A DNA stretch of 63,964 nt, the filler included, from an uncultured bacterium (lineage in GTDB: Bacteria; DAOPZR01): assembly GCA_964637655.1 (NCBI GenBank). It is 6 parts of 6 records of this genome, joined end to end, with 100 filler letters (N's around TTAATTAATTAA, not from the genome) between each part and the next. Parts side by side here need not be neighbours in the genome. Positions count along the whole stretch, not along the records: positions 11,404 to 22,679 come from CAZWUZ010000114.1; 5 more parts are not named here. One strand, 5' to 3'. The notes below the pieces were generated by a model. That model was given only the letters and a program-made list of their open reading frames with translations. It ran no database searches and was not told where the DNA came from. Numbering within the stretch: position 1 is the stretch's first letter; every line of letters begins with the position of its first letter. Positions 1-63,964 of the stretch are shown one piece after another. Position numbers and translations under genes: made by a program.

Positions 1-480
1 ATCCGCGCCGCGCTTACCGGTCACCTGGTCTTCAGCACGCTGCACACCAACGACGCCCCGTCGTCGGTCTCCCGCCTGATCGACATGGGCATCAACCCGT
101 TCCTCATCGCCTCGTCGGTGCAGGCGATCATGGCGCAGCGTCTCTGCCGCCGCATCTGCAACAACTGCAAGGAACCGTACCATCCCGGCGAGAAGGTGCT
201 GCGCGATGTCGACTTTCCCGAGGAGTTTGCGGCCAATGCGACCTTCATGCGCGGGGCGGGGTGCGCCAGCTGCAACTACACCGGCTACCGCGGGCGTACC
301 GGTATTTTCGAACTGCTGGTGATGAACGAGGAGATCAAGGACCTCATCCTCAAGGACTCGCCGGCCAACGTGCTCAAGGCGGCGGCAGTGCGCGGCGGCA
401 TGCGCACCCTGCGCCTCGACGGGTTCCGCAAGGTGTCGCTGGGCATGACCAGCATTGTGGAAGTGGTGCGCGTGGCGTAG
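1..480 (+). CDS. pilB: Type IV pilus assembly ATPase PilB/GspE, C-terminal part (5' truncated by window)
   Basis: Frame 1 reads [20 protein letters not shown]...[12 protein letters not shown]...[18 protein letters not shown], the His-box and tetracysteine motifs of PilB/GspE; lies upstream of pilT-pilC. Confidence 0.93.
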
Positions 481-512
481 CCGCGCGGGATTATTATTCA
501 GGAGACACAGGT

Positions 513-1574
513 ATGGCGTATCCGCTGACGATGCACGAACTGATGCAGATGACCCTCGATCGCGGGGCGTCGGACATCCACCTTCGCGTCAACCGCGCGC
601 CGGTGCTGCGCCTCGATGGCGGCCTGGTTGACGTCGACGCGCCGGTGCTCAAACCGGACGATACCGAGGAATTGATGAAGTCGATCACCCCGGACAGCCA
701 CCTGCCGATCATCGACGAAATCGGCGGCTCCGACTTCGCCTATGCCTACAAGGACCTCTGCCGCTTCCGCTGCAGCGTCTTCCGCGAGCGGCAGCGCTTC
801 GCGCTGGTCGCGCGCATCATTCCCGCGCGTATCTTCAGTTTCGAGGAACTCGGCCTGTCGCCCAAGATCAAGGACCTGCTCTGCCGCCCGCGCGGCCTGG
901 TACTCATCTGCGGACCGACCGGGTCGGGCAAGACCACCTCGCTGGCGGCAATGATCGACTGGATCAATATCGAGCACGAGCGCCACATCATTACCATCGA
1001 GGACCCGATCGAGTTCATGCACCCGCACAAGCAGGGCATCATGACGCAGCGTGAACTGGGGGTGGACACCCCGTCGTTCAAGATGGCGCTGCGTCACGCG
1101 CTGCGCCAGGACCCGGACGTCATCCTCGTCGGGGAGATGCGCGACCTCGAAACGATCGAGGCGGCCATCAGCGCGGCCGAGACGGGGCACCTGGTGTTCG
1201 GCACCCTGCACACCAACAGCGCGTCGGAGACGGTCGACCGCATCATCGACGTCTTCCCCACCAACCAGCAGGCGCAGATCCGCGCGCAGCTGGCGGCGGC
1301 GATGGAAGGCGTGGTCTGCCAGTCGCTCTGCCGCAAGGCGCGCGGCACGGGACGCGTGGCGGCCTTCGAGATCATGATCGCCACCGCGGGAATCAAGAAC
1401 ATGATCCGCGACGAGAAAACCTACAATATCCCGTCGGCTATTCAGACCGGCGCCCAACTGGGGATGCAGACGCTTGACCAGCACCTGCTGACCCTGTACC
1501 AGCGCGGGCTGATCTCGTACGAGACGGCGCTGGAAAAATCGCAGGATCGCGACGAACTGCAAAAGCAGATGTAA
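513..1574 (+). CDS. pilT: Type IV pilus retraction ATPase PilT
   Basis: [50 protein letters not shown] 513 follows AGGAG. Confidence 0.95.
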   Translation: MAYPLTMHELMQMTLDRGASDIHLRVNRAPVLRLDGGLVDVDAPVLKPDDTEELMKSITPDSHLPIIDEIGGSDFAYAYKDLCRFRCSVFRERQRFALVARIIPARIFSFEELGLSPKIKDLLCRPRGLVLICGPTGSGKTTSLAAMIDWINIEHERHIITIEDPIEFMHPHKQGIMTQRELGVDTPSFKMALRHALRQDPDVILVGEMRDLETIEAAISAAETGHLVFGTLHTNSASETVDRIIDVFPTNQQAQIRAQLAAAMEGVVCQSLCRKARGTGRVAAFEIMIATAGIKNMIRDEKTYNIPSAIQTGAQLGMQTLDQHLLTLYQRGLISYETALEKSQDRDELQKQM

Positions 1575-1586
1575 GGGAGGACGACC

Positions 1587-3002
1587 ATGCCGGTATTTGC
1601 CTACAAGGCCCTCGACGCGGGTGGCAAGGAAGTCAGTGGCAAGCTCGACGCGGCCAACGAAAAGGTCGCCAACCAGCGCCTGCGCGAGCAGGGGATGCGC
1701 CCGTTTGAGATGAAGTCGCTGGGCGACAAGGCGGCGGGCGGCGGCGGGTCCGCCCTGGGCGCCAAGAAGAAGGTCGGGCTGGCGGACATTGCCACCTTCA
1801 CCCGCCAGCTGGCCACCCTGCTCGACGCCGGCCTGCCGCTGCTGCGCGCGCTCAACATCCTCACGGACCAGACCGAGAACCCGGGGCTGAAGTACATCAT
1901 CGGCAGCATCTCCACCGACATTCAGGGGGGCGCCTCGTTCTCCGAGGCCCTGGGCAAACACCCGCGGACGTTCAGCAAGCTGTTCATCAACATGGTCAAG
2001 GCGGGCGAAATCGGCGGTGTGCTCGAAGTCGTGCTCGACCGCCTCGCCACCTTCTCGGAAAAGGACATGGAACTGCGCACCAAGATCAAGTCGGCGCTCA
2101 CCTACCCGGCGATCATGGGCCTGGTCGCCATCAGCGTCGTCACCTTCCTGCTGGTGTTCGTTATCCCGACCTTCGTCAAGATGTTCAACGACGTCGGCCT
2201 GTCGCTGCCGCTGCCGACGCGCATCGTCGTCGGCGCCTCTGATTTCATCATCGGCTACTGGTACATCATTCTCGTCGGCATCGGCGCCCTGGTCTGGGGC
2301 TACAAGCAGATGAACAAGACCGAGGCGGGACGCCTGAAGATCGACGCGGTCAAGCTCAAGGTGCCGGTGTTCGGCATCCTCAACCGCAACGTCGCGACGG
2401 CGCGCTTCACCCGCACGCTCGGCACGCTGATCGAGTCGGGCGTGCCCATCCTGCAGGCGCTCGATATCGTCAAGGACACCTCGGGCAACGAGGTGATCGC
2501 CGAGGCGATGAAGAAGGTCTCCGCCAGCATCACCGAGGGGGAAACCATTTCCAAACCGCTGCACGAGGCGCATGTCTTTCCCGCCATGGTTACGCACATG
2601 ATCGCGGTGGGCGAGGAGACCGGTGCCCTCGAAACGATGCTCAAGAAGATCGCCGACCAGTACGAGATGGTGGTCGACGAAACGGTGGCGGCACTGTCGT
2701 CGATGATCGAGCCGATCATGATCGTCTTCATGGGTTCGTCGGTCGGCCTCATCGTCACCGCGCTCTTTTTCCCGATGTTCGACCTGGTCGACGTCGTCGG
2801 CAAGGGCCCCGCGGCGGCGGCAGCCGGCAGGGAGGATGACGGAGGGCCGGTGAACGCTGGGGGGCGCTGGGGCGGGAGGCGTGGGGCGTGCCGCTGTTTG
2901 CCGCCCTCGGCTTCGGCAGTATCACGCTGCTGCTGCTGCTCGGTGACGTCGCCGCGCTGTCGCAGCCGCTGCTCATCGCCAGCGTTGTCGCCTGCGTCCT
3001 GA
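1587..3002 (+). CDS. pilC: Type IV pilus platform protein PilC (T2SS F family); true end may be about 2853, see findings
   Basis: FTRQLATLLDAGLPL, KIKSALTYP, MIAVGEETG, MIEPIMIVF; non-homologous Cys-rich tail overlaps the next gene. Confidence 0.92.
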   Translation: MPVFAYKALDAGGKEVSGKLDAANEKVANQRLREQGMRPFEMKSLGDKAAGGGGSALGAKKKVGLADIATFTRQLATLLDAGLPLLRALNILTDQTENPGLKYIIGSISTDIQGGASFSEALGKHPRTFSKLFINMVKAGEIGGVLEVVLDRLATFSEKDMELRTKIKSALTYPAIMGLVAISVVTFLLVFVIPTFVKMFNDVGLSLPLPTRIVVGASDFIIGYWYIILVGIGALVWGYKQMNKTEAGRLKIDAVKLKVPVFGILNRNVATARFTRTLGTLIESGVPILQALDIVKDTSGNEVIAEAMKKVSASITEGETISKPLHEAHVFPAMVTHMIAVGEETGALETMLKKIADQYEMVVDETVAALSSMIEPIMIVFMGSSVGLIVTALFFPMFDLVDVVGKGPAAAAAGREDDGGPVNAGGRWGGRRGACRCLPPSASAVSRCCCCSVTSPRCRSRCSSPALSPAS

Positions 3003-4924
3003 CGTTCTTCATCGACCCGTGGCTGCGCCGGGTGCTCCCGGTGCGCCGGGCCGGCCTGATGATGCTTGAGTTCTACATCTTTTTCGCGCATACCGCAGTC
3101 ATCTTCACCCTGCCGCGTTTTCTCGAGGACCCGCAGGCGGCCCTGCGTGATCCGCAGGCGGTCGGCGTGTTCCTGCTCTACCTGGTCCCGATTTTTTCCG
3201 CCGCCTTCACCTACGGCCTGCGCGGGGCCCTGCTGACCTGGGCGGGACTGTTCGCGTTGTGCGGCATTTCCCTGTGGGGCGGACTCGATCAGGTCCGGCA
3301 GCCGGAATGGCCGGACCTGCTGCTCGGGCTGCTGCCCGTGTTCACCGTGCTGCTGGTGCTGGCGATGATGGTCGGCCTGCAGAGCGCGCTCAAGTCGCGG
3401 GCCGAGCAGGAAATCACCGACCGGCTGGCGCGCATCACCACCCTGAACCGCATGCAGGAGCTGCTGCGCGATGCCATCTACTACGAGAATCTCTGGCAGC
3501 ATGTGCTGACCCTCGCCTCGTTCATCATTCCGAGCGGGGGCGGGGCGGTGCTCGCCGCCGACGGGAGCAGGCGCAGCGTCTTCGGTGACGCCCTGCCGCC
3601 GGTGGCGGCACTGCTGCTGCCCGACGGGCGGCAGCTGACCGCGCTGACCGCTGATGCCGTGCACGTGCTTGCCCCGCCGCGGGGACAGCGGCGCGCCTGG
3701 CGTGGCGTGCGCTCGCTGCTGGCGGCCCCGCTGCGCGAACAGGGCCAGGTGACAGCGCTGCTGGTGCTGGTCAACCCGCAGTCGCGGCGGCAGTACGGGC
3801 CGGCGGAACGCGACCTGCTGGCGGTGGTGGTCAACCAGGTGCAGGTGGCGCTGGAGAACGCGCGGCTGTTTCGCACCGCGGCGCTCGATGCGCAGCGCCT
3901 GCAGTTCATCCTGCGCAGTATCAGCAGCGGGGTGCTCTCCTGCGACCTGCAGGGGCGGATTACCGAGGCGAATGAGGCGGCGCTGACCCTGCTCAATTAC
4001 CGGCGGGAGGAACTGGTCGGCAGGGTGCTGCAGCAGGATGTCTTCCTGTTCCGCGGCGAGCCGCTGCTGCTCGAGGCGCTGCGCCAGGGGTATGCGGCGA
4101 ACAGCACGGAAACGGTGCTGGCCACCAAGGACCATCGTGACCTCGATGCGGGCATGTCGACCTGGCAGCTGCGCGACGATGCGGACACGGTGATCGGCGC
4201 CATCGCGGTATTCAAGGATCTCGGTGAACTCAAGCGCATGCAGCGGGAACTGGCGACGCGCGAGAAACTTGCGGCGGTCGGCTCGCTGGCCGCGGGGATG
4301 GCGCATGAACTGCGCAACCCGCTCGGCGGCGTCGAGGGGTTTGCCTCCCTGCTGCGCCGCGAACTGCAGGACCGCCCCGCCGTTCGCGCCCTCGCCGACA
4401 AGATCATGGCCGGGGTGGGCGAGGTCAACCGTGTGCTCGAACAGTTTCTCGCCCTGACCGAGGAGCGGCGACTGCAGTACGCGGCGGTGGCACTGGCTGA
4501 CTTCTGCCGGCAGCTGACCGCCTCGCTTGACGGCGAGGCGCGCGCGCGGGGGGTCGGCTGGGACCTGGCGGGGATCGATCCCGGGCTCACGCTCAAGGCC
4601 GACCCGCTGGTGCTGCGCCAGGTGCTGCAGGTGCTGCTGCGCAATGCGCTCGAAGCGAGCGCCACGGGGGGGACGGTGGCGGTGCGTGCGCAGTTCGCGC
4701 CGGGACAGGGACGGGCGGTACTCAGCGTGCTTGACCACGGGGTGGGCATCCCGCCGGAACTGCGCGACCGGATCTTCCAGCCGTTCTTCACCACCAAGGA
4801 GACGGGGACGGGACTGGGACTGGCGGTGGCGCAGCGGCACGTGGCGGCGCTGGGCGGCGACCTCACGGTGGACAGCGAACCGGGCCGCGGGAGCGTGTTC
4901 ACCGTCTCGCTGCCGGTGGCGTAG
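2888..4924 (+). CDS. Membrane sensor histidine kinase (TM, GAF, PAS, HisKA, HATPase), PilS-like
   Basis: EKLAAVGSLAAGMAHELRNPL H-box, DHGVGI, FQPFFTTKETGTGLGL; N-terminal TM helices. Confidence 0.9.
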   Translation: MPLFAALGFGSITLLLLLGDVAALSQPLLIASVVACVLTFFIDPWLRRVLPVRRAGLMMLEFYIFFAHTAVIFTLPRFLEDPQAALRDPQAVGVFLLYLVPIFSAAFTYGLRGALLTWAGLFALCGISLWGGLDQVRQPEWPDLLLGLLPVFTVLLVLAMMVGLQSALKSRAEQEITDRLARITTLNRMQELLRDAIYYENLWQHVLTLASFIIPSGGGAVLAADGSRRSVFGDALPPVAALLLPDGRQLTALTADAVHVLAPPRGQRRAWRGVRSLLAAPLREQGQVTALLVLVNPQSRRQYGPAERDLLAVVVNQVQVALENARLFRTAALDAQRLQFILRSISSGVLSCDLQGRITEANEAALTLLNYRREELVGRVLQQDVFLFRGEPLLLEALRQGYAANSTETVLATKDHRDLDAGMSTWQLRDDADTVIGAIAVFKDLGELKRMQRELATREKLAAVGSLAAGMAHELRNPLGGVEGFASLLRRELQDRPAVRALADKIMAGVGEVNRVLEQFLALTEERRLQYAAVALADFCRQLTASLDGEARARGVGWDLAGIDPGLTLKADPLVLRQVLQVLLRNALEASATGGTVAVRAQFAPGQGRAVLSVLDHGVGIPPELRDRIFQPFFTTKETGTGLGLAVAQRHVAALGGDLTVDSEPGRGSVFTVSLPVA

Positions 4925-4932
4925 GGGACGGC

Positions 4933-6296
<1,364 letters not shown>

Positions 6297-6300
<4 letters not shown>

Positions 6301-7907
6301 TCACGCCGCCGCGCTACCTGACCGGGTTCGCCCTCGCCCGCCTGCCGCACCTCGATACCGACACCGTGGTGCTCGGCACCGGCGTGGCGGGCATGCAGGC
6401 CGCGCGGGCCGCCGCTGCCGCGGGCAACGACGTGCTGCTCATCTGCAAGCAGGCGTGGGATGATTCCGACACCGCGCTGGCGCAGGGGGGGATTGCGGTG
6501 GTGCTCGACGCGGCCGATTCGGTCGAGGCCCATGTCGAGGACACCCTCGCTGCGGGGGCGGGCCTGTGCGACCGTGCCCGCGTCGAACTGATGGTGCGCG
6601 AGGGGATTGACCGGACGCGCGACCTGGTGGCGGAAGGGCTGCGCCTCGACACCGGGGCGGACGGCGAACTGCATCACGCGCGCGAAGGGGCGCATCGCCT
6701 CGGGCGGGTGGTGCATATCGGCGGCGATGCCACGGGGCGCGGCCTGGCGGCGTTCCTGCATGCCCGGGTGCAGCAGCAGCCGCGCATCCGCCTGCTCGAA
6801 CATGTCTGTGCGGTCGACCTGCTGACCGCCGACGGGTTCTGCCGCGGCGTGCTGGTGCTCGATATCCGTTCGGGCAACCTGCTGGCGGTGCGCGCGGCGG
6901 CGACAGTCATCGCCACCGGCGGCGTGCAGCGTCTCTACCGCGAATCGACGGCGGTCGAGGGGATTACCGGCGACGGGGTGGCTATGGCCTACCGGGCGGG
7001 CGCGACCGTGCAGGACATGGAATTCATGCAGTTCCATCCGACCGCGCTCTACGTGGCGGGCGCGCCCCGCTTTCTGCTCTCCGAGGCGCTGCGCGGCGAA
7101 GGGGGCATCCTGCGCAACCGCGCCGGTGCGGCCTTCATGGCGCGCTACGACGCGCGCGCGGAACTGGCCCCGCGCGACATCGTCACGCGGGCAATTATCG
7201 ACGAGATGGCCGCGCGCGGCGATACCAACGTGCTGCTCGATGTCACCGCGCTCGGGCGTCCGACCCTGTGGGCCCGTTTTCCCACCATCGCCCGCCAGTG
7301 CCAGTTGTACGGCATCGACATCGCCCAGCAGCCCATTCCCGTGCGGCCGGCCGCCCATTATTTCATGGGCGGCATCGTTACCGACGAGTTCGGGCGTACC
7401 CAACTGCCCGGCCTGCTCGCCTGCGGTGAAGCGGCCAGCACCGGGGTGCATGGCGCCAACCGCCTCGCCAGCAATTCATTGCTGGAAGGGCTGGTCTACG
7501 GCTGGCGGGCGGGCATGGCGGCGGGGGAATATGCGCGACAGGCGCAGCTGCCGCCCTGGCCGCGCTTCGACGCACCGACGGCTGCCGCGGGCGGGCGGGC
7601 GCTCAACCTGGCGGATATGCGCAACGCCCTGCAATCACTGCTCTGGCGCAAGGCGGGTATTTTCCGCGACGGGGCGGCACTGGCGGAAGCGGAGGACATG
7701 ATCGGGTTCTGGTCGGAATATGTTTTCCCCGAACCGCTGACGGGGCGTGACGGGTTCGAACTCAAGAATGCGCTGACCGTCGCGGCGCTGATCGTGCATG
7801 CCGCACGCGCGCGCACGGAAAGCCGCGGGGCGCATTTCCGCCGTGACTGTCCCCCGCCGGCCGACCCGGCCTGGGCCCGCCACCTCACCTGGCGCCGCGC
7901 GGAGTGA
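6297..7907 (+). CDS. nadB: L-aspartate oxidase
   Basis: AQGGIA, MEFMQFHPT, LLSEALRGEG, ELAPRDIV, AAHYFMGGI, GVHGANRLASNSLLEG, ESRGAHFR; ATGA overlap with the upstream gene. Confidence 0.92.
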
Positions 7908-8243
7908 TCAGCCGGGCAGCGCCAGCCGCTGCCCGGGCGTGAGTCCGGCCGCCACGCCCGCGGCCAGTTCCAGTACCTGCACCGTATCGCGCGGGGCGCG
8001 CGCCAGCCGCCAGGGGGGGAGCGTGCGCACGGCGAGTACCGTGCCGTCCGCCGCGCAGAAGACCGCATCGATGACGAAGGCCATGCCGCAGGTGTGGATG
8101 GCGGTGCAGGGGCGCAGCAGCAGCCCCGCGTCCGCCGGCAGCCGGTCGCGGCCGAGCAGGCCGACGAGGCGCGCACCCCAGGTCACCGCCGGCGTCACCT
8201 GCACGTGGCGGCCGTCCGGCAGGCGCAGCGGGAACGGCGGCAC
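7908..8243 (-). CDS. DUF192 family protein
   Basis: RLVGLLGR...GLLLRPCTAIHTCGMAFVIDAVF...VLELAAG; commonly found beside Tad loci. Confidence 0.8.
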   Translation of the reverse strand: MPPFPLRLPDGRHVQVTPAVTWGARLVGLLGRDRLPADAGLLLRPCTAIHTCGMAFVIDAVFCAADGTVLAVRTLPPWRLARAPRDTVQVLELAAGVAAGLTPGQRLALPG

Positions 8244-8245
8244 GG

Positions 8246-9265
8246 TCAGCGCGCGGGGGCGGCAGGGGCGGCGGGACGCGCGGCGTTGGCACTGCTCATG
8301 TTCTTGCCGATATTCGCCTTTTCATACTGCACCTTGATGACGATGGGCCCGAGCACGACGATGAAGATCGTCGGGAAGATGAAGAGCACCATCGGGAAAA
8401 GCATCTTGATCGGCGCTTTCATCGCCGCTTCTTCGATCCGCTGCCGCCGCTTGATGCGCATCTGCTCCGACTGGATGCGCAGCACCATCCCGATGCTCGT
8501 CCCCAGCTGGTCGGCCTGGATGACCGCCGAGATGAAGCTGTCGAGGTCATCGTTGCGGATGCGCCTGGTGATGTTGCGCAGCGCCTGCTGGCGCGGGAAA
8601 CCCAGCCGCATCTCCTCGAGGGCGCGCCCGAACTCGTCAGCCAGCGCCCCCTTGGTCTTTTCCACCACCTTGCCCATCGCCATATCGAAGCCCAGCCCCG
8701 CCTCGACCGAGACGACCAGCAGGTCGATGGCGTCGGGGAGCGTCTTCTGGATCTGCTTGACCCGCGTGGTGATGCGCTTCTTCAGCCAGAACTGCGGGAT
8801 GATGAAGGAGAACCCGCCCGCGACCGCCATGCCGCCCAGCGCGATCCCCATGATCATCTGCTTGTTGTCCGCGACCACGACGCCGATCAGGCCGAGCACG
8901 ACCACCGCGGTCATCGACACGGCGGCGCAGAGGAACTGTACCGCGCGGAACTCGCCCGGCCCGAGGTCGCCCGGGTTCCCCGCCGCGATCAGCATCTCCT
9001 GCAGTTTTTCCGCGCCGCTCGTCTTGTCCTGCTGGGTGAACTTCTTGGCGATGCGGTTGATCACCGGTTCGATGACGCGCTGGTAGAAACTCCCCTCGAG
9101 TTCATCCTGCAGCGACAGCGCGTCCCGCTTTTCGTGCGCTTTGGGCCCGGCAATCTCGCGCAGGCGGCGGTAGGTCGGGCTCTGTTTCTCGCGCAGCACG
9201 TAGAGCGCCACCGCGCCCACGGCCATGAGCGCGATGACCACCCCGAGGATGCCGTACACCCCCAT
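8246..9265 (-). CDS. tadC: Tad pilus inner-membrane protein TadC
   Basis: LPDAIDLLVVSVEAGLGFD, QADQLGTSIG, EEAAMKAPIKMLFPMVLFIFP. Confidence 0.9.
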   Translation of the reverse strand: MGVYGILGVVIALMAVGAVALYVLREKQSPTYRRLREIAGPKAHEKRDALSLQDELEGSFYQRVIEPVINRIAKKFTQQDKTSGAEKLQEMLIAAGNPGDLGPGEFRAVQFLCAAVSMTAVVVLGLIGVVVADNKQMIMGIALGGMAVAGGFSFIIPQFWLKKRITTRVKQIQKTLPDAIDLLVVSVEAGLGFDMAMGKVVEKTKGALADEFGRALEEMRLGFPRQQALRNITRRIRNDDLDSFISAVIQADQLGTSIGMVLRIQSEQMRIKRRQRIEEAAMKAPIKMLFPMVLFIFPTIFIVVLGPIVIKVQYEKANIGKNMSSANAARPAAPAAPAR

Positions 9266-9266
9266 G

Positions 9267-10364
9267 CTACATCTCGATCTCGATGACTTTTTTGATGGCA
9301 AACGCGCCCAGCGACTGCATGAATACCCCGATGCCGATCATGATCCGCCCGAGGAAACTGTCGACGAACAACGACATCATCTCCGTCTGCAGGATGGCGA
9401 AAACGATGCCCAGCGCGATGGGGAGCAGCGCGATGACGATGCCCCCCAGCCGCCCCTGCGCGGTCAGCGTCTTGATCTGCCCCTTGAGGCGGATGCGCTC
9501 GCGGATGGTGAAGGCGATGCTGTCGAGGATCTCCGACAGGTTGCCGCCGATCTGCCGCTGGATGAGCACCGCGGTGATGCACAGGTCGAGGTCGTCGCTC
9601 TCCACCCGCCGGATCAACCCCTCGAGCGCCTCCTCGAGGGTCAGCCCGAGCGCGTTCTCGCGCACCACGCGCGCGAATTCCTCGCCCAGCGGGTCGGGCG
9701 ACTCCTCCGCCAGCAGCTGCACCGCCTGCATGAACCCGTAGCCCGCCTTGAGCGAGTTCGACATCAGCGTCAGCCCGTCCACCAGCTGGTCGTTGAACAG
9801 TTTGACCCGCGAACTCTTCTTGAACAGGAGGAAGAAGTGCGGCAGGAAGAAGCTGATGATGAACCCGATTGGCATGACCAGGAAACTGCGGCTGATGATG
9901 AAAAACAGTCCGCCGCCGATGAGCGTGACGAAAATGTTGATGACGATGAACTCCTGCGGCTTGATGCGCAGCCCCGCCTGCAGCAGGCGCACCGCCAGCT
10001 TCTCGCGGTAGGCCTGCAGGAAATCGAGGCGGTTGATCTGTTCCCCCGCCGCCTTGATCAGCTTGAACGAGTCCTTGGCCCGCTCCTCGGCGTCACGCAC
10101 CTCCTTGATGAACTCGCGGTCGATGTAGGGGCGGAGTTTGTCGCCGACCGTGCTCGCGGTCGTGCTCTTGCCCCGCTTGATGCGCACCAGCAGGAAGACG
10201 ATGGCCCCGACGAGGATAAGCACCAGCGCGATACCGCCGAAGAGCAGCACCTTGAAGGTGACGGGGCCGCCGGCGGCCGGGGTGTCGGTGGCCGCGGCGG
10301 GAGCGGCGGCCATGGCCGCCGCGGGGAGCAGCAGGAGGCACAACAGCAGGAGGACGCGGTTCAT
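9267..10364 (-). CDS. tadB: Tad pilus inner-membrane protein TadB
   Basis: QLVDGLTLMSNSLKAGYGF, IQRQIGGNLSEILD, IRERIRLKGQIKTLTAQGR. Confidence 0.9.
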   Translation of the reverse strand: MNRVLLLLCLLLLPAAAMAAAPAAATDTPAAGGPVTFKVLLFGGIALVLILVGAIVFLLVRIKRGKSTTASTVGDKLRPYIDREFIKEVRDAEERAKDSFKLIKAAGEQINRLDFLQAYREKLAVRLLQAGLRIKPQEFIVINIFVTLIGGGLFFIISRSFLVMPIGFIISFFLPHFFLLFKKSSRVKLFNDQLVDGLTLMSNSLKAGYGFMQAVQLLAEESPDPLGEEFARVVRENALGLTLEEALEGLIRRVESDDLDLCITAVLIQRQIGGNLSEILDSIAFTIRERIRLKGQIKTLTAQGRLGGIVIALLPIALGIVFAILQTEMMSLFVDSFLGRIMIGIGVFMQSLGAFAIKKVIEIEM

Positions 10365-11303
10365 CAGCCGCGCTTGCGGATGAAGATGTCCGTCGAGATC
10401 TCGATGCCCTCTTCCTCGAATTTGGGCCAGAACTTCGGGCGGATGCCGGTCGGGACCATCTCCCCGACGATTTTGCCGGTCTTCGGGTCGAGCCCGTGCT
10501 GCTCGAAAACGAAAATGTCCTGCAGCACGACGACGTCACCCTCCATCCCCTGCACCTCGGTAACGTAGGTGACCTTGCGCGTGCCGTCCTGCAGGCGCGA
10601 CTGCTGCACGATAACGTGCACCGCCGAAGCAAGCTGCTCGCGGATGGCGCGCTGCGGCAGGTCCATCCCCGACATCATGCACATCGTCTCAATGCGCGAG
10701 CAGGCGTCGCGCGGGGTGTTGGCGTGCAGCGTGGTCAGCGAACCGTCATGACCGGTGTTCATCGCCTGCAGCATGTCCAGCGCCTCGCCGCCGCGGCACT
10801 CACCGACGATGACCCGGTCGGGACGCATGCGCAGGGTGTTCTTGATCAGGTCGCGCATCGTCACCGCGCCCTTCCCCTCGATGTTGGCCGCGCGGGTCTC
10901 CAGGCGGATCCAGTGCGGCTGCCGCAGCTGGATTTCCGCCGCGTCCTCCACCGTGCAGATGCGCTCGTCCTCCGGGATGAAGGAGGAGAGGACGTTGAGC
11001 AGCGTGGTTTTGCCCGAGCCGGTGCCCCCCGAGACGACGACGTTGAGGCGCCCCTTGACGCAGGCCCCGAGAAACTCCGCCATCTTCTCGGTCATTGAAC
11101 CGAAGCGCACGAGGTCGGAGACCTGCAGCGGGTTCTTGGAAAACTTGCGGATGGTGATGGTCGGGCCGTTCAGCGCCAGCGGCGGAATGATGGCATTGAC
11201 GCGCGAGCCGTCCTTGAGCCGCGCGTCAACGTAGGGCATCGATTCGTCGATGCGCCGGCCGAGCGGGCTGACGATCTTCTCGATGATGTGCAGGCAGTGC
11301 TCG
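10364..11303 (-). CDS. cpaF: Tad ATPase TadA/CpaF (5' truncated at contig end)
   Basis: [58 protein letters not shown]. Confidence 0.95.
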
Positions 11304-11403
11304 NNNNNNNNNNNNNNNNNNNNNNNNNNNNNNNNNNNNNNNNNNNNTTAATTAATTAANNNNNNNNNNNNNNNNNNNNNNNNNNNNNNNNNNNNNNNNN
11401 NNN
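11304..11403. other. Artificial contig linker
   Basis: 100 nt of N with central TTAATTAATTAA (stops in all six frames). Confidence 0.98.
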
Positions 11404-11404
11404 C

Positions 11405-12273
11405 AACGAGGGGCTGGGCAAGGTGCTGCGCATGGGGGCCTACGGCAAGGAGGTTATCACCCGCCTGCGCTGGATGGAAAAGGTGCTCGGGCCCGCGCTG
11501 CGCGAGGCGGTGCAACTCGCCGGCGGCATCAAGCTCAAGCCGCTGATGGCGCAGGCGCTGCAGATGGGTGACGAGTGCCATAACCGCAACGTGGCGGCAA
11601 CGTCGCTTTTCCTGCGCGAACTGACGCCGCACCTGCTGGGAACGAAGGCGAGCAAGCGCACCATCCACAAGGTGTTCGCGTTCATCACCGGCAACAACCA
11701 TTTCTTCCTCAACATCGCGAGGGCGGCGGGCAAGCAACGGTGGCGCCGGCGGCGGACATCCCCTATTGCACGCTGATGCAGTTCATGGCGCGCAACGGTT
11801 ATGAGATCGGCATGCAGCTGGTCGCGCTCCCCGGGCAGTGGTTCACCGCGCCGGCGGGGAACCCGAAGGGACTCTATTTCCCGGGGTTCACGGAAAAGGA
11901 CGCCAATCCCGACATCGGTGATTCGACCATCACCGAGGCGGCGGCGCTCGGGGCGTTCGCCATGGCGGCGGCGCCCGCCATCGTCAAGTTTGTCGGCGGC
12001 GTGCCGGCGGACGCGCTGCGCTACACGCGTGAGATGTACGAGATCACCCACACGCGCCACCGCGATTTTCAGATCCCGCAGCTCAACTTCGCGGGGACGC
12101 CGTGCGCGGTGGACATCGTCAAGGTGCTGCAGACGGGGATCACCCCGGTGATCAATACCGGCATCGCGGGGAGGAAGCCGGGCGTCGGTCAGGTCGGCGC
12201 GGGGCTGCTCTACGCGCCGCCGGCGATGTTCCGCGCCGCGCTCGAGGCGTTCGCGGCGAAATACGCGCAGTAA
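11405..12273 (+). CDS. DUF1116 family protein (YlbE/AllG- or YahG-like carbamoyltransferase subunit), 5' truncated, with an apparent frameshift near 11734
   Basis: NEGLGKVLRMGAYG, ALQMGDECHNRN, HFFLN in one frame; MARNG, DANPDIGDSTITE, PVINTGIA..PGVGQVGAG in the next frame. Confidence 0.85.
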
Positions 12274-12341
12274 ATCATGCGCGCGGTGCGCGCGGCAGAA
12301 CCCATCACGCCCCGCTACGGCGGGCAACGGAGGACGTGACA

Positions 12342-13193
12342 ATGAACGTGAAGATGTATGACCTGACGCAGCGCCTGAGTATCCATACCCCGCCCTGGCC
12401 GAGCTACATGCCGCTGCAGGTGCAGTATTTCAAGCGCATCGCCGGCGCGCACATGGGGCAGGGGGCGAACGGGCAGATCATCAAGACCAGCAACCACGTC
12501 GGCACGCACATCGACGGCGAGATTCACTTCTTCGCCTCGGGGCGGACCATCGGCGAAGTGCCGCTGGACGAATGGTGCGGCGACGGCGTGGTGGTCGACA
12601 TCAGCGACGCGGTCGAGGACTACTCGCTCTACACGCCGAAGATGCTGATGGAACGCGCCGAGATCCGCAAGGGTGACATCCTCATCATCAACACCGGCTA
12701 CCACCGCTACGGCTGGGACCAGCCGGAGTCGGACGAAGTGCGCTACATGGTCAAGCACCCCGGCCCGTCGCCTGATTTCCACCGCTGGGCGCTGGACATG
12801 AAACTGAAGTGGATCGGCGTCGACTGCGGCAGCGCCGACCACCCGATGAACACCATCCTGCGCAGCTGGCACCCGAAACTGTTTGTCGAGTGCGAGAACA
12901 AGTTGAAGCGCGACTACGGGGTGACGTGGGACGAGATGTTCCCGCAGGAGGAGTACTACCAGGTGATGCACCTGAAACTCTTCCCCAAAAAACTGGTGCA
13001 TGCGGAGAACATCGGCGGCGAGATCGACAAGCTGAAGAACAAGCGCACGTGGATCGGGCTGTTCCCGTGGCGCGCCATCGAACTGGAATCGTGCATCAGC
13101 CGCGTGGTCGCCTTCGAATTCGCGGGTGACGCGGCGAAGCCGAAGGCGGCAGCGAAACCGGCGGCCAGGAAGGCGGCGAAGCGGAAGCGGTAG
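12342..13193 (+). CDS. Cyclase-family metal-dependent amidohydrolase (kynurenine formamidase-like)
   Basis: YDLTQ, HVGTHIDG (HxGTHxD), GDILIINTG, GVDCGSADHP, HAEN; GGAGG RBS; Lys/Ala-rich tail. Confidence 0.88.
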   Translation: MNVKMYDLTQRLSIHTPPWPSYMPLQVQYFKRIAGAHMGQGANGQIIKTSNHVGTHIDGEIHFFASGRTIGEVPLDEWCGDGVVVDISDAVEDYSLYTPKMLMERAEIRKGDILIINTGYHRYGWDQPESDEVRYMVKHPGPSPDFHRWALDMKLKWIGVDCGSADHPMNTILRSWHPKLFVECENKLKRDYGVTWDEMFPQEEYYQVMHLKLFPKKLVHAENIGGEIDKLKNKRTWIGLFPWRAIELESCISRVVAFEFAGDAAKPKAAAKPAARKAAKRKR

Positions 13194-13218
13194 GCGTCAG
13201 CGGCACAGCGGATATCAG

Positions 13219-13252
13219 ACACCCGGCGGCGGTTGCCGCCGGGTGTTGTTCG
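13219..13252 (+). terminator. Intrinsic terminator between convergent genes
   Basis: Perfect 12-bp stem ACACCCGGCGGC-GGTT-GCCGCCGGGTGT followed by TGTT. Confidence 0.7.
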
Positions 13253-13278
13253 TTACCGCGCGCGTCGCGGCCGGCGGT

Positions 13279-14169
13279 TCAGCGTTTCCGGCTCGGGGCG
13301 TGGGGCGCCATGCGGCTCGTCGCCCGCCGCAGCAGGTGCGGCCGATAGCTGGCCAGGTTGCGGTCCCCGAGATGGTCGACCAGGAAGGGGACAGGGTACC
13401 CCGCCGTGCCGCGGCCGAGGCGGCCGGGGGCGAGCAGCGCGTAGACGATCTCCTCGCCGCTGCGCGCCAGCGCCAGTTTCTCCGCCGCCGGCGAGACGAT
13501 CATGCTGTGGCCGTAATAGAGCCCGCCCTTCGCATCCGTCCCCACGGCGTTGGCCGCGACCAGGTAGACGTTGTTCTCGTAGGCGCGCATGCGGTTGCTC
13601 ATCTCCCAGATCTCGAAATGCCGCAGCAGCGCCGACGGGCGGGCGATGAACTCCGCCCCCTGTACCGCCTCGGCGCGGAGCAGCTCGGGAAAGTCGCCGT
13701 CGTAGCAGATGATGAGGCCGATGACCCCGAGTTTCGTGCGGAAGACCGGGATGGCGGTGCCGGGCGTCGTCCACCCGCCGTGGCGCACATGCTCCGTCGG
13801 GAAGGGGTGGGTCTTGCGGTAGCGGCCGAGGACCTTCCCGCCGTCGCCGAGGAGCAGCGCGCTGTTGAGCACCACGCCCGCGCGCGGGCCGCGCTCATAG
13901 GTGGGGAGCACGCAGAAACTGCGCGTCGCCTTGCACAGGCGGCGCAGCGGCTGCAGGTAGGTGCCGAGGTCGCGCGGGATGAGCGGATAAAAATCCTTCG
14001 CGGGCATGGCCGGGTTGAAACCCGAGGTGACCGACTCGGGGAACACGACCAGTTTCGCCCCGCTCTCACGCACCGCCTTCTCATGCCAGGCGCAGACCTT
14101 CTCCAGGTTGGCGTCGAACGCGTTCGGGGTGACGCTGATCTGCACGCTGGCAGCGATGAAATCCTGCAT
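13279..14169 (-). CDS. Nitrilase-superfamily carbon-nitrogen hydrolase (amidase)
   Basis: Catalytic E-K-C triad in LVVFPES, YRKTHPF, ICYDGDFPE; RAYENNVY, GHSMIVSP. Confidence 0.9.
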   Translation of the reverse strand: MQDFIAASVQISVTPNAFDANLEKVCAWHEKAVRESGAKLVVFPESVTSGFNPAMPAKDFYPLIPRDLGTYLQPLRRLCKATRSFCVLPTYERGPRAGVVLNSALLLGDGGKVLGRYRKTHPFPTEHVRHGGWTTPGTAIPVFRTKLGVIGLIICYDGDFPELLRAEAVQGAEFIARPSALLRHFEIWEMSNRMRAYENNVYLVAANAVGTDAKGGLYYGHSMIVSPAAEKLALARSGEEIVYALLAPGRLGRGTAGYPVPFLVDHLGDRNLASYRPHLLRRATSRMAPHAPSRKR

Positions 14170-14346
14170 GACGCACGCTCCGTTTCGGGCGCCCACGCCC
14201 GTCCTCTGCACCGGCCGTGCGGCCGGCGTCATCGCCTGCACTTATACCATCGCGGCGGCTGCGGCGGCAAACTCCCGCGGTTCCGGCCGTTGCCGAAGCC
14301 GGCAAAAAAATGGTATGGTGGTGGCATCATCAGACAGGAGCCGGCC

Positions 14347-15987
14347 ATGGCACACACCACCCGTAAGGAAAACTACCAGGCGCGCCGCACGGCGGGGGCG
14401 CAGGCCGCCGCCGCCAGCGGCAGATTCGTCGCGCGCGACCAGGCGGCGGCCCTGCTTGCGGCGGTGATCCGCAGCGGCGACCGCGTCTGCCTCGAGGGGG
14501 ACAACCAGAAGCAGGCGGACTTCCTCGCCCGCACCCTGGCCGCGCTCGACCCGCAGCAGGTGCACGACCTGCACATGGTGCAGTCGTCGATCGTGCTCCC
14601 CGAGCACCTCGACGTGTTCCGCAAGGGGATTGCCCGCAAACTTGATTTCGCCTACTCCGGGCCGCAGAGCAAGGCGCTGGCCGCGCTGGCGGCGGACGGG
14701 ACGGTGCAGCTCGGCGCCATCCACACCTACCTCGAACTGTACGGGCGTTATTTCCTCGACCTGACCCCGCAGGTGGCGCTGCTGGTGGCGGATTCCTGCG
14801 ATGCGCAGGGCAACCTGTTCACCGGCAACAACACCGAGGACACGCCGACCATCGCTGAGGCGACGCACTTTTCCCACGGCATCGTCATCGTCCAGGTGCG
14901 CGAACAAGCCGACACCCTCCCCCGCGTCGACATCCCGGCCGACTGGGTCGATTTCATTGTCGTTACCGGCGAACCCGGCCACCTGCAGCCGCTCTTCACG
15001 CGCGACCCGGCGAAGATCACCGGGCAGCAGGTGCTGATGGCGATGCTGGCGCTCAAGGGGATCTACCGCGAGTACCGGGTGAAGTCGCTGAACCACGGCA
15101 TCGGCTACGCCACTGCCGCCATCGAACTGCTCTTTCCGACCTACGGCGCCGAACTCGGGCTCAAGGGCACGGGGTGCACGCACTGGATCCTCAATCCCCA
15201 CCCGACGATGATCCCGGCGATTGAGGCGGGGTTCGTGGAGCGCATCCACAGTTTCGGCGGCGAACCGGGGATGGAACGCTACGTGCGCGAGCGCGGCGAC
15301 ATCTTTTTCATCGGCAGCGACGGGTACATGCGCTCCAACCGCTGCGCCGCGCATTTCGCGGGACTCTATGCCATCGACCTGTTCATCGGCGCCACGCTGC
15401 AGCTCGACCGGCACGGCAACAGCTCGACCGCCATCCGCGGGATGATCGCGGGCTTCGGCGGCGGTCCGAACCTCGGCGGCACGGCCCCCGGCCAGCGCCA
15501 CATCAGCGAAGCGAACCGCCGCGCCGGGCGCACCGAGGACGGCATCTTCAAACCGCGCAAACTGGTGGTGCAGATGACCCCGACGGTGAGCGAAAAGAAG
15601 GCCATCCCGGTCTTCGTCGAGGAACTCGACGCGGTGGGACTGGCGAAGGACGGCGTCTTTGCCGCGCCGCCGGTGATGATCACCGGCGACCAGCTCACCC
15701 ATATCGTCACGGAACAGGGGATCGCCTATCTTGACCGCTGCCCGGACCTCACGGTACGGCGGCAGGCGATTGCGGCGGTGGCGGGCGACACCCCGGTCGG
15801 GCGCACCTCGACGGCGGCGGCGGTCGAGGAATTGCGCCGGCGGAAGATCGTGCAGACCCCGGTGGACCTCGGCATCGATCCGGCCACGGCCACGCCCGAC
15901 CGGCTGGCGGCGCGCAGCATCGACGACCTGGTGCGCATCTCCGGCGGTTTGTACGACCCGCCGGCGCAGTTTCGCAAGCGCGGCTGA
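14347..15987 (+). CDS. mdcA: Malonate decarboxylase alpha subunit (malonate:acetyl-ACP/CoA transferase)
   Basis: GDRVCLEGDNQKQADFL, LDFAYSGPQ, GAIHTYLELYGRYFLDLTP, LFTRDP, LNHGIGYATAAIEL, GFGGGPNLG, SGGLYDPPAQFR. Confidence 0.92.
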   Translation: MAHTTRKENYQARRTAGAQAAAASGRFVARDQAAALLAAVIRSGDRVCLEGDNQKQADFLARTLAALDPQQVHDLHMVQSSIVLPEHLDVFRKGIARKLDFAYSGPQSKALAALAADGTVQLGAIHTYLELYGRYFLDLTPQVALLVADSCDAQGNLFTGNNTEDTPTIAEATHFSHGIVIVQVREQADTLPRVDIPADWVDFIVVTGEPGHLQPLFTRDPAKITGQQVLMAMLALKGIYREYRVKSLNHGIGYATAAIELLFPTYGAELGLKGTGCTHWILNPHPTMIPAIEAGFVERIHSFGGEPGMERYVRERGDIFFIGSDGYMRSNRCAAHFAGLYAIDLFIGATLQLDRHGNSSTAIRGMIAGFGGGPNLGGTAPGQRHISEANRRAGRTEDGIFKPRKLVVQMTPTVSEKKAIPVFVEELDAVGLAKDGVFAAPPVMITGDQLTHIVTEQGIAYLDRCPDLTVRRQAIAAVAGDTPVGRTSTAAAVEELRRRKIVQTPVDLGIDPATATPDRLAARSIDDLVRISGGLYDPPAQFRKRG

Positions 15988-16057
15988 GCGGACCGGCGGT
16001 GGTGGCGCGGCCCCAAAAGAGGTATACTGCACCGACTGGCACAGTCAGGAGCGGCAC

Positions 16058-17665
<1,608 letters not shown>

Positions 17666-17668
17666 GCG

Positions 17669-18133
17669 ATGACCATGGACAACGCCACGCTGCTGACGGG
17701 CTTGAACATGACCATCATCGGGATGGGGATCGTCTTCGTCATGCTCGAACTGCTGGCGGAACTGATGCGGCTGATCGACAAGGTCTTTCCCGAGCGGGAA
17801 ACCGCGATGGGCGCGGCGAAAAAAATGGTTACGGAAGTCGGCCGGGCGGTCAAGCCGCTGACCGACGCGGCGAAACCGCTGACGGATGCCGCCAGCGCGG
17901 TGACCCGCCCGCTGACCGACGCGGCGACCGGGATGGCCAACGCGGCCTCGGAGATCGCGCGCCCGCTGACGCAGGCGGCGGCGGACATGGCCAAGCCGGT
18001 GGCGCGCAAGGACGTGCACGGCCCGATACCGTATGCGTACATTGCCGCAGCCATGCTGCACCACTACCGGCGCACCCTGCGGAAAACCGCGGTCAACCTG
18101 CATCACACGGCGAAGACGTGGTGGCGGCGGTGA
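17669..18133 (+). CDS. OadG/MmdD-like membrane anchor subunit of a Na+-pumping decarboxylase, with internal repeats
   Basis: N-terminal TM GLNMTIIGMGIVFVMLELL; C-terminal AYIAAAM...WWRR; lies between the carboxyltransferase and the biotin carrier. Confidence 0.75.
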   Translation: MTMDNATLLTGLNMTIIGMGIVFVMLELLAELMRLIDKVFPERETAMGAAKKMVTEVGRAVKPLTDAAKPLTDAASAVTRPLTDAATGMANAASEIARPLTQAAADMAKPVARKDVHGPIPYAYIAAAMLHHYRRTLRKTAVNLHHTAKTWWRR

Positions 18134-18143
18134 GGAGACGACG

Positions 18144-18602
18144 ATGCCGAAATACCTGATCAACATCAACGGTGAGGAACAGACGGTTGACCTGGTCGAA
18201 ATCAGCGACCGGACCTATCGCGTCACCATCGACGGGGTTGCCTACTCGGGACATGTCGAGGAAATATCACGCATGCTGCCCGACGAGGCGCCGGCGGAGA
18301 AGGTGGTGATCGCGCCGCTGCCGGTCCCCGTGCCGCTGCCGGCCGCGCCGGTGCCGGCACCGGCGGCGGCGGCAGCGGCGGGAAACCTGGAAATGCGCGC
18401 GCCGCTGGCCGGGACAATCATCGCCGTACGGACGCAGCCGGGCGCCGCGGTACGGACCGGCGACCTGCTGCTGCTGCTCGAAGCGATGAAAATGGAGACC
18501 GAGATCGTCGCGGTGAGCGACGGCACGGTCGGCGCGGTGGTGGTGCATCCGGGACAGACGGTGCAGGCGGGTGAACTGCTCCTGACGCTGGTGAAGCACT
18601 GA
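18144..18602 (+). CDS. Biotin carboxyl carrier protein (decarboxylase subunit)
   Basis: LEAMKME biotinylation motif, APLAGTI, Ala/Pro linker. Confidence 0.92.
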
Positions 18603-18604
18603 CC

Positions 18605-19738
18605 ATGGACTGGGCACTGCTCGCCGCCGACTTCCAGAAATTCTGGGGCATGATGGGCTTTCAGCAGTACACGCTGCAGCAGGGCATCATGCTTGCGGTT
18701 TCCTGCGTCCTGCTGTACCTGGCCATTGCCCACAAGTTCGAGCCGCTGCTGCTGCTGCCCATTGCCTTCGGTTCGCTGCTCACCAATTTTCCGCTGACCG
18801 GCATCACCGACAATGCGCCCGGCGGCCTGCTGTATTTCCTCTACCTCGGGGTGGAGCAGGACATCTGGCCCTGCCTGATTTTCCTCGGTCTGGGCGCCAT
18901 GACCGATTTCGGGCCGCTCATCGCCAACCCCAAAACCTTTCTGCTCGGTGCGGCGGCGCAATTCGGCGTTTTCGGCACGCTCTTCGGGGCGCTGGCGCTC
19001 GGCTTCACGGCGAAGCAGGCGGGCGCCATCGGCATCATCGGCGGCGCGGACGGGCCGACGGCCATCTACCTGACGTCGAAACTGGCGCCCGAGCTGCTCG
19101 GGCCCGTCGCAGTGGCGGCTTATTCCTACATGGCGCTGGTGCCGCTCATCCAGCCCCCCATCATGCGCCTGCTGACGACGCGCAAGGAGCGGCTGGTGCG
19201 CATGCCGCAGGTGAAAGCCGTGTCGCGCACGGCCAGAATCGTGTTTCCCATTCTCAGCACCATTGTCTGCGCGCTGATCGTGCCGCCGGCAACCCCGCTC
19301 ATCGGCATGCTGATGTTCGGCAACCTGATGCGCGAATCGGGGCTGGTCGACCGCCTGAGCAAGTCGGCGCAGAACGAGATCATCAACGTCTGCACCATCT
19401 TCGTCGGGCTGGCGGTGGGGGGGAGCATGAAGGCGGAGACCTTCCTGCAGTTCTCCACCATCAAGATCATCGTGCTCGGGCTGACGGCATTCGCCTTCGG
19501 CACGGCGGCGGGGGTCGTGCTCGGCAAGATCATGTACTGGGTGACGCGCGGCAAGGTCAACCCGCTGATCGGTGCGGCGGGGGTGTCGGCGGTGCCGATG
19601 GCGGCGCGCGTGGTGCAGAAGGTCGGGCAGGCGGAGGATCCGGGCAATTTCCTGCTGATGAACGCCATGGGTCCGAACGTTGCCGGCGTGATTGGCACGG
19701 CAATAGCAGCCGGCGTGCTGTTGTCGCTGCTGGGGTAG
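18605..19738 (+). CDS. Na+-translocating decarboxylase beta subunit (OadB/MmdB/MadB family)
   Basis: [72 protein letters not shown]. Confidence 0.95.
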
Positions 19739-19808
19739 GAAACAGCGGGGCGGCAGTCGCCCCCGTACGGCGGCGCTCGCGCGCCGCGAATGACAGGAGG
19801 TATCAGCA

Positions 19809-21065
19809 ATGCAACAGCGCAGGGTGGTGGTGACGGGCATGGGCTGCATCGCGCCGGGCGGCGCCAACGATGTGGCGGCGTTCTGGCGGCTGGCGACGAC
19901 CAGCACGGGCACGCTGGCCGGCCCGATCACGGCGTTCGACGCCAGCCAGTTTTCGACAACCTTCGCCTGCGAACTGCAGGGGTATGACCCGGAAGCGCAT
20001 TTTTCGCGCAAGGACCTGCGCAGCAAGGACAAGTTCGTGCAGTACGCGCAGGTGGTGGCGCGCCAGGCGGTGGCGCAGGCGGCGATCGACTGGGACAAAC
20101 TCGACCGCGACCGCTGCGGCGTCATTTTCGGGTCCGGCATCGGCGGCATCGGCACGCTGGAGGAGCAGCACAAGCGGTTCCTCGAGAAGGGGCCCGGGCG
20201 CATCTCCCCGTACCTGTGCGCGATGATGCTGAGCAACCTCGCCGCGGGCGAGATTGCCATCGATTTCGGCTGCCGCGGCATCAACAAGTCGCAGTGCACC
20301 GCGTGCGCCACGGGCAATCACGCCATCGGCGACGCCATGGACTGCATCCGCTGGGGGCGCGCCGACCTGATGATCGCGGGCGGCACCGAGGCGGCTATCA
20401 CCCCGATGGGGTTCGGCGGCTTCTGCTCGATCCGTGCCCTGTCGCAGCGCAACGCGGAACCGACCCGCGCCTCGCGTCCGTTCGACAGCGGCCACGACGG
20501 GTTTGTCATGGGCGAAGGGGCGGGCGCCGTGGTGCTGGAGGAACTGGAACATGCGCGGCGGCGCGGGGCGACCATTCTCGCCGAACTCGCCGGCTACGGC
20601 GCGACGGATGACGCCCACCATATCACCGCGCCGGTCGAGGGGGGGGCGGGCCTGGCGCGCGCGATGCAGGGGGCGCTCGCGGACGCCGGCATGCAGCCCG
20701 GCGACATCGATTACGTCAATGCGCACGGCACCTCGACGCCGGTGGGCGATCCGCTGGAGACGGCGGCGATCAAGACGGTGTTCGGCGCCCATGCGGCGCG
20801 GCTGGCGGTGAGCAGCACCAAGTCGACGTTCGGGCACCTGCTCGGGGCGACGGCGGCGGTGGAACTGGTCGCCTGCATCCAGTCCATCCGCACCGGGGTC
20901 ATCGCCCCGACGGTCAACCTGGATAACCCCGCCCGTGACCAGGGCTGCGACCTGGACTACACGCCGAACACGGCGGCGCAGCGGACGGTGCGGGCGGCGA
21001 TGAACAACTCCCTCGGCTTCGGCGGCCACAATGCGGCGCTGATTGTCCGGCAGTTCGAAAACTGA
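19809..21065 (+). CDS. fabF: Beta-ketoacyl-ACP synthase II
   Basis: RRVVVTGMG, TACATG, YVNAHGTST, STKSTFGHLLG, NSLGFGGHNA (C-H-H triad). Confidence 0.92.
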   Translation: MQQRRVVVTGMGCIAPGGANDVAAFWRLATTSTGTLAGPITAFDASQFSTTFACELQGYDPEAHFSRKDLRSKDKFVQYAQVVARQAVAQAAIDWDKLDRDRCGVIFGSGIGGIGTLEEQHKRFLEKGPGRISPYLCAMMLSNLAAGEIAIDFGCRGINKSQCTACATGNHAIGDAMDCIRWGRADLMIAGGTEAAITPMGFGGFCSIRALSQRNAEPTRASRPFDSGHDGFVMGEGAGAVVLEELEHARRRGATILAELAGYGATDDAHHITAPVEGGAGLARAMQGALADAGMQPGDIDYVNAHGTSTPVGDPLETAAIKTVFGAHAARLAVSSTKSTFGHLLGATAAVELVACIQSIRTGVIAPTVNLDNPARDQGCDLDYTPNTAAQRTVRAAMNNSLGFGGHNAALIVRQFEN

Positions 21066-21078
21066 GGCGGAGGACGGC

Positions 21079-22011
21079 ATGAGCAAAATCGCGTTTCTGT
21101 TTCCCGGGCAGGGGTCGCAGTATGTCGGCATGGGCCGCGACCTGTACGACAATTTTCCCGAGGCGCGGGAGACGTTCGACCGCGCGGCGGAACTCCTCAA
21201 GTACGACTTCAGGAAGGTCTGTTGCGACGGACCGGAGGAGGAACTGCGCAAGACCTACACGACCCAGCCGTGCATCTTCCTCGTGGCGCGGGCCTGCGCC
21301 CGGGTCATCACCCACCACGGCGGGGTGCGCGCGGTGGCGGCGGCCGGGCATTCGCTCGGTGAATACAATGCCCTGACGTTTGCCGGCGCGCTCTACTTCG
21401 ACGATGCGCTGGTGGTCGTGCGCAACCGCGCCCTGTACATGCATGAGGCGTCGCTGCGCGAACCGGGCGGCATGGCCGCGATCATCGGGGTCGAACGCGA
21501 ACAGGTGGAACCGGTCTGTGCCGGGATCGGGGGCGTGCAGGTGGCGGCGCTCAACAGTCCCGGGCAGGTGGTCATCTCGGGCAGGGCGGCGGCGGTCGAG
21601 CAGGCCATCAGCCAGCTCAAGGCGGCGGGGGTGCGCAAGGCCATGCCGCTGAAGGTCAGCGGTGCGTGGCACTCGCTGCTCATGCAGCCGGCGGAAGAAC
21701 GGCTCGCGTGCGAACTCACCAAAACCAGCATCACCAAGCCGCTGGTGCCGGTGGTGGCCAATGCGCTCGGACGGTTTGTCAGCGAGCCGGAGGACATCCG
21801 CCAGGCGCTGCTCAGCCAGCTGACCCGGCCGGTGCTCTGGGTCGACACCGTCAAGGCGCTGGTCGCTGAGGGGATCGACACCTGCATCGAACTCGGGCCG
21901 GGGCAGGTGGTGTCGGGTCTGGTCAGGCGCATCGCGCCGGAGATGCGCGTGTTCAATGTGCAGGATGTGCCGTCACTGGAAACGACGCTGGCGGGCCTCA
22001 GGGGCAACTGA
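21079..22011 (+). CDS. fabD: Malonyl-CoA:ACP transacylase (FabD/MdcH)
   Basis: FPGQGSQYVGMG, AGHSLGEY, VSGAWHS, ELGPGQV. Confidence 0.93.
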   Translation: MSKIAFLFPGQGSQYVGMGRDLYDNFPEARETFDRAAELLKYDFRKVCCDGPEEELRKTYTTQPCIFLVARACARVITHHGGVRAVAAAGHSLGEYNALTFAGALYFDDALVVVRNRALYMHEASLREPGGMAAIIGVEREQVEPVCAGIGGVQVAALNSPGQVVISGRAAAVEQAISQLKAAGVRKAMPLKVSGAWHSLLMQPAEERLACELTKTSITKPLVPVVANALGRFVSEPEDIRQALLSQLTRPVLWVDTVKALVAEGIDTCIELGPGQVVSGLVRRIAPEMRVFNVQDVPSLETTLAGLRGN

Positions 22012-22040
22012 TTTCACTGTCGTCGCGACACCAACATCAC

Positions 22041-22072
22041 CGCCGGGGCCGCAACACTCCCCGGCGCTTTTT
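22041..22072 (+). terminator. Intrinsic terminator ending the mdcA-fabD operon
   Basis: CGCCGGGG...CCCCGGCG stem followed by CTTTTT. Confidence 0.65.
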
Positions 22073-22092
22073 GTGTGCCCGGCGGCGAACCC

Positions 22093-22679
22093 TCAGCGGA
22101 CGATGCGGGAGGAACTGCGGACGAGCGGGCCGGCGAGCACGTGAATGAAGCCCGCCGCGCGGGCGCATGCCTCCCAGCGGGCAAACTCGTCGGGGTGGAC
22201 GTAGCGGATGACGGGGGTGCAGGTGCGGCGCGGCTGCAGGTACTGCCCGATGGTCAGTTGCGTCGCGCCGGCGGCGCGCGCGTCGGTGATGAGCGCGCGC
22301 ACCTCTTCATCCGTCTCCCCCAGCCCGAGCATGCAGCCGGTCTTGACCGGCACCCCGGCGGCGGCGAGCGCGCGCACTACCGCCAGCGAACGGCGGTAGT
22401 CGCTGCGCGGGCGCAGCGCCGGATAGAGGCGCGGGACCATCTCGAGGTTGTGGGCGGCGATGTCGGGGGGAGCGGCCAGCGCGGCGGCGAGCGCCGCCGC
22501 CTCACCGCTGAAGTCGGGATAGAGCGCTTCAATAATGAGTTCCGGCACCGCGGTCCGCACGGCGCGGATGACCGCGGCCCAGTGCGCGGCCCCGCCGTAG
22601 GGGAGGTCTTCGCGAGTGACCGAAGTCAGGACCGCCTCGCGCTGCCCGAGTTCGCGCAGCTATGTCGCGACGCGTTGCG
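22093..22679 (-). CDS. lipA: Lipoyl synthase (5' truncated)
   Basis: VLTSVTREDL, HNLEMVPRLY, KTGCMLGLGET, LTIGQYLQP, GPLVRSS. Confidence 0.88.
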
Positions 22680-22779
22680 NNNNNNNNNNNNNNNNNNNNN
22701 NNNNNNNNNNNNNNNNNNNNNNNTTAATTAATTAANNNNNNNNNNNNNNNNNNNNNNNNNNNNNNNNNNNNNNNNNNNN
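22680..22779. other. Artificial contig linker
   Basis: N run with TTAATTAATTAA. Confidence 0.98.
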
Positions 22780-22874
22780 CCGGCGAACTCGCCGCCGCCC
22801 GCCGGCCGTAGCGGCGCGCCGGGTGCGGCGCCCGGGTACGGCGCGCGTGGTCACTTGCCGCCTATGCGCTGACG

Positions 22875-23495
22875 GTGCTGGCGCTTTGGCTGGTGACGTC
22901 GGGCACGAACATCCGTTTTGCCCTGCCGGCGATACTGCTGCTCTGCACGGCACTCATTATGCCGGCGCTGGCACGCAACCGGTTTCCCCGTTTGCTGCGC
23001 AGTATCGTGCTGGTGGCGGGCGGGTTGCAGGTCATGCTGCTGCTGCTGGTTTTCCCGTTCATGGAACTGCTGCCGGTAGCCGGACTCGGGCTGGTCGACG
23101 ACGACACCTACCTGCGGCAGGTGACCGTCAACCCGTGCATCGACGCCATCCGTGCGGCCAATGCGCTTTCCGTACCGGGAAAGGCGCTCTTTACCGGCGA
23201 ACACCGCGTGTTCTACTGCACCCGGCCGCATGTCGCTGGCAGCGTGTTTGATACGGACCATCTGGCGGTCTGGACGCAGGCGGCAGCAACAGCGGCAGAA
23301 CTGCACGCCGTGCTGCAGGCGCAGAACATCGGCATTATCCTCTACAATGTGCGCGAGGCGCAGCGGCTGCACCGCGGCCCGGTCTACAGCGATGCGGTCG
23401 ACGAGGCGGCCCGCGCGCGGTTCCTCGCATTTGCCCGTACGTACCTGCGTATCGCCGCGCAGGGAGACGGGTGGTACGTTTTCACCCTGACCTGA
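22875..23495 (+). CDS. C-terminal part of a polytopic membrane protein (possibly GT-C-like), probably 5' truncated
   Basis: Hydrophobic helices with NIRFALP followed by a soluble domain; the frame appears to continue upstream of the GTG. Confidence 0.5.
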   Translation: MLALWLVTSGTNIRFALPAILLLCTALIMPALARNRFPRLLRSIVLVAGGLQVMLLLLVFPFMELLPVAGLGLVDDDTYLRQVTVNPCIDAIRAANALSVPGKALFTGEHRVFYCTRPHVAGSVFDTDHLAVWTQAAATAAELHAVLQAQNIGIILYNVREAQRLHRGPVYSDAVDEAARARFLAFARTYLRIAAQGDGWYVFTLT

Positions 23496-23524
23496 TTGCC
23501 TTGTGCGGCAAAGGCAGGTATAAT
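23496..23524 (+). promoter_or_regulatory. Sigma-70-type promoter of the transketolase-like gene
   Basis: TTGCCT-N17-TATAAT, with AAGGAG RBS downstream. Confidence 0.65.
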
Positions 23525-23552
23525 CCGCCCAATACCTTTCAAGGAGAGTCCC

Positions 23553-25820
23553 ATGCGGCAACTGGTCGAACTGACGAAGCAGCAGCAGGAGCGCAACACG
23601 CAGGTGGTGAAACAGAGCCGCTACATGCGCGACAAGGTGACGTCGAAGGCCATTCCCTTCACGCTTGACCCGCGCAAGGAAAAGCAACTCAGCGCGGCAC
23701 AACTGGCGACGATCGAGACGCTGGAAGTGCAGGCGGCACGCACCGCGATCAAATCGCTTGCCTCGCTGGCAAAGATCAACGAACTCGACCATCTGGGCGG
23801 GGCGCTCGACCTGACTCCGGCGCTGGTGCAGACCTTCGCCTGCTGCAACGAGCGCGAAGTGAGTTTTACCATCGAGAACGCGCATACCAGCATCGGCTAC
23901 TACGCCGTGCTGGCGGCGTTCGGCTTCCTCGACGAACAGACCGTCATCGACGGGTTCCGCCGCGGGCTGGACATTGCCGGGCATGTCAGCTGGGTGCCGG
24001 GCGGCACGCAGCTCAACGGCGGGCGGCTCGGCATCATGGTTCCCGTGGCCGTCGGGCACGCGCTGGCGAAAAAGGCACGCTATGGCGACGCGGCGTGGAT
24101 GATCACGCATTGCGGCGACGCGGCGTGGGTGGCCGGGCAGTCGCTCAACGGCTTCCTCATCGCCTCGCTGCACAAGGCGCCGATGACCTTCATCATGCAT
24201 CGCAACGGCATCCAGCTGTCGAACGCCACGCACAAGGTGCTCGACCGCGACCCGCGCCCGGTCATCGCTTCGCTCGGCATCGAAATCATCGAGATACCGT
24301 CGCTGCACGACCGCAAGGCGCTGTACGCGGCGCTGGTCAGGGGGCGCGCGCTGGCGGCGAAGGGCAAGCCGAACCTGATCTACCCGACGGGCTACCGCAG
24401 CAGCGGAAAGCAGAAGGTGACAGTGGAGACGCTGGGGAAGAAGTACGGCATCAGCGCGGAAGTGAAGGCGTTCGCGGCGAAGCACAAGGTGAAACTGAGC
24501 ACGCCGATCTGGATCCCGGGCGCGCTGATGAGCTACCGCGATGTCGAGTGCATGCTGGAGAATGTCTTTTTGGCCAACGACCTGCCCGGCGGCAAGGGGC
24601 ATCATGACGGGCATATGAAGGGGCGCGATGTCGCGCAGGTGCTCAATAACCCGATGCTGTGCTGGAAACCGGAATACGAGAAGACGCTGGCGGCGTTGAA
24701 AAAAAAGAAACCGCGCGTGGTCGTCACCCAGGCGCGCCCGGCGGTGGGGAGCGACAACCTGATCGTCCCGGCGAAAACGCTGGCGACCGTCCCGGCGTTC
24801 CCTGCGGGGAAAAAACCGTCGCCGCGCGCGGGTTCGGAACTCGGCTACGCGCTGGTGGCGCAGGCGCACCCGGACAAGGTGTTCGTGGTGAGTTGCGACC
24901 TCAATCCGTCGACCAAACTGGCGAAGGCCTGCTCGTACCTGAAGCCGAGCCACCAGTTCGAGGTGAGCATCCAGGAACAGGCGGCGCTGCTGATGACCGA
25001 CGGTCTCGCCACCGCGCTGCCCGGACCACAACTCAACGTGGTGTCGACCTTCGCCGCCTTCTTCGAGGGGATCGCCCGCGAGGGATGCGAACTGTGGCGC
25101 TACCAGCGCAACCTGAACGGGGCCAACGAGGGGCTCAATGTCGCCTTCCACCTGTCGCATGTCGGCGCCTGCACGGGGCGCGACCATTTCTCCGGCTGGT
25201 CGCTCGACTGGGTCAACCTCGCCATCGGCTACCTGCCGTACCTGCAGTGGTTCTATGCCCCTGCCGATGCCAACAGCGCGCTTATCGCGGTGCTCGACAT
25301 GGCGAAACACTACGGGGCGGGGATCATCGGCATCCCGCGCGATGAGGTCCCGGTGCTGACGAAACAGGGGACCGACCAGCCGCTCTGGCTGCCGACCGAC
25401 GAGTGGAAGCCGGCGACGCAGCTGCGCGAATACCCCGACGCGGAACGCGTCATTCTCGCGCTCGGCTGCCCCGCGTTTCTCGCGGCGCAGGCGGCGGACG
25501 AGCTGACCATGCAGCACGGGAAGGCGACCGATGTCTACGTCATCAACGGCCTGCCGCTGGGCGCGGGCTGGCTCGACGGCATCCTCGCAAAGTACCGCAA
25601 GGGCGTGGTGACCATCGAGGACGGGCTCATCGGCACGCCCGCCTCGGGGTGGCGCGGCTTTGCCGGGCTGATCGCCGCGGACGCGGCGGCAGTGCGCGTG
25701 CCGTTCAGCGCGGTCGGTATCACCGACCCGACCATCGCCCCGTCCGAGGGATTCGCGGAAGTGTGGGAACATTTCGGTATCACGCAGGACGCGCTGGTGC
25801 GGGCGGTGAAGGGGCTGTAA
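23553..25820 (+). CDS. Divergent transketolase-like TPP enzyme
   Basis: DHLGGALD, IAGHV, HCGDAAW...HRNGIQ (TPP motif variant), SCDLNPSTK, FEVSIQEQ, STFAAFF, VVTIEDG, HFGITQDAL. Confidence 0.8.
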   Translation: MRQLVELTKQQQERNTQVVKQSRYMRDKVTSKAIPFTLDPRKEKQLSAAQLATIETLEVQAARTAIKSLASLAKINELDHLGGALDLTPALVQTFACCNEREVSFTIENAHTSIGYYAVLAAFGFLDEQTVIDGFRRGLDIAGHVSWVPGGTQLNGGRLGIMVPVAVGHALAKKARYGDAAWMITHCGDAAWVAGQSLNGFLIASLHKAPMTFIMHRNGIQLSNATHKVLDRDPRPVIASLGIEIIEIPSLHDRKALYAALVRGRALAAKGKPNLIYPTGYRSSGKQKVTVETLGKKYGISAEVKAFAAKHKVKLSTPIWIPGALMSYRDVECMLENVFLANDLPGGKGHHDGHMKGRDVAQVLNNPMLCWKPEYEKTLAALKKKKPRVVVTQARPAVGSDNLIVPAKTLATVPAFPAGKKPSPRAGSELGYALVAQAHPDKVFVVSCDLNPSTKLAKACSYLKPSHQFEVSIQEQAALLMTDGLATALPGPQLNVVSTFAAFFEGIAREGCELWRYQRNLNGANEGLNVAFHLSHVGACTGRDHFSGWSLDWVNLAIGYLPYLQWFYAPADANSALIAVLDMAKHYGAGIIGIPRDEVPVLTKQGTDQPLWLPTDEWKPATQLREYPDAERVILALGCPAFLAAQAADELTMQHGKATDVYVINGLPLGAGWLDGILAKYRKGVVTIEDGLIGTPASGWRGFAGLIAADAAAVRVPFSAVGITDPTIAPSEGFAEVWEHFGITQDALVRAVKGL

Positions 25821-25841
25821 GCAGGTTCATGCGGGTGTACC

Positions 25842-25881
25842 GCGGCGCTGACGGTTCTGCCGTCAGCGCCGCTTTTCTTTT
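25842..25881 (+). terminator. Intrinsic terminator
   Basis: 13-bp stem GCGGCGCTGACGG/CCGTCAGCGCCGC followed by TTTTCTTT. Confidence 0.8.
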
Positions 25882-25893
25882 GCGGGACGCACC

Positions 25894-26763
25894 ATGACGG
25901 AAACCGGAAAACGGCGACGACGCTACCGCGGCTCGCATCCCCGGCATTTTGCGGAAAAATACAAAGAACTGCAGGGTGATCCCGGTGCGGTAGCGCACGC
26001 GGTGGCGAAAGGACGCACCCCGGCGGGGCAGCATCGCCCGGTGATGGCGGACGAAGTTTTGCAGGCACTGGCACCGCGCCCGGGGGAAACCTTCCTCGAT
26101 GCGACGCTCGGCTACGGTGGCCACGCGTCCCTGCTGCTGCCGTACCTGCTGCCGGGCGGGAAACTTTTCGCGCTCGATGTTGACAGCCGGGAGCGGCCGC
26201 GCACGGAGGCGCGCCTGCGCGCGCAGGGCTTCGGACCTGACGTGCTTGACGTGCGGGCACTGAACTTCGCACAACTCGAACACCTGCTTCCTGACGTCGG
26301 CGGCGGCTTTGCCGGCATCCTCGCGGACCTCGGGGTTTCGTCGATGCAGCTCGACGACCCGGACCGCGGCTTTTCCTACAAGGCGCAGGGGGCGCTCGAC
26401 CTGCGGCTGGACCCGTCACGCGGGATGACCGCAGCCGATTTCCTGCCGGAGCATCTTCCCGAACGCGTGATGCGCGCCACGCTGCAACGGGTGTTCATGG
26501 CGCTGCGCCTTGCGGTCAACGAAGAGCTGACGGCACTTGCCACCCTGCTCGCCGCGCTCCCGCGCTGCCTCAGGGCGGGGGGGCGGGTCGCCATCCTCAC
26601 CTTCCATCCCGGCGACGCCCAGCGCGTGGCGGCGGCGCTGGCTGCCGGCGCGCGGGCCGGCGTCTACGCGCGGGTCGACCCGGTCATGCGCCCGTCAGCG
26701 ACGGAACAGCGCGAAAACCCGCGCTCCGCCTGTGCCCGTCTGCACTGCGCGGTGCGCAATTAG
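25894..26763 (+). CDS. RsmH (MraW)-like methyltransferase paralog
   Basis: HRPVMADEVL, DATLGYGGH, DLGVSSMQLD, ALRLAVNEEL, ILTFH, ENPRS. Confidence 0.82.
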   Translation: MTETGKRRRRYRGSHPRHFAEKYKELQGDPGAVAHAVAKGRTPAGQHRPVMADEVLQALAPRPGETFLDATLGYGGHASLLLPYLLPGGKLFALDVDSRERPRTEARLRAQGFGPDVLDVRALNFAQLEHLLPDVGGGFAGILADLGVSSMQLDDPDRGFSYKAQGALDLRLDPSRGMTAADFLPEHLPERVMRATLQRVFMALRLAVNEELTALATLLAALPRCLRAGGRVAILTFHPGDAQRVAAALAAGARAGVYARVDPVMRPSATEQRENPRSACARLHCAVRN

Positions 26764-26795
26764 TATTGTGTCCCCTTTTTTGGTAGAGTGAGAGC

Positions 26796-27860
26796 ATGCG
26801 TATCGGCTTTTTTATTCCGGCCTTTCCCAAACTGTCGGAGACCTTCATCCTGCGCGAGTACCGGGAACTGCAGCGGCAGGGGATGGCGCTCGTCCCGGCG
26901 GCATACCAGCCCGCCATCGAAGACGCGGTGCAGCCTGAAGCGGCGGCGGCAGCGGGCGACTTCTTCTACCTGCGGCAGCAGCGCGGCGATGAAGTGCTGC
27001 TGCTGGCGGAGCACTGGCGGGCGCGCGGCGTGACGCACGCGCATATCCATTTCGGCAATGCCGGGGCGGATGTGCCGCTGGCGGCGGCGGCGGCGCTCGG
27101 CATCAGCGTCTCGCTGTCGCTGCATGCGCAGGATATCTACCTGTCGCCTGATGACGACCTGCGGCGACGCTTGCAGCAGTGCGCGTTTTCTGTCACCTGC
27201 ACCGCGTTCAACCGCTATGAATTGCTGCGGCGCACGGGGGTAGCGGAGGAGAAGGTGCGGCTGCTCTACCATGGTGTGGAGGAGCCGGAAGGATGCACGC
27301 GCACGCCGGGAGATACCGTTGTGGCGGTCGGGCGGCTGGTGGCGAGCAAGGGGTTCGACCTGCTCGTGCGCGCGCTGGCGGAACTGCCCGAGCTGCGCGG
27401 GGTGATTATCGGCGACGGGCCGGAGGGCGCGGCCTTGCGGCAGTTGGCCGTGAAGTGCGGTGTTGCCGGTCGCGTGACCTTTGCCGGGGCGCAACCCTTC
27501 GCGCGCGTGCGCGAAGAGTTCACCCGCGCGTGTGCGGCGGTGGTGCCGTCGCGCGTGCTCGCGGACGGCGACAGCGACGGCATCCCCAACGTGTTGCTGG
27601 AAGCGATGGCGCACGGGGTGCCCGTGGTGGCGAGCGGTATCCGCAGCATCCGCGAGGCGGTGGGCGACGGGGAAAACGGCCTGCTGGTGCCCGAAAACGC
27701 CGCGCCCGCGCTGGCGACGGCGCTGCGCCGCCTGGCGGAGGAAGACGGGCTGGCGGCGCGGCTGGCTGACGGCGGCCGGACAACCGTGCGGCGGCAGTTT
27801 TCGCTGAGTGGCAACGTGGCACACCTGCGCGCCCTGCTGGCAGCGTCAAAACCTGTATAA
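26796..27860 (+). CDS. GT4 glycosyltransferase (WcaL-like)
   Basis: FPKLSETFI, VGRLVASKG, DGIPNVLLEAMAHG. Confidence 0.88.
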   Translation: MRIGFFIPAFPKLSETFILREYRELQRQGMALVPAAYQPAIEDAVQPEAAAAAGDFFYLRQQRGDEVLLLAEHWRARGVTHAHIHFGNAGADVPLAAAAALGISVSLSLHAQDIYLSPDDDLRRRLQQCAFSVTCTAFNRYELLRRTGVAEEKVRLLYHGVEEPEGCTRTPGDTVVAVGRLVASKGFDLLVRALAELPELRGVIIGDGPEGAALRQLAVKCGVAGRVTFAGAQPFARVREEFTRACAAVVPSRVLADGDSDGIPNVLLEAMAHGVPVVASGIRSIREAVGDGENGLLVPENAAPALATALRRLAEEDGLAARLADGGRTTVRRQFSLSGNVAHLRALLAASKPV

Positions 27861-27932
27861 AAACGTACGCTGATGACCGGCACGCGGTGTGGTATGCTGT
27901 CAGTACGCAGGCCGCCCGGGGGGCGCAATCGC

Positions 27933-28442
27933 ATGACACGCGGACAGGGCATGGTCGAGTATGGTCTGATCATCGGGCTGGTTGCCCTGGTGGTGGTTGC
28001 CGTGTTCCTGCTGCTCGGGGACAGCCTGCGCGACATGTTCGCGAATGCCGGCGGCGGACAGGACGCCGATGACGGGCGCGCCGCGCTGAGCGCGCTGCTC
28101 TACGGGGCACCGGGCGGCGGCGCGGTCACCCTCTCCTGCAACAGCGCCTGGACGATGATGCACAACTACACCATCAGCGCCACGGTGACGGGGGCTGACG
28201 GCGCGCCCGCGGCGGGGGTGCCGGTGACGCTGCAACTGTCGCTCGTGGGGCACTGCTACCTCGGTGGCGAGTCACAGGGCGGCCCGTCGGGCAGCGCTAC
28301 CGCTGCGACGGGGGCGGACGGCACGGTGTCGTGGGGCGGCTGCCAGGAGCGCGGGGCGACCGGCAGCGGCACGGCGACGGTGACGGCGACTGTCGACGGT
28401 GTTCCGGTAAGCGCCAGCCAGGCGATTACCGTTTCCTGGTAG
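27933..28442 (+). CDS. Flp/Tad-type pilin fused to an Ig-like beta domain
   Basis: RG|QGMVEYGLIIGLVALVVVAV Flp motif; C-terminal TISATVTGADG.P.AGVPVT...ATGADG...ATVTATVDG resembles Big-1. Confidence 0.75.
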   Translation: MTRGQGMVEYGLIIGLVALVVVAVFLLLGDSLRDMFANAGGGQDADDGRAALSALLYGAPGGGAVTLSCNSAWTMMHNYTISATVTGADGAPAAGVPVTLQLSLVGHCYLGGESQGGPSGSATAATGADGTVSWGGCQERGATGSGTATVTATVDGVPVSASQAITVSW

Positions 28443-28445
28443 CGG

Positions 28446-29198
28446 TCAGTGCGCGGCGGGAGCGGGCGCAGGCGTCGCGGCGTCGGGCGAGTGCTCTTTT
28501 TCGGGGATGAGACCGGCCGCGAGACGGTGTGCCGCGACCGGATCGACCACTACCTCGACTTCGCCTGAAGCCAGCGAATAGTAGCCGCCGACGAACGCGA
28601 TGTGCGCCTGCTGCACGGCGTCGCGCAGCACGCTGCTGCGCGTGAGCAGGTCGCGCATCGAGAAGACCAGATTGGTGACAATGCAGCGGTCGACGAAGGT
28701 GCGGTCGCCGGCGGGACCGTGCGCCGTTGCCTGCACGGCGGGCATGATCTTTGCCACGATGGCGCCGATGTGGCTGCCGGGGTGCGCGGGTGCCGGCGGC
28801 GCCGCGGCCGCCTCCACCGTCGCCTTGACCGCCCCGCACGACTGATGCGCCAGCACGAGCAGCACCTTTGCGTGCAGGTGCTCGATGCCGTACTCGAGCG
28901 AACCAAGCGCGATGTCGTCGACGACGTTGCCTGCGGTGCGCACGACGAACAGTTCCCCCAGCGTGCGGTCGAACAGCAGCTCGGGGGGGACGCGCGAATC
29001 GGCACAGCCGAGCACAACCGCCGGCGGATGCTGGCCCGCGACGAGATGTTCGCGCAACGTGGAGAACCGCCTGCGCGTGGTCTGGTCGGCGACAAAGCGG
29101 CGGTTGCCCGCCAGCAGTTCCTCAAACGGATGCAGGTCGGCCGCCACGACCGGCACGGCGACAGTGATGAGCAGCAGGATTACGAGCAGCAGGCGCAT
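28446..29198 (-). CDS. Beta-class carbonic anhydrase with signal peptide
   Basis: LLAGNRRF, GQHP, GCADSRVPPE, RTAGN, GSLEYG, HQSCGAV; N-terminal MRLLLVILLLITVAVPVVAA. Confidence 0.92.
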   Translation of the reverse strand: MRLLLVILLLITVAVPVVAADLHPFEELLAGNRRFVADQTTRRRFSTLREHLVAGQHPPAVVLGCADSRVPPELLFDRTLGELFVVRTAGNVVDDIALGSLEYGIEHLHAKVLLVLAHQSCGAVKATVEAAAAPPAPAHPGSHIGAIVAKIMPAVQATAHGPAGDRTFVDRCIVTNLVFSMRDLLTRSSVLRDAVQQAHIAFVGGYYSLASGEVEVVVDPVAAHRLAAGLIPEKEHSPDAATPAPAPAAH

Positions 29199-29270
29199 GC
29201 GTTTCCTCCGCCGCGAGTTTTGCCGGATGGTAGCATACCAGCGCGCTCCTGACAAAACCGTGCCTGGCGA

Positions 29271-29299
29271 TTGACGCTTGCCGCTGCCGGTGTTATGCT
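29271..29299 (+). promoter_or_regulatory. Sigma-70-type promoter of the oxidoreductase operon
   Basis: TTGACG-N17-TATGCT with an extended -10 TG. Confidence 0.6.
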
Positions 29300-29344
29300 G
29301 CTGTTGGAGGCACATGCCGTGACTGACAGGAGGCGCTACCGGCG

Positions 29345-30397
29345 ATGATTCTGCTGCAGGGTAATACCGCACTGGCGGAAGCGGCCGTCCGCGCCGGCTG
29401 CCGTCACTATTTCGGCTATCCGATCACCCCGCAGAACGAGATCCCCGCCTATCTGGCGCGACGCCTGCCGGAAGCCGGCGGCACGTTCGTGCAGGCGGAA
29501 AGCGAGATTGCGGCCATCTGCATGGCGTTCGGGGCAGCGGCGACCGGCGCGCGCGTGCTCACCACGACGTCGAGCCCGGGGTTCAGTCTGAAACAGGAAG
29601 GCATATCCTACCTGGCCGGTGCACACCTTCCCTGCGTTATCGCCAACATCCAGCGGGCCGGTCCGGGCCTGGGCGGCATCGGTCCGGCGCAGGGCGACTA
29701 CTGGCAGTCGGTGAAGGGGGGCGGGCACGGTGATTACCGGCTCGTCGTGCTGGCTCCCGCATCGGTGCAGGAGATGGCGGATTTCACCGTCGAGGCGTTC
29801 GCGCTTGCTGATGCCTACCGCGCGCCGGTGCTGCTGCTCGCGGACGGCGCGGTCGGGCAGATGATGGAGGCGGTGACCCTGCCGGAACCGCTCGCTGCGC
29901 TGCCGGCAAAGCCGTGGGCGGTGAGCGGTGCGCGCGGGCGGGAGCCGAACATCATCCGCTCTTTTTTCACCACCCCCGAGGAAGTCCTGGCCAACAATGA
30001 GCGGCTGCAAGCGACGTACCGGCGCATCCGGCAGGAAGTGCCGGCCAGGTGCGAGGAATACCTCGCGACCGATGCGGAAGTGCTGTTCGTTGCGTACGGC
30101 ATCGCCGCACGGGTTGCCCGGGCCGCGGTGCAGCTGCTGCGCGAACGCGGGCGGCGCGCGGGCCTGCTGCGCCCGCAGACGCTGTGGCCGTTTCCGGAGG
30201 AGGCCATCGCGCGTCGTGCAGCGCGGGGGACGCGCCTGCTCACGGTCGAACTCAACTACGGGCAGATGGTCGAGGACGTGCGCCTGGCGGCGGGCGGCCG
30301 GGCGCCGGTCGGTTTCTGCGGCTGCGCCGGCGGGATGCTGCCCGACGAAGACCTGCTGGTGCAGCACGCGCTGGCAGCGGCGGAGGCGCAGGGATGA
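29345..30397 (+). CDS. 2-oxoacid:ferredoxin oxidoreductase alpha subunit (VorB-like)
   Basis: YFGYPITPQ, QAESEIAA, TSSPGFSLKQEG, RAGPGLG, KGGGHGDY. Confidence 0.9.
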   Translation: MILLQGNTALAEAAVRAGCRHYFGYPITPQNEIPAYLARRLPEAGGTFVQAESEIAAICMAFGAAATGARVLTTTSSPGFSLKQEGISYLAGAHLPCVIANIQRAGPGLGGIGPAQGDYWQSVKGGGHGDYRLVVLAPASVQEMADFTVEAFALADAYRAPVLLLADGAVGQMMEAVTLPEPLAALPAKPWAVSGARGREPNIIRSFFTTPEEVLANNERLQATYRRIRQEVPARCEEYLATDAEVLFVAYGIAARVARAAVQLLRERGRRAGLLRPQTLWPFPEEAIARRAARGTRLLTVELNYGQMVEDVRLAAGGRAPVGFCGCAGGMLPDEDLLVQHALAAAEAQG

Positions 30398-31146
30398 ACG
30401 GGCGGCCTGCCTGCCTCTCGGAGCGGGCGTTCACCTACTGTCCCGGCTGCGGGCATACCATCGTCCTGCGGCTGCTGGCGGAAGTCATCGATGAACTCGG
30501 CCTGGCGGAACGCACGGTCGGGGTTGCCTCGGTCGGCTGCACCGTGACCGCCTATGAGCACTTTCGCCTCGATTTTACCGAGGCGCCGCACGGCCGCGCG
30601 GCGGCAGTGGCGACGGGAGTGCGGCGCGCGCTCCCCGACGACCGCGTGGTGTTTACCTGCCAGGGTGACGGCGATCTCGCGGCGATCGGGCTGGCGGAGA
30701 CGCTGCATGCGGCGAACCGCGGCGAGCGCATCGCGGTGCTCTTCCTCAACAACACGGTGTACGGCATGACGGGCGGCCAGCTGGCGCCGACGACACTGCC
30801 CGGGCAGTGCACGGTAACCTGTCCGGCAGGACGTGACGCGGCGCGCTACGAAGGAGCACCGCTGCGCCTGGCGGAAATGATCGCCCGGCTCGACGCGCCG
30901 GTGTACGTCGTGCGCACCGCGGTGCATGACGCGGACGGGGTCGCGGCGACGCGGGCGGCGCTGCGGCACGCGTTTACGCTGCAGCGCGACGGGCGCGGCT
31001 ATGTGTTTGTCGAGGTGCTGACCCAGTGCCCGGTCAACCTCGGGCTTACCCCGGCGGCGGCCAGCCGCTGGCTGCGTGAAACCGCGACGCGGTATTTTCC
31101 CGTCGGGGTGCTGTGCGACCGCAGTGCGGGTGACGGCCATGCGTGA
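30394..31146 (+). CDS. 2-oxoacid:ferredoxin oxidoreductase beta (TPP) subunit
   Basis: YCPGCGH, VGC, HGRA, QGDGDLAAIG, NNTVYGMTGGQ, EVLTQCP. Confidence 0.9.
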   Translation: MNGRPACLSERAFTYCPGCGHTIVLRLLAEVIDELGLAERTVGVASVGCTVTAYEHFRLDFTEAPHGRAAAVATGVRRALPDDRVVFTCQGDGDLAAIGLAETLHAANRGERIAVLFLNNTVYGMTGGQLAPTTLPGQCTVTCPAGRDAARYEGAPLRLAEMIARLDAPVYVVRTAVHDADGVAATRAALRHAFTLQRDGRGYVFVEVLTQCPVNLGLTPAAASRWLRETATRYFPVGVLCDRSAGDGHA

Positions 31147-31678
31147 GCGGCTTGCCATCGCCGGCAGCGGCGGGCAGGGGATCATCACGCTGGGAGAACT
31201 GCTCTGCCGCACCGGCGCGCGCGCCGGCCTGCAGGTGGCGGGATTTCCGACGTACGGGGCGGAAAAGCGCGGCGGGCGAGCCGGGGTGCTGATCACCATT
31301 GCCGATGAGGAAATCGCCGCGCCGGTGTTCGTGCGGGCGTCGGCGGCGATCGCGCTGGACAGCCAGGGACTGCAGCGGCTGCTGCCGATGCTGCTGCCGG
31401 GCGGCCGGCTGCTGGCGGAGAAGACGGCGGGCGACTGCCCGCGGACGGATATCGCATGCACGCGGCTGCCCGCGGCGGAACTCGGCGCGCGCTGCGGCGG
31501 GCGGCAGCTGGCCAATGTCGTCATGTTCGGGGCCTGGCTGCGCCGCGCGGAGATTGTGCCGCGCGCGACGGCGGAAGGCGTGCTCACTGGGTATTTTGCC
31601 GGGCGCGGCACGACCGTGCAGGAACAGAATCTCGCCGCGTTTGCCGCAGGCTGGGACGCGAACGTTTCTGCTGTCTGA
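31139..31678 (+). CDS. 2-oxoacid:ferredoxin oxidoreductase gamma subunit
   Basis: AGSGGQG, YGAEKRGG, ANVVMFGA, NLAAFAAG. Confidence 0.88.
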   Translation: MRERLAIAGSGGQGIITLGELLCRTGARAGLQVAGFPTYGAEKRGGRAGVLITIADEEIAAPVFVRASAAIALDSQGLQRLLPMLLPGGRLLAEKTAGDCPRTDIACTRLPAAELGARCGGRQLANVVMFGAWLRRAEIVPRATAEGVLTGYFAGRGTTVQEQNLAAFAAGWDANVSAV

Positions 31679-31685
31679 AGCACCC

Positions 31686-32684
31686 CTACCAGAAAAAGTA
31701 GTGGCTGTTCTCGATGTCACCGAAGGCCAGCGGCCAGTCGCGCCGGTCAGCGAGAAACTGCCGCAACCCGTCGTCGCTGCAGCGGAACTGGAAGACCGGA
31801 GCCGGATGTGACGCCGGATGGCGCGGCAGGGTGTCACCGGTGACCGCACGATAATCGCGCAGCCAGCAGATCCCGTGCTCGAGACACCAGTTGTACGCCG
31901 CCGCGGTCAGCGCCTGTGTGACAGGCGCCGCGGAGGCGTGACAGGCGAAGAGGACGGCGGTAGCCTGCGCGCGGTAGCGCCCGAGTGCCAGCCAGCCGAA
32001 ACCGTCATCGGCATCATACACGAACAGCGTGTGGCAGGGCTCGGGAAAATCGGCGTACCGCCAGTTGACCAGCGCGCAGTCGTGCTCGACACACAGCTCC
32101 TGCTCCGCCTGCAGGCCGCGCACCGCCGCATCGAGCGAATCGGGCAGGCGCGGGAGCAGCCGCACCGCCGGCGGGACCGGCCGGCGGCGCAGGCGCCGCC
32201 CGAGGCGCAGCAGCGGGCGGTCGGCCCACGGCGGGAAGACATCAACGGTGGTGGCGGTGACGAGGGGGACCGGTGTCAGCTCCCGGTCAAAGATTTCCTG
32301 CACGCGCGCATGCCCGGATCCGACGGTGCAGAGCGCATCGCTCTGCCGGATGGTCTCCTGCAGCAGGCGCAGAGCACCGTGCCCGTAACCGCGCCGGCCG
32401 GCCAGGTGCATGGGAAAGATGAACCGCACGCGTTCCCTGCGCCAGAGCAGCGGCAGCGGCATGGTCGACAGACAACCGACGACGGCGCCGGTGTCATCGA
32501 TCACCACGCGGCGATAACTGTCGGCATTTGCCACATGCGGGTGACGTTCAAGCTGCCATTCCCAGTAGAGGTCGAGACGCGCAGCATCGGGGAAGAGGCG
32601 TTCGCAGAGCACGGCATAGACCTGCGCGCGGTCGGCGGGTGTGTACGGTCGAATGCGGCATCCGGAAATCTCGTGTACTGACAT
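31686..32684 (-). CDS. GNAT-like acetyltransferase-fold protein
   Basis: IRPYTPAD, YWEWQ, RRGYG, NWRY; long ORF with genome-like codon use. Confidence 0.55.
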   Translation of the reverse strand: MSVHEISGCRIRPYTPADRAQVYAVLCERLFPDAARLDLYWEWQLERHPHVANADSYRRVVIDDTGAVVGCLSTMPLPLLWRRERVRFIFPMHLAGRRGYGHGALRLLQETIRQSDALCTVGSGHARVQEIFDRELTPVPLVTATTVDVFPPWADRPLLRLGRRLRRRPVPPAVRLLPRLPDSLDAAVRGLQAEQELCVEHDCALVNWRYADFPEPCHTLFVYDADDGFGWLALGRYRAQATAVLFACHASAAPVTQALTAAAYNWCLEHGICWLRDYRAVTGDTLPRHPASHPAPVFQFRCSDDGLRQFLADRRDWPLAFGDIENSHYFFW

Positions 32685-32754
32685 GCAGCACAGTATACTA
32701 TGCGCCGCCCGGCGCAGCAAGGAAGGCAGCAGCTGCTGCGCACCACCACCGTGT

Positions 32755-32843
32755 GTTCAAAATTGAACGAACGCATAACTCATTGTTATGACTCATTAAC
32801 ATTGACTAATTGCGTCGGCTGTGATATAAGTTCAATAATGAAC
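32755..32843 (+). promoter_or_regulatory. Sigma-70 promoter flanked by two GTTCA-N4-TGAAC palindromic operators
   Basis: TTGACT(32802)-N17-TATAAG(32825); palindromes at 32755-32768 and 32830-32843. Confidence 0.72.
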
Positions 32844-32871
32844 GGTCGCATATAAATGGAAGAAGGATGAA

Positions 32872-33441
32872 ATGACGGCACTATCTGAAAAGGAAATTGA
32901 ACTGATCGAGGTGCTCGGGCGCAACCCGGCCGCATCGCAGCGCTCGCTGGCGAGTGAGATCAGGATCTCGCTGGGAATGGTCAATCTCTTCGTGCGCAAA
33001 CTGGCGAAGAAGGGGCTGGTAACCATCCGCAAGGTCAATCAGCGCGATCTACAGTACATCCTGACGCCGGAAGGGATGAAGGCGCGGGCGGGCTACAACC
33101 TGCGCTACCTGGAAAACCATCTCAGCCATTTCGTGCGGGCGAAGGAACTGGTGACGGAAAAACTCGCGGAAGTACGCGGGCACGGTTACCGCACGGTTTA
33201 CCTGCTGGCCAAGGGGGAGTGGTCGGAGATCGGTTTCCTCGCGGCGGCGAACATGGATGTGCATTTCGCTGGGTTTGTCGGCACGGTGGCGAACAGCCGC
33301 TTCCTTGGGCAGCCGGTCTACACCGTCGAGGAGATGCTGGCGATGACGCACCCGCCTGACGCCTGCATCCTCGTGCTTAACGGGCACAACGTGCCGGCGC
33401 AGGAACAGCTGACGGGCAAGGTGCGGCTCTTCCATGTCTGA
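32872..33441 (+). CDS. MarR/winged-helix regulator, EPS-associated type
   Basis: SQRSLASEIRISLGMVN..RKLAKKG, YILTPEG; small C-terminal Rossmann-like domain. Confidence 0.8.
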   Translation: MTALSEKEIELIEVLGRNPAASQRSLASEIRISLGMVNLFVRKLAKKGLVTIRKVNQRDLQYILTPEGMKARAGYNLRYLENHLSHFVRAKELVTEKLAEVRGHGYRTVYLLAKGEWSEIGFLAAANMDVHFAGFVGTVANSRFLGQPVYTVEEMLAMTHPPDACILVLNGHNVPAQEQLTGKVRLFHV

Positions 33442-34009
33442 TCTTGTCGTGCCCGCCTACAGCGACTGGTTCGTGCTGCAGACGCTGGTGGGGCGCGAGC
33501 AGAGCGTGTGCGAGCGGCTGCAGCGCCACTTTTTCGCCGAGGAGGAGGTGGCGCGCCCCCGGCGGCGGCTGAAGATCCGCCGCGCGGGGGAGTACCTCGA
33601 CACGGAGAAAACGCTCTTTCCCGGCTATCTCTTTTTCCGCGGTCACAGTGAGGATACGAAACTGTTCGAGGAGCGGCTGCGCCTGCTGGCATCGGCGCGG
33701 CGCGACCTGCCGGGGATGGTGAAGGTGCTCGGGCGCGGCCCGCAGCCGGTGCCGATCTTCGCGCACGAGGCGAACCTGATCTGGGCGATGATGGACACGC
33801 AGGAACTGATCGATTATTCGCAGGCCTGCTTCGTCGGGGCGAGGGTGAAAATCATCGGCGGCCCGCTGCTCGGGCGCGAGGGGATCATCCGCAAGGTGAA
33901 CCGGCGCAAGGGGCGCGCGACGGTGGAGATGCGGCTGTTCGGGGCGGTGAACTGCACCGACCTCGGGGTGGAATACCTGGAAGTGCCGCGGGAGGAAACT
34001 CCGGCGTAG
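33434..34009 (+). CDS. NusG-paralog transcription antiterminator (LoaP/RfaH/UpxY class)
   Basis: WFVLQT..GRE, LFPGYLF, KOW motif GARVKIIGGPLLGREG..RKGRATVE. Confidence 0.88.
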   Translation: MSDLVVPAYSDWFVLQTLVGREQSVCERLQRHFFAEEEVARPRRRLKIRRAGEYLDTEKTLFPGYLFFRGHSEDTKLFEERLRLLASARRDLPGMVKVLGRGPQPVPIFAHEANLIWAMMDTQELIDYSQACFVGARVKIIGGPLLGREGIIRKVNRRKGRATVEMRLFGAVNCTDLGVEYLEVPREETPA

Positions 34010-34050
34010 CAGTTATCCCGCCCGTCGGGCGGGACCGCGGCGCCGACCTG

Positions 34051-34150
34051 NNNNNNNNNNNNNNNNNNNNNNNNNNNNNNNNNNNNNNNNNNNNTTAATT
34101 AATTAANNNNNNNNNNNNNNNNNNNNNNNNNNNNNNNNNNNNNNNNNNNN
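34051..34150. other. Artificial contig linker
   Basis: N run with TTAATTAATTAA. Confidence 0.98.
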
Positions 34151-34246
34151 GACGTCCTTGACCCGGATCGGCACGCCATCGACCGCCTCGATGACCACCC
34201 CGGCAGTGCCGCTGTCGCGCACCGTTCCCGCCAGGTAGCCGATCAT
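34151..34246 (-). CDS. ruvA: Holliday junction protein RuvA, N-terminus only
   Basis: MIGYLAGTV...VVIE, directly after ruvC with an ATGA overlap. Confidence 0.7.
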
Positions 34247-34770
34247 GCCTGTTCCTCCGCCACGCGGTTGCGCCAGCGCTGCAGGCGCAGGCCGCAAAGG
34301 GCGATGGCAAGCGCATCCGCCGCGTCATCGGGTGTGGGGATCTCCTTGAGCCCGAGGATGATCGTCACCATCTTCTGCACCTGCTTTTTCGTGGCGCTGC
34401 CGCTGCCGGCCACATGGAGTTTGACCTCCATCGGGTTGATGTCGGCGACAGGAATGGCGCGCTGCGCGAGTGACAGCAGCAGGACGCCGCGCGCCTCGCC
34501 GACGCTGATGGCGGTGGTGACATTGCGGCTGAAGTAGAGTTTCTCGACCGCCGCCGCCTGCGGCTGATAGACATCGAGGAGTTCGGCGAGGCGGTTGTAG
34601 ATGGTGTTGAGGCGCGCCCCGGGCCCGAGTTTCGCCGGGGTGAGGATGACCCCGTAATCGAGCGCCCGGTACTGGTTGCCGCGCTGCGGGTGGGCTTCGA
34701 CCACCGCGAAACCCGTGGTCGCGGTCCCCGGGTCGAGCCCGAGCACACGCGGAGGATGCGGGGTTCTCAC
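34243..34770 (-). CDS. ruvC: Holliday junction resolvase RuvC
   Basis: VLGLDPG..TGF, AVEKLYF, GEARG, GSATKKQV, PDDAADALA. Confidence 0.95.
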   Translation of the reverse strand: MRTPHPPRVLGLDPGTATTGFAVVEAHPQRGNQYRALDYGVILTPAKLGPGARLNTIYNRLAELLDVYQPQAAAVEKLYFSRNVTTAISVGEARGVLLLSLAQRAIPVADINPMEVKLHVAGSGSATKKQVQKMVTIILGLKEIPTPDDAADALAIALCGLRLQRWRNRVAEEQA

Positions 34771-35711
34771 CGCCGCTGCCGGCGGCGGCGGGCCGCCTCT
34801 TTTTCGCGCCGCCGCGACGAGAGCGTGTCGGCCGGGGCCGATTCACTCCCCGTCAGTGCCACCGGGCGCGCCGGCGGGAGTGTCCCGCCCTTCGCTGCCG
34901 CCGGCGCGGGCGCGTCCGTGCCCGCCTCGCGCCGGTACTGGTCGAGGAAGAGCAATGTCGCCGGGAGCAGCAGGGCGCGCACGAGCGCGAGGAGCAGCGC
35001 GAAGGGCATGGCCGTCACCGCGGTGACCGTGCCGTCCGCGACGGGCGCGAGGGTGAACCAGAGCGTCTGCTGGTCGATGAGCCCGAGCGCGGCACAGGCG
35101 AGCCCGGCGATGAGCACCGCCGGCTGCTGCAGCCCGTTGAGCGCGGTGAGCAGGCCCGCCTTCGTCCAGCCGCGCCCGCGCACCAGTTCCAGCGTCCAGA
35201 GCATGAGGTAGACCTGCACCAGCAGTTGCAGGATGACGAGCAGGAGCATCTGTCCGGCCCCGGGGGCGCGCATGACCGGCGCCGCCCCGTCGCCCCCCCC
35301 CTGCATGAGCAGCGGAATGAGGAGCAGCGAGAGCAGGACATTGGCGCCGACGAGCATGGCAAAGACATGGTGCCCGTAGCGCAGGCCGCTGCGTTCGAAC
35401 TGCCGGAAGGCGGGCAGCGTACTGTCAGCGAGCAGCGTTCCGGCGGCGCCGGCGAGCAGGAAGGCGAGCAGATAGGCGCCGAGCGCGGGGAGCAGGTACT
35501 GCGCGCAGACAAGGTAGATGGCGTTGGCGTAGCGCGGGGCGGGCGCGCGGAAGCCCTCCGTCAGCTGGTACTCGCCGGCCACCGGCGCCCACTGCAGCAG
35601 GAAGACGACCACGGCAAACGCGGCGCAGGCGGCAGCCACACCCGGGCGGGCGCGCAGCCGCTCCCGCACCCGCGCCAGGGTCAGGTTGAGTTCAGCGAAA
35701 AAGAGGGTCAA
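34767..35711 (-). CDS. Hypothetical polytopic membrane protein
   Basis: Multiple hydrophobic helices; overlaps both neighbours by 4 nt. Confidence 0.65.
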   Translation of the reverse strand: MTLFFAELNLTLARVRERLRARPGVAAACAAFAVVVFLLQWAPVAGEYQLTEGFRAPAPRYANAIYLVCAQYLLPALGAYLLAFLLAGAAGTLLADSTLPAFRQFERSGLRYGHHVFAMLVGANVLLSLLLIPLLMQGGGDGAAPVMRAPGAGQMLLLVILQLLVQVYLMLWTLELVRGRGWTKAGLLTALNGLQQPAVLIAGLACAALGLIDQQTLWFTLAPVADGTVTAVTAMPFALLLALVRALLLPATLLFLDQYRREAGTDAPAPAAAKGGTLPPARPVALTGSESAPADTLSSRRREKEAARRRRQRR

Positions 35712-36460
35712 CCCGCGTTGATCTCCGCCATGACATCGTCAGGAATGTCGAAGTTGGCGTAGGCCTGCTGCACGTCGTCATGCTCGTCGAGTTCATCCAT
35801 GATGCGCAGCATCGCCCGGGCGTCGGTGGCATTCAGCGTCACCTCGGTCTTGGCGAGCTTGGTGACCTCGCTGCTCTCGATGGCGATCCCCTTCGCTTCG
35901 AGCGCCTGCTTGACCGCGTCGAACGCCTGCGGCTGGCAGCGGATCTCGAAGCGTTCGCCGTCGGCGGCGAGGTCGTCCGCGCCCGCCTCGAGCGCGATTT
36001 CCATCAGCCCGTCCTCGGTCTGCCCCGCCGCGGCGACGTAGATGACGCCCGTGCGCTCGAAGAGGTAGCCGACACAGCCGTTCTCCCCGAGCTTGCCGCC
36101 GTTCTTGGAGAGCAGGTGGCGCAGGTCGGCGGTCACGCGGTTGCTGTTGTCGGTCAGGCAGTCGACGAGAATGGCCACGCCGCCGGGCCCGTAACCCTCG
36201 TAGGTGACGCTCTTGTAGGCGGCACCGTCGATGTCGCCCGTCCCCTTCTTGATCGCCCGCTCGATGTTGTCCTTGGGCATGCAGGCCTCTTTGGCCTTGA
36301 GCAGGGCGTTGCGCAGCTCGATGTTCTTGTCGGGATCGCCCCCGCCGTTGCGCGCCGCGACGAGAATGGCGCGGTTGAGCTTGGAGAAGAGCTTGCCGCG
36401 CTTGGCGTCAGCCGCCCCCTTCTTGTGCTTGATGGAATGCCACTTGGAATGTCCGGACAT
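35708..36460 (-). CDS. yebC: YebC/PmpR family protein
   Basis: MSGHSKWHSIKHKKG, NIERAIKKG, YEGYGPGG, DDVQQAYANF. Confidence 0.96.
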   Translation of the reverse strand: MSGHSKWHSIKHKKGAADAKRGKLFSKLNRAILVAARNGGGDPDKNIELRNALLKAKEACMPKDNIERAIKKGTGDIDGAAYKSVTYEGYGPGGVAILVDCLTDNSNRVTADLRHLLSKNGGKLGENGCVGYLFERTGVIYVAAAGQTEDGLMEIALEAGADDLAADGERFEIRCQPQAFDAVKQALEAKGIAIESSEVTKLAKTEVTLNATDARAMLRIMDELDEHDDVQQAYANFDIPDDVMAEINAG

Positions 36461-36463
36461 CGC

Positions 36464-38527
36464 CTAATCCTCCTTCTCCTCTTCCCGCTTCGATTCGGCG
36501 ATGATCTTCTGCGCCATCTCGTGCGGCACTTCCTCGTAATGCGAGAATTTCATGGTGAAACTCCCCTTGCCCTGCGTCATCGAGCGCAGGTCGGTGGCGT
36601 ACTTGTACATTTCCGCCTCGGGGATATGCGCGCGGATGACCTGGAAGCGCCCGCGCGCGTCGCTGCCGAGCATCTTGCCGCGGCGCGTGTTGACATTGCC
36701 GATGACGTCGCCCATGTATTCGCTGTCGACGACGATTTCGACTTCGAGCACCGGTTCGAGCAGCACCGGTTTGGCGGCGAGAAACGCCTCCTTGAACGCG
36801 GCCCTGCCCGCCGTCTGGAAAGCGACATCCTTCGAATCAACGGGATGCATCTTGCCGTCGTAGAAGTCGGCCTTGACGTCGATGACCTTGTAGCCGGCGT
36901 AGACCCCCGCGACGGCGGCGGCATTGACCCCCTTCTCCACCGAGGGGACGAAACTGCGGTCGACGTTCTGTCCGACCAGCGAGTTGACGAACTGCAATCC
37001 CTCGCCGCGTTTCAGCGGCTCGACGCGCATCCAGACCTCGGCAAACTGCCCGGCACCGCCCGTCTGCTTCTTGTGGCGGTACTTCGAGTCGCCCTTTCCC
37101 TTGATGGTTTCGCGGTAGGGAACCTTGGGCTTGATCATGTCGACTTCGACGTTGTACTTCTTCTTGAGCTTGGCGACCTTCAGCGCGAGCTGCAGTTCGC
37201 CCATGCCGAGGATGACCGTCTCGGAGAACTCGGCGCGGAACTCGACCTTGAAGGTCGGGTCCTCGGCGGTGAACGAAGCGAGCGCGGTGGAGAGTTTTTC
37301 CTGGTCGCCCTTGGCCTTGGGCACCACCGCCACGGCCACCAGCGGCCGCGGAAAGACGATGGCCTCGACCGCGATGTCGCTTTTCGCCGCGAGGGTATCG
37401 TTGATCCCGGTGTTCTTGAGTTTGACCAGCGCCGCCATGTCGCCGGCGTGCAGTTCCTTGATCTCCTCCTTGTTCTTGCCGCGCACGACGAGCATCTGCC
37501 CGACGCGCTCCTTCCCCTGCTTGTTGACGTTGTGCAGGTCGGCCCCGGAGGCAAGCTTGCCCTGGATGACGCGCACGAAGTTGAGTTCGCCCGTGTGCTG
37601 CTCGATCTGCGTCTTGTAGACGAAGGCCAGGGCCGGCGCCGTCGCGTCACAGGTGTACTTCTCCCCCTTGACCGAGGTGAAGTTGGCGCCGTCCGCCGGT
37701 GACACCCCGTACTGCGCGAAGAACGACAGGGTGCTGACCACCCCGATGCCCTGTCCGCCCACCCCGGCAAACACCGGGAAGAACGTGCGCTTGGCGAAGG
37801 CGGCCTTGAGCCCCTGCGCCAGTTCCGCGTCGGTGAGCGTCCCCTCGTTGAGGAACTTCTCCATCAGCGCGTCGTCGCCCCCCGCCGCCTCCTCGACGAT
37901 CTTTTCCCTGACTTTGGCCACCGCGTCCGTCATGTCGGCCGGCACCGCGGCTTCCGTCACCGTGCCGCCGCTGACCATGTACGCCTTGTTGGCCAGAACA
38001 TTGACGACGCCGGTGAACGCGGCCGCCTCGCCGATGGGGAGGGTCAGCGGCACGAAGCGCGCCTTGAAGGCGTCGGTGAGCGACGCCAGCGTCCTGTCCA
38101 GCGACGCGCGTTCCTTGTCGAGCTTGGTGATGAACACCGCGGTGGGAAGCTGCTTTTCCTCGAGGTCGCGCCAGGCCTTCTCCGTGCCGATTTCCGCGCC
38201 CGCCACGCCGCAGACCAGAAGCAGCGCCTGTTCCGACACGTGCATGGCAGCGATAACCTCGCCGTAGAAGTCGGCGTAGCCCGGGGTGTCGAGCCAGTTG
38301 ATCTTGTGCCCCTGCCATTCGAGCGGGAGGAGTTTCGCACAGATGGTGATCTTCTTTTCCACTTCGTCCGGCATCGTGTCGAGGCAGGAACTGCCGTCGT
38401 CGACTTTGCCGAACCGGTCATTCGCCTTGGCGAGGAACGCGGCCGCGTCCCCCAGCGAGGTCTTGCCCGTGCCGCTGTGGGCAACCACGCACAGATTACG
38501 CAACTTGTCCGTCGTGTAGGTCTGCAT
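36464..38527 (-). CDS. Elongation factor G-like protein (EF-G2)
   Basis: HSGTGKTSL, DTPGYADF, GMGELQL, PKVPYRET, KKQTGGAGQF, LLEP, YATDLRSMTQG; not in a str operon. Confidence 0.9.
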   Translation of the reverse strand: MQTYTTDKLRNLCVVAHSGTGKTSLGDAAAFLAKANDRFGKVDDGSSCLDTMPDEVEKKITICAKLLPLEWQGHKINWLDTPGYADFYGEVIAAMHVSEQALLLVCGVAGAEIGTEKAWRDLEEKQLPTAVFITKLDKERASLDRTLASLTDAFKARFVPLTLPIGEAAAFTGVVNVLANKAYMVSGGTVTEAAVPADMTDAVAKVREKIVEEAAGGDDALMEKFLNEGTLTDAELAQGLKAAFAKRTFFPVFAGVGGQGIGVVSTLSFFAQYGVSPADGANFTSVKGEKYTCDATAPALAFVYKTQIEQHTGELNFVRVIQGKLASGADLHNVNKQGKERVGQMLVVRGKNKEEIKELHAGDMAALVKLKNTGINDTLAAKSDIAVEAIVFPRPLVAVAVVPKAKGDQEKLSTALASFTAEDPTFKVEFRAEFSETVILGMGELQLALKVAKLKKKYNVEVDMIKPKVPYRETIKGKGDSKYRHKKQTGGAGQFAEVWMRVEPLKRGEGLQFVNSLVGQNVDRSFVPSVEKGVNAAAVAGVYAGYKVIDVKADFYDGKMHPVDSKDVAFQTAGRAAFKEAFLAAKPVLLEPVLEVEIVVDSEYMGDVIGNVNTRRGKMLGSDARGRFQVIRAHIPEAEMYKYATDLRSMTQGKGSFTMKFSHYEEVPHEMAQKIIAESKREEEKED

Positions 38528-38583
38528 TACGCTCCTCCGCAGTGATGTCAGGATAGTGAACGTCACGCACCAAGCGCCCGTCA

Positions 38584-38657
38584 CTTATATCCTATGCCTC
38601 AGCATGCTGTCAAGGCGCAGCCGCGCGCTTGACTTTCCCGCGGCCGCCGTCTACAAT
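38584..38657. promoter_or_regulatory. Divergent sigma-70 promoters (EF-G2 operon and GT2)
   Basis: Minus strand TTGACA(38613-38608)-N18-TATAAG; plus strand TTGACT(38629)-N17-TACAAT. Confidence 0.6.
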
Positions 38658-38666
38658 TCCGCCTGT

Positions 38667-39392
38667 ATGAACGGGATACATCTGTCCCTCGTCATCCCCT
38701 GTTTCAACGAGGCGCAGCGGCTGCCCCGCTCGCTGCCGCGCCTGCTCGCCTGCCTGCAGGCGCAGGCGTACCCCTGGGAACTGCTGCTGGTCGACGACGG
38801 GAGCACCGACGGCACCGCGGCGCTGCTCGATGCCGCGGCCGCGGGCGAGGCGCGGGTGCGCGCGCTGCACCTGCCGCACAACGTGGGCAAGGGGGGGACG
38901 GTGCGGCACGGGCTGCAGCAGGCGCGCGGCGAGTACGTTTTTTTCTCCGATACCGACCTGTCGACGCCGCCCGAGTACCTCGCGGACGGGCTGCGCCTGC
39001 TGGCGGACGGCGCCGACCTCGTCTACGCCGACCGGCACATGCGCGGGGCGCAGTTGCGCGGCTACAACCCGCTGCGTCTGCTGATGAGCCATGCCTTCAA
39101 TCTCTGCACCCGCACGCTGCTGCTCCCCGACATCACCGACACGCAGTGCGGGTTCAAGGGCTTCCGCCGCGGCGCGCTCCCCGTGCTGCTCGACCGGCTC
39201 ACCGTGCAGCATCTCGCCTTCGACGTGGAACTGCTGGTCATCGCGCGCGAGCAGCAGTTGCGCCTGCAGCCCTTGCCCGTGGTCTGGGACAATGTCGCCG
39301 CGTCGAAGGTCAAGCCGTTCAGCGACGCGCTGGCGATGTTCGCCACGCTGCTGCTCATCCGCCGCCGCCGCGCGGCCGGGCTCTACCGCTGA
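38667..39392 (+). CDS. GT2 polyprenyl-phosphate glycosyltransferase (ALG5/DPG synthase-like)
   Basis: LSLVIPCFNE, VDDGSTD, NVGKGG, DTDLSTP, DTQCGFKGF, AFDVELL. Confidence 0.9.
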   Translation: MNGIHLSLVIPCFNEAQRLPRSLPRLLACLQAQAYPWELLLVDDGSTDGTAALLDAAAAGEARVRALHLPHNVGKGGTVRHGLQQARGEYVFFSDTDLSTPPEYLADGLRLLADGADLVYADRHMRGAQLRGYNPLRLLMSHAFNLCTRTLLLPDITDTQCGFKGFRRGALPVLLDRLTVQHLAFDVELLVIAREQQLRLQPLPVVWDNVAASKVKPFSDALAMFATLLLIRRRRAAGLYR

Positions 39393-39394
39393 CC

Positions 39395-39811
39395 ATGGCC
39401 GCGCGCACGGAATTTTCCTTCGTTTCCGGCCAGGACACGCTGGCGGTAATGACCGGGCGCATCGGTGACTGGCTGCGCGCGCAGGTGGCGCAGGACAACA
39501 CCGTCGGGGAGCTGCTCGTCGCGCTGGCTGAGGCGCTCAACAACATCCTGCTGCACGCCTATGGCGGCGCGGCCGGCAGGCCGCTGACCGTGACCTGTGC
39601 GGTTGCTGCGGATGACGTGACGATCGAACTGCTCGACGAGGGCCCGCCTTTCGACCCGTTGCAGCACCGGCCGCAGGAGATGACCGGGCTGCAGGAGCAC
39701 GGCATGGGGGTCTACCTCTACACCACGTTGATGCACCGCGTCACCTACGAGCGCACCGTGGAAGGCCGCAACCGCCTCATCTTATGCCGGCGCCTCACGC
39801 CACCGGCATAA
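39395..39811 (+). CDS. RsbW-like anti-sigma factor / HATPase_c_2 protein
   Basis: ALAEALNNILLHAY, DEGPPFDP, EHGMGVYL, GRNRL. Confidence 0.85.
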   Translation: MAARTEFSFVSGQDTLAVMTGRIGDWLRAQVAQDNTVGELLVALAEALNNILLHAYGGAAGRPLTVTCAVAADDVTIELLDEGPPFDPLQHRPQEMTGLQEHGMGVYLYTTLMHRVTYERTVEGRNRLILCRRLTPPA

Positions 39812-41845
39812 TCAGCGCGCCAGTTCCAGCGTTCCCGCCTCGATCAGCAGCAGCGCGTAGCCGTCCTGCGGCCATGCCCGGCGCAGGGCAAAGCGCACAT
39901 CCCGACCCGCGAGCAGTTCCTCCGCCAGCACCGGTTTGAGCGGCAATCCGGCCAGCGCCGACGGGTAGGCCAGGTCGGGCAACGCCGGGTAATCCTCCCT
40001 TAGCCGCACCAGCGCCGTGCGTCGCGCCAGCGGCTCGCTGCCCTGCACGCGCAGGCCGCGCGGCAGCACGACAAAGCGGCAGCGGGTGGCCACACAGTAC
40101 TCGAAGAGCGCATCCACCGACTGATAGTCGGGGGTCATCCATGCGCCCTGCCGGAGACGCACACGGTCGAAGACACGCTGCTGCGCGAGGTAGAACGGCA
40201 GCGGCACATCGTCAGGCGGGCAGTAGATGCCGGTGCCGGGTGGCATGGCGGCCAGTGCCGCCGCCGCCTGCGGCCACGGCAGCAGGTAGTGCGCGCGTGT
40301 GCGCAGCGTGAGGAATTCTGTTCCCGACGCCAGCAGGCCGTGCAGGCAGAGGGGAAGCGCGAGCAGCAGCGCCGGCAGCCAGGCGGGGAGACGCAGGCGG
40401 GCGCTGAGCGCCAGCAGGCGCGCGACGAGAAGCACGACGCCCGCGGTGCCGGCCAGCCACCAGTCGGGACGCGTCGCGGCTGCCGTCAGCGGGAGGAAGC
40501 CGACCGTGCCCAGCAGCAGGGCACACGCCTGGCGTTCAGGCGCACCATCGGGCAGGAAAACGAGCAGCAGGCCGGCCGCAACCAGCAGCAGGCCGCAGCC
40601 GATGGCCAGGAGCAGTGCCGGGCCGCCGCCATGCAGCAGCAGGCCGGCAGCGGCAGCCGCGATGATGATGACCATGCCGGCCGCCCGCGGCAGACCGGCA
40701 ACCACTGCTATGGCAGCGAGCACCGCCAGCGCGCAGAGCACATACGAGAGCAGTGCCGGGAGCGCCAGCCAGGTGACAACCAGGCGCGCCGGCTGCTGCA
40801 GCAGTGCCGGGTCGGGAAGCAGGCGGTCGAGCCCGCTCACGCTGCCGGCAGCACGCACGGCATACACCAGCGTCGCTGCCGCCAGCACGCCCCCCCAGAG
40901 GCGCAAACGCTCCACGCGCGACAGAGCCTCATCGTCACGCAGCGCCGCGACGAGCAGCAGCACCACCGCCGGCAGCAGCGCCGGCGACCAGGCCGCCGCG
41001 AGCAGCAGCGCCAGCCAGAGCGCAGGCGCGGCGGGACGCCGGTCCTGCACCCGCCAGAGGGTGCTCAGCAGCAGTCCGCCGACGAGCAGCAGGCAGCCGG
41101 ACTGCACGGAGACGTGGGCATAGTGGAACGAGGCGGGATTGAACAGCACGAGCGCCAGTCCGAGCAGCGCGCCGGTGCGGATGCCGGTCAGGCGCCAGAG
41201 CAGCTGATGCCAGACCATACCGGTCGCGGCAAAGACCAGCAGTTGCAGGGTGCGGCTGGCCGGTTCGCTGATGCCGCAGAGCGTCAGCCAGCATGTCTGC
41301 AGCAGGACGGGGGACGGTTCCGTGGTCGTGGCCAGTGGCAGGCGATGCGCCAGCACGGTCACGCCACCGACCAGCAGCAGCCAGAGGGTGAGATGCCAGC
41401 GGAACCGCCAGCGCCGCCAGCAGAGCGCGCCGGCCAGCAGGGCGAGCGCGAGCACGACGACCGCTGCCAGCGGCGACGGACGGGCAGCGGCACCGAGACG
41501 CATGGCATTGACCGCCGCCGCCATCAGGTCGGGCTGATGGTCGCGCCCCTGCGGCAGCCCGTCGAAAAGAAACGCCAGCTGCGCGGCGGCAAAGAGGGCA
41601 AGCAGCAGCCACTCCGCGCGCCCGAACAGCAGCCGCCAGCGTCGCCGCGGTTTTTCTGCGGCGGGGACGCTCCACCCGAAGAGCAGCACGCTGAGCGCCG
41701 CGAGCAGCAGCAGCAGCAGCAGGTCGGCAAGCCATGAACCGGTCAGGCGGATGCCGAGCGGCAGGATAAACAGCAGCGACCAGAGCAGCAGCTTGAGACG
41801 GAACGGATCACGCGCGGCATGCGCGCGCAGGTGGTTCAGAAACAC
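39812..41845 (-). CDS. Polytopic membrane protein, possible GT-C glycosyltransferase (start uncertain)
   Basis: More than ten hydrophobic helices, SEPASR..., and a soluble C-terminal domain; GTG 41845 overlaps the upstream stop. Confidence 0.55.
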   Translation of the reverse strand: MFLNHLRAHAARDPFRLKLLLWSLLFILPLGIRLTGSWLADLLLLLLLAALSVLLFGWSVPAAEKPRRRWRLLFGRAEWLLLALFAAAQLAFLFDGLPQGRDHQPDLMAAAVNAMRLGAAARPSPLAAVVVLALALLAGALCWRRWRFRWHLTLWLLLVGGVTVLAHRLPLATTTEPSPVLLQTCWLTLCGISEPASRTLQLLVFAATGMVWHQLLWRLTGIRTGALLGLALVLFNPASFHYAHVSVQSGCLLLVGGLLLSTLWRVQDRRPAAPALWLALLLAAAWSPALLPAVVLLLVAALRDDEALSRVERLRLWGGVLAAATLVYAVRAAGSVSGLDRLLPDPALLQQPARLVVTWLALPALLSYVLCALAVLAAIAVVAGLPRAAGMVIIIAAAAAGLLLHGGGPALLLAIGCGLLLVAAGLLLVFLPDGAPERQACALLLGTVGFLPLTAAATRPDWWLAGTAGVVLLVARLLALSARLRLPAWLPALLLALPLCLHGLLASGTEFLTLRTRAHYLLPWPQAAAALAAMPPGTGIYCPPDDVPLPFYLAQQRVFDRVRLRQGAWMTPDYQSVDALFEYCVATRCRFVVLPRGLRVQGSEPLARRTALVRLREDYPALPDLAYPSALAGLPLKPVLAEELLAGRDVRFALRRAWPQDGYALLLIEAGTLELAR

Positions 41846-43743
41846 GCGGGGGCGGGCAGGTCCCAGTGCGCGGGGAGCCCCGCGGGCTTGTCGACATGCA
41901 GAAAACTGCGCGTGCCGAGCAGTTGCCACCTGCCGTCCGTGCGGGCATAGGTCGCGGCATTGCCCGCCTCGTCCTCCAGCCAGAGCATGTCGCCCTCGTC
42001 GAGGTCATCAGGGTCGATGGAAAACGAGCGCCGCGCGGCAAGTGCTGCATCGCGCCAGAAGAGCGACCACGCGTTGATGAGCTGGCGGCGATGGAAGCCG
42101 ACTGCCAGCGGGCGGAGGTCGCGCGCCGGCTGCCAGGCGAGCACACGCAGCGCACCCGCCTCATCTGTGGCGACCAGTTCCTCATCCTGTTCCGTCAGCA
42201 CCGGCGGGGTCAGATCGAGCAGCACCGTCAGCCGCGTTTCCGCCACGCAGGCGCTGTCATCCCACAGACCAAGACGCAGGTCATTGTCACCTTCGCGCAG
42301 CAGTTCCAGCGGCACGAAAACCGTCGTGGTGAAGCGCCGGTCGCTGAACGGCAGCCGCACGCTGGCGCCGGCGGCATTCGTAATACTCAGCGCCGTCAGC
42401 GGCGCCGTGCTGCCGAACTGCGCCACCCCGGCCAGCAGCGGAATGACCACGCCGTCGGGGCGCACCTTCTCCGGCCGGATGGCCGCAGTATCCGTCGCAT
42501 AAAACGCGGGGCGCGAAGCTGCTGCCCCGGCACATTCCTGCAGCCGCGCATCGAGCAGCGCAAAAAACGCCGTTGCGTCCTGCTGTTGCGGCACGCGCGT
42601 CAGCCGCACGTTGCCGTCCCGGCAGTCCGCCACGTGATAGATGCCGCGCTGCACCAGTTCGCCCAGCCGCCGGCAGAGGCGCAGTTCCGCCATCGCGTCA
42701 TGCTGCACGCTGCCGGGGCGGTAGTAGATTTCGCTTTCCGTGTAGAACGGGCCATGCCCTTCCAGTGCGTTGAGCGGCGGTGCATAGTGTGCCGCCAGTT
42801 CCCGCGGCACAGCCGCAGAAGCGCCGGCTGGACGCTGCTGCAGGAAAAACGCGGTCAACGAACCGGCAGCAGCCACCCGTTCCGTGCGGTAGAGCAGCCA
42901 GCCACCCGCAATCGTCACCACCATCGCCACCATGAGCAGGTCACGTGCCCGCTGCGCGCGAAAGCGAAACACCGACCAGGCGGCAACTGCCAGCGCCGCC
43001 AGCACCAGCGTCAGCATAATTGCTGTTCCGTACACCCCGCCGGCGCGGTGCTGCCAGGCATCACCCAGCCAGAACCCGTGCTCGGGCAGCAGCAGCCGCA
43101 CCAGCAGCAACACCATCAGCGCGGCTATGCCCGTGCCTAAGTACAGCCAGGCGCGCGGCCTGCTGCCATGACGTATGCCCGCCATGCCAGCGACAATGAG
43201 TGCCGCCGCGCCCGCCAGCGTACCGCCATGCCCGGCATCGGCGAAGTAGAGCAGCGCCACGGTCAGGAAGAGGCGCAGCCGCTGTGTCGCTGCACACAGC
43301 AGCGCGACCCCGGTCAGCGGGTAAAGGTGCGGCAACAGCAGCGCCAGCGCGGCCAGCAGCAGCGCCGCAGCCGCAGCCAGCAGGGCGTCTTTTGTCACCG
43401 CGGTCACCCGGCGCTGCACATAAGCGATAACCGCGGTGTAGTAGAGCGCCTGCCACCACTCGTACACGCTGCTGGTCAGGCCGAAGGCCGGCAGGTCGGG
43501 GGTAAAGTGCACCAGCACGGCGAAGAGCGCGACAAGCGGACGCCAGTAATACGCCAGATAGTTGACGCCCAGCCACAACGAATCGAAGCCGCCGGTCTGC
43601 CAGAACTGCCGGAGCAGCTGCCACCCGGCGATGGCGGTGTCGGTCTGCCGCAGCAGGGCGAAACGCCACGCCAGCAGGGCGAAGACCGCGAGCAGCGTCA
43701 GCGGCGCGAGCCAGGCACGGCGCACGCTGTCAGAGTTCGTCAT
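41836..43743 (-). CDS. Hypothetical membrane protein with a C-terminal soluble (Ig-like) domain
   Basis: N-terminal TM bundle, LREGDNDL...LDLTPP motif; coupled to hflX. Confidence 0.55.
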   Translation of the reverse strand: MTNSDSVRRAWLAPLTLLAVFALLAWRFALLRQTDTAIAGWQLLRQFWQTGGFDSLWLGVNYLAYYWRPLVALFAVLVHFTPDLPAFGLTSSVYEWWQALYYTAVIAYVQRRVTAVTKDALLAAAAALLLAALALLLPHLYPLTGVALLCAATQRLRLFLTVALLYFADAGHGGTLAGAAALIVAGMAGIRHGSRPRAWLYLGTGIAALMVLLLVRLLLPEHGFWLGDAWQHRAGGVYGTAIMLTLVLAALAVAAWSVFRFRAQRARDLLMVAMVVTIAGGWLLYRTERVAAAGSLTAFFLQQRPAGASAAVPRELAAHYAPPLNALEGHGPFYTESEIYYRPGSVQHDAMAELRLCRRLGELVQRGIYHVADCRDGNVRLTRVPQQQDATAFFALLDARLQECAGAAASRPAFYATDTAAIRPEKVRPDGVVIPLLAGVAQFGSTAPLTALSITNAAGASVRLPFSDRRFTTTVFVPLELLREGDNDLRLGLWDDSACVAETRLTVLLDLTPPVLTEQDEELVATDEAGALRVLAWQPARDLRPLAVGFHRRQLINAWSLFWRDAALAARRSFSIDPDDLDEGDMLWLEDEAGNAATYARTDGRWQLLGTRSFLHVDKPAGLPAHWDLPAPACF

Positions 43744-45037
43744 CGCGGCGGCGCCACTGGTAGGCGGGCGAGAGCAGTTCTACCGCATAGCCGCGCGTCT
43801 TGAGCGATTCGAGGAATTCGGGGGCGGCGCTGAAAGTCATCAGCATCACGTTGCCGTCCTCGCTGTACTCCTTGCTCACCTCCGCGCTGTTCGGCTCGAT
43901 GAGCGCCAGCGCCTCACGCTGCTGCGCATGATGCAGCGCCACGCGCGCGGGGACCCACGCGGCGCGCAGCACGCGCGACAGCGTCGTGGCGAACTTGTCG
44001 AGGCCTTCACCCGTGCGCGCGGAGACGGCGACCGCGTTCGGGTACTTGCGGAACTTGTGCACGCGGAAGCGGTTCGGCACGAGGTCGAGCTTATTGAGCA
44101 CCGACACCACCGGCTTGCGGTCCGCCTGCAGCTCCTTGAGCGTGCGCACGACCTCGTGCACGCGTTCCTCGACCCCCGGTTCGGCGATGTCGATGACGTG
44201 CAGGAGCAGGTCCGCCTCCTGCACCTCTTCGAGCGTGGCGCGGAAAGCCGCGATGAGCTGCGGCGGCAGCTGGCTGATGAACCCGACGGTATCGGAGATC
44301 AGCACCTGCGCCCCGTCGGGGAGGCGGTAGCGGCGCACGGCGGGATCGAGCGTGGCAAAGAGCTTGTCCTCGACGAGCTTGTTGCTCCCGGTGAGCGCAT
44401 TGAGCAGCGCGGACTTGCCCGCGTTGGTGTAGCCGACCAGCGCGCAGACGGGTTTTCCCTGCCGCCCCTTGCGCTGCTCGCGGCGGCTGCGCATGACCCC
44501 CTCGAGCTTCTCCTTGACATCGTCGATGCGTTTCTGGATGGTGCGGCGGTCGTACTCGGTCTGCTTTTCGCCCGGCCCGCGCATGCCGACCACGGCAATC
44601 TGCTGGGCGAACGTGGTGCCATGCCCCGAGAGGCGGGTGAGCTGGTACGACAGCGAGGCGAGTTCCACCTGCAGTTTCGCCTCCTGCGTATGCGCCCGCT
44701 GCGCGAAAATGAAGATGATGAGTTCGGTGCGGTTGAGCACCGGCACCCCCACCTCCTCCTTGAGGTTGCGTTCCTGCGACGGGGAGAGCGGGTTGTCGAA
44801 GATGACCGCGGTTGCCTGCGCATCCGCGACCAGTTGTTTGAGTTCCCCCACCTTCCCCTTGCCGAAAAAGGTCTTGGGGTCCGCCTTCTCGCGCTGCTGC
44901 ACGAGCTGCCCGGCGACCGTGGCGCCGGCAGTGGCGGCGAGCGCCGCCAGTTCGTTGAGCGGCGCGGCGACCTTTTCCTCCTTCGCGGTCAAAACGCGCG
45001 CGAGGATGACCCGTTCAAGCGGCAGCGCGGACGGCAT
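43730..45037 (-). CDS. hflX: GTPase HflX
   Basis: GKGKVGEL, LSPSQERNL, RGPGEKQ, GYTNAGKS, LFATLD, DTVGFI, NKLD. Confidence 0.95.
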   Translation of the reverse strand: MPSALPLERVILARVLTAKEEKVAAPLNELAALAATAGATVAGQLVQQREKADPKTFFGKGKVGELKQLVADAQATAVIFDNPLSPSQERNLKEEVGVPVLNRTELIIFIFAQRAHTQEAKLQVELASLSYQLTRLSGHGTTFAQQIAVVGMRGPGEKQTEYDRRTIQKRIDDVKEKLEGVMRSRREQRKGRQGKPVCALVGYTNAGKSALLNALTGSNKLVEDKLFATLDPAVRRYRLPDGAQVLISDTVGFISQLPPQLIAAFRATLEEVQEADLLLHVIDIAEPGVEERVHEVVRTLKELQADRKPVVSVLNKLDLVPNRFRVHKFRKYPNAVAVSARTGEGLDKFATTLSRVLRAAWVPARVALHHAQQREALALIEPNSAEVSKEYSEDGNVMLMTFSAAPEFLESLKTRGYAVELLSPAYQWRRRDDEL

Positions 45038-45383
45038 CGAGCATCTCCTTCTCCCGTGACGGGGTGAACCAGCGGATGCGGGCGTCAGGCCCGAACCAGG
45101 TCTGCTGACGCTTGGCGAAATGACGCGTGTCGCGCGCCATCAGCCGGCGCGCCTGCGCTTCGTCCCATTCCCCGCGCAAAAACGCGATGGCATGACGGTA
45201 GCCGAGGGTACGCAGCGGTTTGAGGTCGGGCGGATACTGTGCCAGCAGGGTGCGGCATTCGTCGAGCAGCCCGCCCTGCCACATGCGCGCCACGCGCGCA
45301 TCGATGCGCGCGTAGAGTTCCGCGCGTTCGCGCTGCAGCCCGAGCATGACGAACGGCCACGGGGCGGGCGGGGAGGAGGCCGG
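45015..45383 (-). CDS. miaA: tRNA dimethylallyltransferase, C-terminal part
   Basis: RAELYARIDARV, TLGYR, TRHFAKRQQTWF. Confidence 0.9.
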   Translation of the reverse strand, partial: PASSPPAPWPFVMLGLQRERAELYARIDARVARMWQGGLLDECRTLLAQYPPDLKPLRTLGYRHAIAFLRGEWDEAQARRLMARDTRHFAKRQQTWFGPDARIRWFTPSREKEMLDAVRAAA

Positions 45384-45483
45384 NNNNNNNNNNNNNNNNN
45401 NNNNNNNNNNNNNNNNNNNNNNNNNNNTTAATTAATTAANNNNNNNNNNNNNNNNNNNNNNNNNNNNNNNNNNNNNNNNNNNN
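45384..45483. other. Artificial contig linker
   Basis: N run with TTAATTAATTAA. Confidence 0.98.
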
Positions 45484-45614
45484 TGTACGGCATCATCAAG
45501 CAGTAGTGCCAGGTCGTCATAAAACACCGTCTGTGCTTCCGCAAAGCTGACGCCATGCTTGCGGCGATTGCTCCGTTCCTTGCGCGGATCCCAGGCAAAC
45601 AGAACTCTATCCAT
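45484..45614 (-). CDS. brnT: BrnT-family toxin, N-terminal part (3' truncated)
   Basis: FAWDPRKERSNRRKHGVSFAEAQTVFYD. Confidence 0.88.
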
Positions 45615-45620
45615 AACTAC

Positions 45621-45649
45621 ATTGTAATTGCATCGCGCTGCCGTGTCAA
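45621..45649 (-). promoter_or_regulatory. Consensus sigma-70 promoter giving a leaderless brnT mRNA
   Basis: TTGACA-N17-TACAAT, 6 nt before the ATG. Confidence 0.75.
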
Positions 45650-45663
45650 ATAGGCGCCGGACG

Positions 45664-46272
45664 TCATCGTGCGCTATCACATCGGCCGATGAGGGCGGTG
45701 ATGCTCTTCTGCGGGGTAAGCATACCCGCGAGGTTGGCAGTGATGTCGCAGGGGGGGAGCAGGGCGAGCAGCGCCGCGTTGTCGGTCTGCGACCAGCCAC
45801 TGTAGCCCGAGGAAAAGCGCTCGCGCAGGGATGTTGCCGGCCACGGCAGCGTCGCGGTGAACTGGTCGGCAGCCGACTCGACGCAGGCGCTCCCCCACGC
45901 ATCACCGGCCACCGCGCGCGCGTACTGTCCCGCCTGCATCATGGCGGCATTGGCCGCGTCGACTTCCTCTCCGACGGTGGCGGCGATGACGATGACCGCA
46001 CCGCAGCCGTCGAGATGCTGCGCCAGTTTTCCATTGGTGACGCTGACTTTGCCAAACGTGAGGGTCGGACCGTCATGCGTCAGCGACAGGTCGCGCCAGG
46101 CGACGCGGGGCTGCGCCGCGGCAATGATGGCCGCGCGTGCCGCCTCGACCTCGGCCAGCGCCTTCTCCGCCCCCTGTGTCTGCCCGGGCCGGTAGCGCAG
46201 GATTTTCAGCACCCACTCACGGTCCGGCGCCAGCAGCGCCGGATCGCCATGCCAGACGCCGGAATCAGGCAT
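45664..46272 (-). CDS. Stand-alone B12-dependent methionine synthase activation-domain-like protein
   Basis: AATVGEEVD, DAWGSACVE, RFSSGY, LTPQKSITALIG. Confidence 0.7.
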   Translation of the reverse strand: MPDSGVWHGDPALLAPDREWVLKILRYRPGQTQGAEKALAEVEAARAAIIAAAQPRVAWRDLSLTHDGPTLTFGKVSVTNGKLAQHLDGCGAVIVIAATVGEEVDAANAAMMQAGQYARAVAGDAWGSACVESAADQFTATLPWPATSLRERFSSGYSGWSQTDNAALLALLPPCDITANLAGMLTPQKSITALIGRCDSAR

Positions 46273-46275
46273 GCC

Positions 46276-47127
46276 TCAGCGGACGACTTCCGCCTGCGCC
46301 GAACTGCGGCTGACGCGCGTGATGCGCACGCGCACGTCCTGTCCCTCGCTGGCGCCCGAAACAAAAACGACAAATCCCTCGACGCGGGCGATGCCGTCAC
46401 CCCGTGAGCCGACCTCGCTGATGGTGACATCGTATTCCTTGCCGACCTCGACGGGCACCGCGCGGCTGCGGTCGCCGCTCTCCTGCCGCTCACCGCGGGC
46501 GGGCGCCGCGCTCTCCTCGACCGGCCCGGTGGCCGGCCCGATTTTCTCCGCCTGCGCCGTGCTGCGCGACAGGCGGGTGATGCGCACGCGCACTTCTTCA
46601 CCTTCGCGCGTCTCCGGCACGAACACTACCATCCCCTTGATGCGGGTCATCCCGTCGCCGCGGCTGCCGACGCTCTCGATACGTACGTTGTACTCCTCGT
46701 CCACCGCGAGCACGGCGGCGCGGTCACCGCTGCGGCGCTCATCAGTCCGTTCCGCACGCCCGGCCGGTTCCGCCGTCGCCGGCAGTTCGTCCTGCGTCGA
46801 GGTAACCACCGGCGGCGGCAGCGGCTTGTCGCGCAGCACGTACCAGGTGCCAAGCACCAGCACCAGTACGCCGGCAGCAATGCCCGCCTTCATGCCGGCG
46901 CTCATACCGTCTTCCGCTGTCTGGGGAGCTACCGGACCGGCCGCACCCGCCGGCGGTTTTACCGGCACGCCAAGGTAGGCGCCGACCGTTGTCCATTTCT
47001 TGCGCGGCTCGTCGTACAGGCCGTCATTGTTCTGCACTTTGCCCTCGGCCACCAGCTCCGCCAGCGCTGCCTTGTTGTCGCCGTTGTACGAGGTACCCGT
47101 GCTGTCCACTGCTTCCCACTTCGCCAT
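46276..47127 (-). CDS. Membrane-anchored protein with two tandem TRAM domains
   Basis: Two copies of EY.V.I..VGSRGDG..R..G.VVFV....G..VRVRITR.SRS.AQAE after a TM helix; GGGGAG RBS. Confidence 0.8.
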   Translation of the reverse strand: MAKWEAVDSTGTSYNGDNKAALAELVAEGKVQNNDGLYDEPRKKWTTVGAYLGVPVKPPAGAAGPVAPQTAEDGMSAGMKAGIAAGVLVLVLGTWYVLRDKPLPPPVVTSTQDELPATAEPAGRAERTDERRSGDRAAVLAVDEEYNVRIESVGSRGDGMTRIKGMVVFVPETREGEEVRVRITRLSRSTAQAEKIGPATGPVEESAAPARGERQESGDRSRAVPVEVGKEYDVTISEVGSRGDGIARVEGFVVFVSGASEGQDVRVRITRVSRSSAQAEVVR

Positions 47128-47147
47128 GTTCTGCTCCCCGTGCGGCC

Positions 47148-47801
47148 TTATGCCGCGTCTGCTGTCAGTTGCCACAATAGTGTCAGTATATCGTCAAAGC
47201 CCGCGCCCGTCAATGCGGAAAAGAGCGGCAACTGCGCCGGCTGCCGCCCCGCCGCGGCGGCCAGTGCCCGCTGCGCCGCCAGCGCCGCCCCGCGCTTGAA
47301 CTTGTCCGCCTTGGTCAGCACCAGTTCCCATCGCTTCCCCTGATGCGACAGGTATTCCGCCAGTTCATTGTCGGCGTCAGTCCATTCGCGGCGGATATCG
47401 TGCAGGATGATCACTGCCCGCAACTCCTCCGTCTGCGTCAGGTAGGCCTCGAGCAGCTGGCGCCAGCCGCGACGCTGCGCCACCGGCACCTGCGCGAACC
47501 CGTAGCCGGGCACGTCAGCCAGCACGAGATCAAGCGGGGGCGCGCTTTTGTCAGCTGCGCGGATGACGGCAGGCGGCGGCAGCTGCGTGCGGAAAAAGTT
47601 CACCGTCTGTGTGCGCCCCGGTGTCTTGCTCGTATACGCCACCTTCGCGCGCAGCAGCGCATTTACCACCGACGATTTGCCGACGTTGGACGGGCCGGCC
47701 ACGGCAATCTGCGGCACCCCGTGCGGGTAGAGGGGCGCGAGCTGTTCCACCAGCGCCGCACTGCCAAGATACCCGAACCCGGTTGTCGACGGTTTGCTCA
47801 T
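47148..47801 (-). CDS. engB: Ribosome biogenesis GTPase EngB/YihA/YsxC
   Basis: GPSNVGKSS, SKTPGRTQ, DVPGYGFA, LTKADK; downstream of lon. Confidence 0.92.
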   Translation of the reverse strand: MSKPSTTGFGYLGSAALVEQLAPLYPHGVPQIAVAGPSNVGKSSVVNALLRAKVAYTSKTPGRTQTVNFFRTQLPPPAVIRAADKSAPPLDLVLADVPGYGFAQVPVAQRRGWRQLLEAYLTQTEELRAVIILHDIRREWTDADNELAEYLSHQGKRWELVLTKADKFKRGAALAAQRALAAAAGRQPAQLPLFSALTGAGFDDILTLLWQLTADAA

Positions 47802-47875
47802 CGTGCCACCACCGGGCAGAACAGGCTTGCACCGCAAAGCACACGGAAACCACGGAAAACCGCATCAGGATACTG

Positions 47876-47978
47876 CTGGATTCCCGATTGCACAATTCGG
47901 GAATGACCGGCAGAGGAGACCGCGGAGCTGACTTCGGCGGACCGCCAACGCTCCGCGTGCTCTGTGTGCTCCGTGGTG
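47876..47978. repeat. REP-like palindromic elements in the lon-engB intergenic region
   Basis: ATTCCCGA...TCGGGAAT hairpin, and CTCCGCGTGCTCTGTGTGCTCCGTGGTG, which recurs at 55267-55294 (27/28 identical). Confidence 0.6.
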
Positions 47979-48130
47979 AACGCCGTAGTAGTGTGCCGTG
48001 CCTGCATAATTTCGTGGTTCATATATTTATCTTTCGTAATAACCCATAGGTCATAATGTTGCACATTAATTATCAGAATATTCTATAGTTGCAAATCGAG
48101 AGTTTGTCAATTTGTCAACACCCGGCCCCA

Positions 48131-50530
<2,400 letters not shown>

Positions 50531-50598
50531 AGGCCCTCCCTCCGATGCCGTCCCGTGCCCGGTTCCGAAATGCCGGGCGCAGGGTCAGGACTGAATCG

Positions 50599-51873
<1,275 letters not shown>

Positions 51874-51876
51874 CGT

Positions 51877-52500
51877 CTACTCCTTGTCCGCGTCCGTGTG
51901 CTTCGGCCCGCTGCCGGCCGGCCGCCGATCGATGACTTCGTCGAGCAGGCCGAACTTCTTCGCCTCGACCGGGCTCATGAAGTTGTCGCGCTCGACGTCT
52001 TTTTGTATCTGTTTCAGCGACTGTCCGCTATGGTCCGCGAGGATGATGTTGAGCATCTCGCGCATGCGCAGGATTTCCTTCGCCTGGATGTCGATGTCCG
52101 TCGCCTGGCCCTGCGCCCCGCCGTGCGGCTGGTGGATCATGATGCGCGCGTGCGGAAGGGCGAAACGCTTCCCCTTCGACCCCGCCGCGAGGAGCACCGC
52201 CGCCATGCTTGCCGCCTGCCCGATGCAGATGGTCGAGATGTCCGGGCGGATGTACTGCATGGTGTCGTAAATGGCCATGCCCGAGGTGATCACCCCGCCC
52301 GGGCTGTTGATGTACAGGGAGATATCCTTGTCCGGGTCCTCGGCTTCGAGGAACAATAACTGGGCGACCACCAGCGAGGCGATGTGGTCGTCGATGCTGT
52401 CGCCGAGCAGGACGATACGGTCCTTCAGCAGCCGCGAGTAGATGTCATACGAGCGCTCCGCGCGTCCCGTCTGTTCGATAACAATGGGTACTAATGGCAT
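51877..52500 (-). CDS. clpP: Clp protease proteolytic subunit
   Basis: [29 protein letters not shown]. Confidence 0.97.
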
Positions 52501-52502
52501 GG

Positions 52503-53804
52503 TCAGGCCTCCGCCTTCTGCTCCTTGATATCGGCATGTTCAACGATGAAGTTGAACGCCTTGTCCTGCTTCAGGTTGAACCGCATGTTGTCCCAGGTGC
52601 CGTCCTCGCGCCAGCGCTTGACGATGCGCTTGCGGTCCGCCTCGGGCAACTGGGTCTGCGCGAACATCCGCTCGGTATCCGCCGTGACGTCCGCGTCCGT
52701 CACCTCGATTTTCTCCTGCACCGCAACAGCCTCGAGGATGAGCATGACCCGCGCCTTGGTCTCCGCCGCCGCCTGCACCGCCCCGCCCATCTGCTGGCGG
52801 TCGAACGTGCCGCCGTACTGCTTCATCTCGCGTTCCGCATCGGCAATCATGTCCTCCGCCAGCCCGGCGACGAAACTCGGGGGGACCGCCAAAGGATACA
52901 ATTTCACCAGTTCGTTGCGCAGGTTGCCGCGCAGTTCGCGCTGCTTCGTCTGCGCGGACCACTCTTCGAGCCGCTCCCGCATCTTCGCGCGCAGGTCGGC
53001 CGCGTTTTCCGCCCCGCGCTTTTTGGCGATTTCGTCCGTCAGTTCCGGCGCGCGGTTCGCCTGCAGTGAGACCAGTGTCACCGCATAGTCGGCCTTCGGG
53101 GTGTCCGCTGCCGCGTCCGCCAGCGCATGCTGCACCGTGAACGAGGCACCCGTCTCTTTCCCCATGATATACGCGTCGAAGCCCGCCACCAGTTCATCCT
53201 GCCCGAGGCGCAGGCGATAGGTCTCCTCCGCCTTCGCCGGGCCGCCCGCCGGAGTGATGATCACCTTCACTTCCGCCAGGTCACCCTGCTGCGCCGCGCG
53301 CCCGCTCACCGGGGCGAGTTCCGCATCGTCTTCGAGCATGCTGTTGACCGCCTCGTCGACGTCCTTGTCGAGCACGCTCGTGGCATGCACCGACACCGTG
53401 ACGCCCTTGTACCTGCTGTCGCTGACATCCACCTTCGGGAATTCCTCGACCCCGACGCGGATGGTGTTGGCCTTGCCTTCGCCCAGTTCATGCCCGAGCA
53501 GCCGCGGCCGCCCGACCATGCGCACCTTTTCCTTCACCAGCACCGTGGCCAGTTCATTCGTCGACAGGTCGAGGGCCAGGTCGTCGAGAATGTCCGCGCC
53601 GTAGCGCCGGCGCAGCAGTGACATCGGCGCCTTGCCCGGGCGGAACCCCGGGATGGCGACCTTGCCCGCCAGCTGCTTGAGTTGTGCCTGCAGTTTCTGC
53701 TCGACCTGCGCCGCGTCGGCCTGCAACTCGATCTCCACCAGGCAGTTCTCGCGCTTGGTTACGCGATAGGCCAATGGTTCCTGCTTCGCTGTTTCCGTGC
53801 TCAT
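52503..53804 (-). CDS. tig: Trigger factor
   Basis: [10 protein letters not shown] ribosome-binding motif, PPIase domain, upstream of clpPX. Confidence 0.92.
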
Positions 53805-53835
53805 GGTCCGTGTTCCTTTCCCTGTCTGCCGCCAC

Positions 53836-53920
53836 TGGTGCGAGAGGGGGGAGTTGAACCCCCATCCCTTGCGGGACCGGATCCTAAGTCCGGCGCGTAT
53901 GCCAGTTCCGCCACCCTCGC
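53836..53920 (-). tRNA. tRNA-Leu(TAG)
   Basis: GCGAGGGTGGCGGAACTGGCATACGCGCCGGACT-TAG-GATCCGG...GGTTCAACT...CTCTCGCACCA; 85 nt with a long variable arm. Confidence 0.96.
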
Positions 53921-53963
53921 GTGTTGCGGCCTGCACCTTGTCGTGCGGGTAGTTTTGTCAATC

Positions 53964-53992
53964 AGTATATATGGTCGGATGGATGGTGTCAA
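53964..53992 (-). promoter_or_regulatory. Sigma-70 promoter for tRNA-Leu-tig-clpPX-lon
   Basis: TTGACA-N17-TATACT. Confidence 0.78.
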
Positions 53993-54005
53993 CGTCGCGG
54001 CAGCG

Positions 54006-54416
54006 AGTCCGCTGTTCCATGTTCACCCTCTCCCTTCGCAGAAGACGTCCCATAGCAGCAAGTCCGCTGTTCCATGTTCCCCCTCCCTGCAGGAGACGCT
54101 GGGCACAACAAGTCCGCTGTTCCCTGTTTCCCCTCCCTGCAGAAGACGCTGTGCACAACAAGTCCGCTGTTCCCTGTTTCCCCTCCCTGCAGAAGACGCT
54201 GGGCACANNNNNNNNNNNNNNNNNNNNNNNNNNNNNNNNNNNNNNNNNNNNNNNNNNNNNNNNNNNNNNNNNNNNNNNNNNNNNNNNNNNNNNNNNNNNN
54301 NNNNNNNCCCTCCCTGCAGAAGACGCTGGGCACAACAAGTCCGCTGTTCCCTGTTTCCCCTCCCTGCAGAAGACGCTGGGCACAACAAGTCCGCTGTTCC
54401 CTGTTTCCCCTCTCCC
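54006..54416. repeat. 50-bp tandem repeat array (copy number unresolved; N gap at 54208-54307)
   Basis: Unit AAGTCCGCTGTTCCCTGTTTCCCCTCCCTGCAGAAGACGCTGGGCACAAC; AGTCCGCTG at 54006, 54061, 54111, 54161, 54338, 54388. Confidence 0.93.
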
Positions 54417-54452
54417 TCAGGGAGAGGGCGCCGCGCAGCGGCGGGTGAGGGG
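54408..54452. repeat. REP-like palindrome CCCTCTCCC-N3-GGGAGAGGG...GGGTGAGGGG
   Basis: Perfect 9-bp inverted repeat, an inner CCGC-GCA-GCGG hairpin and a GGGTGAGGG tail. Confidence 0.6.
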
Positions 54453-54521
54453 GGGGCATTCGCCAGCGACGGAAACGGTCGCAATTACCCATGAAGGTTC
54501 CGCTGTATTCTCGACACGGAT

Positions 54522-54771
54522 AGCTGCTAGAAACAACGGATGGTGCGGCGGTCCTGATTTTCGGGGTGGCGACTACTGGTGCGTCGGAACGACTCGCTCT
54601 GGAAAGATGCGTACCGCGTGGGACAGCCGCCAGAAGCAAAGATAAGGTGCGGCGGTCCTGGTTTTCGGGGTGGCGACTACTGGTGAACCGCGTGGGACAG
54701 CCGCCAGAAGCAAAGGAAGGTGCGGCGGTCCTGATTTTCGGGGTGGCGACTACTGGTGAACCGCGTGGGAC
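54522..54771 (-). repeat. Three-unit repeat downstream of tRNA-Lys containing duplicated tRNA 3' ends
   Basis: 40-bp core at 54542, 54646 and 54719; the tRNA 3' 18-mer TGGTGAACCGCGTGGGAC at 54681 and 54754, partial copy at 54613. Confidence 0.9.
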
Positions 54772-54828
54772 TCGAACCCACAACCTATGGATTAAGAATC
54801 CATTGCTCTACCATTGAGCTAGCGGTCC
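54754..54828 (-). tRNA. tRNA-Lys(CTT)
   Basis: GGACCGCTAGCTCAATGGTAGAGCAATGGATT-CTT-AATCCATAGGTTGTGGGTTCGAGTCCCACGCGGTTCACCA; TTGACA-N18-TACAAT upstream. Confidence 0.94.
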
Positions 54829-54898
54829 ACGAGTTGTTGCGAACGGGATTGTATGCTATTTTGTTTGCAGTTGTCAACCCCGCAGTCAAGGAGTTCCC

Positions 54899-55198
54899 AT
54901 GATCCGCGTCAATCTGCCCACGTTCGACCTCTTCATCGACGAGCTGCATGTGCTCAAGCACAAGCGGCTCGCGCGCAACATCAAGGAGGCGCTGAATATC
55001 CGCGGCTACGTCATCCCCGAGGGCGACAAGGCGAGCTACATCTTCCAGACCATCGCTGAGTGGGATGGCGAAATCATGCTGTTCGAGTACCGCGCCCCGC
55101 TGGTCCCCGCCGCTGAATCACAGGCGGAATACGACAAGCAGAAACCCGAAGTCGAACGCGAAGGCGACCTGCGCCAGGGCTACTTCGACTCGCTGTAG
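54899..55198 (+). CDS. Hypothetical protein
   Basis: AAGGAG RBS, strong GC3 bias, 99 aa. Confidence 0.7.
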   Translation: MIRVNLPTFDLFIDELHVLKHKRLARNIKEALNIRGYVIPEGDKASYIFQTIAEWDGEIMLFEYRAPLVPAAESQAEYDKQKPEVEREGDLRQGYFDSL

Positions 55199-55308
55199 CA
55201 GCATCCCCGGCAAGCCGTTTCCTTCATCCGGGGCACTACGGGACAACGGCCGGTACAGCCCCATCACTCCGTGTGCTCTGTGTGCTCCGTGGTGGAAGCC
55301 GTGGATTT

Positions 55309-55740
55309 TCAGCAGGCGGCGCGCAGCGCGCGCCAGACCATGGCGCACCCGTCAGCCAGGCGCTGCCAGCGTCCGCCGACCGGCGTGTACTTCCCCGTGA
55401 TGTCGATGGTGTTCATCGCGCCGCGATGAAACGCGCTCACCAGCGCAAAGACCGGGGCATAGCCCGCCCCGTCGCGGTTGTTCTGCAGCACCACCACCTC
55501 ATGCCATGCCGTCTCCGTCAGGCGCTGCCGCGTCTCTGCCGGCAGCAGCTCCGTGGCAAATCGCTCACCGGGAAACGGAATGACCGCGCGCACTCCGTGC
55601 AGTGCCTCGGCGCGCGCCACATGCGGGACCTGCGCCAGCACGGTGATTTCCGCGTCAGGATACTTTTCCCGCACCACCCGGCAGGCATAGCCAAGCAGGT
55701 TGTCCCGTCCCGACCGGATAATCAGCACCTGTTCAGCCAT
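55309..55740 (-). CDS. Hypothetical protein resembling a GT9 N-terminal domain
   Basis: VLIIRSG...REKYPDAEITVL; GGAGG RBS. Confidence 0.55.
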   Translation of the reverse strand: MAEQVLIIRSGRDNLLGYACRVVREKYPDAEITVLAQVPHVARAEALHGVRAVIPFPGERFATELLPAETRQRLTETAWHEVVVLQNNRDGAGYAPVFALVSAFHRGAMNTIDITGKYTPVGGRWQRLADGCAMVWRALRAAC

Positions 55741-55753
55741 GCCACGCCTCCAC

Positions 55754-55839
55754 CGAAATGGGGACACACACTTTCGAAATGGGGACACACACTTTCAGAC
55801 GCATTTACGATAGTTCCGTTTCTGAAAGTGTGTGTCCCC
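55754..55839. repeat. REP-like element: 21-bp direct repeat plus 19-bp perfect inverted repeat
   Basis: CGAAATGGGGACACACACTTT twice; GGGGACACACACTTTCAGA (55781) pairs with TCTGAAAGTGTGTGTCCCC (55821). Confidence 0.8.
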
Positions 55840-56451
55840 TGTCAAGAAACTGGCGGCACCAGAGTTCGAAGGTGGCGAGCAGCCAGAGTTTCGTCGCTTC
55901 GCCCATCGTCGGTGCTGCCTGTGCCGCCAGGTCGAGCGTCGCCGCGCTGTAGAACCCGCGCTGCCGCGTGCGGCTGTCGCCGAGCAGGTCGCGCAGCCAG
56001 CTGTGGAACTTCGGCTGCGCCAGCCACTGCGCCAGCGGCGCGGTAAATCCCTGCTTCTTCCGTCGTTCGATTTCCCACGGCAGCAGCCCGCCCGCCGCGC
56101 GCTTCAGCGCAATTTTGAGTTCCTTCCCCTTCACCTTCTCGCGCACGGGGAGGCCCGCGGCATACTCGACGATTTTGCGGTCGAGCAGCGGGACGCGCGC
56201 CTCGAGTGAGACCGCCATCGTCGCGCGGTCCACCTTCATCAGCAGGTCGTCGGGGAGCCAGCCGCAGAAATCGGTATGCAGGCAGCGCGTGACCGGGTCC
56301 AGGCGCGTGGCTGCCGCGTCGCGCATCGCCAGCGGAGACCCCGAAGCGAGCGTGATGGCGGCGTGAAAGTCGCCGGTCAGGTACTGACGGCGGTCAATCC
56401 CGTCGAACACCTGCGTAATGCCCCGGTAGGGCTCGTCGAGGCGCGGCGGCT
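55805..56451 (-). CDS. asnB: Asparagine synthetase B-like amidotransferase, C-terminal part
   Basis: LPDDLLMKVDRATMAVSLEARVPLLD, RKKQGF..PL..W, LWLLATFELW. Confidence 0.9.
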
Positions 56452-56551
56452 NNNNNNNNNNNNNNNNNNNNNNNNNNNNNNNNNNNNNNNNNNNNTTAAT
56501 TAATTAANNNNNNNNNNNNNNNNNNNNNNNNNNNNNNNNNNNNNNNNNNNN
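56452..56551. other. Artificial contig linker
   Basis: N run with TTAATTAATTAA. Confidence 0.98.
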
Positions 56552-56639
56552 GTCGGGAATATCTGGATTTATGCCAGCATAGTTGCTAAGAGGGCTGATT
56601 TACAGGTTGGAATATAACCAAAGAAAGGAGGTGAGAAAT

Positions 56640-56774
56640 ATGCCACACAAGGATGGAAAAGGGCCAAAAGGTAGAGGGCTGCGCGATGGCCACGGTGGCG
56701 GGCAAGGCAAAGGTACAAACAAGTCCGCCGGGGCGAGAAAAGGCGGGAAGAAAGGCGGATGTCAGACACCCTGA
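56640..56774 (+). CDS. Small Gly/Lys-rich protein (DUF5320-like)
   Basis: Strong AAGGAGGTGA RBS; MPHKDGKGPKGRG...KKGGC. Confidence 0.65.
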   Translation: MPHKDGKGPKGRGLRDGHGGGQGKGTNKSAGARKGGKKGGCQTP

Positions 56775-56923
56775 ATACAGTGTAATTGAAAGAAGTTGTG
56801 CTTGTCCCGACGTATTCCGGGGGCACGGCCTGCAGATGTTGACGCTCAGGCCGCTGCGGGTATCTACACCGGCGGGGCGCATCGCTCGGCGGCGAGAGCG
56901 GGCGTGTGGTTATTACCAACTGA

Positions 56924-57994
56924 TTGTCCCGCCGGCAGCATTGCCGGCGGGGTGTTTCTTCAGCGCGGCAAGAGCTTCATGACGAGAAGATAACCGCTCA
57001 CCGCGCTCGCGGCAATGCTGATATTCTGTCCGCCGCTGCATTCCGGATAACCGGGTGGGGGCGCAAAGGAGAAGACAACGCCTTGCTGCGACAGCTCACC
57101 TTCACCGCCACGGACCTCGATGGGGTCGCCGAACTCGACCGGCGCTTTGCCGCTGCCGATCTCGCGGCGCCCTGGGTTCAGGAATTCTTCATCGGCGCCT
57201 ACGAGAGCCTTCTCCGCCACCTGCCCGCCGCCGCGCCCGCGATCGCCGTTCCCTACAACGCCGGCACGCTCATCGCCACTGCGAATCATAAGCTCGTCGG
57301 CATCGATCTCGCGCTGATCGAGGACTACTACGGCGGCGCCGACCGGGCGATTCCCGCCGCGCTCTATGAACGCCTTGTCGACCGCCTTGTCGACCGCCTC
57401 GATCTTCTCATCGTCTCACACGGTCATGGGGATCACTGCTGGATCAGGCTGATAGAGGCGATGCTTCTTCGCGGCAAGACCGTCATCGTCCCCGCGGGGA
57501 TTCAAGGATCCTTCGGCAAGACGATCCCCCCCGGCTGTCGCGGCGTCGCCGACGGGGAGAGCTTCTGGTTCGACGGCCTCCACCTTTCCTTCCGCTTCAG
57601 CGTTCACGCTTACGATAACGGGAGGGGCGTGCGGATGATCACGACCCGGCTCTGGGACGGTCATCGCAGCATTCTGCACACCGCCGACGCCGATTCGACA
57701 AACCCGGCGGGTTTTTTCTATGATGACCGCTATCCGACTGACGTACTGCTCTTCAAGGTCGGCGGCGTCTCGCCGGTGCTCCACGACAACGAGGAGATGG
57801 AACGAACGATCGATCTCGTCGCCCCGCGGCGCCTCATCCTGCCGATGCATCTGAACGAACTGGGGCACCGGGGGACCGACGCCTGCCGCGCCTACGCCGA
57901 GGTTCACGGTTGGCTCGATCGCTACCGCCGACGCGGGCGCCTTGGTGAGCGCCGTTTCGCCGTGCTCTTCGGGAACCGCGTCGTCCGGCAGTGA
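56924..57994 (+). CDS. Metallo-beta-lactamase-fold hydrolase (start uncertain)
   Basis: SHGHGDH, HTAD, LILPMHLNELGH. Confidence 0.8.
   Translation: MSRRQHCRRGVSSARQELHDEKITAHRARGNADILSAAAFRITGWGRKGEDNALLRQLTFTATDLDGVAELDRRFAAADLAAPWVQEFFIGAYESLLRHLPAAAPAIAVPYNAGTLIATANHKLVGIDLALIEDYYGGADRAIPAALYERLVDRLVDRLDLLIVSHGHGDHCWIRLIEAMLLRGKTVIVPAGIQGSFGKTIPPGCRGVADGESFWFDGLHLSFRFSVHAYDNGRGVRMITTRLWDGHRSILHTADADSTNPAGFFYDDRYPTDVLLFKVGGVSPVLHDNEEMERTIDLVAPRRLILPMHLNELGHRGTDACRAYAEVHGWLDRYRRRGRLGERRFAVLFGNRVVRQ
56928..56960 (+). terminator. Terminator-like hairpin
   Basis: CCCGCCGGCA-GCAT-TGCCGGCGGG followed by GTGTTTCTT. Confidence 0.55.
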
Positions 57995-58251
57995 GGCCCG
58001 AACGAGACGCGCTCTTCGCCCGACCACGGATCATCTCACCATGAATCAATGGTGTACAAGTCCATAGGCCATTCCATCCAGCGCCACAGCGAACAGGCAC
58101 CACAACACCGCCACCCGCCGCCGGCAAAGCGTGCGACCAATCCGCACCAGCAGGAACGTATTCTGCGTCCGCATATCCATCGCCAATCCACCACCAGCCC
58201 CTGCGACTCTCACCGCCGCCAGCTTCACACTACCGCCTCGCCCAACCGGCG

Positions 58252-58707
58252 TCAACGCGGTTTCCGCGTCAGGTCAGCCAGGTTCACCGCGTTGACGGCC
58301 GCCCGGGCCCGGTCGGCAAGCGCATAAGCCGCCGGGGCGTTGTAGGTGAAAGCCGACAGGCACACGAGGCCGGACTCGGCCAGCGCGGCATCAGTCACAG
58401 GTTTGAGCATCTCGCAGTAGATCCGCACCACCGCGCCGCGGGCCGCGGCGAGCGCACCCAGCGTCGGCAGCGCCAGGCCGGGCACCGGGTACCGGGAATA
58501 AATGTGATGCCCCGGCACGCGCGGTTCAACCATGACTGCGTGCGCGGGCTTCACGACGGAAACGGCGGTCTGGTGCTGCATTCCGGCAATGGTCTCATCG
58601 ACCTTATCGCCGCATTCGACAATAAATACCCGGTTATTCGCACTCGCAGCTGCACGTTGACCTTCCGCATGCTCAGGGCCGGGCACAACCGCTGCCACAA
58701 CCATCAT
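58252..58707 (-). CDS. Possible hypothetical protein
   Basis: 151-aa ORF in an otherwise empty region; no recognised motif. Confidence 0.3.
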   Translation of the reverse strand: MMVVAAVVPGPEHAEGQRAAASANNRVFIVECGDKVDETIAGMQHQTAVSVVKPAHAVMVEPRVPGHHIYSRYPVPGLALPTLGALAAARGAVVRIYCEMLKPVTDAALAESGLVCLSAFTYNAPAAYALADRARAAVNAVNLADLTRKPR

Positions 58708-58974
58708 AACGTTCGCCCACTACATCACCAGCCCATAGGACATTCAATCCCCGCCGCCGTGCCCTTTTCCTGCCACTACCCGCATCGTAACACCCTGCCT
58801 GACCGCCGTCAACGGATTTTGTCCCGGAAGCTGACCGCCCCGCCACCGTATTTTTCCCTCCTCCGGTGACAGCCGCACATGCTGCCGCCATCAGCACACC
58901 ATGCGGGATATCGACTGCGGACTGATGCAGGGAACACTGCTGAAACACAGAGGGAGACGTCAGACGACAGCGGG

Positions 58975-59958
58975 CTACTCCGGCGGCAGGCCGACCAGCG
59001 CAAAGATGATGTGCCGGCTGAGCTGCACCGTGCGGGCAAACCGTTCGGTGCCTGACGCGGCCAGCGGATCCGGAAGCACACTTTCCACCGTTTCAGCGTG
59101 GGTGACCGTGAGGTCGCCGGCGGCGGGATTCCGCGCTGAGTTGCCCGGCAGGCGCTGCAGCCACCAGCTGCCACTGCGCTGTTCATGCCAGGTACTGAAA
59201 ACCGCGTCGGTACCGGCCGGAACAAGACCGAAGGTATCCGCGGGAAGCGCATAGCGCATCCCGGCAAGATCGTTGTCGCTCGTTTCGCTCACCTGCAGGC
59301 ACGCCATACCGCGCTGCGTGGTCCAGCCCTCATGGCGGAACTGCCGCACATAGGCGAGCGCGCGGTCAGCGGGTGCCGGCGCCGGGAGCGCGCCCGTCTC
59401 CGTCCACGCTTCGCTGCCGGTGTGCACCGGCGGAAACAGTTCGCGCCAGCAGGCGAGCAGCGCGGCGAAAGTATCGCCGGCGTACGCCGCAGCGAACTGC
59501 AGCCCGCGCTGCGGGTGCAGTGTTGCCGGCCACGGACGGCGCACCGTCGGCAGCGGCAGGTTGACGAGTTTTTCCGGCACGGCCAGCGCGAAGCCAGCGC
59601 GGTTGTAGAAGTAGACCGTGTCGCCGGCAAAGCCGATGCAGGTGCTCTCCGTCCCCGCCTCCGCGGTCAGCAGGAAACTGTCATACCCGCATTGCACGCG
59701 CACGGTGCCGTCGCTGTCCGTACCCGCGGCGGTGATGAAAACCTGCGCGCTGATGCGCGTGCGGATTTCCGGTTCGACGCGGTTGGGGTCCGTCACCGCC
59801 AGCGGCAGGCGGTGCTGCGCGAGAAATGACTCGTCCACCGTCACCGCGTAGCGCAGCGTTTCGCCGGCAGCGAGCGTGTAGTCGTGCCGGGCGACCGGGT
59901 CGCCGCATCCCGCCAGCAGCAGACCGAGCAGACCGAGCAGCAGCCAGCGTTTTACCAT
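58975..59958 (-). CDS. Hypothetical lipoprotein
   Basis: MVKRWLLLGLLGLLLAG|C lipobox; overlaps the stop of the upstream peptidase. Confidence 0.75.
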   Translation of the reverse strand: MVKRWLLLGLLGLLLAGCGDPVARHDYTLAAGETLRYAVTVDESFLAQHRLPLAVTDPNRVEPEIRTRISAQVFITAAGTDSDGTVRVQCGYDSFLLTAEAGTESTCIGFAGDTVYFYNRAGFALAVPEKLVNLPLPTVRRPWPATLHPQRGLQFAAAYAGDTFAALLACWRELFPPVHTGSEAWTETGALPAPAPADRALAYVRQFRHEGWTTQRGMACLQVSETSDNDLAGMRYALPADTFGLVPAGTDAVFSTWHEQRSGSWWLQRLPGNSARNPAAGDLTVTHAETVESVLPDPLAASGTERFARTVQLSRHIIFALVGLPPE

Positions 59959-61379
59959 GACTGTTTGAGAAAGGCCGCCATGAGCAGGTAGGTCGCATAG
60001 AGATCGGCCTTGTGCACTATTTCCCACGGCGAATGCATGCCGAGGATGGCGGGCCCGGCATCGAGCACGTCCATGCCACAGGCGCCGAGAAACTTGGCGA
60101 TGGTCCCGCCGCCCCCTTCGTCGATTTTGCCGTGTTCGCCCGCCTGCCACGGGATGCCCTGCGCGCGCAGCAGGCGCGTGATCTCACCCATGTATTCCGC
60201 CGACGCCTCGGCGCTTCCCGACTTGCCGCCGGAGCCCGTGAACTTGGTCAGCACGACACCGTAGCCGGCGAGCGGCGCGTTCGACGACTCGTAGACGTCC
60301 TTGTAGGCGGGTACCGGCGCCCCGGCCACGTCGCCCGACAGCGCGCGCGATGCGCGCCAGACCTGCACCAGGTCGGCCGCGAGGTCGGTGCTCCCCTGCC
60401 GCTTGAGCAGTTCCGTAACGACATCCTCGAGCAGGCGCGACTTCGCCCCCGTGTCACCCTCGCTCCCCGTTTCCTCCTTGTCGAAGAGCACGACCAGCGC
60501 GGTATGCGCGGGGCGCTTCTGCGCGAAGAGCGCCTGCAGCGCGGCGTAGGCGCAGCTGCGGTCGTCATGCCCGTAGCCGCCGATGAGCGCGCGGTCGAAC
60601 CCGACATCCGCGGTTTTCGCCGCCGGCACGGCGCAGAGGTCGGCGCCGATGAGGTCCTCCTCGGTCAGCCCGTAGCGCTGCTGCAGCTGCTGCAGCACCC
60701 CGAGTTTCAGTTTCTGCTTCACGTCCTCGTCCGCCACCGGCAGCCCCCCGGCGAGGATGAGCAGTTCCTCGCCGGTAACCGCCTCGCGCAGTTTCTTTTC
60801 GTTCTGCCGCTTGTAGGCGAGGTGCGGCTCGAGGTCGGGGATGGTGAAGAGCGGGTCGCCCGGTTCGTCGCCGATGGCGATGGTGGCACGCGACCCGTCG
60901 GCGCGGATGGCCACCCCGTGCAGCGCCAGCGGCACGTTCGTCCACTGATACTTCTTGATGCCGCCGTAGTAATGGGTGCGCAGCGCGACCACGCCGCTGT
61001 CCTCGAAGAGCGGGCGCGCCTTGAGGTCGAGACGCGGCGAATCGATATGCGCCGCCAGCACGCTGATGCCGTCGGTGAGCGGGCGCGTCCCGGTAACCAG
61101 CAGCACCAGCGCGCGGCGCTTCTGCACGAAATAGAAGCGGTGCCCGGCGCCGCGCCCGCCCCCCGCGGTGAAATCAGCAAAGCCCGCCTTGCGCGCCAGT
61201 TTCACCGCCTGCTGTACGCACAACCGCTCGGTGCGCGCGCGGTCGAGGAACGCCATGTACCCCCCGGCAAAGCGCAGCGCGGCGTCGCGCTGTTTATCGT
61301 CCCACTGCGCCCAGGCCGGGCGCGGCGTATAGGCGAGTTTCTTCTCCAGGTCCTGCAGTTTCGTCGTTTTCTTCGTCAT
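59952..61379 (-). CDS. M18 family aminopeptidase (aminopeptidase I/ApeA type)
   Basis: AHIDSPRLDLK, THYYGGIKKYQW, YGHDDR, DKEETGS, GGGGTIA, MHSPWE. Confidence 0.93.
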   Translation of the reverse strand: MTKKTTKLQDLEKKLAYTPRPAWAQWDDKQRDAALRFAGGYMAFLDRARTERLCVQQAVKLARKAGFADFTAGGGRGAGHRFYFVQKRRALVLLVTGTRPLTDGISVLAAHIDSPRLDLKARPLFEDSGVVALRTHYYGGIKKYQWTNVPLALHGVAIRADGSRATIAIGDEPGDPLFTIPDLEPHLAYKRQNEKKLREAVTGEELLILAGGLPVADEDVKQKLKLGVLQQLQQRYGLTEEDLIGADLCAVPAAKTADVGFDRALIGGYGHDDRSCAYAALQALFAQKRPAHTALVVLFDKEETGSEGDTGAKSRLLEDVVTELLKRQGSTDLAADLVQVWRASRALSGDVAGAPVPAYKDVYESSNAPLAGYGVVLTKFTGSGGKSGSAEASAEYMGEITRLLRAQGIPWQAGEHGKIDEGGGGTIAKFLGACGMDVLDAGPAILGMHSPWEIVHKADLYATYLLMAAFLKQSW

Positions 61380-61389
61380 GGTCGTCCTC

Positions 61390-63890
61390 TCAGAACAGCG
61401 TCAGTTGCCCGTCCTCCGGCATGCCCGCCAGCGCGCCGGCCGCGCGCAGCGCCTCCACCTGCGCGCTGTTGACCCCGCAGCGGTCGCGCAGTTCGCGGAT
61501 GGTGCGCAGTTCCTGCCGCTCGCGCTCCGCGATGATCCGCCGCGCCACCTTTTCGCCCAGCCCGCCGATGGCCATCAGCGGCTGGCGCAGTTTTCCCTCT
61601 TCGAGGGCAAACTTCGCCACCGGCGAATGCTGCAGGTGCACGGGGAGGAACTGCACGCCGCGCGCGTAGCACTCGCGCGCCACTTCCAGCAGCACCAGCA
61701 GCTTTTCCTCCTTCTGCGTCAGCCGCTCGAGCGCGCGGTCCTTCTCCCGCCGCTGGAACTCCGCCAGTTTCTCCGCCACCGCCGCCGCGCCGCTGCCGAT
61801 CAGCGCGTCGTACTCCGTCAGCTTGGTGGTGAAGTACGCCGCGTAGAAGGCGGCGGGCTGGTAGACCTTGAAGTAGGCGCAGCGCAGCGCCATCAGCGTG
61901 TAGGCCGCCGCATGCGCCTTGGGGAACATGTACTTGATCAGGTTGCACGACTCGATGTACCACTCGGGCACCCCGCAGCCGCGCATCGCCTGCATGTCCT
62001 TCGCCTCGAGTTTTTTTCCCTTGCGCACCCGTTCCATGATCTGGAAGGCATGCCGCGCGGGGAGGCCCGCCTGCTGCAGGTAGAGCATGATGTCGTCGCG
62101 CAGGGCGATGACCTCGCGCAGCGACGCCTTGCCCTCCTTGATGAAGCGCTCGGCATTGCCCGACCAGACATCGGTGCCGTGCGACAGTCCGGAGATGAGC
62201 AGCAGCTCGACGATGGTTTTCGGTTTCGTCGCCTCGAGCATGCGCCGCACGAACGACGTGCCGAATTCCGGCAGCCCGAGCACCCCCAGGCCGCAGCCGA
62301 TGTCGGCACGCTTCACCTTCAGCGAGCGCACCGACGAGAAGAGGCGCAGCGTGGCGGGATCGTCGAGCGGGATGCTCAGCGGGTCGATGCCGGTATAGTC
62401 CTGCAGCAGGCGCATGGTGGACGGCATATCGTGCCCGAGGATGTCGAGCTTGACCAGCTGGTTTTCCATCACGTGGTAGTCGAAATGCGTCGTCAGCGCC
62501 TTCTCCCCGCCCGTACTCTCGCCGGGGAAGTTGACGGGCGTGAAGCGGTTGATATCCTCCGTGGCGGGGACCAGCACGAGGCCGCCCGGATGCTGCCCGT
62601 TGGCGCTCTTCACCCCGACGAGGCCGCGCGCCAGGCGGCGGTCCTCCGCCCGCCCGAAACTGCGCCCGGTCTTCTCCGCGAACTTGCGCGCATAGCCGAT
62701 GGCGTTCTTCTCCTTGAGCGTGAGCACCGTGCCGGCGCGGAACACATTCTCCTTGCCGAGCATATCGATGACGTACTGGTGCGCCTGCGGCTGGTACTCG
62801 CCGGCGAAGTTGAGATCGATGTCGGGGGTCTTGTCCCCCTCGAAGCCGACGAAGGTCTCGAACGGAATGTTGTAGCCGTCGCGCAGTTCGGTCTTGCCGC
62901 AGGCGGGACAGGCGCGCAGCGGCAGGTCGGGCCCGACCGCGGCGAGCACGCTGAATTCGAAGTGCCGGCAGCGCGGGCAGCGGTAATGCGGGGCAAGCGG
63001 ATTGACCTCGGTGATGCCGCAGAGGTAGGCGACGAAGGAGGAACCGACCGAGCCGCGCGACCCGACAAGATAGCCGTCGTCGTTCGACTTCTTCACCAGT
63101 TTCTGCGCCATGAGGTAGAGGTCGGCGAACTGGTTGCCGATGATCTTGCCCAGTTCATACTCCATGCGCTCGCGCACCGTTGCCGGCGGATCGTCGCCGC
63201 CGAACTGCCGCAGCCCCGCCTCGGCCAGGCGGCGGAGTTCGTCCGCCGCCCCCGGCAGGCGCGGCGAGTAAAACCCGTCGGGGATGGGCTGGACGCTGTC
63301 GCACAGCGCGGCGATGCGCTGCGGGTGGTCGATAACCGCCGCCTGCGCCGCGGCCGCTTCCAGCCACGGAAACTCCGCGAGCATCTCCGCGGTGGTGCGC
63401 AGGTGCAGCGGCACCTCGCGTTCCGCGTCGGCGAACCCGAGCCCGACCTGCAGCACGCGCCGGAAATAGGCGTCCTGCGGATCGAGGAAATGGACGTCGG
63501 AGGTCGCCACCGTCATCCGTCCCGCCTGCTCCCCGAGTTCCCAGACGCGGCGGTTGAGCGCGTGCAGGTCCTCGTCGGTGTGGAACCCCGGTTTCGTGCC
63601 GAGCATGAAGCGGTTGTTGCCGACCGGCTGCATCTCGAGGTAGTCGTAGAAGCGCGCGGTCGCCTGCAGATCGGCCGCCGGCGCATGGGCGAGCAGGGCA
63701 CGGATCACCTCACCCTTCTCGCAGGCGCTGCCGAGCAGCAGCCCGTCGCGATGCTGCGCCAGCGTGCTGCGCAGCAGGCGCGGCACGCGGTAGAAGGTTT
63801 CCGTGTAGGAGCGGCTGACCAGCGTGTAGAGATTGCGCAGCCCGACTTCGTTGCGCGCCAGCAGGATGATGTGGTGCAGGCCCGGGACGC
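61390..63890 (-). CDS. polC: PolC-type DNA polymerase III alpha (5' part outside window)
   Basis: GLRNLYTLVS, GSACEKGE, VGSRGSVGSS, zinc finger CPRC..CPACG, PDIDLNF, THFDYH, KLDILGHD, YMFPKAHAAAY, terminal clamp motif QLTLF. Confidence 0.95.
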
Positions 63891-63964
63891 GGCGGGGGGG
63901 CGCCCCGCCCCCCCCGACCCGTCCGCCCGCCCGGAGGGGCCCCCCACCCCCCGCCCGGCGCGGG

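Follow-up and report, generated by a model that had tools for sequence, protein, structure and literature searches.

What might an uncultured bacterium do with a gene cluster in which a fragment of an AllG (DUF1116) gene and a cyclase-family hydrolase are followed by an amidase, a malonate transferase and a Na+-pumping decarboxylase? The cluster lies in a window of 63,964 nucleotides (the whole stretch of DNA analyzed), in which several contigs are concatenated with the spacer N44-TTAATTAATTAA-N44. Gene identities on the contig at 11404-22679 were assigned with Pfam and NCBIfam profiles, which confirmed, at the positions listed in Table 1, all of the genes that an earlier note had named on this one contig: an AllG 3′ fragment, a cyclase, a CN-hydrolase, an MdcA-like protein and a four-subunit Mmd-type Na+ decarboxylase; FabF, FabD and a LipA fragment complete it. 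Judging from these genes and from related genomes, we think it about an even bet that the contig joins the 3′ portion of an anaerobic operon that is widespread to an adjacent malonamate/malonate module, and that the two together would ferment uracil and probably thymine.

Table 1. Genes on the contig at 11404-22679, with the profile matches that identify them.
Feature	Coordinates	Strand	Profile evidence
AllG (DUF1116), 3′ part	11405..12273	+	PF06545, E 5.2e-44 (11405-11773) and E 5.2e-20 (11734-12270), two frames
Cyclase-family metal hydrolase, 283 aa	12342..13193	+	PF04199, E 3.6e-34
CN-hydrolase (nitrilase-superfamily) amidase, 296 aa	13279..14169	-	PF00795, E 1.9e-46
MdcA-like malonate CoA/ACP-transferase, 546 aa	14347..15987	+	PF16957, E 1.6e-237
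Carboxyltransferase subunit, MmdA-like, of biotin-dependent decarboxylase	16058..17665	+	PF01039, E 1.2e-190; mmdA subfamily, 763 bits
OadG-like small membrane subunit (weak assignment)	17669..18133	+	PF04277, E 1.6e-5; TIGR01195, 30.6 bits, below cut-off
Biotin carboxyl carrier protein (BCCP)	18144..18602	+	PF00364, E 3.4e-16; MmdC-like, 79 bits
Na+-translocating decarboxylase beta subunit	18605..19738	+	PF03977, E 9.4e-159; TIGR01109, 509 bits (cut-off 190.6)
FabF (beta-ketoacyl-ACP synthase II)	19809..21065	+	TIGR03150, 564 bits (cut-off 494)
FabD (malonyl-CoA:ACP transacylase)	21079..22011	+	TIGR00128, 318 bits (cut-off 261)

The AllG gene is truncated by the contig start, and only its 3′ part is present. 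Relative to the intact gene of locus L001, with which this region shares 82% DNA identity, a 1-nt deletion at about 11733 shifts the reading frame. An extra G is found at this site in both of the covering contigs from two public runs (X3 and X4); the shifted frame probably reflects an assembly error or a minor variant. The DUF1116 gene of the earlier note is thus present, but only as a frameshifted 3′ part. At the other end of the contig, the genes at 19809-22011 encode genuine FabF and FabD proteins, each scoring above its NCBIfam equivalog cut-off; the FabD protein scored 231 bits against the MdcH model, below its cut-off of 298. These two genes adjoin the module, and their membership in the pathway is uncertain. 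AllF, AllH, CoxMSL, a permease and carbamate kinase are missing from the window because the contig is cut.

The cyclase links the window to a conserved operon. Its HxGTHxDxxxH motif (H52, H56, D58 and H62) is invariant in alignment A1, relatives with 75–90% identity are spread across many phyla, and AllG lies beside the cyclase in 63 of 80 genome loci. The recurrent gene order in these loci is AllH-AllF-AllG-cyclase-CoxM-CoxS-CoxL. In a core set of 43 genome loci with at least 8 kb on both sides of the cyclase, we observed AllF in 40, AllG in 39, AllH in 35, CoxM in 36, CoxS in 37 and CoxL in 37, along with an amidase-signature (AS) amidase in 10, a CN-hydrolase in 10 and the family-III CoA-transferase CoAT3 in 9. 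The co-location on which the earlier note had built therefore recurs in related loci, where the partners it had suggested looking for upstream are found as well: FdrA (AllF), DUF2877 (AllH) and a xanthine-dehydrogenase-like molybdoenzyme (CoxL), together with carbamate kinase and a nucleobase transporter. Carbamate kinase (PDB 1e19, E 6.5e-103) lies within the operon in five loci, which represent three distinct arrangements, and scores above cut-off in 24 of 32 operon-bearing genomes versus 2 of 14 controls. Other neighbors that recur include a UraA-like permease, a YfdE-like CoA-transferase and, as amidases, an AS amidase and a CN-hydrolase; an allantoin-gene cluster, which the earlier note had named as evidence against its idea, is absent from the recurrent neighbors that were annotated. 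A trio of u248, thiolase-like and DUF35 genes was also seen in 20–23 of the 80 loci, and the scheme proposed below gives it no role.

From this gene context we infer the substrates of a route that has, in our estimation, an even chance of being correct. Uracil would be imported by the UraA-like permease or, in one locus, obtained from uridine by a uridine-phosphorylase-like enzyme. The CoxMSL-type molybdenum hydroxylase would convert uracil to barbiturate, and the cyclase-family metal hydrolase would open the barbiturate ring to yield ureidomalonate, an N-acylurea, which the AllF/AllG/AllH complex would phosphorolyze to carbamoyl phosphate and malonamate; carbamate kinase would then use the carbamoyl phosphate to make ATP. 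Malonamate would be deamidated to malonate by the CN-hydrolase (or the AS amidase in other lineages), malonate would be converted to malonyl-CoA by the ACP-less MdcA (or the YfdE-like family-III CoA-transferase in other lineages), and in this lineage the Mmd-type biotin decarboxylase would convert malonyl-CoA to acetyl-CoA with Na+ export. Comparative genomics lends support to the ureide-to-malonate interpretation that the earlier note had put forward. We found no description of such a pathway in the literature; if the scheme is true, a nucleobase may serve these bacteria as an anaerobic energy source, in a way so far undescribed.

The scheme combines elements of two known systems. The aerobic uracil/thymine dehydrogenase is a three-subunit molybdo-flavo-iron-sulfur hydroxylase, and an enzyme of this type would catalyze the first step here as well. 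In Rhodococcus and its relatives, the aerobic pyrimidine pathway (uracil/thymine dehydrogenase, barbiturase and ureidomalonase) is reported to run from uracil through barbiturate and ureidomalonate to malonate (PMC3758960), and the intermediates we propose are identical. In contrast to that pathway, the ring opener here would be a cyclase-family metal hydrolase rather than an enzyme of the AtzD/barbiturase fold (a family with matches in none of the 32 operon-bearing genomes, though no control gave a match either), cleavage of the ureide would be phosphorolytic, giving carbamoyl phosphate and malonamate, rather than hydrolytic, giving urea and malonate, an extra amidase step would be needed, and the hosts are uncultured anaerobes. 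With the AllFGH/AllK system of E. coli (the oxamate branch of allantoin utilization under anaerobic conditions), the operon shares the FdrA/AllF, DUF1116/AllG and DUF2877/AllH families, a carbamate kinase in the operon or genome and, we propose, the logic of phosphorolyzing an N-acylurea for ATP. The gene order here is H-F-G, however, and in place of allB/C/D the trio is accompanied by a molybdenum hydroxylase, a cyclase-family hydrolase, an amidase and a CoA-transferase; the proposed substrate, ureidomalonate, is one carbon longer than oxalurate, and the window itself shows the 3′ part of AllG only.

That parallel raises the possibility, which we consider unlikely, that another N-heterocycle (of purine or hydantoin/parabanate type) is degraded to oxalurate, with AllFGH acting on oxalurate, the amidase on oxamate and the CoA-transferase on oxalate. 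The sole characterized AllFGH, as described in PMC11326118, converts oxalurate to carbamoyl phosphate and oxamate. CoAT3, the commoner of the two CoA-transferases, is closest to the acetyl-CoA:oxalate CoA-transferase YfdE (PDB 4hl6, E 1.3e-103; NCBIfam, 402 bits), four loci include a regulator of the PucR family (purine catabolism), and the best NCBIfam match of CoxL is XdhA, although every NCBIfam score of CoxL is below cut-off. However, oxalyl-CoA decarboxylase exceeded its cut-off in none of the 32 operon genomes, most genomes of the CoAT3 type lacking any match, and in L145 the family-III CoA-transferase is replaced, at its position in the operon (AllF-AllG-MdcA), by MdcA, a malonate enzyme. 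A biotin carboxyltransferase-type decarboxylase such as that in the window cannot act on oxalyl-CoA. The permeases resemble UraA and not the xanthine/urate transporters: the nearest relative is UraA (E about 1e-75, versus 1e-13 for UapA), and all six tested scored higher for uracil permease than for RutG, and for RutG than for xanthine permease, with all scores below the uracil-permease equivalog cut-off. In addition, L145 carries a uridine-phosphorylase-like gene (266 bits, versus 134 for DeoD) between the cyclase and the CN-hydrolase, and the lack of allantoin-pathway families among the annotated recurrent neighbors also speaks against a route through oxalurate.

The CN-hydrolase, which is transcribed toward the cyclase and away from mdcA and has an alternative GTG start at 14241, retains E45, K119 and C155 as invariant residues (alignment A3); its best PDB matches are the omega-amidases Nit3 and Nit2, and we propose that it is a malonamate amidase. 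The 80 metagenome loci retrieved with the CN-hydrolase as query contain the cyclase in 48, CoAT3 in 42 and AllG in 23; in the 17 long loci (at least 5 kb on both sides), the corresponding numbers are 12 for the cyclase, 12 for CoAT3 and 10 for AllF/AllG. CN-hydrolase homologues follow the cyclase in the operon, and in L009 one of the window type (49% identity) is the final operon gene. The window-type CN-hydrolase thus belongs to the operon. The MdcA-like protein (TIGR01110, 767 bits, slightly below the cut-off of 789) is proposed to be an acetyl-CoA:malonate CoA-transferase; MdcC and MdcB had no match in any of three genomes of MdcA-bearing relatives. Few genomes carry an MdcA-family gene (1 of 40 relatives; 3 of 32 with the operon versus 0 of 14 controls), yet all four copies in the three operon genomes adjoin the operon or a CN-hydrolase, so the grouping on the contig is more than chance. 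A CN-hydrolase and a divergent MdcA lie together in the window, in L093 and, in two copies, in G001, the closest relative; MdcA adjoins the operon in two Spirochaetota genomes, and adjoins the operon or a CN-hydrolase in at least four lineages.

It is quite unlikely, in our view, that the juxtaposition is coincidental and that CN-hydrolase, MdcA and decarboxylase form a self-standing module for imported malonate or malonamate, unrelated to AllG and the cyclase. In G001 the two modules do lie on different contigs (they are adjacent only in the source genome), the 8.9-kb block from CN-hydrolase to FabD is absent between cyclase and lipA, which are only 1.5 kb apart, and in L097 and L099 MdcA directly follows a CN-hydrolase with the pair alone among housekeeping genes. 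Only 2 of the 80 genome loci and 4 of the 80 metagenome loci have MdcA close to the cyclase, and the Na+ pump is seldom near the operon (in the window, in L016 and L037, and possibly also in L142 and L149). Against coincidence stand the CN-hydrolase homologues within AllFGH-cyclase operons (12 of the 17 long metagenome loci, besides L009) and the placement of the otherwise rare MdcA within the operon in L145 and beside it in L026 and L034.

A third reading, which we judge improbable, follows a Rut-like hydrolytic order: the cyclase would open uracil to ureidoacrylate, AllFGH would yield carbamoyl phosphate and aminoacrylate, and the resulting malonic semialdehyde would be oxidized to malonate by the molybdoenzyme. 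A malonate end product and a uracil transporter fit this order equally, and the xanthine-oxidase family includes aldehyde oxidoreductases, which are among the CoxL matches. It would, however, leave the recurrent amidase without a substrate (an AS or CN-hydrolase amidase is found in 20 of 43 genome loci, and a CN-hydrolase in all 80 metagenome loci, for which it was the query), and ureidoacrylate, unlike oxalurate, is not an N-acylurea; to our knowledge, hydrolytic opening of the aromatic uracil ring has no precedent. HcrB carries an extra Fe-S insert, which the FAD subunit here, at about 296 aa with as few as two Cys, would lack. That difference, the carbamate kinase, nucleobase permeases and amidases in the operon, and the E. 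coli genetics that, in PMC11326118, assign the AllFGH trio to transcarbamoylation make it highly improbable that FdrA/DUF1116/DUF2877 form an ADP-forming acyl-CoA synthetase and that a 4-hydroxybenzoyl-CoA-reductase-like molybdoenzyme acts on a (hetero)aromatic CoA ester with no ureide chemistry, even though AllF exceeds the cut-off of the NCBIfam model 'acyl-CoA synthetase FdrA' (531 bits), the best solved relative of CoxL is 4-hydroxybenzoyl-CoA reductase alpha (PDB, E 2e-100), and CoA-transferases occur along with a thiolase-like gene.

The uracil route would end, in this lineage, at the decarboxylase. Similar to MmdABCD of Veillonella and Propionigenium, the window has, in the same order, a carboxyltransferase, a small subunit, a BCCP (with an EAMKME biotinylation motif) and a beta subunit; in contrast to it, MdcA and a divergent amidase stand ahead of the set, the mmdA score lies below the subfamily cut-off of 999 bits, and the proposed substrate is malonyl-CoA, or methylmalonyl-CoA if thymine is used. 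Malonomonas rubra Mad likewise combines an MdcA/MadA-type transferase, a biotin carrier and a membrane beta subunit, and exports Na+ with malonate decarboxylation (PMC8085960). The window, however, has no ACP (MadE/MdcC) or prosthetic-group genes, for which its intergenic gaps are too small, its carboxyltransferase is of the fused MmdA type, and its beta subunit falls far below the MadB-specific model (172 versus 597 bits). Of the malonate Na+ pump that the earlier note had described, the Na+ decarboxylase genes are therefore present, but as an Mmd-type enzyme with an MdcA lacking ACP and holo-ACP genes, and not as a Malonomonas-type Mad system. Sporomusa malonica reportedly decarboxylates malonate in a CoA-dependent manner (Dehning and Schink, 1994). 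The ACP-less MdcA and Mmd set likewise predicts a malonate CoA-transferase acting with a membrane-bound biotin malonyl-CoA decarboxylase, a tentative likeness, as we found no gene assignment for the S. malonica system. Among genomes with the CoAT3-type operon, 13 of 16 encode a Na+-pump beta subunit.

We read the gene order of the contig at 11404-22679 (G+C about 67%) from Pfam and NCBIfam matches and from translations, and the genes that the earlier note had named there, a DUF1116 gene, a cyclase-family hydrolase, a nitrilase-family amidase, mdcA and a decarboxylase, were all confirmed. The window contains five spacers, each 44 N + TTAATTAATTAA + 44 N (11304-11403, 22680-22779, 34051-34150, 45384-45483 and 56452-56551), and a sixth break, a run of 100 N at 54208-54307. 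Thus, it joins at least seven contigs end to end, and gene neighbourhoods are not readable across the breaks. A scan of 13100-14450 returned no promoter-like site and one terminator-like hairpin, versus 0.5 expected. The preceding contig closes with a fragment of a T2SSE-type secretion ATPase (10364-11239, minus strand), which has no bearing on the finding.

Genes of the contig at 11404-22679 and the matches by which they were assigned
Gene	Position	Strand	Match or remark
AllG/DUF1116, 3' part	11405-12273	+	PF06545
Cyclase family	12342-13193	+	PF04199, E 3.6e-34
CN-hydrolase	13279-14169	-	PF00795, E 1.9e-46; convergent with cyclase, divergent from MdcA-like gene
MdcA-like	14347-15987	+	PF16957, E 1.6e-237; TIGR01110, 767 bits vs cut-off of 789 (slightly below)
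MmdA-like carboxyltransferase	16058-17665	+	PF01039, E 1.2e-190
OadG-like small subunit	17669-18133	+	weak match
BCCP	18144-18602	+	PF00364, E 3.4e-16; AMKM biotinylation motif
Na+-pump beta subunit	18605-19738	+	TIGR01109, 509 bits, above cut-off
FabF	19809-21065	+	above equivalog cut-off
FabD	21079-22011	+	above equivalog cut-off
LipA fragment	22093-22659	-	Pfam, NCBIfam, translation

Residues H52, H56, D58 and H62 of the metal-binding motif HxGTHxDxxxH are invariant in 14 cyclase sequences. The window's cyclase is unusually well conserved, sharing 75–86% identity with forms of 255–308 aa from Elusimicrobiota, Cloacimonadota, Hydrogenedentota, Riflebacteria, Spirochaetota, Bacteroidota and one Thorarchaeota MAG. 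We ruled out that it is kynurenine formamidase itself, as it scored only 46 bits against an arylformamidase equivalog cut-off of 223. Longer forms of 440–493 aa score like tandem domain duplications; the named ones, among P0001-P0120, are mainly Chloroflexota/Anaerolineae MAGs.

Scanning one genome per species with the cyclase alignment matched at least 600 stretches, at least 586 of them encoding relatives, and the best 80 loci were kept. Their ORFs were clustered and representatives annotated, ORF calls in high-GC loci were GC3-filtered, and families were counted by tblastn. The canonical operon order was AllH (DUF2877)-AllF (FdrA)-AllG-cyclase-CoxM-CoxS-CoxL, the last three encoding the FAD, 2Fe-2S and Mo subunits of a molybdoenzyme. 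Among the 43 loci with at least 8 kb on both sides of the cyclase, taken from the best 80 of at least 586, the cyclase was accompanied by AllF in 40, AllG in 39, AllH in 35, CoxM in 36 and CoxS and CoxL in 37 each, bearing out the recurrent co-location that the earlier note had foreseen. An AS-family amidase and a CN-hydrolase each occurred in 10 of the 43, a family-III CoA-transferase (CoAT3) in 9, an NCS2 permease in 4, a 248-aa protein (u248) in 15, an SCP-x-type thiolase in 12, a DUF35-type protein in 13, the Na+-pump beta subunit in 2, and MdcA and the Mmd carboxyltransferase in 1 each. Housekeeping genes upstream in Elusimicrobiota (uppS, cdsA, dxr, rseP, ispG, proS) set an operon boundary at the cyclase. 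When the rest of the operon was sought on the other contigs of the window, no further operon gene was found; only the operon tail is visible in the window, and this counts against the reading proposed below.

In the CN-hydrolase, the Glu-Lys-Cys triad (E45, K119, C155) is invariant across the alignment (A3). The protein reached none of the NCBIfam equivalog cut-offs, and its closest solved relatives are the omega-amidases Nit3 and Nit2. Omega-amidases act on monoamides of dicarboxylates. At the related locus L009, a window-type CN-hydrolase (49% identity) stands last in the order CoxM-CoxS-CoxL-AllH-AllF-AllG-cyclase-CN-hydrolase. A metagenome scan with an alignment of four CN-hydrolases yielded 80 loci, many of them short, in which we found a second-clade cyclase (42–59% identity) in 48, CoAT3 in 42, AllG in 23, AllF in 20, CoxM/S/L in 15–19 and MdcA in 4; of the 61 with at least 1 kb upstream, 24 had the cyclase immediately before the CN-hydrolase in the same orientation. 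The 17 loci with at least 5 kb on both sides held AllF in 10, CoxMSL in 9, CoAT3 in 12 and NCS2 in 6; five lacked the cyclase, and of these two had MdcA directly following the CN-hydrolase and one had CoAT3. Of the grouping of DUF1116, cyclase, CN-hydrolase and MdcA suggested by the earlier note, these 17 long loci, retrieved with the CN-hydrolase, held the cyclase in 12, AllG in 10 and MdcA in 2.

From gene identity and recurrent co-location we infer the following chemistry. Uracil (or thymine) would be hydroxylated to barbiturate by the molybdenum hydroxylase, and the cyclase-fold hydrolase would open the barbiturate ring to give ureidomalonate. The AllFGH homologue would phosphorolyse ureidomalonate to malonamate and carbamoyl phosphate, the latter giving ATP. 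Malonamate would be deamidated to malonate by an amidase, malonate would be activated by CoA transfer, and the resulting malonyl-CoA would be decarboxylated, a step that a Na+ pump would carry out in the window's lineage. The operon was found in Cloacimonadota, Elusimicrobiota, Riflebacteria, Caldisericales, Ignavibacteria, Bacteroidales, Kiritimatiellae, Verrucomicrobiota, Spirochaetota and others. We tentatively propose, with somewhat less than even confidence, that it encodes an undescribed oxidative pyrimidine fermentation common to about ten named groups of uncultured anaerobes, in which a molybdenum hydroxylase forms barbiturate, a cyclase-fold hydrolase acts instead of a barbiturase, an AllFGH-type enzyme cleaves ureidomalonate, non-orthologous amidases and CoA-transferases lead to malonyl-CoA, a Na+ pump operates in some lineages, and two steps per nucleobase conserve energy.

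The AllG fragments of the window match PF06545 with E 5.2e-44 and 5.2e-20; the full-length AllG of locus L013 does so with E 4.7e-100. A frame shift near 11733 reflects one G missing in GGCAAGGC relative to the intact gene of L001, the locus of the closest relative. Because the extra G is present in both assembled contigs that cover the site (from public wastewater-metagenome runs, two further runs being without coverage), AllG is probably intact in the population; the same run contigs have a T at 11721, which restores a Met in AllG. Upstream of 11404, where the AllG contig is cut, two run contigs reach 169 and 111 nt further. Among the sequencing runs listed, none was of RNA. With the AllG contig cut there, neither AllF nor AllH is visible on it, and the other contigs of the window lack both; AllF is directly upstream of AllG in L001, and in the best 80 of at least 586 cyclase-relative loci AllF was found in 61 and AllH in 50. 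AllG is only about 50–60% identical between phyla, versus 75–86% for the neighbouring cyclase.

PDB relatives (1e19, E 6.5e-103; 1b7b, E 2.8e-88) identify a 318-aa AA-kinase of the operon as a carbamate kinase. The carbamate kinase expected beside the DUF1116 genes was located inside the operon of five related metagenome loci, representing three distinct arrangements, and not on the window's contigs. Locus L119 is complete, with the order NCS2-PucR-AllH-AllF-AllG-cyclase-CN-hydrolase-carbamate kinase-CoAT3-CoxM-CoxS-CoxL. Carbamate kinase scored above cut-off in 24 of 32 operon genomes versus 2 of 14 control genomes. In G001, the genome of the closest relative, the gene lies in a cluster that also holds an OTCase-family carbamoyltransferase and a PLP enzyme (L092:8665-12057, contig C4), so that several pathways yielding carbamoyl phosphate may draw on it.

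A nucleobase transporter, likewise anticipated near the DUF1116 genes, appeared as an NCS2 permease in 11 of the 80 metagenome loci. The operon permease matches the uracil permease UraA with E 3.6e-75, versus E 7.6e-13 for the urate-xanthine permease UapA, and all six permeases tested ranked uracil permease over RutG over xanthine permease, with every score below the equivalog cut-off. Locus L145 has a uridine-phosphorylase-like gene between cyclase and CN-hydrolase (TIGR01718, 266 bits vs cut-off of 280; DeoD, 134 bits) and, next to the operon, a binding protein of Bmp/PnrA type. The permease and the uridine-phosphorylase-like gene point indirectly to uracil or thymine as the candidate substrate of the molybdenum hydroxylase. 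CoxL belongs to no named equivalog, its scores for XdhA (540 bits) and 4-hydroxybenzoyl-CoA reductase (515 bits) both lying below cut-off. As the FAD subunit has no conserved Cys-rich insert, a hydroxylase would be the simplest reading of the molybdoenzyme, and on the same ground a role like that of 4-hydroxybenzoyl-CoA reductase was set aside. The barbiturase fold AtzD/TrzD (PF09663) matched none of the 32 operon genomes, nor any control genome.

The AllFGH reaction on oxalurate is already known (PMC11326118), and the foremost rival explanation is that the homologue in the operon keeps this chemistry. CoAT3 is most like the oxalate enzyme YfdE, and AllFGH homologues also occur in quite different contexts, such as with biuret hydrolase in nitrifiers (PMC12625717); both points count against the proposed reading. 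The oxalate route was set aside because none of the 32 operon genomes had an oxalyl-CoA decarboxylase above cut-off. This result, the replacement of CoAT3 by MdcA, and the Na+-pump beta subunit in 13 of 16 CoAT3-type genomes are clues that would favour malonate over oxalate. Genomic context suggests that the acyl group of the substrate differs from that of oxalurate and is malonyl.

A second rival explanation regards the juxtaposition of operon tail and malonate module in the window as coincidental. L001 resembles the window closely (cyclase 90% and AllG 85% identity; DNA of both genes 82% identical), and synteny returns at lipA, but the 8.9 kb from CN-hydrolase to FabD is absent, its place being taken by 1.5 kb that includes a GIY-YIG gene. 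That the nearest relative does not keep the two modules side by side counts against the proposed reading. The replacing stretch (L001:6733-8200), which holds the ORF with the GIY-YIG domain and another of 165 aa without a Pfam match, may be a remnant of the rearrangement. On another contig G001 carries the block CN-hydrolase<->MdcA-carboxyltransferase-small subunit-BCCP-beta (86/87/84% identity), and it has a second CN-hydrolase<->MdcA pair (71/84% identity). The two pairs indicate that amidase and MdcA form a conserved unit and that the cyclase adjacency is specific to the window's genome.

MdcA is rare: one of the 40 relatives of G001 has it, as do 3 of 32 operon genomes, versus 0 of 14 controls. 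MdcA and the decarboxylase lie near the operon in a minority of loci only, and this too counts against the proposed reading. All four MdcA copies of the three operon genomes adjoin the operon or a CN-hydrolase. The minus strand of L145 reads (305-aa ORF)-AllF-AllG-MdcA; the commoner order is AllH-AllF-AllG-CoAT3-cyclase-CN-hydrolase, so that MdcA occupies the exact position of CoAT3. Two Spirochaetota genomes, with otherwise unrelated flanks, have MdcA convergent at the end of AllH-AllF-AllG-cyclase-amidase-u248-thiolase. Two non-orthologous replacements are seen across the loci, AS amidase <-> CN-hydrolase and family-III CoA-transferase <-> MdcA. On gene identity and co-location, the ureide-to-malonate scheme put forward in the earlier note accommodates the parts better than any alternative we constructed, including a Rut-like order of steps and, lastly, an acyl-CoA synthetase role for the FdrA-type trio.

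The intergenic gaps of the contig at 11404-22679 leave no room for an ACP (MdcC/MadE) or for prosthetic-group genes (MdcB/MdcG), and an ACP-less MdcA therefore precedes a decarboxylase of the methylmalonyl-CoA-decarboxylase type. MdcC and MdcB each gave 0 of 3 matches in MdcA-bearing related genomes, which fits MdcA acting as an ACP-independent CoA-transferase. The Na+-pumping decarboxylase of the earlier note has its full subunit set; it is Mmd-type and differs from the Malonomonas Mad system. With the Na+-translocating biotin decarboxylases (Oad/Mmd/Gcd) the window shares the beta subunit, BCCP and carboxyltransferase, whereas the small anchor subunit matches weakly. An ACP-less MdcA directly before MmdA/OadG/BCCP/beta occurs in the window (14347-19738) and at the related locus L090 (1-4764). 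This combination is a candidate gene set for malonate decarboxylation that depends on CoA and pumps Na+, of which, to our knowledge, there are biochemical reports only. At 744–767 bits, every MdcA-like protein found here falls slightly short of the mdcA equivalog cut-off.

Nucleobases are plentiful in decaying biomass, and the anaerobic routes of pyrimidine breakdown known to us are reductive, with no ATP yield that we know of. If the proposed reading is true, it adds a new ATP-yielding fermentation, gives the recently identified AllFGH enzyme a second substrate class and the cyclase fold a new catalytic role, provides malonate-decarboxylating anaerobes with a physiological malonate source, and assigns a function to a conserved operon of many uncultured lineages in digesters, sediments and wastewater. 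An aerobic pathway with the same intermediates is already known (PMC3758960), and a 2021 review (PMC8085960) names only citrulline, oxalurate and carbamoyl-phosphate synthase as sources of carbamoyl phosphate. In the open-access and bioRxiv literature, we found no description of the operon or of AllFGH-type phosphorolytic cleavage of ureidomalonate. The enzyme families and intermediates are known; what is new is their combination and, as proposed, the AllFGH substrate and the role of the cyclase fold.

The 248-aa protein, the SCP-x-type thiolase-like protein and the DUF35 protein (zf-ChsH2/OB) form a trio that accompanies the operon in 20–23 of the best 80 loci (for example L044:3866-6172, L005:10993-13290 and L034:3317-5199). 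It has no place in the proposed scheme, which counts against that reading. By its ESM-Atlas features the 248-aa protein resembles GNAT proteins, which is no more than a lead. None of the 7 searched genomes with the u248 and thiolase operon had the Na+-pump beta subunit, versus the 13 of 16 of CoAT3 type, and the trio may be an alternative disposal of malonyl-CoA. Other genes also recur around the operon in metagenome loci. A polar-amino-acid-type ABC transporter (SBP_bac_3, permeases, ATPase) follows it in 7–14 loci, downstream of the CN-hydrolase (L107, L109, L111, L116, L124 and others), and a 2-oxoacid:ferredoxin oxidoreductase with an ADP-forming acyl-CoA synthetase does so in 4–7. A PucR-family regulator lies directly upstream of AllH in four (e.g. 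L119:3175-4836 and L163:424-2133).
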